A DNA stretch of 62,776 nt, filler included, from Perkinsus olseni (lineage: Eukaryota): NCBI GenBank assembly GCA_013115125.1. It is 32 parts of 32 records of this genome, joined end to end, with 100 filler letters (N's around TTAATTAATTAA, not from the genome) between each part and the next. Parts side by side here need not be neighbours in the genome. Positions count along the whole stretch, not along the records: positions 57,135 to 58,950 come from JABANN010001725.1; 31 more parts are not named here. One strand, given 5' to 3'. Shown here piece after piece: positions 1 through 62,776 of the stretch (its first letter is position 1; the number at the start of each line of letters is the position of its first letter). The position numbers and the translations under genes are program-made. The notes beneath the pieces were generated by a model. That model was not told the origin of the DNA. It did not search any database and worked only from the letters and a program-made list of their open reading frames with translations.

Positions 1-1920
1 GCTGGAGCACCGGCTAGAGTTCGTGAGCGTTGTGAGATCTGTGGCTCCCTCGAGCACGAGCGGGACAAGTGTCGATTCACTCTTAAAAACCCATGTCGCC
101 GCTGTGGCGAGGAGGGTCATAGTGAGTTCGTGTGCCCATCTCGCAGTTGTAAAGGTGCGGCTCAGGTGCAGACCACTCAAAAGGACTCCGCTTCTGAAGC
201 TTCGTCGAGTTCTGGTTCCCCTGTTACTGCTGGTGCTATGGTTTTGAGACTTCATAGTTCAACTGTGACTAGAGCTTCCGAGCAGACGTGTCCGTTGAAA
301 TCGATGGATACCCCCGTTGACATTAAGGAGCGTTTAAGTGCTCTTCCGCAACGTCCTCCTGTTGGATCGGTCCCTCCGTTACTTGTTGATTTGATACTCT
401 ATGGTACGAAGGTCGGTTATCCTGTTCGTGCATTGCTGGACCCTGGTGCTGATGTTGACCTTATTAATCATTCATTTGCGCTGCGATTGCAGACGCTTCC
501 ATTGAAGCGAGCTACTTATGATGCTAAGATAATGTTGGGTGACAACAGTAGTGCTATGGCTCTAATGTTTGGGTCTACAATTGCCGCCTCATCGACCCAG
601 CAGTTTACAGTCTCCTATTGGACTGTGCCCGACCTCCCCTATGACTATATTATTGGTCGTGAGTCAATGCTGAATCTCTCTGCTAGTGATATAGTCCCCT
701 CTTCTCGATGCACGGAGAAGAAATTGGTTTCCTTACTCCATATGTTCACTGCGTCTAAGAAGGTTGAAGACTATGTAACGTCCCTTGTTCCCAGTGAAGA
801 TTGTGGAGGGCCTTCGAATGCCCTGAAGACGCCCGATACTTCTCTGAAGCCTCCGCTTTGGATGGATCTCAAGCCAGAATGGGAGCTTTTAGATGTTGTT
901 GCTTGTGAAAAGGAGATGGCCCTGTACTATGTTCGGAACGGTGACACTCGGTTCTATGCTTTTGACGTCTCCCCTGCTTATGTTGAGAGAGTCAAACTTG
1001 GTAACTACCGTAAAGAAGTCCGTTCCCACAGGAAGTTTAATCTCGCGTCTGACACTGTCAGAAAGGAAGCTATCAATCTACTGCGAGATATGGTCCGGGT
1101 GGGTAAACTTGCACCTGTTTCAGCTGCTCCCTCTTCACCAAGCAGTGATGTGCGTCTTCTCCCGGAAGGTCTTGTTAGCTGTACCAATACTTACCCTGTT
1201 GGTGGTGAAAATGGTAAACGAGTGAGACCTATATTTCCCTTCTTGGCGCTGAACCGTCGTACTGACTGCAAGTCTATCAAATTCCACCAGTCAGAGCTGC
1301 GAGAGCTGCTTGTGAGCAGCAGGTTCTATGGCATTTGTGTATATGTTGATATCACCGATGCGTTTATGACCATTCGTTGCTCTTCGAGAGCATCATCATG
1401 CCTTGGTCTGTTTTGCCCTGAGATTGGTGAAGATTTGGATGGTGATCTTCCAGGCTGGTTTCAGTTCGACCGTACTCCGTACGGTTACTCCCCGTCACCA
1501 TGGGCCTTAGAACAGTCCGTCCAGCACTCGGTAAAGGAAAAAGGTCGTGGTTCTCGCCTGGCTCTTCCGTGTACTGATATCAAGGCCAACATCACTGAGG
1601 GGCTTTCGGAAACCCCCCGTGTAAAGAACTATATGGATGACTGCCACCTCATGTATGGTAAAAGTGTCGTCGTCCTTCCCGCTAACATCTCGGAGATTAA
1701 TGTTGCTTTGGTGAATTACGTAAGAAGATCCCTCGCCTGTGCTGACATGCACTTGAAGGATGTCAAAACTGTTGCTCTCTCTGACGGAAATGTGAGTAGT
1801 AATGGCGTTTTTTATGCTACGCCGTACGTCATAAGCTGGCCCCCATCAAGGTGGCAAGCTGTCGTTGATAGTGTCGTTCCAGATGACATCACCTTTCGGC
1901 AGGCCCTTTCTTTTCTGGGT
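1..1920 (+). mobile_element. LTR retrotransposon Gag(C-term)-protease-RT polyprotein, partial at both ends
   Basis: Frame 1 is open from base 1: CEICGSLEHERDKC and CRRCGEEGHSEFVC CCHC knuckles, protease motif ALLDPGA, RT motifs YVDITDAF, PYGYSPSP, NYMDD. Confidence 0.9.
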
Positions 1921-2020
1921 NNNNNNNNNNNNNNNNNNNNNNNNNNNNNNNNNNNNNNNNNNNNTTAATTAATTAANNNNNNNNNNNNNNNNNNNNNNNN
2001 NNNNNNNNNNNNNNNNNNNN
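1921..2020. other. Artificial contig linker (N44-TTAATTAATTAA-N44), repeated about every 2 kb through the window
   Basis: The identical 100-nt spacer, with stops in all six frames, recurs between all segments; segment lengths decrease steadily from ~1920 to ~1810 nt. Confidence 0.98.
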
Positions 2021-3940
2021 CCCAGGCTCGCTGATGTGTCGCTTGCGCGACAGTTTATGGTTTTTGGCAAACCCGGCGCCTTACCACCTAGCGAAACCCT
2101 ATTCAAGTTCATCGGCAGGCTGGAGACCCTAGCTGATGAACTGGTCTATCTACGGGCTGGGCCTCGGCAATCTACGCTGAAAAGACGACTCTATGATGGA
2201 CTCACCTCTAACCATCTTAAGGAGAAGGTTGAGATCGAAGTGGGCGATCACAGAGTCTCCTATGAAGAGTTCGTCGAACTACTGTCGGACTATGACCGCA
2301 GACGTCTAGGACGACAACGCAGAGCAACTACGGCCTCGGGTACCATCGAAGGACCTCAGCTACGCAGAGACAAACCTGTCTCTAGCTCGCGCCCTAAGGG
2401 ACGCGTTCACACCATCGAGTGTGATAGCGAGGACTCTGACATCGATGACTACAGCAACTACTGCTACGCAGTTGGGGCTGATCTGGTATCCATCAAGTGC
2501 TATCGCTGTTTGGAGAGTGGCCACCCTGCGCGTCTATGCACCGCCCCTAATGTCGCCCAGGTGGACTCTCGTTGCTCTAAGTGTGGTAACCCTAACCACG
2601 ATCAATCTACCTGCGAGGTGCCGAGCCAGAGCCTGAAATGCTTACGCTGCCAGCAGAAGGGACATCTAGCCTATGTCTGCAAAGCTAAGAAACCTACTGG
2701 TGGACAGCCTAAGAAGGGGAGTTCTAAGTCTAAGACCAACAACAAGTCGGCTGAGAATAAGGGTTCTAAGCCGGGCACTAAGGATGAATCTACTACTAAG
2801 GTTAATCCTCCTAAGACTCCCCCGTCTAATTCCGAAGTTGTGACCTCGGTTGGTAATGCACATGCCATCCAGGAGGCTTCGAGCGATCTATGTATTGTCC
2901 CCGTCACCTCCGACGACGTGGATATCAACTTCCATGCTCTGACACCGGACACTTCATCTAGCTCTAGGCAGAGTTCCAAGCGAGCTACTATGGTGGTCGG
3001 AGATCTATGTGTTTATGGGACTACTAGACCTGTGCTCTTTGACACGGGAGCTGACGTCAGCCTTATAGCTCTATCTACACTTCGGAAGCTAGCCCCCGAC
3101 AAGAAGATACGTCTACCTACCAACTCACCCATTGGGAGAGTCAATGTTGCCAACGGTGGACAACTAAACATCTTGGGCAAGGTCAATCTACCAGTGGGGT
3201 CTGGTAACTATAAGGTAACTGACACCTTTCTATTGGCCTCCGATCATCTAAGCACACCTATCATCATAGGATGCTCTACGATGGCGAAGCTCAACGCTGT
3301 TATCTCCTTCTTGCCTGGCGGGTCTGTACGTGTCACTATTGGCAACAAACTAGCTCCAGATCTACGGGTTGAGCCGTGTGAATCTCTCATGTCCCCCCGA
3401 TCTACGGCGCACGTTCGCAAGGTTGGTGTTACGTGCCTTAGCGAGAGTGCACCATCTAAAACGTGCTGTCGACAACCAGCACCAAAGGGGGCGATCTATG
3501 ATGCGACTTGGTCAGAGGATCCTACCGGAAGCCTCCGAGCCTATAAGTCGCTGAACCCCAACTGCGGAATCTACCCGGAGATCTGCGACGGTGATCTATA
3601 TGACCCATCGACCCCTTACGACGAGCTGGGTGACCCTGCTGGTCCCACCAGCGTCCCTACTATCGTTCGAGATGATCTACCTCCCCAGCGTGCGATCGAA
3701 AGGGAATGGGTCGAGGATGAGCTAGCCCCAATGGGGAGAGCTAGGCCTCAAGTTCCGTGGAAACATCCCACATCCAGGCCTCGCTACAACTACCACATGG
3801 CTGCCAAGAGAGGGTTAGCATCTATCAAGGCTATCACTGGCGAACGCATGGAGATGTTCCATCGAGCCCTTGGTGGTAAGGCGCCGGGTTTGCCAAAAAC
3901 CATAAACTGTCGCGCAAGCGACACATCAGCGAGCCTGGGC
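2021..3940 (+). mobile_element. LTR retrotransposon Gag-protease polyprotein (BEL/Pao-like), partial
   Basis: Three CX2CX4HX4C knuckles (CYRCLESGHPARLC, CSKCGNPNHDQSTC, CLRCQQKGHLAYVC), protease VLFDTGA, and VPWK...NYHMAAKR resembling the BEL/Pao pre-RT motif. Confidence 0.85.
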
Positions 3941-6339
3941 NNNNNNNNNNNNNNNNNNNNNNNNNNNNNNNNNNNNNNNNNNNNTTAATTAATTAANNNN
4001 NNNNNNNNNNNNNNNNNNNNNNNNNNNNNNNNNNNNNNNNCCCCAATACTGTACGACGGATTGAGATATTCAGACGCCCTCGCCAATACTGTACGACTGA
4101 ACGATTCGAACTCTTCTTGCGTGAAGTTCCCTCTAAGAATCAGATATTTACACTTTTCTGTCCCACCACACAATGACAACGCATGATATTCCTGCGAAAG
4201 GAGACTCCTCTGAGGTCCTCAGACTGAGGAGTTCAGAGCTCACTCATCCGATAAGTCTTATCGCGATCGATGGAAAGGGCACGATCCGTGCCGCATGGAG
4301 ATCCCCGACGGGGAAGTTCCGTCTTCCCTGTCTTCCGGAGCGCAAGTTGCGGTCATGGCCCAGGAGAGCAGCTCAGCCGGCCTCGCAGTGGTAGTGAGGG
4401 TGGCGGGGCGTATCATACGCCCCGTATGTGATGGCTTTTCCCTTAAGCATAATACAGGCATTCGTTGTTCAGTTGACGCTTCGTTTGTCTGAGCCACCCT
4501 CTTCCTTGGATTTCCTGCGGACCACTTCGACTTCCGGCTTCCTGTCGTCAGATGACGACGCGTCAGATTGCGTCAGATTGTCGTCAGATTGCGCGACGCG
4601 GCTTCCTGTCACAGCGTGATTTCCATTGCGTCAGATGGATGACAATCAAGACGCCGCACACGAAGAATGACAGCAACACTCTGCATGCTGGGGTGGACTG
4701 GCGAACCAAGGAGCGGGGGGACGGCTGAGGACTTGCTCCTTATCCAGAACTTAGAGAGGTGATAGCGTGTGCCGTGCATTGGGTATTATGAAAGTGTGCA
4801 TTGAAAGCTCTGATTAATCACGTCTCCGAGAATTTCGCGCTTTTGTGCCCCTGTGACTGATGACGTGTGCGGCGTATGAAAAGAAAGCGCTGCTGCGCTT
4901 TTCTAGATGATGGCCTGCCGTACTTGAGCAGCGAATGACGGGTGTCTTTTGTCTCAGAGTTAGTCCAAGTCCGAGTTCCTCGGCATCTACTGCTAGCTCG
5001 ACTACCGGCTCTGATATCAATGCTGGTGGTAGTGGTCGCGGCGTAGGCGACTACCGCCCTGTGTAGACGGGCCACACCGCGAGGAGACTGACTCTCGCCA
5101 GCAAGGCAGTCCAGTGGACGGGAGAACAGCAGCCGCAGTCGTGGACGGAGATGGCGGTCGCGGCAGGCGTCATGTAGCGCGGGGAAGTTTAGAGGGACTT
5201 TATCGACTTTCATTATCACGTCCTCATCGTTCGTTCCGCTCTCGTGCTTGCATTTGTTCGTGACGTCACTGCCGTCCCTGGGATACGTTAGACTATAAGG
5301 ATCACTCACTGACTGAAAAGTTCTACTTAAATGCTCATTGAGCATTCAAGTTGGATACTGTAAGCCTTTAACTAGAACTAGTAGTAACTGGAGCGCGCGA
5401 CAGGGAACACCCCTCGAGACCAAATTTGTGAATGCAGGAGATTGAGTAAACACTTGAAATTCTATGATTGTTACTACTTTTCAGTCGGTCAGTAAGTACT
5501 TTCATACATAAAGGGGCGCGCGTCCAAATGCGCGAATAAGGGGAAATTTGTGGCATTGCGCACATTGCGCCTTATGCGCTATATTCATAACAGGCTGTTA
5601 TTAACAGCCTTCCGAACGCGCCTACATATACCACCACGATCCTCCTTCTAAAGAAGGAAGATTGTTAAATTAACTGTTAAATTAACCAACCTCAACCATT
5701 AAAAGGTTTCCTCCAAGTTGAAGGAAGGCTTCAACTCTGCGTCAGGCAGAGTTGAAGGCAGACTGCCTGTATCCACTCTGCGGCAGAGTGACAGAGTCTC
5801 TGCCAGTATACTATTATAGTATTCACCTAGCCGAAATCTCGGACGCGCCTGTAGCTCGACCGCGTCCCGGCGGCGCGCCCGGCCGTCGCAAAATTACGTT
5901 ACGGACCGTTACGGCTGACTTTTACGGTAACGCTTCAAGGCCCGTAACGTAAAGTTACGNNNNNNNNNNNNNNNNNNNNNNNNNNNNNNNNNNNNNNNNN
6001 NNNTTAATTAATTAANNNNNNNNNNNNNNNNNNNNNNNNNNNNNNNNNNNNNNNNNNNNCAACAACACCTGGGATGGACATAGGATTGAGTATAATGGGA
6101 ATTAAAGCTTCTTCTTCTATCCATTTCAGCCGGTGGGCTGCAACCGTTTCATGCAGCGAATATTGGGCGAGCGAGATTCGTGCGTGCGCGCGCGAACACG
6201 CCCTCCCCAGATAGCTATAGTAATGACGGACGGATTCACTCTAGTAGCAGTTAGCAGAAATGAACGCATGGAGTTGTTGTTGACTCCGTATGGATCCTAG
6301 AATTACTGTAGATGACGAAAACACCAAATAGTCTCGACG

Positions 6340-6926
6340 GAAGTTGAACCAGCTCAAGCCGTTGTGGACATTGTCAAAGACGTAGGTGAGATTGAAGTCG
6401 TGGAGTCGACTGTTGACTCGATAGGACTTGTGGAGGTTGAATCACCTGATAGCTTTGAGAGAGTTGACCAAACGATCGTTGTGGTTGATGTCGAAGATGA
6501 AGGTGTGTAGAGTTGAGAAGTATGCAGTGAGGCTTGTAGTGACACCGATGTGCTTGAGGGTCAGGTCACAGTAATGCCGACATCGTTGTTAAAAAGGGTT
6601 GTTGAGTGCGAAGCCGAGAGGATCGAAGTGGTCCTTGGGGAATAGTGGTAGACTCGGAATAGAGCTAGCAGTAGGGGTAATCTGCCGGTGTTGCGCTGAT
6701 ACCGAGAGTGGGTAGTAGTGTGACAGGGATAGTCATAGTTGGTTCCTGATGCTGATGGAATGGCCGAATAGAAGGTGTGGTAGCAGTACTAGTGAATATA
6801 GAATCACCGAGTAGCTTCGACAGTGTTGAACCAGCTTTAGCCGTTGTGGTTATTGTCAAAGGCGTGGGTGAAGTTCAAGTCGTGGAGTCGATTGTTGACT
6901 CGATAGGACTTGTAGAATGAATCACC
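6340..6926 (-). pseudogene. Degenerate Ser/Thr-rich repetitive coding relic with a diverged direct duplication (~6345-6446 and ~6826-6926)
   Basis: Two near-identical blocks (gtcgtggagtcgaYtgttgactcgataggacttgt) about 485 bp apart; short S/T-rich ORFs broken by frameshifts. Confidence 0.45.
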
Positions 6927-6927
6927 A

Positions 6928-7966
6928 GGGGCCTATTCAAGTGATTCTCGTTTCCGGGTTGCGAGTCCGAGGGAAATTTACCGGGTCCCGAGTCCGAGGA
7001 GTACTTGTCCGAGACATCATCCATTCAAGTGCTCGGGTTGATTTTACGAGTATATTCTCCGATTACCGGGTACGGGTCACAATTCCAACTGTTCAAGTCC
7101 TCCTCTGCATAAATTTTCCGAACTCGGTGACAAACCTCTCACTCGGGAAAATAGAAAGTTGCGCGTTTCGTGGATACGTTTCGTAGAATCAACACAAAGG
7201 TGCAGAATCTGCATGACAACGAAACATCGATCATGAATATGATGATTGAGACAGATAGACTACTCAGAATCTGCTTGAAAACTACTCTCAGACGACGATT
7301 CAACAAGATCATCATCAACCACATCTTCCTGTTCCACAGCGTGGACGATGAGCAAGTTCCTGAGAGCGGCGAGGCACGAATCACTTTGGCTGTCAGCTGC
7401 ATCGTGTCATCAGCGGTATGACGAGATCCTCTAACTCTTAGGTCCTTCAGACAACGGAATTGGGTTTTGAGAACACCGATACAACGCTCAATGACAACCC
7501 TCCCTCTTCTATGTCGTTCGTTAAACTGAATCTCATCGGCGGTAAGAACCCGTCCACCGGCCGACGACACCGACGTCTGGAGGTAAGGGGTTGCCCTATA
7601 GCCACTATCACCTAGGAGCACCACGTCCAAGCCATCAGGGCGCCACCCATCCTCGAGTCTGGCCGACAACGACGAGTTCCTGAAGACCCGGCTATCGTGG
7701 ACTTTGCCGCCCCATCTAGCAGACAAAGCACATATACGCATAGCACTTGTGCATACAATCATACAGTTGATAGAATGCTCGTGATGGCGATTCACATAAC
7801 TCTCCTCAACTTCATGAGGTGGGTGAACCTTAATGTGACTCACATTATGTGAGTACCATCAACAGCCGCCCACACATTCATCATGCCACTAGCGGTATTG
7901 AGGATTGATGCGCACTGACTGCCAAGTTCTGCCTTGTATATGCGTGCAGTGTGGTATGCGCATGCG
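6928..7966 (-). mobile_element. PIF/Harbinger DNA transposon 3' part with frameshifted HARBI1-type DDE transposase
   Basis: Motifs AAVDGTHI, HSINCMIVC, WGGKVHDSRVF, LLGDSGY, FNERHRRGRVVIERCIGVLK. Frameshifts at ~7840 and ~7372. A candidate terminus GGGGCCTATTC at ~6928 is less certain. Confidence 0.88.
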
Positions 7967-9563
7967 NNNNNNNNNNNNNNNNNNNNNNNNNNNNNNNNNN
8001 NNNNNNNNNNTTAATTAATTAANNNNNNNNNNNNNNNNNNNNNNNNNNNNNNNNNNNNNNNNNNNNGTTGAGAGGAGGAATTGGACTCTTCTCGAAGTGC
8101 CGGTTATGAGACACATGCCGAGTAAGCGTGATGTAGAAAAGTTTCTGAAACCGTTTCTCATGTGATGTTGACGTGCTGTTGAGTTGCTGGAGTTCGGTGC
8201 GGCTGATAACAGTAAATTATGATAATGGTGAAGTGCTAGTTGATCTGATTTTGTTACAATATCGCTCATTAAAATCAGTGGAAGTCTATTAACGGTGAAC
8301 GCCAAGTGCGCTCGCCATTTTCACATGTTCATTGAGACCCGCTCGCTTTCGGCTCGATTGAGCAGACCATTTGGCCTTGGCGTCAAGTTCTGCACATAAT
8401 GACAGAGTGGTCACGAGAATTTCTAATACCCTTTGGACCGGGCTTGTATTGACATGCCTTTCGCGAGCCGCTCGTGGAAGGCATGTCGATAGACGCCGGC
8501 GCACCCCGCGCGCGAATCGTCCGTCTCGGGAGTTCAGCGCCGCCTGCAGGATTTGAACTAGGGTGCTTCCGAAGTCAACAGCGACGCTTATCCGTTTGAC
8601 CGAAAAGGACCCCTCGTAGAGCTCATTCGTTGAGCCGTACCGTAGTTCAGCTTTTTCTTCCGTACTGAAGACTGCGGCTCGCCCCAGTGCACTTTGTGTC
8701 TGCCTGCACATTGTCGGCTTGAGGGCAGTTCAACCTTGCTTCCTTGGGCACGGGTATTTACATCACCGAGTGATTACCACTCTCGTTGAGTTGATGAGGT
8801 GTGTTGCGGAGGACAGCCCCGGGTTACCCTGGAGGCTTCCACTCAAATGGTCGCCGCCATCTTTTTGCCCACCCCCTTTTCCAACCGCGCGCGCCCCGTG
8901 GCCCCGTCCGTTGGTTGAACTTGCTCCCTTACGGGAACTCCACACATGAACTCTTCAAACTGCGTATGTCATGCGACAATCCCAGGAAAAATGCTTCCGG
9001 TCGGATGGAACTCGCGACCCTCCGCTGACCAGACTTCAGCCCTGTCCATTGCGCCAGATCTCTGATGAATGTATCTTCACTGTTCACAGGCGTCGTGAAC
9101 GATTTCTTCCGGTTCACCGGCTTCAGGATTCACTCTTATCAGGACCACCTTGCCGTGATGCGATCTACTGTACAGCTGTGAGAGGCCGCCCAACCGCTTC
9201 ACTCGAAAGATGCTCAGCGAGTGAATTCCATGCAGGTCGGTGGTTCGAGTGGACAACATGACATCCTTGAAAGCATGAGTAGACCACCACGATCCCGTGG
9301 CAGATTTCTCTGATGGTGAGACGCCAACTCAACAGCTCTACTGTGGACTCTCAAACTGAGGAATTGAGATTCATTGATAAGTTCTCGCTGACGCGTTGAG
9401 CAGCACGACCGAAACGATTCACGATGTGGTAGTTAAACGATGTATCAGTCGAAGATGTGAATTTGACATCTTCGACTGATATAGCGTTTATCTACCGTCA
9501 AGAAGACGCTGCAGCTAACAACTGCAGCTCGAAGAGTAGAAATAATCGAATTCAAAAATGAGT

Positions 9564-9972
9564 TCATTGCTGTCCTTTGGTGTAGAGGTCGTAGTACACG
9601 CCTTCTCGGGACATGAGCTCGTCATGAGAACCTTGTTCTACAAGACGACCATCGGCGATAACGAGAATGATATCGCTACGTTTGATGGTGGAGAGCCTGA
9701 GTCGAAGCGTGACTAGGAGCGAATATGCGGGGATCAGGGGAGGTCCTACCTATGAGCTATCGTGAATGTAGTCCTTCCAACCGCTGCTGTCTCGAGAGCA
9801 TCTTGTACCACTCTTTCGCTCGCGGAGTCAAGCGCCGAGGTGGCCTCATCGAGGAACATGACCTGATCAACATGCAGTCTTCAATACAATAACCCTCCCT
9901 TTCATCGAGGCCTCACCAATGGATCTCGAACCAGGGCTCTCCCTATGGCTGTCCTTTGCTTCTGGCCGCCAG
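9564..9972 (-). CDS. ABCB/MDR (P-glycoprotein-type) ABC transporter, C-terminal NBD exons; introns 9863-9916 and 9697-9749
   Basis: Spliced translation [99 protein letters not shown]; both introns are GT-AG. Confidence 0.93.
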
Positions 9973-10072
9973 NNNNNNNNNNNNNNNNNNNNNNNNNNNN
10001 NNNNNNNNNNNNNNNNTTAATTAATTAANNNNNNNNNNNNNNNNNNNNNNNNNNNNNNNNNNNNNNNNNNNN

Positions 10073-11976
10073 TCGGCCTCGGATCGTGTGGATGGAAGCC
10101 TGAGAATCTGTGAAGAGATGCCATTCTATACCTCTGTGAGCCGAATGGCTCAGCCATCGCAAGGCTCTGCGGATGGCTTCCAGCTCGCACTGGTGGATGG
10201 TGGCGAACCGCTCAAGCTTGAAGGCTTGGCGCTCCACCACTTCTCCGTCCTTGACAGCCAGGAAGGCACCGCCGGCGCTGTCGCCGAACTTGGAACCATC
10301 AGTGTAGATGGCGGGACCTCGGTAGGCCGATGCCAGCTTGATCGCATCTTCTCTTGGGTGGATGGAGGCCGGGAGGGAAGGACGCCAAGGCGGGAGGGGA
10401 TGGGACTCGCGTCGGTCCACTCGCCACAAAGGCTCCGCCGCTTCAGGCCCAAGGGCCGCTACCAGATCGCTGGAAGTACCTGTGGTGGCGCGGCACCTTC
10501 CCGCCAGCATCCTCAATTGGATACTGGCTGGGCAGATGCCCGCCAAAGCTTGACATGCCGCATGTGAGGCACTTCTTGGGGCTCTGATCGATATGCGGGC
10601 CGCTAAGCCCGATACCGAGTCCAGGGCCCTGGCCAGCTTCTCATCCTCCAGAGCTCCGACCCAGACGCTGACAGCGTGGGCCATAAATGGCACCACGGCC
10701 AACTGGTAGGTCTTCAAGATACGCCTGGTATCGAGCCCAGCCCGCTCCCAACCCAGGGCGTGTAATTGCCCTAGGCGGGAACGAGCTTGGGCAGCCTTCC
10801 TCTTGACGTGCTCCTTAAAGACCAGTCGCTGGTCGATTACCAGCCCAAGGATGGTGACGGTCTTGGCTCGGCTAATGGCCTTGCCGTCAATCATCAAAGC
10901 TGGTACCTGGAGCTTGGCAGGGGAAAGGTAGTAACACTTACTGGGGTTCAGGCTGAGCCCAGAGGCTCGCGACCAATCCGAGATCCGAGTCTCGATCTGG
11001 AGCCATCGCTCCCTGAACTCTCGGACGCCTTTGGTCGTGAGGACCAAGGTCTTATCGTCAGCATAGAAGGTCGAGGTCAGGCCAGGGATGGGCCGGAGCA
11101 GCGACGCCAAGGACAAGGTGGAGATGGCGTAGAGGAGAGGTCCTAGGATGCTTCCTTGGGGGACTCCTCTCTCCAGCGAGATGGTCGCTTGGTCGGCTCC
11201 GAACTCCAACTGGACGTGTTGTCCAGTGAGCCAGGACTTCAGTGTAGTGCAGAGATAAGGGGCAACGCCAAGGCCTGAGAGCTGTTGGACGAGAAACGAA
11301 TGCTTTACTGAATTAAAAGCATTGGATTCATCCAATGTGAGGAGGAGGGTCTGGTGACCCTTCCTCCCACAGCCAGCTCGGTAGGCATCGACGATCCTCT
11401 TCAGCGCCGTGTCGCAGCTTCGGCCTCGGCAGAAGCCATGGATCTCTGGCACTCGGAACTTCTCTCCTAGGCCGTGGATGAGTCTTTCGGCTATCACCGA
11501 CTCCAGCAGCTTCGAGGCGCACCTAAGGAGTACTATTGGGCGCCAGCCCGAGGCCTGGAAGATGTCGCGGCCAGGCTTGGCCAGGGCAATGCATTTGCCC
11601 TCCTTCCATTCGGCTGGAAACTCGCCGGACCTAAGGACATCGGTGAAGGCTGTGGCCCATTTGGCCGCCAGTTCAGGCGCCGTCTTCTTCAGGACTTCAG
11701 CGTTGACGCCGTCATTCCCAGGGGCGGAGATCTTCAGACGGCCGATGGCATCCAAGACTTCTTGTTCCGTTACGGCTGGGATGCGATCTGCGGGACCTAC
11801 ACCAACACGAACCTGGGCCATCCCCTGGGACCGCCTAGGGTCCCGAGGGAACAGCTTCTCCAATAGATGGGCTGCCTGGTTGGTGCTTGGGTCGCCATTC
11901 AGGATCGCTGCTGCTGACTTGCTCTTCGGCGGTCGGATGCACTTGGAGAAGTCTTGGAGGGACGCATAGAAGCGGT
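10073..11976 (-). mobile_element. Non-LTR retrotransposon ORF2 fragment: reverse transcriptase plus RNase H
   Basis: APGNDG, WRPIVLL, HGFCRGRSC, GVPQGSILGPLLY, YADD, then RNase H motifs IYTDGSK, QCELEAI, FTDSQAS. Confidence 0.93.
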
Positions 11977-12091
11977 NNNNNNNNNNNNNNNNNNNNNNNN
12001 NNNNNNNNNNNNNNNNNNNNTTAATTAATTAANNNNNNNNNNNNNNNNNNNNNNNNNNNNNNNNNNNNNNNNNNNNCCTCGTTCTCGTAGG

Positions 12092-12137
12092 CGTAGTAGT
12101 AGTCGTTGTTGTAGTTGTTGTAGTCGTCGTCGTCGTA

Positions 12138-12201
<64 letters not shown>

Positions 12202-12350
12202 TTGTCGTTGTCGTTGTTGTTGTTGTAGTAGTCGTGGTCGTGGTCGTGGTCGTCGTTGTCGTTGTTGTCGTTGTAGTCGTTGTTGTTGTAGTCGTGGTCG
12301 TGGTCGTCGTGGTCGTGGTCGTGGTCGTGGTCGTTGTTGTTGTTGTTGTT
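12092..12350 (-). repeat. Degenerate trinucleotide tail (ACA/ACG/ACC/ACT)n of the adjacent non-LTR element
   Basis: About 260 bp of GTT/GTC/GTA/GTG triplets starting ~100 bp downstream of the ORF2 stop on the minus strand. Confidence 0.8.
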
Positions 12351-12452
12351 GATGCTGGGCGGGTCAAGAGGCTTGTCACCGCAACGGTGTTATGCCTTAA
12401 CCGCACAGCAGTTAAATCATGATGTCAGCCAGTTGTAGGCTTCATCGCTGAA

Positions 12453-13979
12453 CTATCTAGCCTTACCCATTGATAGCCATACTATTTTCAAGAACTTAAC
12501 GAGACGCCTTAGCCTCCCACGTTCAGTAAAGAAGTACGCCAAAGAGGCGCCATGCGGCCTAAGAAGATAAGAAGCTCTTGACAGTGAAAACTCAGGGCAG
12601 TCAAGGATCAGGTGATTCCAAGTTTCTTTGGAACCCCCGCAGAACCTGCATGAGTCCGTGTGGCACCTGCCGAACTTAAAAAGATGAGAGCGACACCTAG
12701 TGCCACTCACAGCCCAGAAGACCAGATTGCGGTCGAAACCAGAAAGCCGAGTCCATGTCCTGATGTGAGACATCGAGAACAGGAAGTGCCGAGTCCGGGG
12801 AGAGAGCTTCAAGAGACCAGACTTGAAGCTCAGCTCGAGTTTCCGAGAGATGTACTCGTCTATCAACGTTCTTGTAAACGACCACGGAGCGAGCTCGTTG
12901 TCATGCCGCCCGATTCCCTCAGAGCCCAGGTTGGCGAGCGAGTCCGAGACTTCATTGCCACGGTGGTTGGCGTGTCCACGGATCCACACCAGCTTCACTC
13001 CAATTCCTGAAGAAGAGAGAGCCAGAAGAAGCTTCCGGGCCTTACCAGCCGTATTAGAGACCCTAGGAGAGGACGCCACTGAGAGTATTGCAGCCTTGCT
13101 GTCAACGTGGATGCGAAAGCTAGCACCCGTCGGGGAACCGCCCGAGATGAAGCCTTTAATCCAACGAAGGGCACTGTAGATGCCACAGACCTCGTCTTGA
13201 CAGATGTTACACCAGGATGGCAGTGACCTGAAGAACAACCGAGGCGCATGTTGACTCGCGATTACCATGCATCCGAAGCCGTTGCGGGGGTTTCGACAGC
13301 CTCGCCTTGATCCATCTGTGAAGATGTTCACCTCGTTCGGGGAGGAAGGTCGGGCGTTAGCAAGCCACTCTAGATCAGGCCCGTCATCAGGCTGGGGCAA
13401 AGCAGAGCCCCGCAAGAATCGGTCGACGGCAGCCTCGCCGTTGCCAACGTCGACAGCACCAGAGGGTGGGTCCCTTTCGGCATGGTCGGACCGGAAGCCC
13501 GGGCCACTACCACCATCTTCACCATGACCAACCAGACCACCACGATCAACCAGACCACCAGGACCAACCAGTTCATCCGGACCACCACTACCACCACGAC
13601 CACCACGACCACCGCTATCAGAGTCGAGCGCGAACAATTGCGAAGAGACCACATCCCCCTCCCAGTTCTTATATCTCTCACATTTCGCCAGGTAATCAGA
13701 GGCGAGACCTAACTGTTGAAGCACTCTCTTGCCTTCCTTGCACAACTTTTTCTGGCTATAGAAGTCGTTGTGCAGCCAGGCCTTGCACCACCTACCAAGT
13801 GCGGCTCCTGCCGGATGGCGGAGGCCACAAGTCACTCCCAAGAGCACAGTCGAGCTAGAGGCAGCCGCTCTGAGTAGGACACGCGCCATCGAATTGTGTA
13901 GCCTGGTTAGGATAGCATAGGTGCCACTATTGAGGGCCTTGTGGCCCCAAACTTCCGAGCCGTAAGTAGCAATAGAGAG
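12453..13979 (-). mobile_element. Non-LTR retrotransposon ORF2 3' end: RT thumb, RNase H, C-terminal CCHC
   Basis: YGSEVWG upstream in frame, IFTDGS, HVDSKAAI, WIRGHANHRGNEVSDSLA, CRFCGGSKETWNHLILDC. Confidence 0.9.
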
Positions 13980-14169
13980 NNNNNNNNNNNNNNNNNNNNN
14001 NNNNNNNNNNNNNNNNNNNNNNNTTAATTAATTAANNNNNNNNNNNNNNNNNNNNNNNNNNNNNNNNNNNNNNNNNNNNCCGTAAAAGCTCCGTAGTAAC
14101 GGAGAAAGCTCAATTTCTGCGATTTGCATATCAAAAGCGAACGCACTGTATACTCGTGCCGAGCGCTCT

Positions 14170-14247
14170 TCCACACTGGCGTAATGGTAGAGCGCGCGGT
14201 TGGCACTCACGAGGTCGTGGGATCGATTCCCACGTAAGGTGTTTTTT
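14170..14247 (+). pseudogene. tRNA-like element (A box, B box, T6 terminator) with non-pairing acceptor stem
   Basis: TGGCGTAATGG A box, GTGGGATCGATTCCCAC T-arm, then GTTTTTT; 5' TCCACAC cannot pair with 3' TAAGGTG. Confidence 0.65.
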
Positions 14248-14411
14248 CTACTGTTGGCAGCACCATGCATCTAACGCTGTGAATAAAGTCCTTGTTAGTT
14301 TTGTTTATGCCCTACCACGGGCGTCCCATCCTCCCCCCTTGTTGTCCTCTTTCTCCTCCTCCTCCTCTCCAATCGCCATCATCATCAACTCCCTTACTAC
14401 CCCACAGTACT

Positions 14412-15910
14412 ATGCACACACTACCATCCGGGCAGCATGATATGACATGTATGTGTATTAATAGGAGGGTTTACACACTATCATTATGTTTGTTTTTTGC
14501 CTGCCTTTCTGGTTTTGCCTACGGTTATGATTTATCAGTAATATCATCAGTACTGCCCGATATTACCACCCACTTTGCCCTAACTCCCTCGAGCAAGAGT
14601 CTAGTAGTGACACTATTCTCTGTTGGCATGTTAATAGGCCGACTCAGTGGAGGGCCCGTTCAAGATACTTTTGGACGGAGGCTCGGTCTTGCTGTTGCTG
14701 ATGTATTTATTATAATATCAGTATCATTAACATGGATACTAGGGTCACGTTATTTTACACTATTATTGATATGTAGACTACTACTAGGTATTGGTATTAG
14801 TCTGGCCTTACTCATTGGCTGCACGTATTTGTCCGAGATAGCCCCTCCAAAATGGAGGGGTAGGATGATAACGTCACATGAGCTATCAGTATGTATCGGG
14901 TCTCTGGTTGGATTCAGTACTACTGCTTTTACTTCGTCTACTGCCACTACTCTCTGGCCACTACTTATTGGTGTTGCTGTCTTCCCTGGTGTAATACAAC
15001 TATTATTGATGTAATGATAATACCAACAATACCACATCTTCCCCACTTGTATTGGTATAGATACTTCCTACCAGAATCACCAAGATGGCTGATTACAGTT
15101 GCATGTAATACCAGACCCGACGTCAGAGCACGTAGGTTGGACCAATTCAATGATGTCATCAATAGGTAGTAATACAACTGCTGCCCCTGCTAGTGGTGAT
15201 GTCTCTGTTGTAGGTTGGGGTATACTAGTGACGATGATGAGGTAGAGGGTATGCTGAAAGATGTCAGTGATGATACCAATACTAGTACTACTAGTGATGA
15301 TAATAAACATGTAATATGGATACGGTCTTACTGTAGTGGGTATATAATATTACCCCAGGTGCTCCCCCATCATAGTAGTAGTAGTAGTACTTGGTTGTAT
15401 CGTTTAACGTATGCGCTGCAACATCATCTAAGAGGGTTGATATTAACAGTCCTAGTATGTACAACGGCATCAGCATGCGGGTTCTATGCCTTCCAATCCT
15501 ATGCTGCTGATGTGATATCCCTACTTACTAGCAGATCTCTACAATACGTCCAAGTCCACTATCTACCCTATGTCGGTCTAATGAAGCTACTCGGCACTAT
15601 AGTGGCGTTAATACTGATAGATGGTAGAAGGAGTAATAATAAGGTTGGTGGTAGGAGGAGGTTGCTATTAACATCCATACTGGGTATAGCTCTAGCGGAG
15701 GGTGTACTAGCAGCTCTACTACAAGTGGTAATAATAATAACAATAACAATAACCTTGTCATTAACCACTATGCTGTTGCGCATCATCTCAGGTTGATTCT
15801 AGTGATGATATAAACATCCCAGAGAGTATCCCAGTAATACTGTTTTATTTGGTAATATTCTTCTGGAGCATCGGACTTGGACCGATACTGTTAATGGCTG
15901 CCAATGAGTA
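14412..15910 (+). CDS. MFS sugar porter, multi-exon, 3' incomplete; start approximate
   Basis: GYDLSVIS, DTFGRR, YLSEIAPPKWRG, LPESPRWL, IDGR..GGRR, WSIGLGP; GT-AG introns near 15010-15060, 15165-15213 and 15728-15791. Confidence 0.88.
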
Positions 15911-15915
15911 ATAAT

Positions 15916-15980
<65 letters not shown>

Positions 15981-15981
15981 C
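15910..15981 (+). repeat. (AAT)/(AAC)n microsatellite at contig end
   Basis: Directly visible. Confidence 0.95.
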
Positions 15982-16083
15982 NNNNNNNNNNNNNNNNNNN
16001 NNNNNNNNNNNNNNNNNNNNNNNNNTTAATTAATTAANNNNNNNNNNNNNNNNNNNNNNNNNNNNNNNNNNNNNNNNNNNNAG

Positions 16084-16998
16084 GCGGCCACCACTCAGGC
16101 CGCGACAACCGCGGCCCCTACTACCCAGGCTGCCACGACTGCGGCTCCTACTACGCAGGCTGCCACGACTGCGGCCCCTACTACCCAGGCTGCGACCACA
16201 GCGGCTCCTACTACCCAGGCTGCGACCACTCAGGCTGCCACTACAGCGCCAACGACCACTCAGGCTGCGACCACTCAGGCCGCGACAACTGTGGCTCCTA
16301 CTACCCAGGCTTCCACTACAGCGGCACCGACTACCCAGGCCGCCACTACCGCGGCTCCTACTACCCAGGCTGCCACAACTGCGGCTGCGACCACTCAGGC
16401 TGTGACTACTCAGCCTGCGACGACTCAGGCGGCCACTACTGCGGCTCCTACTACCCAGCCTGCCACTACTGCGGCTGCGACCACTCAGGCGGCCACTACT
16501 GCGGTTCCTACTACCCAGGCTGCCACAACTGCGGCTGCGACCACTCAGGATGCGACCACTCAGGCTGTGACTACTCAGGCTGCGACGACTCAGGGGGCCA
16601 CTACTCAGGCTGCGACCACTCAGGCGGCCACTACTGCGGCTCCTACTACCCAGGCTGCGACCACTCAGGCTGCGACCACTCAGGCTGCGACTACTCAGGG
16701 TGCCACTACTCAAGCTGCGACCACTCAGGCTGCGACCACTCAGGCTGCGACTACTCAGGCTGCCACGACTGCGGCTCCTACTACCCAGGCTGCCACGACT
16801 GCGGCTCCTACTACCCAGGCTGCGACCACAGCGGCTCCTACTACCCAGGCTGCGACCACTCAGGCTGCCACTACAGCGGCAACGACCACTCAGGCTGCGA
16901 CCACTCAGGCCGCGACAACTGCGGCTCCTACTACCCAGGCTGCCACGACTGCGGCTCCGACTACTCAGGCGGCTACGACTGCGGCTCCTACGGCGTAG
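16084..16998 (+). CDS. Mucin-like Thr/Ala-rich repeat protein, C-terminal part
   Basis: Open frame of 15-nt units encoding TTQAA/TTAAP with third-position variation, ending in TAG at 16998. Confidence 0.8.
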   Translation, partial: AATTQAATTAAPTTQAATTAAPTTQAATTAAPTTQAATTAAPTTQAATTQAATTAPTTTQAATTQAATTVAPTTQASTTAAPTTQAATTAAPTTQAATTAAATTQAVTTQPATTQAATTAAPTTQPATTAAATTQAATTAVPTTQAATTAAATTQDATTQAVTTQAATTQGATTQAATTQAATTAAPTTQAATTQAATTQAATTQGATTQAATTQAATTQAATTQAATTAAPTTQAATTAAPTTQAATTAAPTTQAATTQAATTAATTTQAATTQAATTAAPTTQAATTAAPTTQAATTAAPTA

Positions 16999-17736
16999 AC
17001 GGACCCGATGTCATGTAGGTAGTTAGCGACCAGAGCAGTTATGTCACTAAGTGACTATTCATGTTTCTCTGAAACCGAAGTCCGGTACTCGGACATTTTT
17101 CGGATGATCTAATCTCAAGTCCGAGCATTCACGTATATATTCCTTTGCATGTTTGAGAGAGCGTAGAAGCTGCGCCACGTCATTTCTAGTAGTATGCTAG
17201 TGAGTCGATTCGTAGGATTTGTTGCGTTGAACGAGTTCTCGTGGCTGTGAAAGCAGTGCCTGGTGTATTCCCGGTCAACGAATCACCAAAAGAGTCTTTG
17301 GGTGTCTCCTAGCAGGAATAAAATATATCAGTAGACACTCATGTATACACATCATGAATACTTTCACAAGCATAGGCCATTGGATGCCTCATCAGACGGC
17401 AGTCATTTTTATGCGGCCTATCTGTCAGTCCGTACTGACAAAAGTATGGGCCGTGCTGTGAACGCCTCGGTATATCGGCCTGAAATGCGCAGATACCTCG
17501 AGATATTTCTATGTGGGTCATCCTCCTGACTCATTCAGCGTGGTGCCTCGACTTGATTGGTCATTCATTTCACCGTTAAGCTATTCTTCTCGCGCCGAGG
17601 AGTTCAACAAGGCTCATTGCTCCCACTGAACGGAGGCGAAGCTATTGATACGTCAGTAACAGTATTCGTCTCCAGTCCTACTGGTTCAGTACTACAGAAG
17701 CTACAAAAGATGGACTAAGATTCTGAATCGCAATGG

Positions 17737-17787
17737 AATCTGCTCTTGTGAAGCTATCCAAGTTGAGTAGCTTCACAAGAGCAGATT
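17737..17787. repeat. Perfect 20-bp inverted repeat with 11-nt loop
   Basis: AATCTGCTCTTGTGAAGCTA-tccaagttgag-TAGCTTCACAAGAGCAGATT. Confidence 0.9.
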
Positions 17788-19872
17788 TCGTAACCCGACC
17801 GAGAGCATTTGCTACCGGCGGACTCAGTGAGTCCGATTCACTTGAGCCGACTACTCAAGCTCCCAGCTTTCTCGAACACTCGACCGGCTCACAATTCTCG
17901 CACTAAGAAGATTCCGGAATCTTCCCGTTTCGGCAAAAGTGATCATGCGCTTCATCATGCGCTTCCCAGATCAAGAANNNNNNNNNNNNNNNNNNNNNNN
18001 NNNNNNNNNNNNNNNNNNNNNTTAATTAATTAANNNNNNNNNNNNNNNNNNNNNNNNNNNNNNNNNNNNNNNNNNNNGAGGGCTCAGATGTTGGACTTCT
18101 ACACCTAAACAGAATCATTCATGACGGGGCAACAGCAGCACGATGAGGAGGAGAAGAAGGCCTTACCGTTTAGTCGGGGAGGGCTGCTTCCGCCAATCCC
18201 GAATCTTCGGACCACTCGGGTTGTACTGGATGTACCGCTTTTGGGGAGTTGAACGTTGACGGCCGGGAGACGAATGGTTACGCTTGTACTGATCGAACCG
18301 GTTGAGCGGCGGAGACCGAGGGCGCATTGGACTCATTGCAGTAATCATTAAGATGAGTACTAACCAGGAAAAACCTATCACACAACTAAACCTACTTTGA
18401 ATCGCCCATAGACCAACCAAAGGTACCTCAGACTGACCAGAAACCATGATTAAACATGCAGACACCAACGCACCCATCAACCTTCGTTTTGCATCAACCC
18501 CTTCAACCCGCTGCACTCTACTGCGCAAGGCCGTCCGCAGCCACCACCTTCCAAGATCCGTCGAAGATACCTAAAACCCGACGCGCCTAACGTCTCCGGC
18601 ATCGAGGTACAGCCTCCACCGACATCTCAAAACCCACCGCGTTCTCAGAATATCCGCATCGACCTTCCAGGCGACGCTCGATAACACGAGCTCCACCGCA
18701 AACCTCTTGTCTTCATCACACATCGCAAACGAGCAGCTTTCAATCAACGTACATGAAAGGTCTCATGAAAACGACCAAACTCCATCCGCAGGAGAATTGA
18801 CGCCAGCCCAGAATATAAAAGAAACGCGCCCACGCAAGAGACCAGGAAAAAATACCTATTGTTGGTAGCATACCTGACAACCGAAGAACGCGATATAAAA
18901 CACTAGGGAGTCCAGCGCACGACAACAGCCCAACCGAAACCGCTACGACCTTACCACAACTTCTCTGTCACTCCCACTGCAGCACTCACTGATGACGCCG
19001 TAACAGCTACCCGGACGATAGTGCAGCCAGGTGAACATAGGTTCAACATGGCGCCGAGTGCCCCACTTAACCTCCGCTACCGAGCATCCACGGCCTCAAC
19101 CAAGGCCCGAGAGTTCGCTCGACCAATACCATCAACGACACTGGCTGCAACAATCTAATACGAGCTGCTAAAGTCGACTCTCACCGCTCGAACACTTCGA
19201 TCGTATCTCATGCGCGGGAAAACGACAGGTAAGACAACCTGAAGTAAAGAATAACGCTAGTGATCGAACGAACATGCAACTCTCCAAAGCCGTACAGCTA
19301 CTCACTAGGCGAGCATGAACACGTCCACAGCCCGGGTATAAACACCAAGTACCCTTGACACAGCAAATCCCTTTCGGCAAGGCTGAGCAACACGGGCTCA
19401 TAAGGCCACCGCGGCGCTATTGCACCAGCGCTAGCCTGCGGCAGTGGAGTACTCCGATACGTTTCGCTATACCTCAGCGAAACAGCTGGGCGAGCGCTGT
19501 CTTCCTTGTGACACAAAGATGCGGTGGTACTGTCCCCCAGTGCCACAACGCACGCGCAGGACATTGCGTGCGTCGGGGTGATAATTAAGGCGTTAATTAA
19601 CCGGGGTGTCCAGGCCGGTGGGAATGATGGGAATGATGTTGGGTGATGAAGAGAACCTCTGTCGCTAACGAAAGTCCTCGCTTACTTATACTCTCTGAAA
19701 TTGTGCCCTCGGGAGACTAAGAGTGAGCTGCTCGGCTGTCGTGATGAGGATGTAGCAGCGAGAGGCTACGATCGATACTTGCACTGCAGAGTCAGTCGGA
19801 GAACGAAGATGCCCGGAATGGCTGGTGCGAACTGTTAGGCCGTGCCAGTCGTGCATCGCTTCCTCTCCGACA

Positions 19873-19969
19873 GATAGTAGTAGTGCTGGTCGTAGTTGAT
19901 AGTAGTAGTGCTGGTCGTAGGTGATAGTAGTAGTGCTGGTCGTAGTTGATAGTAGTAGTGCTGGTCGTA
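19873..19969 (+). repeat. 25-bp tandem repeat (gatagtagtagtgctggtcgtagKt), about 4 copies, running off the contig
   Basis: Directly visible. Confidence 0.9.
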
Positions 19970-20530
19970 NNNNNNNNNNNNNNNNNNNNNNNNNNNNNNN
20001 NNNNNNNNNNNNNTTAATTAATTAANNNNNNNNNNNNNNNNNNNNNNNNNNNNNNNNNNNNNNNNNNNNCGATCTCGCGAGCTGGACCCTCACGCTTAGC
20101 TATAGGTGGGTGAGTGACAACTGGTACAGTGACAGTACAGTTATTTCGATAGCTATAATTCCCCCAGGAGGATTAGAACCTGTGCCAGATATGTGGAAAA
20201 TCGTTGACTCGCCAAGTTCGCCTGAAAAGCCATACCCAATAATGAAAGCAAAAGGACCCAATCCCACGGGTAGATTTTAATACCTGGGGATACCTCCAAC
20301 TCGTGACATCTATCGATGAGATATCACACTCAAGGGTGCTATGACTCGTGCGAGTGTCCCGTATTGGCGCAACACCGAGGCGCCACTAGTCAATGTTATC
20401 AGTATGCAGCGGAGCTGATAAAGGCCTCACGAGGGGGAATATGCGTACACGTGCTGATAGCTGAAATCGATCATCATCGCATCGATCACCGCGCCAGTCG
20501 GCATCGACAACCGCGCCAGTCGACGGCGCT

Positions 20531-20552
20531 CCATAACATGCCCCCCTCCTTG
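20531..20552 (-). promoter_or_regulatory. Polypurine tract and start of 3' LTR (TGTT at 20538)
   Basis: The minus strand reads AAGGAGGGGGGCA-TGTTATGG about 30 nt after the integrase stop. Confidence 0.7.
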
Positions 20553-20581
20553 AGGTGGTTATTGCAGAGAGGAAAATGAGT

Positions 20582-21951
20582 CTAGTCATGACCATCGTCA
20601 GACAGAAGAAGCTTGATATCGCGACTGTGCGTGCTCACTTCATGACCAGATACATCGGCCTTGGTGATGAATACATTCGCACTTACCTGGCGAATGATGA
20701 TCGCTGTATACCATCGGAAATTTAGCTTAGCCAACGGGGACGGACAGCGGACCAACACTCGCGTGCCTGTTGGGATGACCTGCTCGGGAAGTGGATCAAC
20801 AAAACACGAGTCAACGTAGTCATGGCCCTGACGACACTGCCTTGGAACATGCATACCCATAGAGGCCGGAAAGGAGTGGACCGACGAATGCGGGCTGGTG
20901 TCCCCACGCTTGGTGACATTCCATGAATAAACTGCATGATGGATAAGATCACAGTAGGTAGTGTAGGACATGCCCTTGCCATCATGATGGGTACGGAGAT
21001 ACTCGTTCAAGTACCTATGAACTCTCTCGACCCTCCCGTTGGATGGCGAAGATCCTCGGGGAGTGAAGAGATGGATAGCGTCCCATGATTTGATAAGATC
21101 GGCCATGGCCATGCTCGAATACTGGGTTCCGTTGTCCGAGTGGAGCATCAGAGAGACAACGTGGAAGGTATGCACGAGAGACGTGAGTAGTGAGCAGACA
21201 TCTTGAGAATTCGGCGGATGCTGAGTAGGACGCACTAACAGGAAGTTCGAAAAACTGTCGATGACAGAAGTGAAATAGAAGCGAGTAGTGCCGTCCACGG
21301 ATCGCAAGTAGGGGCTTGCAATGTCAGAATGAATGCGTACGAAAGGGAACGGGGCTCGGGGGAGGTGCCGGGGAGAAGTGAATGGTTGACGGTCTCCCGG
21401 AAAGGCCTTCCCTCTGGAACATGCTTCGCAATGGAAAGGCTCAATGGCCGACGCAAGGCCCGGTGCCTCAATGTATTCCCGGCATTGAGACAGCATTGCA
21501 GCATGCTCTTCGTGATCGTGTACTCGAGACAAAAATTCCCCAATAAGGTGAGGCGGCAGGAGGACTTTCCCGTCCCGGATGGGAAATTGTTGGAGCCAAT
21601 CACGAAGATCACGATTCTGAGTGCTGAGAGACGGAGCACTCGGAGCCGGAACGGCCACCAGAGCGAGAGAGTCAGCGGCTCCAGGGGTAGCGTATTCCTG
21701 GACGAGTCCAAGAATCTCTCGAGATAACGGTTGCGGCAGTCGTGATGGAACATCAGCGAGATTCTCCGTAGTGGGCACGTGAGTCACGGTTAACGTGATA
21801 TGGTAGTTGCGGCAGATGTCGTGAATCAGTTGGATTCGGCTCTCAACCGCATGGCGGAACAGGCCATGGATTTTTGTTCAATGTCGATTGGCGGATCGAC
21901 TGAGCCATGCGACAACTGAAGTGTTATCCGTACGGACAGTGAGACAGCACT
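20582..21951 (-). mobile_element. LTR retrotransposon RNase H-integrase, decayed copy
   Basis: RTDNTSVVAWL (upstream of an in-frame TGA), HVPTTENLADVPSR, CEAC, IHSDIA, IDSFS, HSDNGTQY, SNGRVERVH. Confidence 0.88.
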
Positions 21952-22425
21952 NNNNNNNNNNNNNNNNNNNNNNNNNNNNNNNNNNNNNNNNNNNNTTAAT
22001 TAATTAANNNNNNNNNNNNNNNNNNNNNNNNNNNNNNNNNNNNNNNNNNNNCCGTAACACTCACTGTGAGACCATTCTCGCTCGCCCGACCGAATCACTT
22101 CCGCTGTAGTTGACCCTAGCCTCTGTCGGGACTCTCCATGAAAATGGTGAAGGGCGAGAAAATCCGGGTTTGTGAGGTTTTGACCCACTAAAAGTGGTGA
22201 AACCCTGAAAGTGGTGAACAACAATCTCGCCCGCCTCGAGATGAACAAAATTATGTGATATGGGCAATTTAGTACCATTCCTTCTCGAACCAACCCACCT
22301 TTCTATCGCCAGTCCCTCACATAGAGGCCTAGTAATACGTGGTCAAGTTATGGGTTACTCGGTGGGTAGCGGGGAATACAATCGACATCGAGGCCGCTTT
22401 TGTTTTTTCACGATGCCTCCGACTA

Positions 22426-22979
22426 GGGTAATTCCCAAAATCCAAGGGAGGAGTACAAAATCCAAGGAAGCGTTTTCAGGGATCTGCATTACCTGGGCAA
22501 TAGTTCGGGTTTCTGGTTGACCTGGGTAACAGTTCCGGGATCGGGTTGCCCTGTCCGGGATCGGGTTGCCCTGCCCGGGATCGGGTTGCCCTGCCCGGGA
22601 TCGGGTTGCCCTGGGTAACAGTTCCGGGATCGGGTTGCCCTGCCCGGGATNNNNNNNNNNNNNNNNNNNNNNNNNNNNNNNNNNNNNNNNNNNNNNNNNN
22701 NNNNNNNNNNNNNNNNNNNNNNNNNNNNNNNNNNNNNNNNNNNNNNGGATCGGGTTGCCCTGGGTAACAGTTCCGGGATCGGGTTGCCCTGGGTAACAGT
22801 TCCGGGATCGGGTTGCCCTGGGTAACAGTTCCGGGATCGGGTTGCCCTGTCCGGTTTCAAGAGGGGTTTCTGGTTTCCCGTTCCTGCCTTCATCCGCAAT
22901 CCAGGGGTTTTTTTCTGTTGCTTTTGCCCCCCTGTCGCACGCGCTTCCTTGGATTTTGTACCTTTTTTGTACTTCACTC
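22426..22979. mobile_element. Non-autonomous Mutator-like element with 9-bp TSD and internal minisatellite
   Basis: TSD CTCCGACTA at 22417-22425 and 22980-22988; termini GGGTAA.../...TTCACTC; perfect 20-bp subterminal IR at 22453-22472 and 22942-22961; internal 29/20-bp tandem units (gggatcgggttgccctgggtaacagttcc). Confidence 0.75.
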
Positions 22980-23670
22980 CTCCGACTACCACGAGTCGTG
23001 GTCTACGAAAAGCTCGCGTATATTCAGTTCTGCGATGGCTCAGTTCTGTTCTCGCACGCCAGATATTTCATTGTGTGAAACGGTCGAGCTGAACTAAGCT
23101 CAACGCTAGTAGCTTTCACCATGGTCTGACGGTCAGACTCTGACCGAATCACCGTGTGATTGATCGCTACTAGTGAGTCGCAGTATTGACCGTTCTCAGT
23201 GCCCTTCTTTTCTTTGTTGTTCTCTCCTTCTTCGATCCTCCCTTGGATCTGCTCCCTCTGATCGTCAGCTCCCCCTGGTCGTCCGCTCCGTAGTATCTGA
23301 TCTGCTATCTGTACCTCTTCTATCTCCTGTGCGTCGTGTTCGACATGGAGACAGACACCGTCCCTTCCGGCGGACAAACTGGTTCGTCACACAGGAATTT
23401 ACCATTGGAAGCGCCTGCTAGTCGCGCGAGCTGAATTTTCTTCAATTTAGACGGTGGATGTTGGCCAATCAAGGGCCGACGCGGACTGTCTCCCAGAGTT
23501 ACAATCAAGTACCGCGTATGAAGTTCATATGCATATTATGGATCATTTCGTAAATCTTCGGTTGGTTTCTCACAGGTTCTCTCCGTGATGCGAATCCCGC
23601 CCTCTGGACTCGGGAATCTCACCTTCGAAGCAATCTACTGTAAGGTTAGTTCTGTTCTTGCCTCCATTCA

Positions 23671-23933
23671 ATGATACTAGAATGGGCGCTTTTCTACTCG
23701 GCGGCTGTGTCATGGAATTTGGCTTTCGCTTCTGCTCCATTGACGTTGTTGATGAAGAGAAATAGAGCGGAAATTGAGATCGATGGTCATCTGATAAACT
23801 TACTTATCGACGCTGGTAGTCATATGACGTACCTAGTATACGGTGGTTGGTATGAAAGTGTCTACGGCCGTGGTTCCTGCAAGTACCTCATCTCGGGTTG
23901 CTACTTCTGCCCTCCAACCGACCCGTGTGACCT
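23671..23933 (+). CDS. Secreted aspartyl protease-like protein, N-terminal fragment
   Basis: Hydrophobic N-terminus, then IDGHLINLLIDAGSHMTYL (DTGS-like first catalytic motif) and a Cys-rich segment. Confidence 0.65.
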
Positions 23934-24520
23934 NNNNNNNNNNNNNNNNNNNNNNNNNNNNNNNNNNNNNNNNNNNNTTAATTAATTAANNNNNNNNNNN
24001 NNNNNNNNNNNNNNNNNNNNNNNNNNNNNNNNNATCGAAAGTGTAGAAGGCGTCTTGTGATGATTTTGTAGTTCTCAATGCGGCAAATGAATCAAGAGTG
24101 CCGAGTCAAGTCGAGCGACAGGAGACGAAATCGTCTTGAGCAAAAACGAATATCCACAATGATAGGAATATATGTACATAAATCGGACGTTTCTCAGGAG
24201 CAACATCAAATACGATTGCCATATTTAATCGAGGACATAATACGAAATACAAACTAGAAGTTCGACGACAGGTAAAATGCTACAGAACCGCCCAAAATAG
24301 ACAGTGGCCCTCAAGCAAAGCGTGATAGTAATCAAGCAAGCAAGTCGAGATATTCGACAGAAGTAACCTCATGCTTCAAGCGGTGGTGACTGTAGCCAAG
24401 CAATCAATGAGACCAAGGACGACGACACGAATGCAGAAATAGAATTATCAAGCAAATTATTTGGCAAACATGATCGGACGTCTCTCGCGAGGCCCCAAAG
24501 GTTTCTCGCGGCAAGTAATC

Positions 24521-36827: not shown

Positions 36828-37142
36828 CTATCCAATCTTACCTTCGTAGATAGAGTCATAGCGTATCCCATTGCTCGCGAAGCTCGGCGGCGGACGTTCC
36901 TCAATGAGCTTGAGGTTCCGCAAACGAACGGCCATTTCCGATCTCCGACCACTCCGGGAGATCACGATGCGAGCCGAGCGCTCCTCTTCATCCACCTGAG
37001 GCATAGCCACTCTATCTCGCAATGTCATCGGAGATCCTGGACCCCAGTATACATCTAAAACTTCTCCGATAATGCCGTTAAACTGTGGCTTCCGCTCCAG
37101 CCCCTTTATCTTGACAGTATCCCCGCGCCGCAAGAAGGCCAT
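36828..37142 (-). CDS. Small protein with SH3-like beta-barrel motif
   Basis: GDTVKIKGLERKPQFNGIIGEV...MAVRLRNLKLI pattern in a complete 104-aa ORF. Confidence 0.55.
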   Translation of the reverse strand: MAFLRRGDTVKIKGLERKPQFNGIIGEVLDVYWGPGSPMTLRDRVAMPQVDEEERSARIVISRSGRRSEMAVRLRNLKLIEERPPPSFASNGIRYDSIYEGKIG

Positions 37143-38066
37143 TTTGAAAGCAAAGCTGATGATTAGCTGCTGCAGCTAATCACAATACGGCCCCTACTCT
37201 CCCTCGGTAGGACTTGCTCCCGAGGAGACATATCATAAAACCACGAATTGTTAAGTCCAGGAATACTAGTCTGTAATCACTATAACAAGACAATAGCCAT
37301 TCTGATAAGACTCATAAATATCAAACATTACCTTCGGAACAAGTACTACTAGCTCTAGGGGATTTGCCATGTCCCCTGTCATTTGATTGTGTCGGCACAC
37401 AATCAAGTAGTTCCATCATAGTACACTCAGCCTACTGGGCTGAGCCCAGTAAGAAACTCACTATCCCCGAGCGCAGACTCGAGGACAGACACCATTGATA
37501 TATGCACATCATTGCAGATCAACGTCGTCTCCGTAGCGATATCAGGCAAAGCATTCCTCGACGAGGAGTCTTCGTGGTTTCGTCCTGCCGATCCCACCGC
37601 AAGGGACCAACTTCTAGAGACCCCCCGCGTTGTAGCTATAAGCTACTAGCTCTCTGAGGCAGCAAAAGTTTTGCTACATCACTAAGATGGAGTTTTGCTG
37701 CAAAAGCCCTCNNNNNNNNNNNNNNNNNNNNNNNNNNNNNNNNNNNNNNNNNNNNTTAATTAATTAANNNNNNNNNNNNNNNNNNNNNNNNNNNNNNNNN
37801 NNNNNNNNNNNGTTGCAACTTCAGCAACTGCAACTTCATGAAGTTGCAACTGAAACCTTGAAGTTGAATTAGGTGCAAACCCTAAACTGAAAGAGAGATC
37901 GGACCGTAGAGTCCAATCGAGTACAGATCCAATTAGATAATCCTATCGAATCCTTAGAGAATCCAGTAGTTCAATCAATAGAGCTCGCAGAAATAGAACG
38001 AAACCGCCCGTTTCAGATATCTGGGACGCTCGCTTACTTAGTTGCGCGGCAGCACACTCAAATTCT

Positions 38067-38205
38067 GAATGGTCTAAAATCCAAGGAGAATGGTACAAAA
38101 TCCAAGGAGAATGGTACAAAATCCAAGGACTGCCCTTATGTATTCCTCCGGTTCCGGGCTGCCTTGGGTTACAGTTCCGGGATCAGGTTGCCCTGTCGGG
38201 TTCCG
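38067..38205 (+). repeat. Relic of the same repeat family as 22426-22979
   Basis: Three 21-bp units (gaatggtacaaaatccaagga) followed by gggttacagttccgggatcaggttgccctgtc. Confidence 0.8.
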
Positions 38206-38267
38206 CCTTCCAAGGAAGTCGTCGATTTCCTCCTCCATCTACGTGCATCTACGTCCATCTCCATCTC

Positions 38268-38347
38268 CGTCGTCATTCCTTGTTTGATCCTAATTGCTCG
38301 CTAGACGCAAAAGCCCAACTAAGGTCTTGAGCCAAGATGGCTACGGA
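38268..38347 (-). ncRNA. Spliced-leader RNA-like locus (22-nt SL exon 38347-38326), no GT donor; 3' end approximate
   Basis: TCCGTAGCCATCTTGGCTCAAG matches the perkinsid/dinoflagellate SL; downstream TTGGGCT pairs with GGCTCAA; a second stem TTGC..GCAA follows. Confidence 0.8.
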
Positions 38348-39765
38348 TTATATACGGAATAATACTGAGCATGCAACTCATCGCAACACTTTAAATTCGG
38401 CATCATCAACTCGGACAGTTTCACAGCCAGCCGTTTCGGAGCCGTCCCATAGGATATCCAGGGCGCCAGATCTGCGCACGCCACAGACCCTACCTGACGA
38501 CCAGTAATGGCGGGGACGTCGAACACCAGCTGAGACACCAGTAGCGACAGAGATGCGCATCCCAACACGAGAGGGAAGCGGCTCATCTATGAGACTGTCT
38601 TCGGTCTCATCACCTCTTACCATTCCTTCTCTGCGCCAGAAATGTACTACTCTTGGGGCCAGCACAGTGCCCAGTCTGTAGGAAGGACACAGTCTATGTC
38701 CTGCCGTCGAGCTGCTTACCTCGGAAAGAGTTGCGTGGCACGTACGACACCTTCAACTGAGTACAGGAATCATTCAGGAGCTGAATTTGAATGAACGACG
38801 GGAAAAAGGTTGTTGTTGACTTACGCGAAGCCGCACTAACTACACTTAGAGGGACACTGCTCATGGCTGATGCTCAGCCAGCTCCTCTCGTTTTGATGAG
38901 TAGAGAAGCTTCAGCTCAATGTTGTAGACGTTGCTGAGTTGCTTGCTCAGCTCCTTCGGCAGTACTTTCCCGTTTTCGTGTTGCTTCCCTTCCATGGTGA
39001 TGTGAGGATTACTGTACGAAGTAGTCTTTCTAACTTTTCCCTCTTGCCGCTCAGTCATTTTCAAGTGGGGAATTGGTTCTCTCGTCGCAGAATCATCCTT
39101 TCTCATGATGAGAATCTCATTCTAGACCGTATCATAGCTCGAGAAGCTCACAACTTGCTGTTCTTCCCTTATTCCCTTTTCAACCACTAATTTGTAACCG
39201 TTACAAAAGCGCGTTACGCGCGTTACGGACCAGTGAACGCCGAAAAACGCGCCACGCGTTTTTCTTAGTACAGCGCGTTACGCGCTGTGCTACAACTCGG
39301 CAAGTTGAACTTGCAGCCTACAAAGCTTGTAGTACAAGCCATGCAGCACATTTTGGAAACCAAAGTTTGGCCATTATCAACTATCGATGAGCCAGCGAGT
39401 CCACTTCTGTATAAGCGGTCACACAGCGGTTCCTCCATGTTCGCGGCTCAACGAAAACACCGCCTGTTCCTACCTCGGGGAACTTCCGACAACGCGACCG
39501 ACATTCTGCGGTACGAAAGGTTACATAAGTTCCTAAACTGTGCAAAACTCAACACACTGTGATCGGTCTGTCAGACCGAGCCTATTGTAACTCTTACAGG
39601 GTGTTCCAATTCGATATGCAAATCACAAAAATCAGTCTAATTCAGCACATACTACGTGTTTGAGGNNNNNNNNNNNNNNNNNNNNNNNNNNNNNNNNNNN
39701 NNNNNNNNNTTAATTAATTAANNNNNNNNNNNNNNNNNNNNNNNNNNNNNNNNNNNNNNNNNNNN

Positions 39766-40249
39766 GACCCGCTCGAGCGGAGATCCGCAAGGCTCGTCCG
39801 CAGTCCATCACCAGTTTGTGTGAGCTGTTGTCCCGGTATGTTGCCGACAAATCTGGTAATCTGCTATTGGTGCGGTAGCTCCATTAACTCCGACCGATGT
39901 ACCTGACCCTACCAAGGATATGATGAATAAGTTCGCCGAGCTTATCGAAGGAGTTCAAGAGACTCAGACTCGACAAATGGAACGAGTATGTGCTATGTTG
40001 GGTACTATCGCTAAGGACATCAGCACTCCGGCCAAGGCCATCGTACAACCCCAACCGCCTACTAATCCTAGGCAGTTCCGTAAGGTCAAACGGTGTGGTA
40101 TTTGTAGCGGACCACATTGGACTATGGAGTGTAACTTTAAGAAGTTCGATAAGGGGTGTGCGCTGTGTAGCGACGAGTCACATCTAGCCCGTAACTGTCC
40201 CCTACGTGCTCAGATTGTGAATTCTCTGACCGCGGGTCAGGGAAACTAG
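39766..40249 (+). mobile_element. Ty3/Gypsy-like gag 3' end (apparent indel near 39860)
   Basis: CGICSGPHWTMEC and CALCSDESHLARNC knuckles; ends QGN*. Confidence 0.85.
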
Positions 40250-40280
40250 ATGTTCGGCCGGACTGTGGCGACCGGTCGAA
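40240..40280 (+). promoter_or_regulatory. -1 programmed ribosomal frameshift signal
   Basis: G_GGA_AAC heptamer at 40240-40246, 6-nt spacer, 9-bp stem TTCGGCCGG/CCGGTCGAA; the -1 frame is open into the protease. Confidence 0.88.
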
Positions 40281-41605
40281 GGATGTCCTATCCCTATGGA
40301 CTCATGGTGAGTCTACCGGCAGTTTTATTTATGCCCGCCTATCTATACCTAATTCGATTTCTCCGGTCATGAAGGCTCTCATCGATGGTGGTGCTCGCAT
40401 CACCGTCGTACGTCGTAAATTTTTGCCGACCGGTACGATATTGACTCCTACTCTAACTAATGCGGGTAGTGCTGATCCTAATGGCGTTATACCGTTGTTG
40501 GGCTCAGCTACTGTACGATTGCATTTGTATGATTCCCCTAGCGGATCTTCCGGTCAACCGCCGCCGGTCGGAGATCCTTGTATGAGTTTTGATTTTATGG
40601 TTTATGTCGTCGAAGACCTGATATGCGATATGCTTCTGGGATTTGATTTCTTGTGGCATTTTGGTCTTAGCCTTCAGATGGAAGACGAAGGGGTTCGGGT
40701 TGTTTGTACTCGCCGACCGCTGACTCCTGTTGCGAGTGCGATACCCGTAATGCGCAACCCCACCCCTACTGTTCTTCCGTATTTGGCCTTATCTTCCTGT
40801 GCTTCTAGCTCCGGTGCTGACCGTTCTGTACTTAATCGGTCAGCCATGACTACTTCCTGTACGGCGACTACGGTATCCCTGACCTCTACTGAGCAAGCCA
40901 TGGTGCGTGATGTGGCTGGTGCTGAAGCCTCTGTGCTACGAGATTCTGCCGTCCAAGCTGACCTTATGACTGACCGTTCAGTTCAAACTGACCCGGTGCA
41001 TCCTCCTCAACGCCGTGCTGATTCCGTTCCGCCCTCTGATGGCGATACTGCTCTTCGACGCCAAGACTCTCTCAAACGGTGCCACGGTAACGTTGATGAT
41101 AATCTGAATGACTGCCCTGCTGCTCCCGAGGACTGGGGTGACCCTGAGAAGAACACGGTTCCTCTTACGGAAGCGCCTATTCGAGCACTATATCCCCCAG
41201 TAGCCCGACCCTCTGAACTGCCTGCCTCCGTTAACTGCAATGAGCTGACCGACCCTGGCTTCACTTCGACTGACTGGGGTGAACCTGAGCGGACCGTAGT
41301 ACCGCACACGGAAGCGCCTATTTTAGCACTAAATCCCCCGGTCTCTTACGCCCCGTACGATGATCCCAAGGTTGGTCACTACACTGACTTTAAGCCGTGG
41401 CCCGATGCTGATGGTTTCGTCGAGGACGAGTTCGCCGATGACGATATAGGAGGCGACTTGGATAATTACGCTATCCCGAAGCTACCTGGTCCTGATGATC
41501 CTGTTTATGTCATGCCGGATATCCCAACCGTTGAGAAGCCCGAGCTGAAGCCCGTTGCGGATCTGTGCGACCAGTTTAAGGAACTCTTCCGCAGCAAGCT
41601 CGGTC
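40243..41605 (+). mobile_element. Ty3/Gypsy-like pol N-terminus (protease and spacer)
   Basis: ALIDGGA, DMLLGFDFL, LCDQFKELFRSKLG; internal duplication DWG(D/E)PE..VP.TEAPI.AL.PPV. Confidence 0.85.
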
Positions 41606-41910
41606 NNNNNNNNNNNNNNNNNNNNNNNNNNNNNNNNNNNNNNNNNNNNTTAATTAATTAANNNNNNNNNNNNNNNNNNNNNNNNNNNNNNNNNNNNNNN
41701 NNNNNGGTAAACCCATGAATCCACTAATCTTCTTCTACTTCTCACTCCTATCCTTTTCGCGCTCCCACGTTCCATCCCGTCAGCTATTGCCGCCGTTGCC
41801 GAGCAGTTGCCCTTATGACCCTCTTCCCTAACCTCCCTCTGCTCTTCCTCTCCTCTGCCTCTATAGTTGCAGCTCTGAGGAGTTCTGCACAGACGCCGGT
41901 ACCTGAGCCG

Positions 41911-43543
41911 ATGGAGCCCGATGAGGTTCAGCGTCTCTCGGAGCTCAAGGCTAAGGGGGTAGGCCATGACCACTATGCAAGTGGTCGCCGCCTGGTCTGA
42001 ATTCGTCCAACCAATTCCGACTTCCCTGGTAGCGGCGGCTGTTACTGTCCCCTTTGCAGATATCGGTTGAGCCTAGGTTCCTAGGCTGCCGGATCGTGCA
42101 GTCGGACCCTCTCCCCAGGATGACCTTCACGATCTCCGTCCATGGTGACGTCATCGATACTGAATTTGAGGATATCGAGAGGAATGCAAAGTGCTATGTG
42201 TAGGGGCTTTGATGGGCTACTCTAGTCGCCTCTTCATCGCGGTTCCTCGTCTCAGTTTTGAGAGCTTCAAGGCAATTGTGTGGAGTGACGTTGATGGCAC
42301 TTACCGAGCAGAGCCCGTGAAGAAGGCCGATTGGAAGGAGCTGAAGAATTCATACTTACTGCCGTTCGGGGATCTCCCGAGAGCAGCTTTGAGGGTCATT
42401 CAGCAGAACACCCCGAAGCAGGGCAAGAACACTCCCAAACGGCTGAGACAACTCAACACTGATGCCCAATGCCTGCGTATTGTTGAGACCATCATGGCTC
42501 ACCCTCCGCTCGGACATGATCGTGGCAGCACCCAATGGATCTACAACTTTTATCGTGATAATGGGAATAGAATCAAGAGGAAGATAAGGATACTACAGAA
42601 CCCCCGATTGGCTGGCCAATTGTTCGATGAGGATGAGGAGTACAAGACCGACTCATGCAGCGAGTGCGGTTTTTCGGCGGCGGCCGCTGCAGAGCCAGCA
42701 CGTTCAGACTCGCCTCCACGTTCTGGCGATTCTCAAGCCCGGCCTCCATCAACCTCATCACAAGCTTCGACGCAGCCGCTCTCGTACGTGCTACTACGAT
42801 CAGACTGTCGGATCTGATTCTTCCGGTCACTTTGTCCACATTCTTCTGCAGGTACCATCAGCCGGCATCATCATCAGCCAGCTCGAGCGAAGTTGGCGAG
42901 TCCACCCATATCTCTGCCCTCAAGGCTAGAGGGGTAGTAAGCCCACTCATCGCGCTCATACTACTGTGCCGTACCACACGCTCGGATCTTCGGCCAATAC
43001 GTGACAAGCCTGGCGTGACCGCCATGCCGAGCCTGTATCGTCTGCTATAGGGCGGTCGTGAAACGCAAACTTGGCTCGGTTATTGTCTCGTGATTGCCTC
43101 CCTTGGCAGATATCGATCTACCCTAGATTTCTCGGCTGCCGTATTGCACAGTCGGATCCTCTCCCAAAGATGAACTTCACGATCTCCATCTATGGCGACG
43201 TCTTCGATACACAATTTGAGGATATCGAGAGGGATGCGAGATGCTTTTTGTAAGGCGGCTCAGAGTTGTGATGAGCATCGTACTCATTTCTTGCTCTCAG
43301 CTGGAAGAGCTTCGATACCGTGGTATGGGGCGACAAGGATAGTACTCATCGAGCGGGGGATATGGAAGAGACGGACTGGGCAGATCTCGAGCACCTTGGC
43401 TTACTGCCTTTGGCGCACCTGTCTAGGGAGGACCAGGAAACCATACAGAATAGCACTTTCAAGCAGGACAAAAACACCCCTAAGATATTGAAGAAGCTGA
43501 ACACTGAGTCCCAATGTCTCCGTATTGTTGAGACCATCATGGC
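41911..43543 (+). CDS. Two tandem paralogous multi-exon genes of unknown function (period ~1070 bp)
   Basis: Shared exons IS..PRFLGCRI.QSDPLP.M.FTIS..GDV.DT.FEDIER.A.C and KNTPK.L..LNT..QCLRIVETIM, with introns at equivalent positions. Confidence 0.7.
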
Positions 43544-44466
43544 NNNNNNNNNNNNNNNNNNNNNNNNNNNNNNNNNNNNNNNNNNNNTTAATTAATTAAN
43601 NNNNNNNNNNNNNNNNNNNNNNNNNNNNNNNNNNNNNNNNNNNATAGGATACTTCAAGTCGCGTTTGGCAGTGGGTTCAAGTGTAACTCCATGGTTTGGC
43701 TTTGCCTTCGCAACTAGTGACCATCACTAGTGGAAAAAGGCTTCTTATTTTTCGCTGTCTCTTTCGTACCCCTATGTTATGGTCGGAACGTTTGTCATTG
43801 GATTTTTCTGAAGAATATAGACAGCAATTTTCCCTGAGCTAACTTTTCGAGTTGTCTGTCGATGTAAGTGTAAGTTCGTCTACCCTCAGCTGATAAGCAC
43901 GCCAAAAAACACCATCATATTTTATTGGTCTGCATAAATGAGGGCTTGAACAAGGCAGTTCGAGCATGACCAGTACAGCACCTCTCCATGAGGTACAGAA
44001 GTTCTCTAGAGAATTCCTATCGAGAAGGATCATGGGGAGCTCGGGTTCTTTTGTGCCTCCTAGGCTCGAACCTCACTGGCGCGCTCGTCTTGATTAAATG
44101 CACGCACGCACACGGGCCCGTCCCCACTCACGGCTTCTGACAAAAAAGTAGAGTTTCTGTGAAACGATCGGAAACCCTTTCGATGCACTGTATGGTAAAC
44201 CGCTCCACCACGGTCCCCAAGCAGGATGGGAGGTGCTCTCCTCGGCGTTTATGGTAGCGGTCTACCCTTTTCTGTTGATGTCACAAGTCGCCGACTTGAA
44301 GTCGGTGTGGTATCTTATGAGAGGCTGGCTTAGCTACTGACACAAAGAATGTCCCCCTTCTTTTGCTGGCGGGCCCTGGTCGGGGTCATCGGGTGTCTTC
44401 GTGCCAATACTAGTACTCTTCCATTCTAGAGAGATTTTTCCTTTCCCTAACTCGCCCTTGGTCACA

Positions 44467-45475
44467 ATGCCCTCGGTCGCCGCCGACTCGAAAATCGCTG
44501 AAGAGAAAAAAAGCTCTGCTCTCCCTGAAGCTGTGGAGCCGACTTCGTCTGTTCCCTTCCAGGATAAAGTTGCCTGGAGTATACGTGTGAGGGATTACAT
44601 CACAGTAGCTTGCCATAGGTAAGGCTTGCGAGTCCGCATGACCACAAAGTGCCATCTGGCCCTTCACGCAGGTATCAACTGTTGTCGGCATTCATGATGG
44701 CGTTGGTTGCTGTTCTGATGGCCTACCTCATCCACGGCGATGCATTCGGGTGGTTGCAGCAGAACAGTAGGCGTCGAAGGGCTCCTCACAATTCCGTCGT
44801 ATTACCGGTCCTGTCAGGTACACTGGCTGCCTCGGTTGCCATCTTTGCGTTGGTCACTCAACGTTATTTCTTTTCTACGAGGAGTGTCTACTGTATCGAC
44901 CACTGCGAGTTCAACCCACCTGATGAGTGGAAAGTGTCTCGTGCCGATATTGTCAAAATTCTCTCCACCGATAAGAACCTGACCCCGGAAAGTCTTGCTT
45001 TCCTGGAAAGGCTTCTGTCTAAGTCGGGGACCAGCGACCACACAGCGTGGCCACCAAATCTCGTACGGACCAAATGTTACTTCCCAGCCGGCCGACGTCG
45101 AGACGTTACCCTGTGGTAGGTCAAAAGCCTCAAAACTGGCGAGCGTTGGTCGGCTACCTTGGAAGATGCTCGTGAGGAAGCCGGAGCGGCCATGGGCGGT
45201 GCCCTACAAGGTCTGATGGAGAAGACAGGCATCACGGCTAAGGACATCGATGTAGGTCGAGATCACTACATTGAGGGTATCCTGTTGCTTCTTGCTTTAC
45301 TTTCGGAGGGTCCATTGAAATCCGTTGCCATTGTGTGATCGTCAGGTTCTCATCGTCAACTGCTCCCTCCTGTCTCCTACCCCGTCCCTCTGTGCTCTAC
45401 TCGTTAATAAATTCGGCATGCGCAGTGACGTCCTAACCTACAACCTCTCAGGTAGGGATGCTGGACGAACAGCGC
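44467..45475 (+). CDS. 3-ketoacyl-CoA synthase (FAE1/KCS-type elongase), 5' exons
   Basis: Two TM segments, [76 protein letters not shown] introns. Confidence 0.92.
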
Positions 45476-46102
45476 NNNNNNNNNNNNNNNNNNNNNNNNN
45501 NNNNNNNNNNNNNNNNNNNTTAATTAATTAANNNNNNNNNNNNNNNNNNNNNNNNNNNNNNNNNNNNNNNNNNNNTAACTATAACGGTTTTATGAGTTGA
45601 ATCTCCTCATTGGTCCACTGTTGGGTTACTTTAACCACTGGGCCTTCACCACATCCAACTTGCTAATGTCGTCTTATCAAAGTTGTGCCCTATTTCTACG
45701 ACGCTATACCCGCTGATCGTCTAGATACTTTGATTGTCTAGGCGTAGTGACTTAACTTCTCGTGTGGTGCCAGTGTTCACAAGTGGTACTCTGATGTGGT
45801 CAGTTGACCGCAGGCATCGTTCGCTACTAGCGAATCGCCAGAACACAGTTCCAGGGAAGATCACCGAGATCTTCTCTTCTGTCCACCGTTCAGAAGTCGG
45901 GGGCTTATTGAGCACTAAAGTAGGCGTGGCCTGGGCCTTCAGTGGTGTCGAGTGTGATTGACATGAGTAGGTAGTTTCATTCTTTCCTCACGTTCTCTCG
46001 GAAATCACATTCAACTCACCTCGTCCATGGTCACCGTGTCTGACAGCTTAATTGGTCCACTAAACCCAGTAGACTAACACAGAGCATTTCGCTTCGAAAA
46101 AG

Positions 46103-47295
46103 TTATGAAGCGAGTGGAAGGAAATTCGCCGCAAGCATGCAACGGGCACTTCCCCCCGATATCTCGATCGTCCTCAGAGGCACCGGCACGACCTCAACGT
46201 ACTTACCGAGAATGGCGAGTTGGAGTTCAGTCAGTGAAGAGAATGCTGTTTCCGAGAGCACCAGCCGATGCACCCCATCACAGCCTCGGAGCTCAAAGGC
46301 GTTCCCAGCGAAGTTATCCACTTGGCTTAAAGACAGCGGTATGATCTCCTTCCCTGTATCCATCAATTTCGTTTGCAGTCGAGCTTTGTCTTCCTCGTCT
46401 TTCACAGAGTCCAAGCCCACCAGCGCGAAATCGGTTCCCACAGTGAGCATGACATTAGTGTGGTAGATAGGGACATCTCTGGCGTCGAGTGCAGAGAACG
46501 ATACAACCTCGTAGTCAGGGAAACGACTGCCCCACTGAGCCAAACCCTCGCTGGTTGCTCTCTGCGAGAGAGCTACGTATACCACTCGGTTTGGACAATC
46601 GAAGACCAACGCACCTGTCCCTTCTAAAAACGACCCTGTTTCTTCCAATCTAGTAAAGTCCACGGATCGTTTGACGTTGTAGCCCAGCCACTGTAGCTGA
46701 GCTAGTAACCTGTTTAGTAGCCGGCGTTCTAGACGACGGGTGGGAGCGAGCATGGGGTAGATGACAAACGTACCATCAGCATGAGTAGTGAACCAGTTAT
46801 TAGGGAAGATGGCATCGGGCTTCGGAGGCCGTGCGACGTCCTGCAATACAGTTACTTCAACCTGAAATGGCTCAACAGTTGTCGACTCAACTGAACCGCT
46901 GGAGAATTGAATGCCTAGCCTCCTTCGAGCTGAATCAGACCCTGAATAATCTACGGTCGGCCCGAACCACGCGAGAGCGCGGTGAATACGGCGATCCTTC
47001 TACCCTAGGGCGCGGTGAATACGGCGATCCCTCTACGCTAGGGCGCGCTGACTAGCGACACGCAAGGCACATTTGCACCATCGAGTCGTTACAACAATGA
47101 GTCGAGGCTTAACTTAACAGTATCCCGCAGAATACTGACGAAGTTGTCGAACTCTCCTTGGGCCTTCAGAAGGAGATCTTCCTGGTCCATCCCAACTGCG
47201 GTCTGGAACGCGTTGTCAGCTGCCGTCTCAGGGTTCGAATAGAATACCGCCGGGCGAACCATGATGACCGCCGAGGGTGATTGTTGGCAAGACAT
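46103..47295 (-). CDS. Amidinotransferase/pentein-fold hydrolase (CtlX-like citrulline/arginine utilization family)
   Basis: VIMVRPAVFYSNPETAADNAFQ, PDAIFPNNWF, YPMLAPTRRLERR, FLEGTGALVFD, IYHTNVML, FAGNAFEL, GGSARCMLA; interrupted at about 47115-46860. Confidence 0.88.
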
Positions 47296-48488
47296 GTTAC
47301 GAAAAATACTGCAAGAGGCTCCGAGACCGTCGCCCCACATCCGTACGTATCAACATCCGTACGTATCCACATCTGTACGTACAAATCGTCGCGCGCCACA
47401 AAAAGGNNNNNNNNNNNNNNNNNNNNNNNNNNNNNNNNNNNNNNNNNNNNTTAATTAATTAANNNNNNNNNNNNNNNNNNNNNNNNNNNNNNNNNNNNNN
47501 NNNNNNCTTCCCACTAAGGCCATAGAGGAAGGGGATGTCACTGGAGGAGGTCGGACTCTGGGGAGTGTCGTCAGAGGGGGTCTTTTGATGTTTCCTCTTC
47601 CATAGAGCCTCCGAGGGTTTCTTCTTGGATTTAGCCCCGCCGAGGAGCTTCCCCTTCGCTCCATCGTAGACCTTCATCTTTGATGTATCCTCGGGGTTCT
47701 TCTCCTCTGTTTGGGCCTTAGCGCGGGGTTTCATTGCCGGTGGCTCCCCATAACGTTTCTCGTGCGAAAGAGGTTCATCACGGTCACCTTTTTTCGTTGA
47801 AGCCTCGTTGCCTGTGTCCTCCTTGGATGGAGCCTTGTTGTCTACGTTCCCTGGACCCTCGTCGCCAGGTTTCTGCGTTTCTGCGCACTTGAAAGGAATG
47901 GGTGGCCCTGATAACAGTGAATCCTTAAAACGGTGAAACGGAAAAAATCGCTCAGGAGGCCTATAAAAAGTGAAGACACCAGCGCGCGCCTCAGGCGCGC
48001 GCTTAGAAAATATAAGACATGACGGATGGCACGATCACACAGGTGATTTCATGGATGAATTGGCGTAATAGTCAGGATCCCGGGTTAGTATTCGGATGGG
48101 CGCAGGTTCTACCCAAGAGGCTGAACATATAAATTACATATGTTACTTCGCATAGTTTCGTAGTGGGATAATCCCACGGAGATACTCACTTGTTTTCAGC
48201 GATATCTTGGGTATTGTTTGATCTACCTTATCTATCGAAAGGTTACTTTGGAATGGTCGTGAGTGCGATTACGAGGGCTGCCACTGTCAGATACGGTATG
48301 TTGTACTGTCCGATTACGAGTATATTTGGATCGTGGAGTTGTTCGACCCATATTTATCTCTCACTAATTCCAACTCAACAAAGTTTTTTCACGAAAGGAT
48401 AGCAGGAGAGTAGCATCACTTCGCAAAAAGTTCTTACTGAAAACGACCTACTGAAGCGAATAAAAAACTTAGTAAAGTGGGATGGAAT

Positions 48489-49301
48489 TCAGAAAAAGCA
48501 TGAGCGAACCACGAATGGTACGATAAACTCTTCCTTCGAAGCAGTATCCCCGACGTCAACGACTGACAACAGCGCAGTAGTATCAGTTACCCGCAGGTTA
48601 CGCATCCACATGTCCAAGCGAGACTTGAAGATATTCGTAACCCAAACCGTGCACTCAGACTGCAAGTCCACTATCGCACCGATGAATTCATCTTGCATAG
48701 TTGCAATGGCACATGCGTAACGTGCATTTGTAGGAAAAAGTTTAACTACCTGAACTTTAAAATGATCGCTTATCAATATCTCGATAATATCATCGCTATC
48801 CACATTAGCCGGTCGAGCAACCCTGGCCAGTACTAGCCCTTCCTCTTCAGGGTCTGCACCGTCGTTGCATCGGCAAACGATGTTATTGGTTGATACAAAG
48901 TCACAGTCCAAACTAGCTATATCAACTTGTAGCCTCCCAACGCACTGCCAAAACGGAGTTTCGTTGTGATGGTTCAAATCCAGACGATAAACGTAGGTAT
49001 CAAAAATGGGCTCGTCATACTCATCAGCAGATCTCTCAGTTGCGGCGATGCAGAAACTATTACACACAATCGTAGCATAGTGATCGACAAGACAAACGCT
49101 CGAGAAGGTCTTCGGCGTTTCTCGTTCAACGAATTCACGACCGTCCAAACACGTCCAGTAGATATGGTGCCAGTCTCGCAGTCTAGTCACCACGGCGAAA
49201 CCACAATTCACGTATATGTCATAAATATCGAACGACGGCCGACGTAGTTGAGTCAAGTACTGGGTGGACGGTGGAAAAGCGTCGATCCCACCCCCACCCA
49301 T
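48489..49301 (-). CDS. Hypothetical protein
   Basis: 270-codon ORF; no recognised motif. Confidence 0.4.
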   Translation of the reverse strand: MGGGGIDAFPPSTQYLTQLRRPSFDIYDIYVNCGFAVVTRLRDWHHIYWTCLDGREFVERETPKTFSSVCLVDHYATIVCNSFCIAATERSADEYDEPIFDTYVYRLDLNHHNETPFWQCVGRLQVDIASLDCDFVSTNNIVCRCNDGADPEEEGLVLARVARPANVDSDDIIEILISDHFKVQVVKLFPTNARYACAIATMQDEFIGAIVDLQSECTVWVTNIFKSRLDMWMRNLRVTDTTALLSVVDVGDTASKEEFIVPFVVRSCFF

Positions 49302-49435
49302 TCACACACTTTTCGCCCGCGCGGGGAGGGGCCCGNNNNNNNNNNNNNNNNNNNNNNNNNNNNNNNNNNNNNNNNNNNNTTAATTAATTAANNNNNNNNN
49401 NNNNNNNNNNNNNNNNNNNNNNNNNNNNNNNNNNN

Positions 49436-49469
<34 letters not shown>
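49436..49469 (+). repeat. (ATG)n microsatellite
   Basis: Directly visible. Confidence 0.95.
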
Positions 49470-49619
49470 GTGCATCGCACTGCTGCTGCTTACGGATGAG
49501 TAACCGAAATACCTTTTAAGTGCCACCACCTATAGTATGGTTTTCTCCTGCTGTTCTATTCCGGTTGGGTTACAGTCGGTTACGGAGGGGAGTGCTTCGT
49601 TAGTTCTTGGGTAGCGGTG

Positions 49620-51262
49620 ATGGCTTCGGTGAACGACCAGGAGGAGGCTGCCGCTGACTCTGCCGTGTCGTACTTCCCAGACCCGCCGTTGGAGGCGTTC
49701 TCGGTCTATGGCGGACTCGAGTTGGATAAGTACATAAGGGAGCTAGGAGAGCAGTACTGGAAGTATCGGGTAGGAGGAGTGGCTCCATCTGGCATGGGGA
49801 AGAATCCTTCCGGGTGCGGTTAGGTATCTTCGAGTAACAACAACCTGTCTGGTATCAGCCGATGGAAGTTGCCGCCGCCGGTGAAGACTATGGCCCCTAG
49901 TGTCCAGCAGGAGGCGGTAGAAGAGCAGCAACAGCAGGAAGGTAGTGCCGCGGGAGCATACGCCGGTCGGGACGCTTCGACTCAGTCACGACCCCGACGC
50001 CAGCGGCCTCAAATAGTTCGGAGAGCAGCGCGGAAGTCCCTGCAGCGCCCTCGGAGGGAGGCGAGCCAGCGGCGGCATCATCAGTGCCGAGACTACAACG
50101 GCCGAAGAAATGCTTCCTTCACAAGAAGCCTCGGCCGCACACCTGCGCCAAGTGCCGTAAATACGCTGAGGAGATGGAGGTGTTTAATAAGAGCCTCATT
50201 AAGATGGCTGGTAGTAAACTGACCTGCGGCATTGGTCGAGTACTTTTTCGGGTCCCACTAGTTGAAGTCGCCGATTGACGGCGCGATTATCGACACCTCG
50301 GTTCCTTGCGGCATTGGTCGTTTTCGCTTGAATTTGTTCTTCGAAAGATTCCGAGGCGAAGAATTGAAATGCCCTCACAGTTGTTCAGGGAGTTTTGAAC
50401 CACCCTATTCTTGCAGTCGCAGTGGATAATGCTGGAGGGAAAGATTTCATACTAGTTCTTAGTAGTCTCTCGAGGAAGCTGGGCTCAGTTTTTGTCTGTG
50501 AGGAAAGAAGCTGCCACCATAGGGGACCCCTCAACGCTCAGAATGTGTTTCGAACGGTGCTCGGGTTGGGGGCTCCGACCTGCCTTCGGATGTCTTGTTT
50601 TTGGCAATCCATTGGTGACGTCCTGTGAGAATTGAGTCTTCGGTAGATCCGACCAGAAGAGCTCCGAGCGAGTCTTCCAGATCGGACGAGGGCGATGCGG
50701 CGGGCGTGGACGTTGATGGTACGGGAGCCCTCATCGTAGTCAACGAAGGCCCGATGTACGGCCTCTACCCGACGTTAGTGCAGAACATTAGATCGTCAGA
50801 GTAAGGGAGGGCGTCAGCATTGGTGGCGTTCACAGCATTCCCTACAGTTACTTCAAGAAGGGCTTAGGGGAGGTCACCTCGGTGCAGGAGGTCGTGGACG
50901 AGGTCGAGCGGGCTGCGGAACACGCTGAGCCGTAGGATTAGATGATTATTACAGCGGAGCGAAGCTCTCCTGGTGTTTCAGATACAATGTGGGCGCGTTG
51001 AACATTCCGTCCACGCTCTTCTGTTGCCTCTATAAACTCTGTACTACTGAGCAGCTGCGGCTGGCGACGGCGGTCAGAGCTCGTCCGCAGGTACTCTGGG
51101 ACCCACTCCTGGCGATTTACGGCACATGCTGGGGAAGAGGCGGAACCCGTAAGGGAGGGTTATCGGAGGGTCATTCCTCAATGCTTGGCAGGTACGTCGT
51201 TTGCCTGGGGTTGCTGTACTTACGCTGCGTGGCTCGGCCGTCGACACTCTGGACCTGGTTTT
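49620..51262 (+). CDS. PRP38-family splicing factor (PRP38B-like), multi-exon, partial; 5' extent uncertain
   Basis: GLYPTLVQNIRSS|YFK..L.EVTSVQEVVDEV...HAEP, PSTLFCCLYKL and YVVCLGLLYLR..ARPSTLWTWF match PRP38 domain motifs. Confidence 0.78.
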
Positions 51263-53387
51263 NNNNNNNNNNNNNNNNNNNNNNNNNNNNNNNNNNNNNN
51301 NNNNNNTTAATTAATTAANNNNNNNNNNNNNNNNNNNNNNNNNNNNNNNNNNNNNNNNNNNNAGCCCCAGCATGCGAGGCTCATGCGTCTTCAGGACTTC
51401 TATGAGGCGACGCTGCACCACTTGGCCGCGTGCGAGGCCTATGCGGATGTGCAGGCTTCGTCTGAGGGAGAGAACGGTGAGAAACCCTACTGGCCGATAC
51501 GATCCCTAGCGGTTTCACATCAGTTCCAGAGTATCTCACCGTTGCGACTTCGAAGCTATCTCGTCCTCCTCGTCAAGCATCCACTCTAGCTATGAGAGTA
51601 AACTTTGGTCGGTGGCTGAGCCGCTTTTTGGACAAGAGAGGGTATCAATCTTGGCCGGGCTGGTTCTCCGATGGTCGAGTGATTCACGTTGTGCTGAGAA
51701 GCACATTCCCTCCCCTCAACCGAAAAAAGGGGGCTGCTCTGCGGAGCCTCGCGGTTCTTTCTGCCGCTAGTAGAGCGGAGGAGGAGGGATTGAGTTCCTA
51801 TACACCCGGGGGATTGCGCCTGAGAAAACATTTGGCGTAGCTCAATGGCACTCTCACGGATCATCCATGGATGTTGACGACTCCTGATCATCACGCCATC
51901 TTTTCGATGCTCGTTTTGTTGCATGAGAAGCCTGTGCTAGCCAGAAGAATACTACTGGCTTTTCTTCATGATTTCATTTAGTGTGCCAATCATCATTGCC
52001 GTTTTGTTTTCATCTGCCGTTGAAGGTTGAACGAGCAGGACGTTAGTCCTTCCCCAGCGTCTTCACGGCAGTTTGCAGCTTCATCGGGTTGGGCACAGTA
52101 CAGTTCGGATTTCCGATGATTCGTGCTGCCTTTGCGCTTGTGTCAATCCTGGTAGATGCGTAAGGAGGAACGCTACTGGCGGGCTTCCCCGGTTGCTTGC
52201 GTTTGCGTGAGGGGCCGTCACGGCGGCTATCTCATTTCCAGTCGGATCTCTTGAAACTACGGACGTATATTGTGGAGCCTTCGCGGCGTGAGTAACATCA
52301 ATTTGGGATATGAGAAAGTTGCGCGGAGGCACCTTCCTCAGAAAGAAAGCCTCGATGATCTGGTGGATTCCAGGTGCTCTCTTTGGAGTTGCTGATTTTT
52401 CGGGAGGTTCCGGCGCTCCATTCGGTCCCTAAGCCGTACGAGGGTCGCCGCTAAAGTGATTGCTTGAAGCAATTTGCTTCCGTCAGTAGCCACTCCCGCC
52501 AAGGGAGCGAATGAATCTCCTGAGTATCGCATCATGAACCAAGCCTTTCGGGGATCCTGCCTTTTGGGGCTTCATCAGGATGGCACGCAGGTCCATAGCG
52601 GATGAACGCAGCTATAATTCGGGCCCCGGGGAGCTGCTGTCTCCTTTTGTGACGGACCCCCGACTAATCACAAGAAGGGACACCGTTGGTGGCACGGACC
52701 GATTCGCTTCCCGAGGCTTGGTCAGGACGAGCTTGGTATTATCGGCGCTAAAATAGCACCCGTGTGGTTCGAACCGGCGACCGATGGTTGTAGATGTCGA
52801 AGTGCTACGTCGCGGCTCTGCTTTACGACACAGAAGGTGTCCCCCCTCGGCACGCCTCCGATCGAACCGAGACCTACTTTTGGAGGAACCTGCTAGGAAC
52901 TGACGCTGTGTGGGACATACCTCGACTGTGAGTGCATGGGGATAAGCCACATAGTGGCAGCGAGAACTAGTCACAATAACCGAGAGTGATATCAATCCTT
53001 CACTTATAGGTTAGTTTCTTCTGTTCATCGTCCCTGTATGTCCAAAGAAACGGAAGATACGGAGAAGCCGCGGCACCCGTTCTTTCGAACCCCGAAGAAA
53101 ACCCGCATGGACCTCCTCATCTGCTTGGGTTGTGTCTTCGCAGATTTTCTGGGGGACAACCTGCTATCCCCTTCCTACGATAGCTTNNNNNNNNNNNNNN
53201 NNNNNNNNNNNNNNNNNNNNNNNNNNNNNNTTAATTAATTAANNNNNNNNNNNNNNNNNNNNNNNNNNNNNNNNNNNNNNNNNNNNCAGGTTGGCGCAAA
53301 CAATTCGCTCTCTATAGATAATATTACTTCCTTCGCTCCGGCATTGCTCTCAGCGTGCGGCCCAAAAATGCGACTCAAGCAGCATAG

Positions 53388-53592
53388 TGTACGAGTCGTG
53401 CTCGTGTACGAGTTGACGGTGTATGAGTTTTATGTGTATGAGTTTTACGTGTATGAGTTTTATGTGTACGAGTATTATGTGTACGAGTTTCAAATGTACG
53501 AAATGACGGTGTACGGATCCAAGGGGTGAACGAGTATTCAGTGTACGAGTCGTGTAAGAAATGAAAGTGTACGAGTTTTCGGTGTACGAGTC
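53388..53592 (+). repeat. Degenerate 15-bp tandem repeat (gtgtaYgagttttat)
   Basis: More than 10 GTGTAYGAG cores abutting the integrase ORF. Confidence 0.85.
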
Positions 53593-54918
53593 GTGATACA
53601 CCCCTTAGACCATGCCTTGGAACATGTCCCGGGGGCTCGGAATAGTATTGCTGATATGCTGAGTAGAATTGGCGAAGGATATGCCCTTCAGTCGGCCCCT
53701 ACGAAGACCGCCCGCTACCGACCTACCTATGCTACACTGCCCTCCGAGAGACCAAAGCTGAGGCCTTCCTTCGAGATCGACGAGGCCATGGTGGAGCGAG
53801 CACTATGCGCGTATACCGAAGATGAGTCGGTATGGCAGGGTGTGACCATCGCTGAGATCTTCCAGTACCTAACTCGTCCGGATGGACGAGTTAGGTGGAC
53901 CAATCCGGCTCCACGTGACCAATCCGGATCTATTAAGGCGTGGATAGATGGGGGCCTTTTCGTCCTTTCTGACGAAGGACTGATGTTCACTGTGTCCGTC
54001 TACGCCTCCTCTCGCGCGGGGTATGTAATGGTCGTCCCGATTGACTGCGAGGCAAGTATTGTCACCACCGACGGAGTGGATGTCTATGACGGTCTTCGAT
54101 GCCTCAGGGGCCAGCTGCTGTACAGGGCCCATGATGAGCTCCTAAGCGGCAGTACCCACATGAGCGTGGGGGCAAGTATGAACGTACTTCGCGAGTCAGC
54201 GTGGTGGCCGGGTATGCTGAGTGACCTGAGGCACCACATCTCTCAGTGCCCTGTTTGCTCTACCTCGACTCGGCGTCTCCGGAAGCAAGTTCCCTCACGC
54301 CCTTTACCTCCACGCGGTCGATTCCAGGAGTTGCAGATCGATCACAAGGAGCTGCCTCCCCAATTGAAAGCCCGGCTTGAAGGGGCTCATGAGACTGGAG
54401 CCATACTGTCGATGGTGGACCGCATGACCGGCGAGCTGGCACTGGAGTATGTCAAGAACAAGGGCGCTGTGGTCACGGCACATACGGTCATAAGAAGATG
54501 GTTCTGCAAACGTGGTATATGCACCAGGTTTTCTTCTGATAACGGAAGCAGTTTTGTCTCCGACCTGGGCAAGGTTCTATCATCGGTCCTTGGCTACCAA
54601 CTCAAGTTCTCCTGTGTCCGCCATCCACAAGGATCGGCAAATGTAGAGAGAGCCAACTCTGCGGCTAGCCTCGCGTTGAACTTCATAAGCGAGTCTGGCG
54701 ACTGCGAGGATGTGGGCGATCTTGAAATGCACCTGGCATCTGCCGAGTTTGCGTACAACCACAACTCGGGAGTTTTCCGCCGTCTGTTTGGAGAAGACGT
54801 CCCAACACCGTTGACTACTCACCAGTCTGAGCCTGCGGGAGATATCGACCCCGTTGAGTTGGACGGCAGAGCTGAAAGTTTCAGAAGATCAGCTTGGTTT
54901 CAGCCTGAAACCAAATGA
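53593..54918 (+). mobile_element. LTR retrotransposon RNase H end plus integrase, truncated
   Basis: HVPGARNSIADMLSR, H...H..WWPGM..CPVC, QIDH, SSDNGSSF, HPQGSANVERAN. Confidence 0.88.
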
Positions 54919-55953
54919 GGGAATGACTATCCTTGATATCGGCTTGGCTTACGAATAGTTCGTCCATAACGTGTCACTCGGAGTAGAGGACTAGTAGAAG
55001 TATGGTGTAGACTTCTCAGAAGATGACGATGACGACGATCTGTTAGTAGTCTGCCCAGTGAGAACACTGCTCTGGTTTGAGTTTGACATAGATAACCGTA
55101 CTGTTTGAAGNNNNNNNNNNNNNNNNNNNNNNNNNNNNNNNNNNNNNNNNNNNNTTAATTAATTAANNNNNNNNNNNNNNNNNNNNNNNNNNNNNNNNNN
55201 NNNNNNNNNNGAGTATGATCGATAAACTTATTCCTCTTCTCAGGGGCCTTGTCACTAGCATAAGCGTTAGGGCAAGTGAAAGCCTGAGGGACGGGAGTCA
55301 TACCCTTGAAGAATGGGACGGGGAAGGACATTCTGTAGTGAAGTTGATTAATAACTATAAATCTGATACTGATCGAAGAACATAAACATTTATTCGAACC
55401 GCCACCCGACAATCACCACGCTTTGTCTTCAAGATGTGTGTGATAGTAGATAACGTCGCTACGATATACCGCTGTGCTCAGCTAAGGCCATCGCTGAAGA
55501 CAATACGGTGCTCCGAGCTGCGCTAGATCAGGTCGAGGAGCGTCGCTAAGGTCTTGCGGGTACATAGCGTCCATTCTATATGAGAGAAGGGGCCCAGTGG
55601 ATGTTATATTTGTGCGTCCCTCGCCTGAACATGTTGCAAACGTGGAATCCTGAGGTTCGTGGCTATACGGAAGGACAATCGCACATCAAGCCGCCACCGT
55701 AATTTATAGTTGTATAACCGTTCGACATTCGTACCTGCAGAATTGCTCGAACGCTGCTATACAACAGGGGTTATGAAAAGATGGAGAGGGTGAAAAACAA
55801 AAGTAGGAGACAAACTTTGTACAAGAGAAATCACCCCTCTCAGAAGCAGCGGAGGTAGGAACGCCTCAAAGATTCGTGGCGTATTGTAGAAAGACTCCGA
55901 GGACTTGTCGCTCAGCCACTAAGCTCCGACGGTGGCCTGTTTGACCCCCGAGA

Positions 55954-56815
55954 TTAACCGTTTGGCCTTCTCGAAAAACTGCTCTGTTCTCCCGAAAAAA
56001 ACTGTTCGGGTTCCGCGAGAAACTGTTTGGCCTCCACGAGAAACTCTTCTAACTTCCTGAGAAAATCTTCCGCTTTCCCAAGAAACTCCTCTGCTCTCCC
56101 GAGAAACTCCTCTGCTCTCTCGAGAAACTCCTCTGCTCTCTCGAGAGACTCTTCTGCTTTTCGACACACCCTTCTGTTTTCCCGAGTAACAGTTTTCCCT
56201 CCACGAGAAACTCTTCTGCTCTCCCGAGAAACTGTTTATCCTCCACGACAAACTGCTTGGCCTCCACGACAAACTGTTTGGCCTCCACGACAAACTGTTT
56301 GGCCTCCACGACAAACTGTTTGGCCTCCACGACAGACTGTTTGGCCTCCACGACAAACTGTTTGGCCTCCAAGAAACTCTTCTGCTTTCCCGAGAAACTC
56401 TTTTGCTCTCCCGACAAACTGTTTGGCCTCCACGACAAACTGTTTGGCCTCCACGACAAACTGTTTGGCCTCCACGAAACTCTTCTGCTCTCCCAAGAAA
56501 CTCTTCTGCTCTCCCAAGAAACTCTTCTGCTCTCCCGAGAAACTGTTTGGCCTCCACGACAAACTGTTTGGCCTCCACGACAAACTGTTTGGCCTCGACG
56601 ACAAACTGTTTGCCCTCGACGACAAACTGTTTGCCCTCGACGACAAACTGTTTGCCCTCGACGACAAACTGTTTGCCCTCGGCGACAAACTTTNNNNNNN
56701 NNNNNNNNNNNNNNNNNNNNNNNNNNNNNNNNNNNNNNNNNNNNNNNNNNNNNNNNNNNNNNNNNNNNNNNNNNNNNNNNNNNNNNNNNNNGTTTGCCCT
56801 CGGCGACAAACTTAC
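55954..56815 (-). repeat. Composite 21-bp minisatellite potentially encoding heptads FVVEAKQ / FLGRAEE
   Basis: Two interleaved unit types, aaactgtttggcctccacgac and aaactcttctgctctcccgag; stop-free in all six frames; several indels. Confidence 0.85.
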
Positions 56816-56954
56816 CACCCCACTGTAACTGTATAACCAACACAACACAATAATGCCCACTAGTACAGACCTCGCGGATGATTCCCCCACAAGGATCTTA
56901 TAAACTAGACATATTATGACTCATTCGATAGCCAAAAGCAGCTACTCGGATAGT

Positions 56955-57034
56955 TTACATTAGTGCAAGTCCCTTGGATGCACCAATACGAGTGGCACCA
57001 GCAGCAACGAGATCATCCATCTCCTGCTTGGTGT
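56955..57034 (-). CDS. deoC: Deoxyribose-phosphate aldolase C-terminus
   Basis: TKQEMDDLVAAGATRIGASKGLALM* contains the DERA AGATRIGxS phosphate-binding motif. Confidence 0.75.
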
Positions 57035-57472
57035 NNNNNNNNNNNNNNNNNNNNNNNNNNNNNNNNNNNNNNNNNNNNTTAATTAATTAANNNNNNNNNN
57101 NNNNNNNNNNNNNNNNNNNNNNNNNNNNNNNNNNATCGGATAATCCTGGCGTATGAGAGTCGAGTAGACTGCCCGAGAATACCTCGATGAACATGCGGGG
57201 TATTCCAGTCAGGGACCCGCTCCTAACTCAGAACATCCTTCATAGTGGACACGAGTGAGACTCCATTATTGAGCAAACGTCGCGAATTAGGCTCCCTGCC
57301 GTAAACAGCAACGGCGATTCTAGCAGCAAATCAGATCCGTCGGACTCAGAAGCTTCCGTTCATGATCAATCCCACAGTGGTTTTCCCACTGGTAGTTTCA
57401 ATTGTCAGATTTTGGCCAAGTTGGGGGATCTTGGCGAAATTTGGTAGCCAGTCCCATGATTATAGTATCATG

Positions 57473-57554
57473 GACACTTTGGCCGAGTGGTTAAGACGGC
57501 GGCCTGGTAAGCCGTTGGGCTCTGTCCGCGAGGGTACGAATCTCTTAGGTGTCG
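57473..57554 (+). tRNA. tRNA with a Ser-type body and a GGT (Thr) anticodon, probably a pseudogene
   Basis: 82 nt; acceptor GACACTT/AGGTGTC+G; anticodon stem GCGGC/GCCGT with loop CTGGTAA; long variable arm; T-loop TACGAAT and a D-stem mismatch. Confidence 0.75.
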
Positions 57555-57692
57555 TTCCTGCAGATGGGTACGTTCATGTCAATCCTCATGAGTATCAATA
57601 GTTCTGCAGATGGGGTGGATACAATATACTGCGTAGGGTGGTATGAAGTTCTCGTCTCTCCGCTCTTTGTCGCATGGTATAATCGGTAGACA

Positions 57693-58021
57693 GAGTGAAT
57701 CCATTTTTCTGAGGAGTTTTCCGGTATCCTGAGGATGGCTTTGGAGCTCGCCCGACACTACTAACCCCTTACACTGCGCGGCCTTCGGGTTTTTGGTGAA
57801 GGTCGCCCGAAGGGCGACCTGAGCCGGGTTTCGGGTTGACGGGGGTTACGGTCCGCACTCCACTAGGTCTTGGTCAACTTTTTTAAGGCGTAACAGCCTT
57901 ACATCCGAGCTACTAACACGCTCATTCTACTGCCGTGCGAACTCACAATACTTCAATCCAAGGCGGGCGAAATACCATTCCTCACGATTCTACTTTTTTC
58001 CTCAGAAAACCGACTTTACTC
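57693..58021. mobile_element. 329-bp Mutator-like non-autonomous element with 10-bp TSD
   Basis: TCGGTAGACA at 57683-57692 and 58022-58031; imperfect ~60-bp TIRs GAGTGAATCCATTTTTCTGAGGA vs (rc) GAGTAAAGTCGGTTTTCTGAGGA. Confidence 0.8.
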
Positions 58022-58037
58022 TCGGTAGACATGGATA

Positions 58038-58111
58038 TACCCGATGCAGGATTCGAACCTACGACCATCTGCTCCGTAGGCAGACATTTTATCCAGCTGA
58101 ACTAATCGGGC
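58038..58111 (-). tRNA. tRNA-Arg(ACG)
   Basis: GCCCGAT/ATCGGGT+A acceptor, TCTGC-CTACGGA-GCAGA anticodon arm, GTAGG-TTCGAAT-CCTGC T arm; D-stem has one mismatch. Confidence 0.85.
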
Positions 58112-59403
58112 AGTTGATGGCCTGGCAATGCACGTATCTTGGACCGGCAGGTCCATCTCGATCACCATGCCAAAAATTGAATCATCCGGACGATAATCGC
58201 ACCGAACGATCCTATGAGTAAAGTGGACTGCCCGAGAATGCTTCAGTAATCATGTTGGATACTCCTATCAGGGGTCCTCTCCCAACTCGGAGCATTCTCT
58301 CTACTGGATACAATCAGGTCACATGTGAATTCATTATCGTGGATACTTCGCGAGCTAGGTACCCCGCTGAGGCTGCTGAAAATACCATCGGCGATTCCAT
58401 CGGCTGTGCCGAACTGCGATGAGTTCCTCCGTCTCTCCATAGACGTAGCCTATGATTATGACCATCGTCCTGTCCTTTACCTTCACGCTCACCTTCTCTC
58501 TCGCCCTCTCGTGACGTGACGCGCCCTACGAGCCCCACACGTCATGTCTCTGGGTTTTCAGATTTTTCTTCAAGTTTTCGGAACTAGCTTCCCGTCTGCC
58601 TTGCCTAGGCCGAGTTCGTCAATTGGCACACTGCACATCGAGGTAGGTGCGATCAGATAGCTCTCAAGTTTCAGGGAGGCTCGTCGACTCATCCAGCTGC
58701 TCGACGATAGGCTCGGGCAAAGAGTCAACTTCCGGGCCTCTTAATTTTGTCGCCATTCCCGAGATTTTATCGCAACTCAGAATTCTTCTCGTGAGGTCCT
58801 CATCGGAGAGTCCACTAGCCGCAGTGGAATATTCTGCATGGGAGAAAGAAGCGAGTTTACGACGAATATCTGCGAGACTCATAAAGTAGCTCAAGTGCCA
58901 ACCACCGCGCGGAACCGACTGAATCTTGAAACACTCGCAGGGTCGTAGAANNNNNNNNNNNNNNNNNNNNNNNNNNNNNNNNNNNNNNNNNNNNTTAATT
59001 AATTAANNNNNNNNNNNNNNNNNNNNNNNNNNNNNNNNNNNNNNNNNNNNTTTGGCACCGTGGGGCTTATGGCGATTCGCCATTGGTGAAGATGTATCTA
59101 CGCACTTGAAGTGAGAGTTACATGGTCATGGTCATCGCGGAGTCGCGGCTCGATAGTGCTGGCTATAAGCGCCGCGGTGGAGCTTGTTTCGCGTGCACTA
59201 CTGAACGCAAACATCTTCGCATGGTTATAACATCTCATTACCACAACGAGGCAAGAACCCGCATATCGAATTTCACACACAGTAGTCAAACCTACACGAC
59301 TGAGGACAGGCTACGGCACGAATTGTCAACGACAACAGACTACAAGGGCCCCCTTCGTCAGCAATCCCTCGTTGAGGTTGTAATGGATAAGAACGGACTC
59401 AGT

Positions 59404-60705
59404 TCAAACAGCGCCTTCATGTCTAGCACTAACCGCATTCTCGAAAGCATCGATATCAAAATCAGTTGGACTCCAAGGAGGGGTACTCGAGGCTTCGTGG
59501 GACCAAAAGTCAGAGGGAAGATCGAAATCTGCCCATGCCTCGGCCGAGATCTGGGTGTGTTCGCCTGTGACAGTACTTGCCATTGCAATGGGTCGAGATG
59601 ACTCGTCATCACCATCCAGCGGACGGTGCCCGCCCTGAGGGGACCATTGGTCGCCATCCGCGAAAGGAAGTCGCACTGTAGCTGGTCTGGTCTGACTCTC
59701 TATCTGGTATTGCAGCCGTTGGTTAGGGTTGATGACAGTATCCCCGGCAAGGTATTCCCTAGTAACCAGGCCAGACGGCGGCATCGTGTGAACACTACTG
59801 GGGAAAGCAGAGCTTGGAGACCCCTCCTGGGCTCCCCAGAACTCTGACGGCTTGTGTGCCACACCTGCTCCTTCATTCTCGATCACTGCTGATCCCGTAG
59901 TGGGATGATGTGAGGCCGCTATATTCGCGAAGAAATCCAGCAGTTCAGCTGAACTCGAAGGACTTAGATTCAAATCGTCCTTGGGCTTGGCGTCGTCGGA
60001 AAAATCTAAAGTATCAAAACCTGCCCACCCCATAACGGGATTCTGTGGGGGCTGACTGATTCCACCGACTCCAGTATTGGTCGTATCAGGCTCTGGAGAT
60101 TCTTTCCCACTGAACTGCCGACTCCCACTTCGAGCGGATCTCTGCTTGAGTGAGGCCTTTCCGCGCTTGGCCTTGGGCTTAATAGTAAATCTCGGTGGCT
60201 TTCCCTTCTCTGAAGCTATCAGTCTCATCGGATAACGTACCCCTACGATGCTCAGCTCCACCGTCAGCGACTGTGCGTAGCAAACCTTTACGTCATCGGC
60301 TTCGATGCCTTGAAACCCTTTGCGGTCGAGCTCGTCGGCCAGCTTCTTGAATACCCAGTGTACTTCAAACCGGCTCGCTACATCCCTAGTATCGAACACT
60401 AAGCACCTGGTATTCTCCTCGTAGATCATGCCCAAGGGACGGATAGTAAATGGGTCCGCCCTCCCGGGAAGTGAAAACCTGAAGGAACACCGCGGGCCTG
60501 CTTTCACAGTCATCCTGACCTTCGTAAAACCGAGGATAGAGGAGACGTTTTGGTAGACGCCAACCGGCGGCTGCAGAGCCGTGGTCGCGAGGGAGCTGCT
60601 CCGAATTTGAGGGACCGGAATGTTTCCTCCAGTGCCGATTGAGGCGAATCCATTAGTCGCAAGATGCAAAGGATCTTTAGCGTCACGCCCTCCTGGCGTC
60701 GCCAT
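59404..60705 (-). CDS. Hypothetical protein (lineage-specific, intronless)
   Basis: 433-codon ORF with a globular-looking N-half (PPVGVYQN...) and a low-complexity C-half. Confidence 0.55.
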   Translation of the reverse strand: MATPGGRDAKDPLHLATNGFASIGTGGNIPVPQIRSSSLATTALQPPVGVYQNVSSILGFTKVRMTVKAGPRCSFRFSLPGRADPFTIRPLGMIYEENTRCLVFDTRDVASRFEVHWVFKKLADELDRKGFQGIEADDVKVCYAQSLTVELSIVGVRYPMRLIASEKGKPPRFTIKPKAKRGKASLKQRSARSGSRQFSGKESPEPDTTNTGVGGISQPPQNPVMGWAGFDTLDFSDDAKPKDDLNLSPSSSAELLDFFANIAASHHPTTGSAVIENEGAGVAHKPSEFWGAQEGSPSSAFPSSVHTMPPSGLVTREYLAGDTVINPNQRLQYQIESQTRPATVRLPFADGDQWSPQGGHRPLDGDDESSRPIAMASTVTGEHTQISAEAWADFDLPSDFWSHEASSTPPWSPTDFDIDAFENAVSARHEGAV

Positions 60706-61203
60706 TCTATACCGTCCTGTTCCGAGGAGCAGTTCTGCCTGCCTGGGAATCGTGAAGCAGAGTGATACACCAGACGCGGATATGTGCTCGATTTCATCAC
60801 CGGTGAGTGATTTGAAGAGGGCATAAAACTCCCAGGCAACCTTTCGGTAGTGATCGCTGGTGTCGTNNNNNNNNNNNNNNNNNNNNNNNNNNNNNNNNNN
60901 NNNNNNNNNNTTAATTAATTAANNNNNNNNNNNNNNNNNNNNNNNNNNNNNNNNNNNNNNNNNNNNTACCATGAAACCGCCGGTTGGAAATGCGCACTAT
61001 TTCAGCATCAGCCAGGATGGGCTAGAAGTTAGGATGTTAAGCTGATAGGCGGAAGGGCGTGGGTTCGATCCCGGGGGTTAAATACTTGGGACCATATGGT
61101 CACGGATTCGTGGTAAATGGGACCGACTAGTAAACCCTAAGGAGATCCAGGGTTACGCGATCAAAACATGCTATGACCTGCTCCAACACTTCGTCGCTCT
61201 GAG

Positions 61204-61280
61204 GAGGACATGGTGTAGTGGTTTTCCTCCCGGGTTCACATCCGGTGGGTCGTGGGTTCTAATCTTACGTAAGATTTTTT
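61204..61280 (+). pseudogene. tRNA-like element related to 14170-14247
   Basis: TGGTGTAGTGG A box; 3' end GTCGTGGGTTCTAATCTTACGTAAGATTTTTT resembles GTCGTGGGATCGATTCCCACGTAAGGTGTTTTTT. Confidence 0.6.
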
Positions 61281-62664
61281 CCGTGTATATTTCATGCGTA
61301 TTTCTATTTAGACCAAAGCGCAAGATGCATTGAAACACTTCGAAGGCCCTGCCTTTTCTTCAATTGCTCTCTCGTTTTGAGTTCAGTGCCTCAACCGACT
61401 GGCTTCCCCCCGTGTCTTTGCAGTTTTAGCCCTATAATACGGAAGAAGTGGAAGACATTACCGCATGCTCAGTTGGGCCGTACGCTTGGAGGGTCGGAAT
61501 ACTTCCTTCCTGCTTGTGTAGTGCTGGGAATTGAGTGGCAGTTCAGCAAGTAAAGCGTCCACTTCCGTCATGTGAGATTGTAACTAAGGAAATGTTTCCT
61601 TTCTTCATTATTCAACACTTCATAGTCTATGCCGCAGGGATCAGCTTAATATTTTCTCAGGGTTATCGGCATGGAATTCGGGACAACCACAAAGCGATAA
61701 TATTCTTGGACAGCACGATTTAATGTTACAGCCTGTGACTCAAAGGGATAGGCGGATGTTCTTACTCAGGGTGGTTCGGGCAATTAACGGGAAACCATGG
61801 GAGTTAGTTTGCTACTGACAAGGTAATGTTCGGCCGGCGGTTTGTGACACTTGTTAGCATAAGCATTTGAATGAGTGCTCCACATGCAAAGCACACACTG
61901 ATTTTCATACCATACGCTTTCTTCCAATTCAATATTGCACATCCACAACACTCGGAGGAGCATTGATTGACAATCCAACTGTTCATACACAACGATTTCC
62001 AATGTGTATGCCACTACTTATTCTTACCCGACAATCTGAGTTCTATTCTGTTCAGATTCATGTCGCAGAGTGATCAACGGAACTCTCGATCTCAGAGTCT
62101 GCGGCCCAGACAGTCATCGCGGGGTTAACTTGGCACAGAGAGAGCTCGTGCATTCCTCCTTCTCTGCTAGACCAGGCTTGGGATGGATACTTGGCATCAT
62201 TGTCGGAAGCTTTATCAAGGTAGTAGGTTTTAACAGTGGCGGTAGCGGTGTTCAAGTATCACTAGTAGCATCGACAGTTGCAGCGGGAGTGCGTTTTCGG
62301 CGGTCTTTTCGGAAGTTGTTATGTAATCAGTCTTATTCGTTCAGTGGTATTAAGAATGGAAAAATCAATAATTTTTGTCAGTAGTACCTATAAATTGCAC
62401 ATTGTAATACTTGTTGCTATCATTCACTATAATCCTTAGTAATACTATTGAAAATCACTGACTGAGTGATAATAATGCAAGTAGCTGAAATGACGATGAG
62501 GGTAGGAGCGAAATGATAGTACTAGGAAGGATGATAGTACTGGGGATAGTCGGAGCACCGTTAGTGTTGATAACGGTGCTGAAAGATATAGTACCATGGC
62601 GTCGACAAGAGAGTAGTACCAGTCAGTAGTGGACATAGTGATAACACAAATACCTGTAGGAGTG

Positions 62665-62776
62665 GTAGTAGTCAGTCATGGTAGTAGTCAGTCATGTTAG
62701 TACTCAGTTATTGTAATAGTCAGTCATGGTAGTAGTCAGTCATGGTAGTAGTCAGTCATGGTAGTAGTCAGTCATT
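62665..62776 (+). repeat. 16-bp tandem repeat (gtagtagtcagtcatg)
   Basis: Directly visible. Confidence 0.9.

Follow-up and report, generated by a model that had tools for sequence, protein, structure and literature searches.

A spliced leader (SL) exon that is kept in the DNA of Perkinsus olseni and followed by AC, where a GT donor is expected, raises the question of whether the locus is an SL RNA gene, a dead copy of one, a gene for a small RNA that does not donate its exon, or the head of an mRNA that returned to the genome. Donor-less SL-like copies are already known from the genomes of Perkinsus and of dinoflagellates. In P. marinus, over 60 genomic sequences like PmaSL1 and over 40 like PmaSL2 have been reported (Zhang, Campbell, Sturm, Dungan and Lin 2011, PLoS One 6:e19933, PMC3101222), the SL-like copies having, in the words of that source, ‘no recognizable intron’ and being such that ‘most started with T’. 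Pseudo-SL genes that lack a donor have likewise been reported from Fugacium kawagutii, where they were judged unable to splice (Song et al. 2019, Microorganisms 7:171, PMC6616646).

The present locus is probably a ‘pseudo-SL’ copy, an SL-like element that has no donor and is dead, and belongs as one copy to a family of DNA repeats in a genome of Perkinsus type. This reading is carried by the sequence itself, the missing donor, intron and open reading frame (ORF), the high-depth flanks and the fit to a published class; we infer that the element is silent or without function and that an SL RNA gene was its ancestor.

The SL exon and its junction

The locus lies in a contig of 1854 bp (37812..39665), one of the 32 contigs, ordered by falling length from 1920 down to 1810 bp, that make up the window (the whole stretch of 62,776 nucleotides that was analysed); the contig is flanked by N44-TTAATTAATTAA-N44 linkers, so that its neighbours beyond them are unrelated. 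The SL exon-like 22-mer, TCCGTAGCCATCTTGGCTCAAG, occupies positions 38347..38326 on the minus strand. An earlier sequence-only reading had reported a perfect 22-nt SL and mentioned neither the strand nor the fact that unrelated short contigs make up the window; its report was borne out by a single match in the window with 0 mismatches, none of 100 shuffles holding a match even at up to 3 mismatches. Positions 2-22 of the exon are those of the published P. marinus L-type SL (PmaSL1, PMC3101222), while position 1, which is T here and A in functional SLs, is the sole mismatch to the functional Perkinsus L-type 22-nt exon ACCGTAGCCATCTTGGCTCAAG (21/22 identical). No further SL copy was found in the window, where a 15-mer at up to 3 mismatches gave five matches against 1.83 expected, the four outside the locus having 3 mismatches each, and where the S-type 20-mer had 0 matches. 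Rfam at gathering thresholds returned nothing at the SL locus, and only U6 and three tRNAs window-wide, and a search of viral contigs with the 21-mer likewise yielded 0 matches.

On the minus strand the 3′ end of the exon is followed by ACCTTAGTTGGGCTTTTGCGTCTAGCGAGCAATTAGG, and AC stands at 38324..38325 in place of the GT donor, as the sequence-only reading had stated; CCATCTTGGCTCAAGACCTTAG lies at the internal AG of the exon. A check of the junction for assembly error left AC in place, with neither GT nor any other letter in the contigs of runs X1, X2 and X7. The contigs of four runs showed no other letter or indel across 38306-38347, and AC is not an assembly error, because no run's contigs give another letter there. 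Contigs X2 record 20 (38281-38587) and X7 record 26 (38281-38493) bridge the junction, reaching 31 letters or more beyond it in both directions, and both represent the main family variant, while the exact version of the window is given with 0 differences by each of two overlapping X1 contigs (38100-38328 and 38316-38545), although X1 or X2 may be the source sample of the window assembly and hence perhaps not independent of it. Since SL trans-splicing starts with an attack on the GU directly after the exon, a copy with AC cannot donate its exon; with GT absent and AC real, the SL-like copy is not a working donor, and the claim that it is donor-dead stands.

Copies, flanks and coding potential

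The repeat comprises the exon with approximately 240-266 nt upstream and approximately 45 nt downstream, and its contigs have 13-18x the depth of flanking sequence, a ratio which, being taken from contig depths in runs whose kind was guessed (‘DNA?’), is to be read as a rough multiple and not as a copy number. The 5′ flank common to the high-depth family spans 38348..38613 (minus strand) and is represented by X1 record 5, X2 record 20 and loose ends. X1 record 5 (38316-38545) has a depth of 1580.5 against 82.9-88.4 in the adjoining contigs, and X2 record 20 one of 680.7 against 43.7-53.5. These high-depth contigs extend unbroken for 198-240 nt upstream of the exon, and at 38613, where loose ends occur in both X1 and X2, the other copies diverge from the window sequence. 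The 3′ flank common to the family spans 38281..38325 (minus strand) and is represented by X1 record 4 (depth 1341.7), X2 record 20 and X7 record 26, each of which differs from the window by 3 letters and 3 gaps; the window copy differs from the main family variant only around 38297-38305, the indels lying at 38297-38304. Another contig from X2, 5076 nt long, aligns to 38307-38366 with 6 differences, and this match, taken with the depth on both sides, shows that the likeness between copies runs through the 5′ end of the exon. Since the copies share both flanks, the SL-like sequences would have spread by duplication of a genomic segment and not by separate and repeated retro-insertion of capped mRNAs.

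In X7 and X10 a contig is found in which other sequence is joined at 38493, immediately behind an AG on the minus strand. No run recorded as RNA was listed among those that contain the stretch; X7 is RNA by guess only, its depths not being used as evidence, and the kind of X10 is not on record.

The contig that bears the locus is a mosaic of repeats, of which the satellite piece alone recurs among the 32 contigs of the window. Downstream of the SL a repeat-rich tail (38067..38202, with no strand assigned) consists of a 21-nt unit present three times in tandem (38067-38129) and a piece of 29-nt satellite (38147-38202) with 83-90% matches to an array in the contig at 22052-23933. The ORFs measure 35 and 54 codons. 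The ORF of the first downstream ATG (38169..38276, minus strand; ATG at 38276, 35 codons, stop at 38171-38169) has no family or relative, and its stop falls within the satellite piece, in agreement with the earlier description of an ATG that closes after about 35 codons in a repeat. None of 14 ORFs matched Pfam, and no poly(A) trace or target-site duplication was seen in the 514 nt downstream of the SL, where the contig ends short of the length of a full mRNA and beyond which any more distant ORF would lie. Upstream of the SL, an ORF of 81 aa had no relative among proteins of 44-142 residues; by eye its start resembles a signal peptide, and it terminates at a stop codon within the SL.

The best-surviving alternative holds that an SL-capped mRNA was retroposed and left its head at the locus, and that this retrocopy was later duplicated along with the flank of its insertion site and, in the present copy, severed from its coding region by rearrangement. 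It would then be a relic of the kind that Slamovits and Keeling reportedly described in 2008 as SL-tagged retrogenes of dinoflagellates. Such retrogenes are described in PMC6050394 and PMC12014239, and both retrogenes and SL exons inside genes are on record for P. marinus (PMC6050394, PMC3101222). The base rate also favours it, as 54 of 57 metagenome loci with the exact 21-mer lack GT after it (3/57 have it), of the 56 loci with a base upstream of the 21-mer 41 have T there, and a long ORF, of at least 100 codons, follows in 28 of the 41 non-GT representatives with at least 300 nt downstream. Moreover, the window copy departs from the main variant around 38297-38305, so that its own downstream part may not be that of the family, and the X7/X10 join after AG might reflect splicing at an acceptor within a longer transcript that contains the SL.

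We nevertheless consider a retroposed origin unlikely. The copy likeness reaches approximately 240-266 nt upstream instead of starting at the 5′ end of the exon, the searches for an ORF, a Pfam family and a protein relative gave nothing, and the sequence up to the end of the contig shows no trace of poly(A). A relict SL in the 3′ flank is also lacking, the CCATCTTGGCTCAAG-like candidate having been rejected (score 8, 4389 of 5000 shuffles as good, rank 35/58). The best match of the flank is to an SL RNA intron and not to a UTR, and the motif A[T/C]CTTAGT is common to the L1-like type of Zhang et al., whereas unrelated mRNAs would not share it. The absence of a usable reading frame and of a relict SL, the likeness on both sides and the intron match set out below uphold the preference expressed in the sequence-only reading for an SL RNA gene body over a retroposed mRNA.

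Comparison with SL RNA introns

The segment AGTTGGGCTTTTGCG, at +6 to +20 after the exon (38306..38320, minus strand), agrees in register at 13 of 15 positions with the intron of a metagenome locus, L044, and contains a UUGGGCU arm able to pair with GGCUCAA of the exon, together with a CT4G tract. This tract, at +13 to +18, is the only T-run; there is none near +58 to +61, and no poly-T tract was found at the expected 3′ end of an RNA of 80-83 nt, the size given for functional Perkinsus SL RNA (PMC3101222). L044 is a canonical-looking environmental SL RNA gene, in which A and the 21-mer are followed by GTAC, with CT5G at +31 and with tRNA-Asn at a distance of 230 nt downstream.

Among the 57 metagenome SL loci, L044 gave the best local match (score 20, rank 1/57, 16 of 5000 shuffles), and in register it agrees with the 3′ flank at 14 of 25 positions, the next-best locus reaching 10. 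In-register agreement of at least 14 occurs in just 25 of 1596 pairs of metagenome loci, and at least 12 of these pairs (25/25 identical) are duplicate loci. The match is short and no more than suggestive after correction for 57 comparisons, its estimated p value being about 0.005-0.1, according to how the in-register constraint is counted. The start of the P. marinus L-type intron, as conserved in primer PmaSL-LNF3 (GTAGATATCAGGTCCTCTCGCTA), was absent from the flank, the agreement of 6/23 in register (rank 21/58) being that of chance, although this intron is that of P. marinus and may not be the host's. A 7-nt match, TAGCGAG, to the true L-type intron in reverse complement was set aside, as approximately 0.1 such matches are expected by chance (an estimate) and it is absent from the main family variant.

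The likeness of the 3′ flank to the L044 intron speaks weakly for an SL RNA gene as ancestor, and it hints that the flank may preserve what is left of an SL RNA intron different from that of present P. marinus, belonging to an extinct or unsampled type of gene. On the reading of the locus as a dead element, the founder would most likely have been an older type of SL RNA gene that degenerated, GT changing to AC and the outer stem being lost, while the first intron stem arm would survive as AGTTGGGCT. The resulting family, with a perfect L-type exon that starts with T and without a GU 5′ splice site, the SL RNA intron of the species or a poly-T end, would then have spread through duplication of a segment made up of the exon, approximately 250 nt of 5′ flank and approximately 45 nt or more of 3′ flank.

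Fold, upstream motifs and expression

The sequence permits the hairpin of GGCTCAA and TTGGGCT proposed in the sequence-only reading, 2 of its pairs being G-U, but the hairpin is not evidence in itself, since its fold has a z score near 0. An 83-nt fold has an energy of -20.5 kcal/mol against -18.75 ± 3.07 in shuffles (z -0.57, 59/200 as good), and for folds of 43 nt (z -0.12) and 61 nt (z -0.04) 88/200 shuffles were as good in each case; the SL-like region folds no better than shuffles (z -0.57 to -0.04). The fold of L044 uses the arm that corresponds to AGTTGGGCTTTTGCG, and its long stem has a z score of -1.5 (14/200 shuffles as good).

Upstream of the exon, TTTAAA, which had been placed at about 50 nt, was found 43-48 nt away (38395..38390, minus strand), and TATATAA (38354-38348, minus strand) abuts the exon. 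A usual TATA box sits farther from the start than this. No promoter motif common to the U6 gene of the window was found in register; a scan for bacterial-type promoters and terminators is irrelevant, the source being a eukaryote.

These elements bear on a further alternative, that of a working family of non-donating SL-like small RNAs, which would possess an Sm-like site and cap signals without a donor and act as decoy or regulator, perhaps as an RNA of approximately 40 nt that ends at CT4G; ACCTTAGTTGGGCTTTTGCGTC is the locus sequence that would belong to this putative RNA. In its favour, many copies retain both flanks and an invariant AC, the exon is perfect, TATATAA and TTTAAA occur upstream of it, and CT4G at +13 to +18 fits the CT4-6G/C pattern at the ends of perkinsozoan SL RNAs, whose donor bears a GGTA motif (Alacid et al. 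2022, PMC9399869). Donor-less loci of Fugacium are, moreover, transcribed at levels like those of real SL genes (PMC6616646). In P. marinus, however, the tested SL-like types gave no clear product by 3′ RACE or RNA blot (PMC3101222), and those tests covered other subtypes than the present one. Furthermore, the fold is no better than in shuffles, the upstream sequence lacks a motif in register with the U6 gene, TATATAA is too close to the exon for a usual TATA box, the contig consists of repeat debris and the high identity of the copies is equally explained by recent duplication. It is accordingly improbable that the CAAG|AC family is a working class of non-donating SL-like RNA derived from an older SL RNA gene of dinoflagellate length like L044; scarcely more than a slight chance attaches, taken jointly with it, to the production of that class either as a short RNA ending at CT4G, which would compete for Sm proteins or for the enzymes of capping, or as part of a longer spliced transcript (through the 38493 junction). 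The option of a non-donating SL-like snRNA, which the sequence-only reading had left beside that of a pseudogene, found no evidence here.

AC is not known as a 5′ splice site. That the locus is a true SL RNA gene, with AC an assembly error or an unusual donor, is close to refuted and hardly credible, for although the exon is a perfect copy and GC is on record as the non-canonical donor of one Karenia SL RNA (PMC3101222), AC appears without variant in the X1, X2 and X7 contigs, the intron and poly-T end of the species are absent and the first base is T, not A.

For the dead element that we favour, a perfect exon in near-identical copies could also reflect function, gene conversion or very recent spread. 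Its silence would not be a safe assumption, because the SL-like genes of Fugacium are transcribed (PMC6616646).

Relation to described SL-like classes

The locus shares with functional Perkinsus L- and S-type and perkinsozoan SL RNA genes the exon positions 2-22 and the Sm-like site AUCUUGG within the exon (PMC3101222, PMC9399869); one stem arm that pairs with GGCUCAA is present too, as in L044. It differs from functional genes in having no GGTA cleavage motif, GT, conserved intron or 3′ poly-T, and in T instead of A at +1. With SL-tagged retrogenes it has in common a DNA-encoded SL without a donor, a state in which 54/57 of the metagenome loci, many with long ORFs after the SL, are alike; it differs from them in the lack of an ORF, relict SL or poly(A) trace and in upstream sequence that is common to the copies. 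Like the pseudo-SL genes of Fugacium it has kept the SL sequence and lost the intron donor site, whereas those genes have several tandem SL relicts, where one perfect exon is found here, and start with TCG, not TCCG (PMC6616646).

The novelty that the sequence-only reading had implied does not hold, a donor-less class, with a T start in most members, being on record for P. marinus (PMC3101222) and pseudo-SL genes for Fugacium (PMC6616646), and as a discovery the locus carries little weight, since its class is already described. What is new is the repeat with both flanks at 13-18x depth and the match of its 3′ flank to the L044 intron; our literature search found no description of the exact subfamily or of AC after a perkinsid SL, and works beyond its reach may exist. 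The sharing of both flanks and the intron trace may help the study of SL RNA gene decay, and the family would bear on the regulation of trans-splicing if it proved to be expressed. For annotation, caution is advisable, since most perfect SLs in DNA do not belong to an SL RNA gene (GT follows the 21-mer in 3/57 environmental loci).

The closest fit is to the SL-like class of P. marinus, which likewise has the PmaSL1 exon, T at position 1 and no recognisable intron or GT (PMC3101222). Copies are many in that class and arrayed in tandem; many copies are also suggested here by the raised contig depth in X1 and X2, although tandem order is not visible in the contigs. Beyond position 8 the 3′ flank departs from the P. 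marinus L1-like primers (11/23 in register overall); among the 8 nt that follow the exon directly, 7/8 agree with the L1-like type, the common motif being A-Y-CTTAGT, and primer PmaSL-L1-like-F1 matches the locus with 2 mismatches.

An SL-like exon followed by AC

The window holds a single copy of the 22-mer TCCGTAGCCATCTTGGCTCAAG, located on the minus strand (38347..38326), and shuffled versions of the window yielded no match to it even at 3 mismatches. Its positions 2-22 correspond to the L-type spliced leader (SL) of P. marinus, ACCGTAGCCATCTTGGCTCAAG, in the sequence printed in PMC3101222, from which the exon differs at the first base only (T instead of A). On the same strand ACCTTAGTTGGGCTTTTGCGTCTAGCGAGCAATTAGG follows directly 3' of the exon, TATATAA abuts it on the 5' side and TTTAAA lies 43-48 nt 5' of it; the first downstream ATG opens a frame of 35 codons and a second frame comprises 54. 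An 81-aa ORF, also on the minus strand (38341-38586), has a start that is signal-peptide-like by eye (MSRFPLVLGCASLSLLVSQLVF) and a TAG stop that falls within the exon; it found no relative among proteins of 44-142 residues.

Contigs of four public sequencing runs (X1, X2, X7 and X10) were aligned to the contig carrying the locus, and no alternative letter or indel was reported in any of them across 38306-38347. The junction between exon and AC is bridged by one X2 contig (record 20, 38281-38587) and one X7 contig (record 26, 38281-38493) with at least 31 letters on each side, while the exact window version is represented by two overlapping X1 contigs (38100-38328 and 38316-38545) with 0 differences. 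Either X1 or X2 may be the sample behind the assembly, and the agreement thus confirms the reads rather than constituting fully independent proof; an assembly error as the source of the AC is nevertheless very unlikely. The sequence-only reading had reported AC in place of the GT donor, and the same AC in the run contigs, with no variant at the junction, bears this out; its letters were all correct on rereading of the window, and the strand was not given.

A repeat family sharing both flanks

We consider it probable that the locus is a dead SL-like copy, unable to donate its exon and amplified within a genomic repeat. Its ancestor was probably an SL RNA gene that degenerated and whose type differed from the L and S genes of P. 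marinus today. The exon-bearing contigs have a depth 13-18 fold that of their flanks, to be read as a rough multiple rather than a copy number and with the run kinds guessed ('DNA?'): the X1 contig 38316-38545 has a depth of 1580.5 against 82.9 (38100-38328) and 88.4 (38558-39622) in the adjoining contigs, and the X2 contig 38281-38587 has 680.7 against 43.7 and 53.5. Between the main family variant and the window copy, differences are confined to approximately 38297-38305, where they comprise 3 letters and 3 gaps. At 38613 other copies diverge from the window sequence (loose ends in X1 and X2), and 38307-38366 is also matched, with 6 differences, by another X2 contig, 5076 nt in length. All copies seen carry AC after the exon. 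The exon, some 240-266 nt upstream and approximately 45 nt downstream are, so, one repeat, and the sharing of both flanks among copies is a new observation here.

An alternative explanation, that the locus is the head of an old retrocopy later duplicated together with its flank, is unlikely, if the best placed of the rivals. The upstream flank common to the copies implies spread as DNA, since independent retro-insertions of capped mRNAs would have no upstream sequence in common. Retrogenes of this kind are well represented among metagenome contigs, which were scanned for CCGTAGCCATCTTGGCTCAAG, yielding 57 loci (46 groups once near-duplicates were merged). The 21-mer is followed by GT in only 3/57 loci (L002, L007 and L044), by AC in 4/57 and by CC in 17/57, and is preceded by T in 41 of the 56 loci having an upstream base. 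Of the non-GT representatives, 41 extend 300 nt or more downstream, and 28 of these have an ORF of at least 100 codons starting within 200 nt; in several loci (e.g. L040 and L048) a relict SL directly follows the full one; such loci are known SL-tagged retrogenes. As most environmental copies lie just upstream of long ORFs, several with relict-SL strings, retrogene recycling is suggested to be common in organisms with the ATCTTGG form of the SL. The locus, in contrast, has a longest ORF of 54 codons, none of its 14 ORFs was matched in Pfam, and its 3' flank holds no relict SL (score 8, 4389/5000 shuffles as good, rank 35 of 58).

A possible trace of an SL RNA intron

The 60 nt after the exon were compared with the 57 metagenome loci, of which L044 scored highest (20, against 18 for the runner-up; 16/5000 shuffles). 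The two share AGTTGGGCT[TT/GC]TGCG at equal distance from the exon (+6 to +20), and in register they are identical at 14 of the 25 nt that follow the exon, the next best locus reaching 10. At least 14 of 25 is attained by 25 of 1596 metagenome locus pairs, at least 12 of which are duplicate loci (25/25 identical). The layout of L044 resembles that of a genuine SL RNA gene: A and the 21-mer are followed by GTAC and by CT5G at +31, over approximately 55 nt (L044:600-660), and in a predicted long stem ACCGUAGC pairs with GCUGCGGU and GGCUCAA with UUGGGCU (z -1.5, 14/200 shuffles as good). Its contig also carries a tRNA-Asn gene 230 nt further downstream (L044:889-962). Compared with L044, the locus keeps the inner stem arm, has an outer arm one base short (UGCGU versus UGCGGU) and carries AC for GT. 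The flank may therefore hold the trace of an SL RNA intron, the match being short and, once 57 comparisons are allowed for, suggestive only; to that extent it favours the earlier proposal of an SL RNA gene body, rather than an mRNA, behind the exon. L007 (T-start, GTAT, CT5G at +20) may be another canonical-looking SL RNA gene.

Failure as an SL RNA gene

The locus falls short on donor, L-type intron, poly-T end, Rfam match and fold. No GT directly follows the exon, and a GGTA motif at the cut site is reported to be kept in perkinsozoan SL RNA genes (PMC9399869). The P. marinus L-type intron begins GTAGATATCAGGTCCTCTCGCTA (primer PmaSL-LNF3, PMC3101222), with which the 3' flank agrees at 6/23 positions in register, a chance-level value (rank 21 of 58 sequences). 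True P. marinus SL RNAs are described as 80-83 nt long and ending in a poly-T tract (PMC3101222), and the sole T-run at the locus is CT4G at +13 to +18 after the exon. Rfam gave no match at the locus. Pairing as in the hairpin of the sequence-only reading is possible on paper, but predicted folding of the region does not surpass that of shuffles, with z of -0.57 over 83 nt (59/200 shuffles as good), -0.12 over 43 nt (88/200) and -0.04 over 61 nt (88/200). That reading was accordingly half right: donor-dead and closer to a gene body than to a retrocopy, with the hairpin falling away. The same fold speaks against a working, non-donating SL-like RNA, which is improbable. A true SL RNA gene with an assembly error or an odd donor can be dismissed almost entirely, given the AC in the run contigs and the lack of an L-type intron or poly-T end.

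Relation to described SL-like sequences

The dead SL-like copy that we favour belongs to an already described class, and the kind of element is in print. In genomic data from P. marinus, Zhang et al. 2011 (PMC3101222) identified SL RNA genes of the L type (seven sequences) and the S type (42), together with more than 100 further sequences in which PmaSL1 (>60) or PmaSL2 (>40) can be recognised and is followed by no recognisable intron. Most of the latter begin with T, and neither 3' RACE nor RNA blotting of the subtypes tested gave a clear product. Their primer PmaSL-L1-like-F1 (CCATCTTGGCTCAAGATCTTAGTG) matches the locus with 2 mismatches; their L1-like type agrees with it at 7/8 of the first nucleotides after the exon and at 11/23 in register over 23 nt, the joint best of 58. 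Together with the SL itself, the primer match points to a Perkinsus as source. Numerous genome-encoded 22-nt SLs are also mentioned by Joseph et al. 2010 (PMC2868825). Fugacium kawagutii, a dinoflagellate, has 13 "SL-like" genes whose donor site is lost; they are termed pseudo-SL genes and reported to be transcribed (PMC6616646).

Contig context and other features

The 32 contigs of the window are ordered by falling length, from 1920 down to 1810 bp, and joined by 100-bp linkers (N44-TTAATTAATTAA-N44); as these join unplaced contigs, there are no true neighbours across a linker and neighbourhood-based findings there are void. The locus sits on a 1854-bp contig (37812-39665), a patchwork of repeats that includes three copies of a 21-nt unit (38067-38129), short low-complexity repeats (38234-38268) and, downstream of the SL, a piece (38147-38202) of a 29-nt satellite that is arrayed in contig 22052-23933. 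That contig has 20- and 29-nt units in arrays at 22491-22849, e.g. GGATCGGGTTGCCCTGGGTAACAGTTCCG at 3.6 copies with 100% matches. Both ends of the locus contig are repeats, 39548-39665 (summed X1 contig depth of ~9,000-35,000 versus 88 in the single-depth part) and 37812-37884 (contig depth ~4-fold), with no further copy within the window.

Contigs of X7 and X10, from two studies, diverge from the window at 38493|38494 with identical 30 letters, X7 being RNA by guess only and the kind of X10 not being on record; those of X1 and X2 continue through this point. On the minus strand AG precedes it (..GTCAG|GTAGGG), and it could be the splice acceptor of a longer transcript in which the SL-like exon lies 146 nt from the junction, or a strain difference. 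The contrast rests on the loose ends listed and DNA-labelled runs may also carry the divergence, making it a lead only.

Elsewhere in the window, a full-length U6 snRNA gene (108.4 bits, E 2.4e-27) is found at 30444-30546 on the plus strand with a T6 run after it, and tRNA genes at 14170-14241 and 57473-57554 (plus) and 58038-58111 (minus). On the plus strand of the next contig (39860-41605), ORFs contain a D-G-G stretch as well as two knuckle-like CCHC motifs, suggestive by eye of a possible retroelement gag/protease. In Pfam the 470-aa ORF had no match, and the only hit from these ORFs was at 27 bits, to the zinc-knuckle end of eIF3g.

Follow-up and report, generated by a model that had tools for sequence, protein, structure and literature searches.

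We found that positions 57693 to 58021 of the window (the whole stretch of DNA that was analysed, 62,776 nucleotides) hold a real, recently mobile and polymorphic miniature DNA transposon, probably Mutator-like, whose interior gives no evidence of a structured RNA. On the combined evidence, we are fairly confident that this 329-bp element is a non-autonomous cut-and-paste DNA transposon (MITE), most likely of the Mutator-like kind, and that its GC-rich middle is ordinary internal sequence. The content of the window is eukaryotic, with a U6 snRNA gene, three tRNA genes and many retrotransposon ORFs carrying RT, RNase H and integrase domains; Perkinsus is a parasite of shellfish. The result adds a recently mobile, polymorphic MITE to the little-described repeats of a Perkinsus-like genome, provides an insertion of the type that serves as a strain or haplotype marker, and takes what had looked like a novel structured RNA off the list of leads.

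Structure of the element

The element is bounded by two exact copies of the 10-bp sequence TCGGTAGACA, at 57683-57692 on the left and 58022-58031 on the right, and it ends in terminal inverted repeats (TIRs) at 57693-57752 (plus strand) and 57962-58021 (minus strand). The left repeat is best kept over 57693-57715, and the right one is placed both by the alignment and by contigs whose loose ends fall at 58021. When the two ends were aligned as inverted repeats, 18 of 23, 31 of 48 and 39 of 61 columns were identical, with an alignment score of 52. Shuffled sequences scored 24.3 +/- 4.2, and none of 2000 attained this value; among 2000 segments of 329 bp drawn at random from the window, 2 did. 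Both the 10-bp target site duplication (TSD) and the diverged TIRs of about 60 bp, which a sequence-only reading of this DNA had reported, are therefore present. Direct repeats of this length are not rare in themselves, since about 60 pairs of 10-bp repeats lying at most 1 kb apart are expected by arithmetic in 62 kb; we regard the TCGGTAGACA duplication as real because it abuts the tips of the inverted repeats and because an empty site and loose contig ends coincide with it.

Each end carries a pair of short motifs. On the left, CTGAGGA occurs on the plus strand at 57709 and 57729, and on the right, CTGAGGA occurs at 58005 and GTGAGGA at 57985, both on the minus strand. Paired YTGAGGA-type motifs about 20 bp apart in each end are arranged as binding sites of a transposase would be. 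Such an enzyme, acting in trans, could bind the inverted ends of about 60 bp, each through its two YTGAGGA-type motifs, and integration through a 10-bp staggered cut would then duplicate TCGGTAGACA. The present copy inserted into the 144-bp spacer that separates two convergent tRNA genes, its hairpin-bearing, GC-rich middle presumably travelling as ordinary internal sequence of the family and not as an RNA gene.

The element has no coding capacity: all frames through the core are interrupted by stops, and the one long frame, which measures 132 aa from stop to stop (57823-58221), exits through the duplication and runs antisense to the neighbouring tRNA gene. The whole element folds with a z of -4.1, because its ends pair.

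Empty site and copies elsewhere

Public contigs of the runs X1, X7, X8 and X11 were compared with the window at 80% likeness; summed contig depth as used here is not copy number, and depth per contig is unfit for ranking the parts of the stretch. One contig in X8 (depth 99.9, shorter side 43 letters) joins 57682 directly to 58022, skipping 339 bases, with the 10 letters of the left duplication fitting either side. This joint reads as an unoccupied site with a single copy of TCGGTAGACA, and the 10 shared letters argue that no extra letters lie between its two sides. An empty-site allele of this kind is what the sequence-only reading had proposed to look for. The X8 flanks are about 5% diverged from the window, with 26 substituted letters and 10 gaps counted over 58135-58635, and the empty site therefore belongs to a diverged haplotype or strain. 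It may be ancestral or an excision product, because Mutator-like elements flanked by their duplication can excise precisely, according to the section of PMC5225508 on such events. A further joint, 57656 to 58026 with 369 bases skipped, was seen in X1 at depth 334.8 and in X8 at depth 175; this may represent a second form lacking the element, coexisting with the occupied allele within one run.

Other contigs leave the window exactly at the ends of the element. At 57693 they do so in X1 (7 contigs, agreement 0.45) and in X7 (4 contigs, agreement 0.54), and at 58021 in X1 (4 contigs, agreement 0.56); these loose ends, running into dissimilar flanks, indicate copies elsewhere. In X1, the summed depth is 1945-12070 over the element against 152-450 in the flanking DNA, both between the tRNA genes and outside them. 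Internally deleted or diverged variants were also found, with one joint in X1 (57743 to 57981) and four in X8 (57771 to 57888, 57794 to 57888, 57784 to 57996 and 57798 to 57951), and X11, a run labelled as another organism, contains 57872-58019, differing by 3 letters and by a gap of 24 letters. Within the window there is no further copy of the element, the best match being 28 nt at 82% (E 0.061). The data show that the insertion is polymorphic and the family multi-copy, and the features by which a MITE is recognised are all found: small size, TIRs, a TSD, no ORF, many copies whose flanks differ, and an unoccupied site.

Assignment to the Mutator-like superfamily

The sequence-only reading had called the insertion a Mutator-like element. 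That it is a transposon is borne out by the empty site and the loose ends; its membership of the Mutator-like superfamily is likely, and is judged from the length of the duplication and the inverted repeats only. The 10-bp TSD falls within the 8-10 bp range that the relevant part of PMC5225508 gives for Mutator-like elements. The same part describes their TIRs as typically longer than 100 bp, whereas similarity between the present ends is recognisable over about 60 bp (64% identical); the greater length is typical of Mutator-like elements, not obligatory.

The element resembles non-autonomous Mutator-like elements (MULE-derived MITEs) in its 10-bp TSD, in TIRs that begin with GAG and in having no coding capacity, and also in being multi-copy with a polymorphic insertion. 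It differs from them in that its TIRs are diverged and about 60 bp long, compared with the more than 100 bp given as typical in that part of PMC5225508, and in that the window contains neither a MURA-type transposase nor a longer element with the same ends. A full-text literature search (Repbase not included) returned no description of a Mutator-like element or MITE in Perkinsus.

No Mutator/MURA-type transposase ORF is present in the 62,776-nt window, and a Pfam search at E up to 1 of uncharacterised ORFs near the site gave nothing useful. The only DNA-transposase ORF seen in the window is of the PIF/Harbinger type (7142-7858, minus strand, DDE_Tnp_4 domain, E 3.5e-31). PIF/Harbinger elements make a TSD of 3 bp. 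To our knowledge, the duplications of eukaryotic DNA-transposon superfamilies other than Mutator-like are shorter than 10 bp, which speaks against a MITE moved by the transposase of another or undescribed superfamily that likewise makes 10-bp duplications. We consider such an origin unlikely, even though it would suit an element linked to no transposase, with TIRs shorter than those typical of Mutator-like elements, in a window whose one DNA-transposase ORF is PIF/Harbinger-type. The Dada transposons, with a TSD of 6-7 bp and without terminal inverted repeats in the account given of them in PMC3706591, offer it no support either.

The GC-rich core

The core of the element (57780-57884, plus strand, 59% G+C) contains a hairpin and a T6 run. 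The features that had led the sequence-only reading to see in it either a Pol III ncRNA captured by the element or a structured RNA encoded by it are all there: the hairpin AGGTCGCCC-GAA-GGGCGACCT at 57800-57820 (9/9 paired), the stem TAACCCCT / GGGGGTTA at 57762-57769 and 57841-57848, the hairpin GCC-TTCG-GGT at 57781-57790, and the T6 run at 57879-57884. In addition, a U5 tract lies between two hairpins. The T6 run has the form expected of a T-run terminator, and the U6 gene and the tRNA at 14170 also end in T6. The RNA interpretation itself is not upheld, given that Rfam is blank, the fold is at the level of shuffles, and neither a donor for the core nor any compensatory change was found.

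At gathering scores over the whole window, Rfam placed no family within the element, and at E up to 10 over 57400-58200 the element's best match was a CD-box model (E 2.6; 12.7 bits, where the gathering score is 38). The minimum free energy of 57740-57885 relative to dinucleotide shuffles has a z of -0.58 on the plus strand and -0.46 on the minus strand, and that of 57780-57884 has a z of -0.98; the stability of the core does not exceed that of shuffled sequence. The window is rich in perfect 9-bp hairpins, with 23 rows at about 14 loci where 30 Markov simulations gave a mean of 1.6, and the 9-bp hairpin of the core is therefore undistinctive. These results weigh against the alternative that the core, from about 57780 to 57884, is a small-RNA gene carried or captured in Pack-MULE fashion, transcribed from the plus strand and terminated at T6, which we regard as improbable despite a core that begins with G and ends in T6.

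Variation among the copies was compared with the same alternative. The proposed helices pair 57762-57768 with 57842-57848, 57793-57798 with 57823-57828, and 57800-57808 with 57812-57820. The two best-supported variants within them are A>G at 57763, facing T57847, and C>T at 57824, facing G57796, both majority letters among the copies. Both keep the pairing as G-U, on the plus strand only, as a plus-strand RNA gene would favour; each is a one-sided, single transition, and no compensatory two-sided change in the core helices was seen among the run contigs, which counts against such a gene.

Part of the distribution of the core among contigs is at odds with plain internal sequence. Summed depth peaks in the bin 57811-57871, at 12070 in X1 and 18750 in X8, about 5 times that of the element ends, and this counts against the plain-internal reading because such sequence does not predict it. 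So do the contigs of X8 that lack the core, by way of the joints 57771 to 57888 and 57794 to 57888. A small-RNA gene would draw support from this depth peak, from the shared end of both core-removing joints at 57888, and from a 343-nt contig in X7 that matches 57780-57884 only, with 16 other letters. The depth peak may instead arise from cross-matching of a minisatellite family at the 80% threshold. The core has an imperfect internal duplication, TGGAGCTCGCCCGA/TGAAGGTCGCCCGA and CGGCCTTCGGGTT/CGGGTTTCGGGTT, and 57825-57852 is 82% like 22506-22533 (E 0.061), which borders a 20/29-nt minisatellite; in sequence, the core thus weakly resembles a local minisatellite. Such imperfect repeats, and the likeness to a minisatellite-bearing repeat, are a further argument against an RNA gene.

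Four loose-end consensuses precede the core. Those at 57764 and 57781 are, by eye, homologous to the upstream window, so the contigs concerned are diverged copies of the same element and not foreign context, which likewise disfavours an independently carried gene; for the consensus at 57780, no likeness to the upstream window was seen by eye.

In its fullest form, the RNA interpretation would make the 105-nt core (57780-57884) a mobile Pol III-type small-RNA gene of Perkinsus inside a Mutator-like shell, with a core better conserved among subfamilies than the ends and missing from some copies. If this were true, the element would be spreading an unknown ncRNA through the genome, a proposition that we likewise regard as improbable. 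The element is like Pack-MULEs in having a Mutator-like shell around an unrelated-looking interior and in the absence of the core from some copies, and unlike them in that no donor gene for the core was found in the window, in Rfam or in two metagenome scans. Two exact core patterns gave 0 matches each in these two scans. Ordinary internal sequence of the family remains the reading that we prefer for the core.

Several other candidates and observations concern the core. Matches to the 19-nt hairpin in viral contigs (3 loci) had only the hairpin in common and were set aside as chance. A spliced-leader RNA was rejected, as the 21-nt Perkinsus leader (PMC3101222), or anything like it, is absent from the element; this absence also stands against a small-RNA gene in the core. 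A mitochondrial rRNA fragment was dropped because the core is 59% G+C and Perkinsus mtDNA is AT-rich, as reported in the relevant section of bioRxiv 10.1101/2022.02.17.480897. None of the public runs containing the stretch is recorded as RNA. In X7, whose status as RNA is a guess, the right half has a lower summed depth than the left half and the core; we conclude nothing from this, because per-contig depth cannot rank the parts. X7 also has a loose end at 57873, which we take to be a sequencing adapter.

Insertion site and tRNA genes

The right copy of TCGGTAGACA lies next to a tRNA-Arg(ACG) gene on the minus strand, at 58038-58111 by Rfam (57 bits) and at 58037-58112 by ARAGORN. It ends 6 bp (Rfam) or 5 bp (ARAGORN) from the 3' end of this gene, in agreement with the 6 bp given by the sequence-only reading. 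On the other side of the insertion site, a convergent tRNA gene occupies 57473-57554 on the plus strand (ARAGORN; 43.3 bits in Rfam). It is 82 nt long, with a Ser/Leu-type body, a long variable arm and a G discriminator. Its anticodon is GGT (Thr) according to ARAGORN and the Rfam alignment, despite the Ser/Leu-type body, and position 57525 is C in nearly all other copies of this tRNA in the public runs.

Association with tRNA genes invites a comparison with the Dada transposons of Perkinsus marinus, which, in the part of PMC3706591 describing them (Kojima and Jurka 2013), lie inside tRNA genes, have a TSD of 6-7 bp and no TIRs, and measure 4.7-11 kb. Like these, the present element is a DNA transposon found with tRNA genes of Perkinsus; unlike them, it lies outside the tRNA gene, has a 10-bp TSD and TIRs, and is 329 bp long. 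Its membership of Dada as there described is excluded by the insertion 6 bp outside the gene, the 10-bp TSD and the TIRs.

Targeting of tRNA clusters, which the sequence-only reading had suggested, is not supported by the other copies. The present copy, 6 bp from a tRNA 3' end and between two tRNA genes, and the tRNA-targeting Dada transposons described for Perkinsus in that part of PMC3706591, would fit an element directed to the 3' flanks of tRNA genes. The sequences around other copies are discordant (agreement 0.45-0.56), with a consensus that does not resemble a tRNA; other tRNA-Arg-like copies part from this locus right at 58038, so that the target 10-mer is no shared trailer; and in the window, neither the U6 gene at 30444 nor the tRNA at 14170 has a copy beside it. 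Perkinsus species carry more than 500 copies of five tRNA types according to the corresponding part of PMC3706591, and a single insertion beside a tRNA is therefore no evidence of targeting. We judge targeting very improbable.

The tRNA genes appear to belong to a repeat of their own. The stretches 57445-57566 and 58055-58115 have a summed contig depth of 20000-54700 in X1, with flanks at about 150-450, and other tRNA-Arg-like copies have conserved sequence common to both sides, with loose-end agreement up to 0.9. The high depth and conserved sides point to a high-copy tRNA-bearing repeat or array, for which the more than 500 tRNA copies given in PMC3706591 offer a comparison.

Without the element, the spacer between the convergent tRNA genes is 144 bp (57555-57682 plus 58022-58037), and runs of at least four T or A are absent from it. 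In the same window, T6 follows directly on the U6 gene and on the tRNA at 14170. Each inverted end of the element offers a T4-T5 run, 12-16 nt inside the element, to an inward-reading polymerase; as a side point, these runs might be relevant to the two convergent tRNA genes that have no T-run of their own.

The U6 snRNA gene is at 30444-30546 (Rfam, 108 bits), and a 71-bp tandem repeat (30169-30328, 2.3 copies, 91% matches) is found just upstream of it. A host gene for a DDAH-type amidinotransferase was recognised by protein comparison at 46106-46999 on the minus strand; its product is 97-100% identical to proteins named as Perkinsus olseni and 67% identical to a P. chesapeaki protein. On this basis we take the host to be P. 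olseni or a very close relative.

A second candidate element and a spliced-leader relic

A second candidate element was observed at 22416-22988, where CCTCCGACTA occurs at 22416-22425 and 22979-22988 and flanks 553 bp. It has the subterminal inverted repeats GTACAAAATCCAAGGAAGCG, with an end-to-end score of z 3.8, and contains a 20/29-nt minisatellite at 22491-22849. Its ends have no significant match to those of the element at 57693-58021, and a 10-bp repeat at this spacing can be chance. Motifs related to this candidate recur at 38067-38220.

The Perkinsus spliced-leader exon (PMC3101222) has an exact 21-nt match at 38326-38346 on the minus strand, the only exact match in the window, which is preceded by T and followed by AC instead of GT. 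Leader relics without an intron have been described in Perkinsus (PMC3101222), and because AC replaces GT, the match at 38326-38346 resembles such an intron-less relic and not an SL RNA gene.
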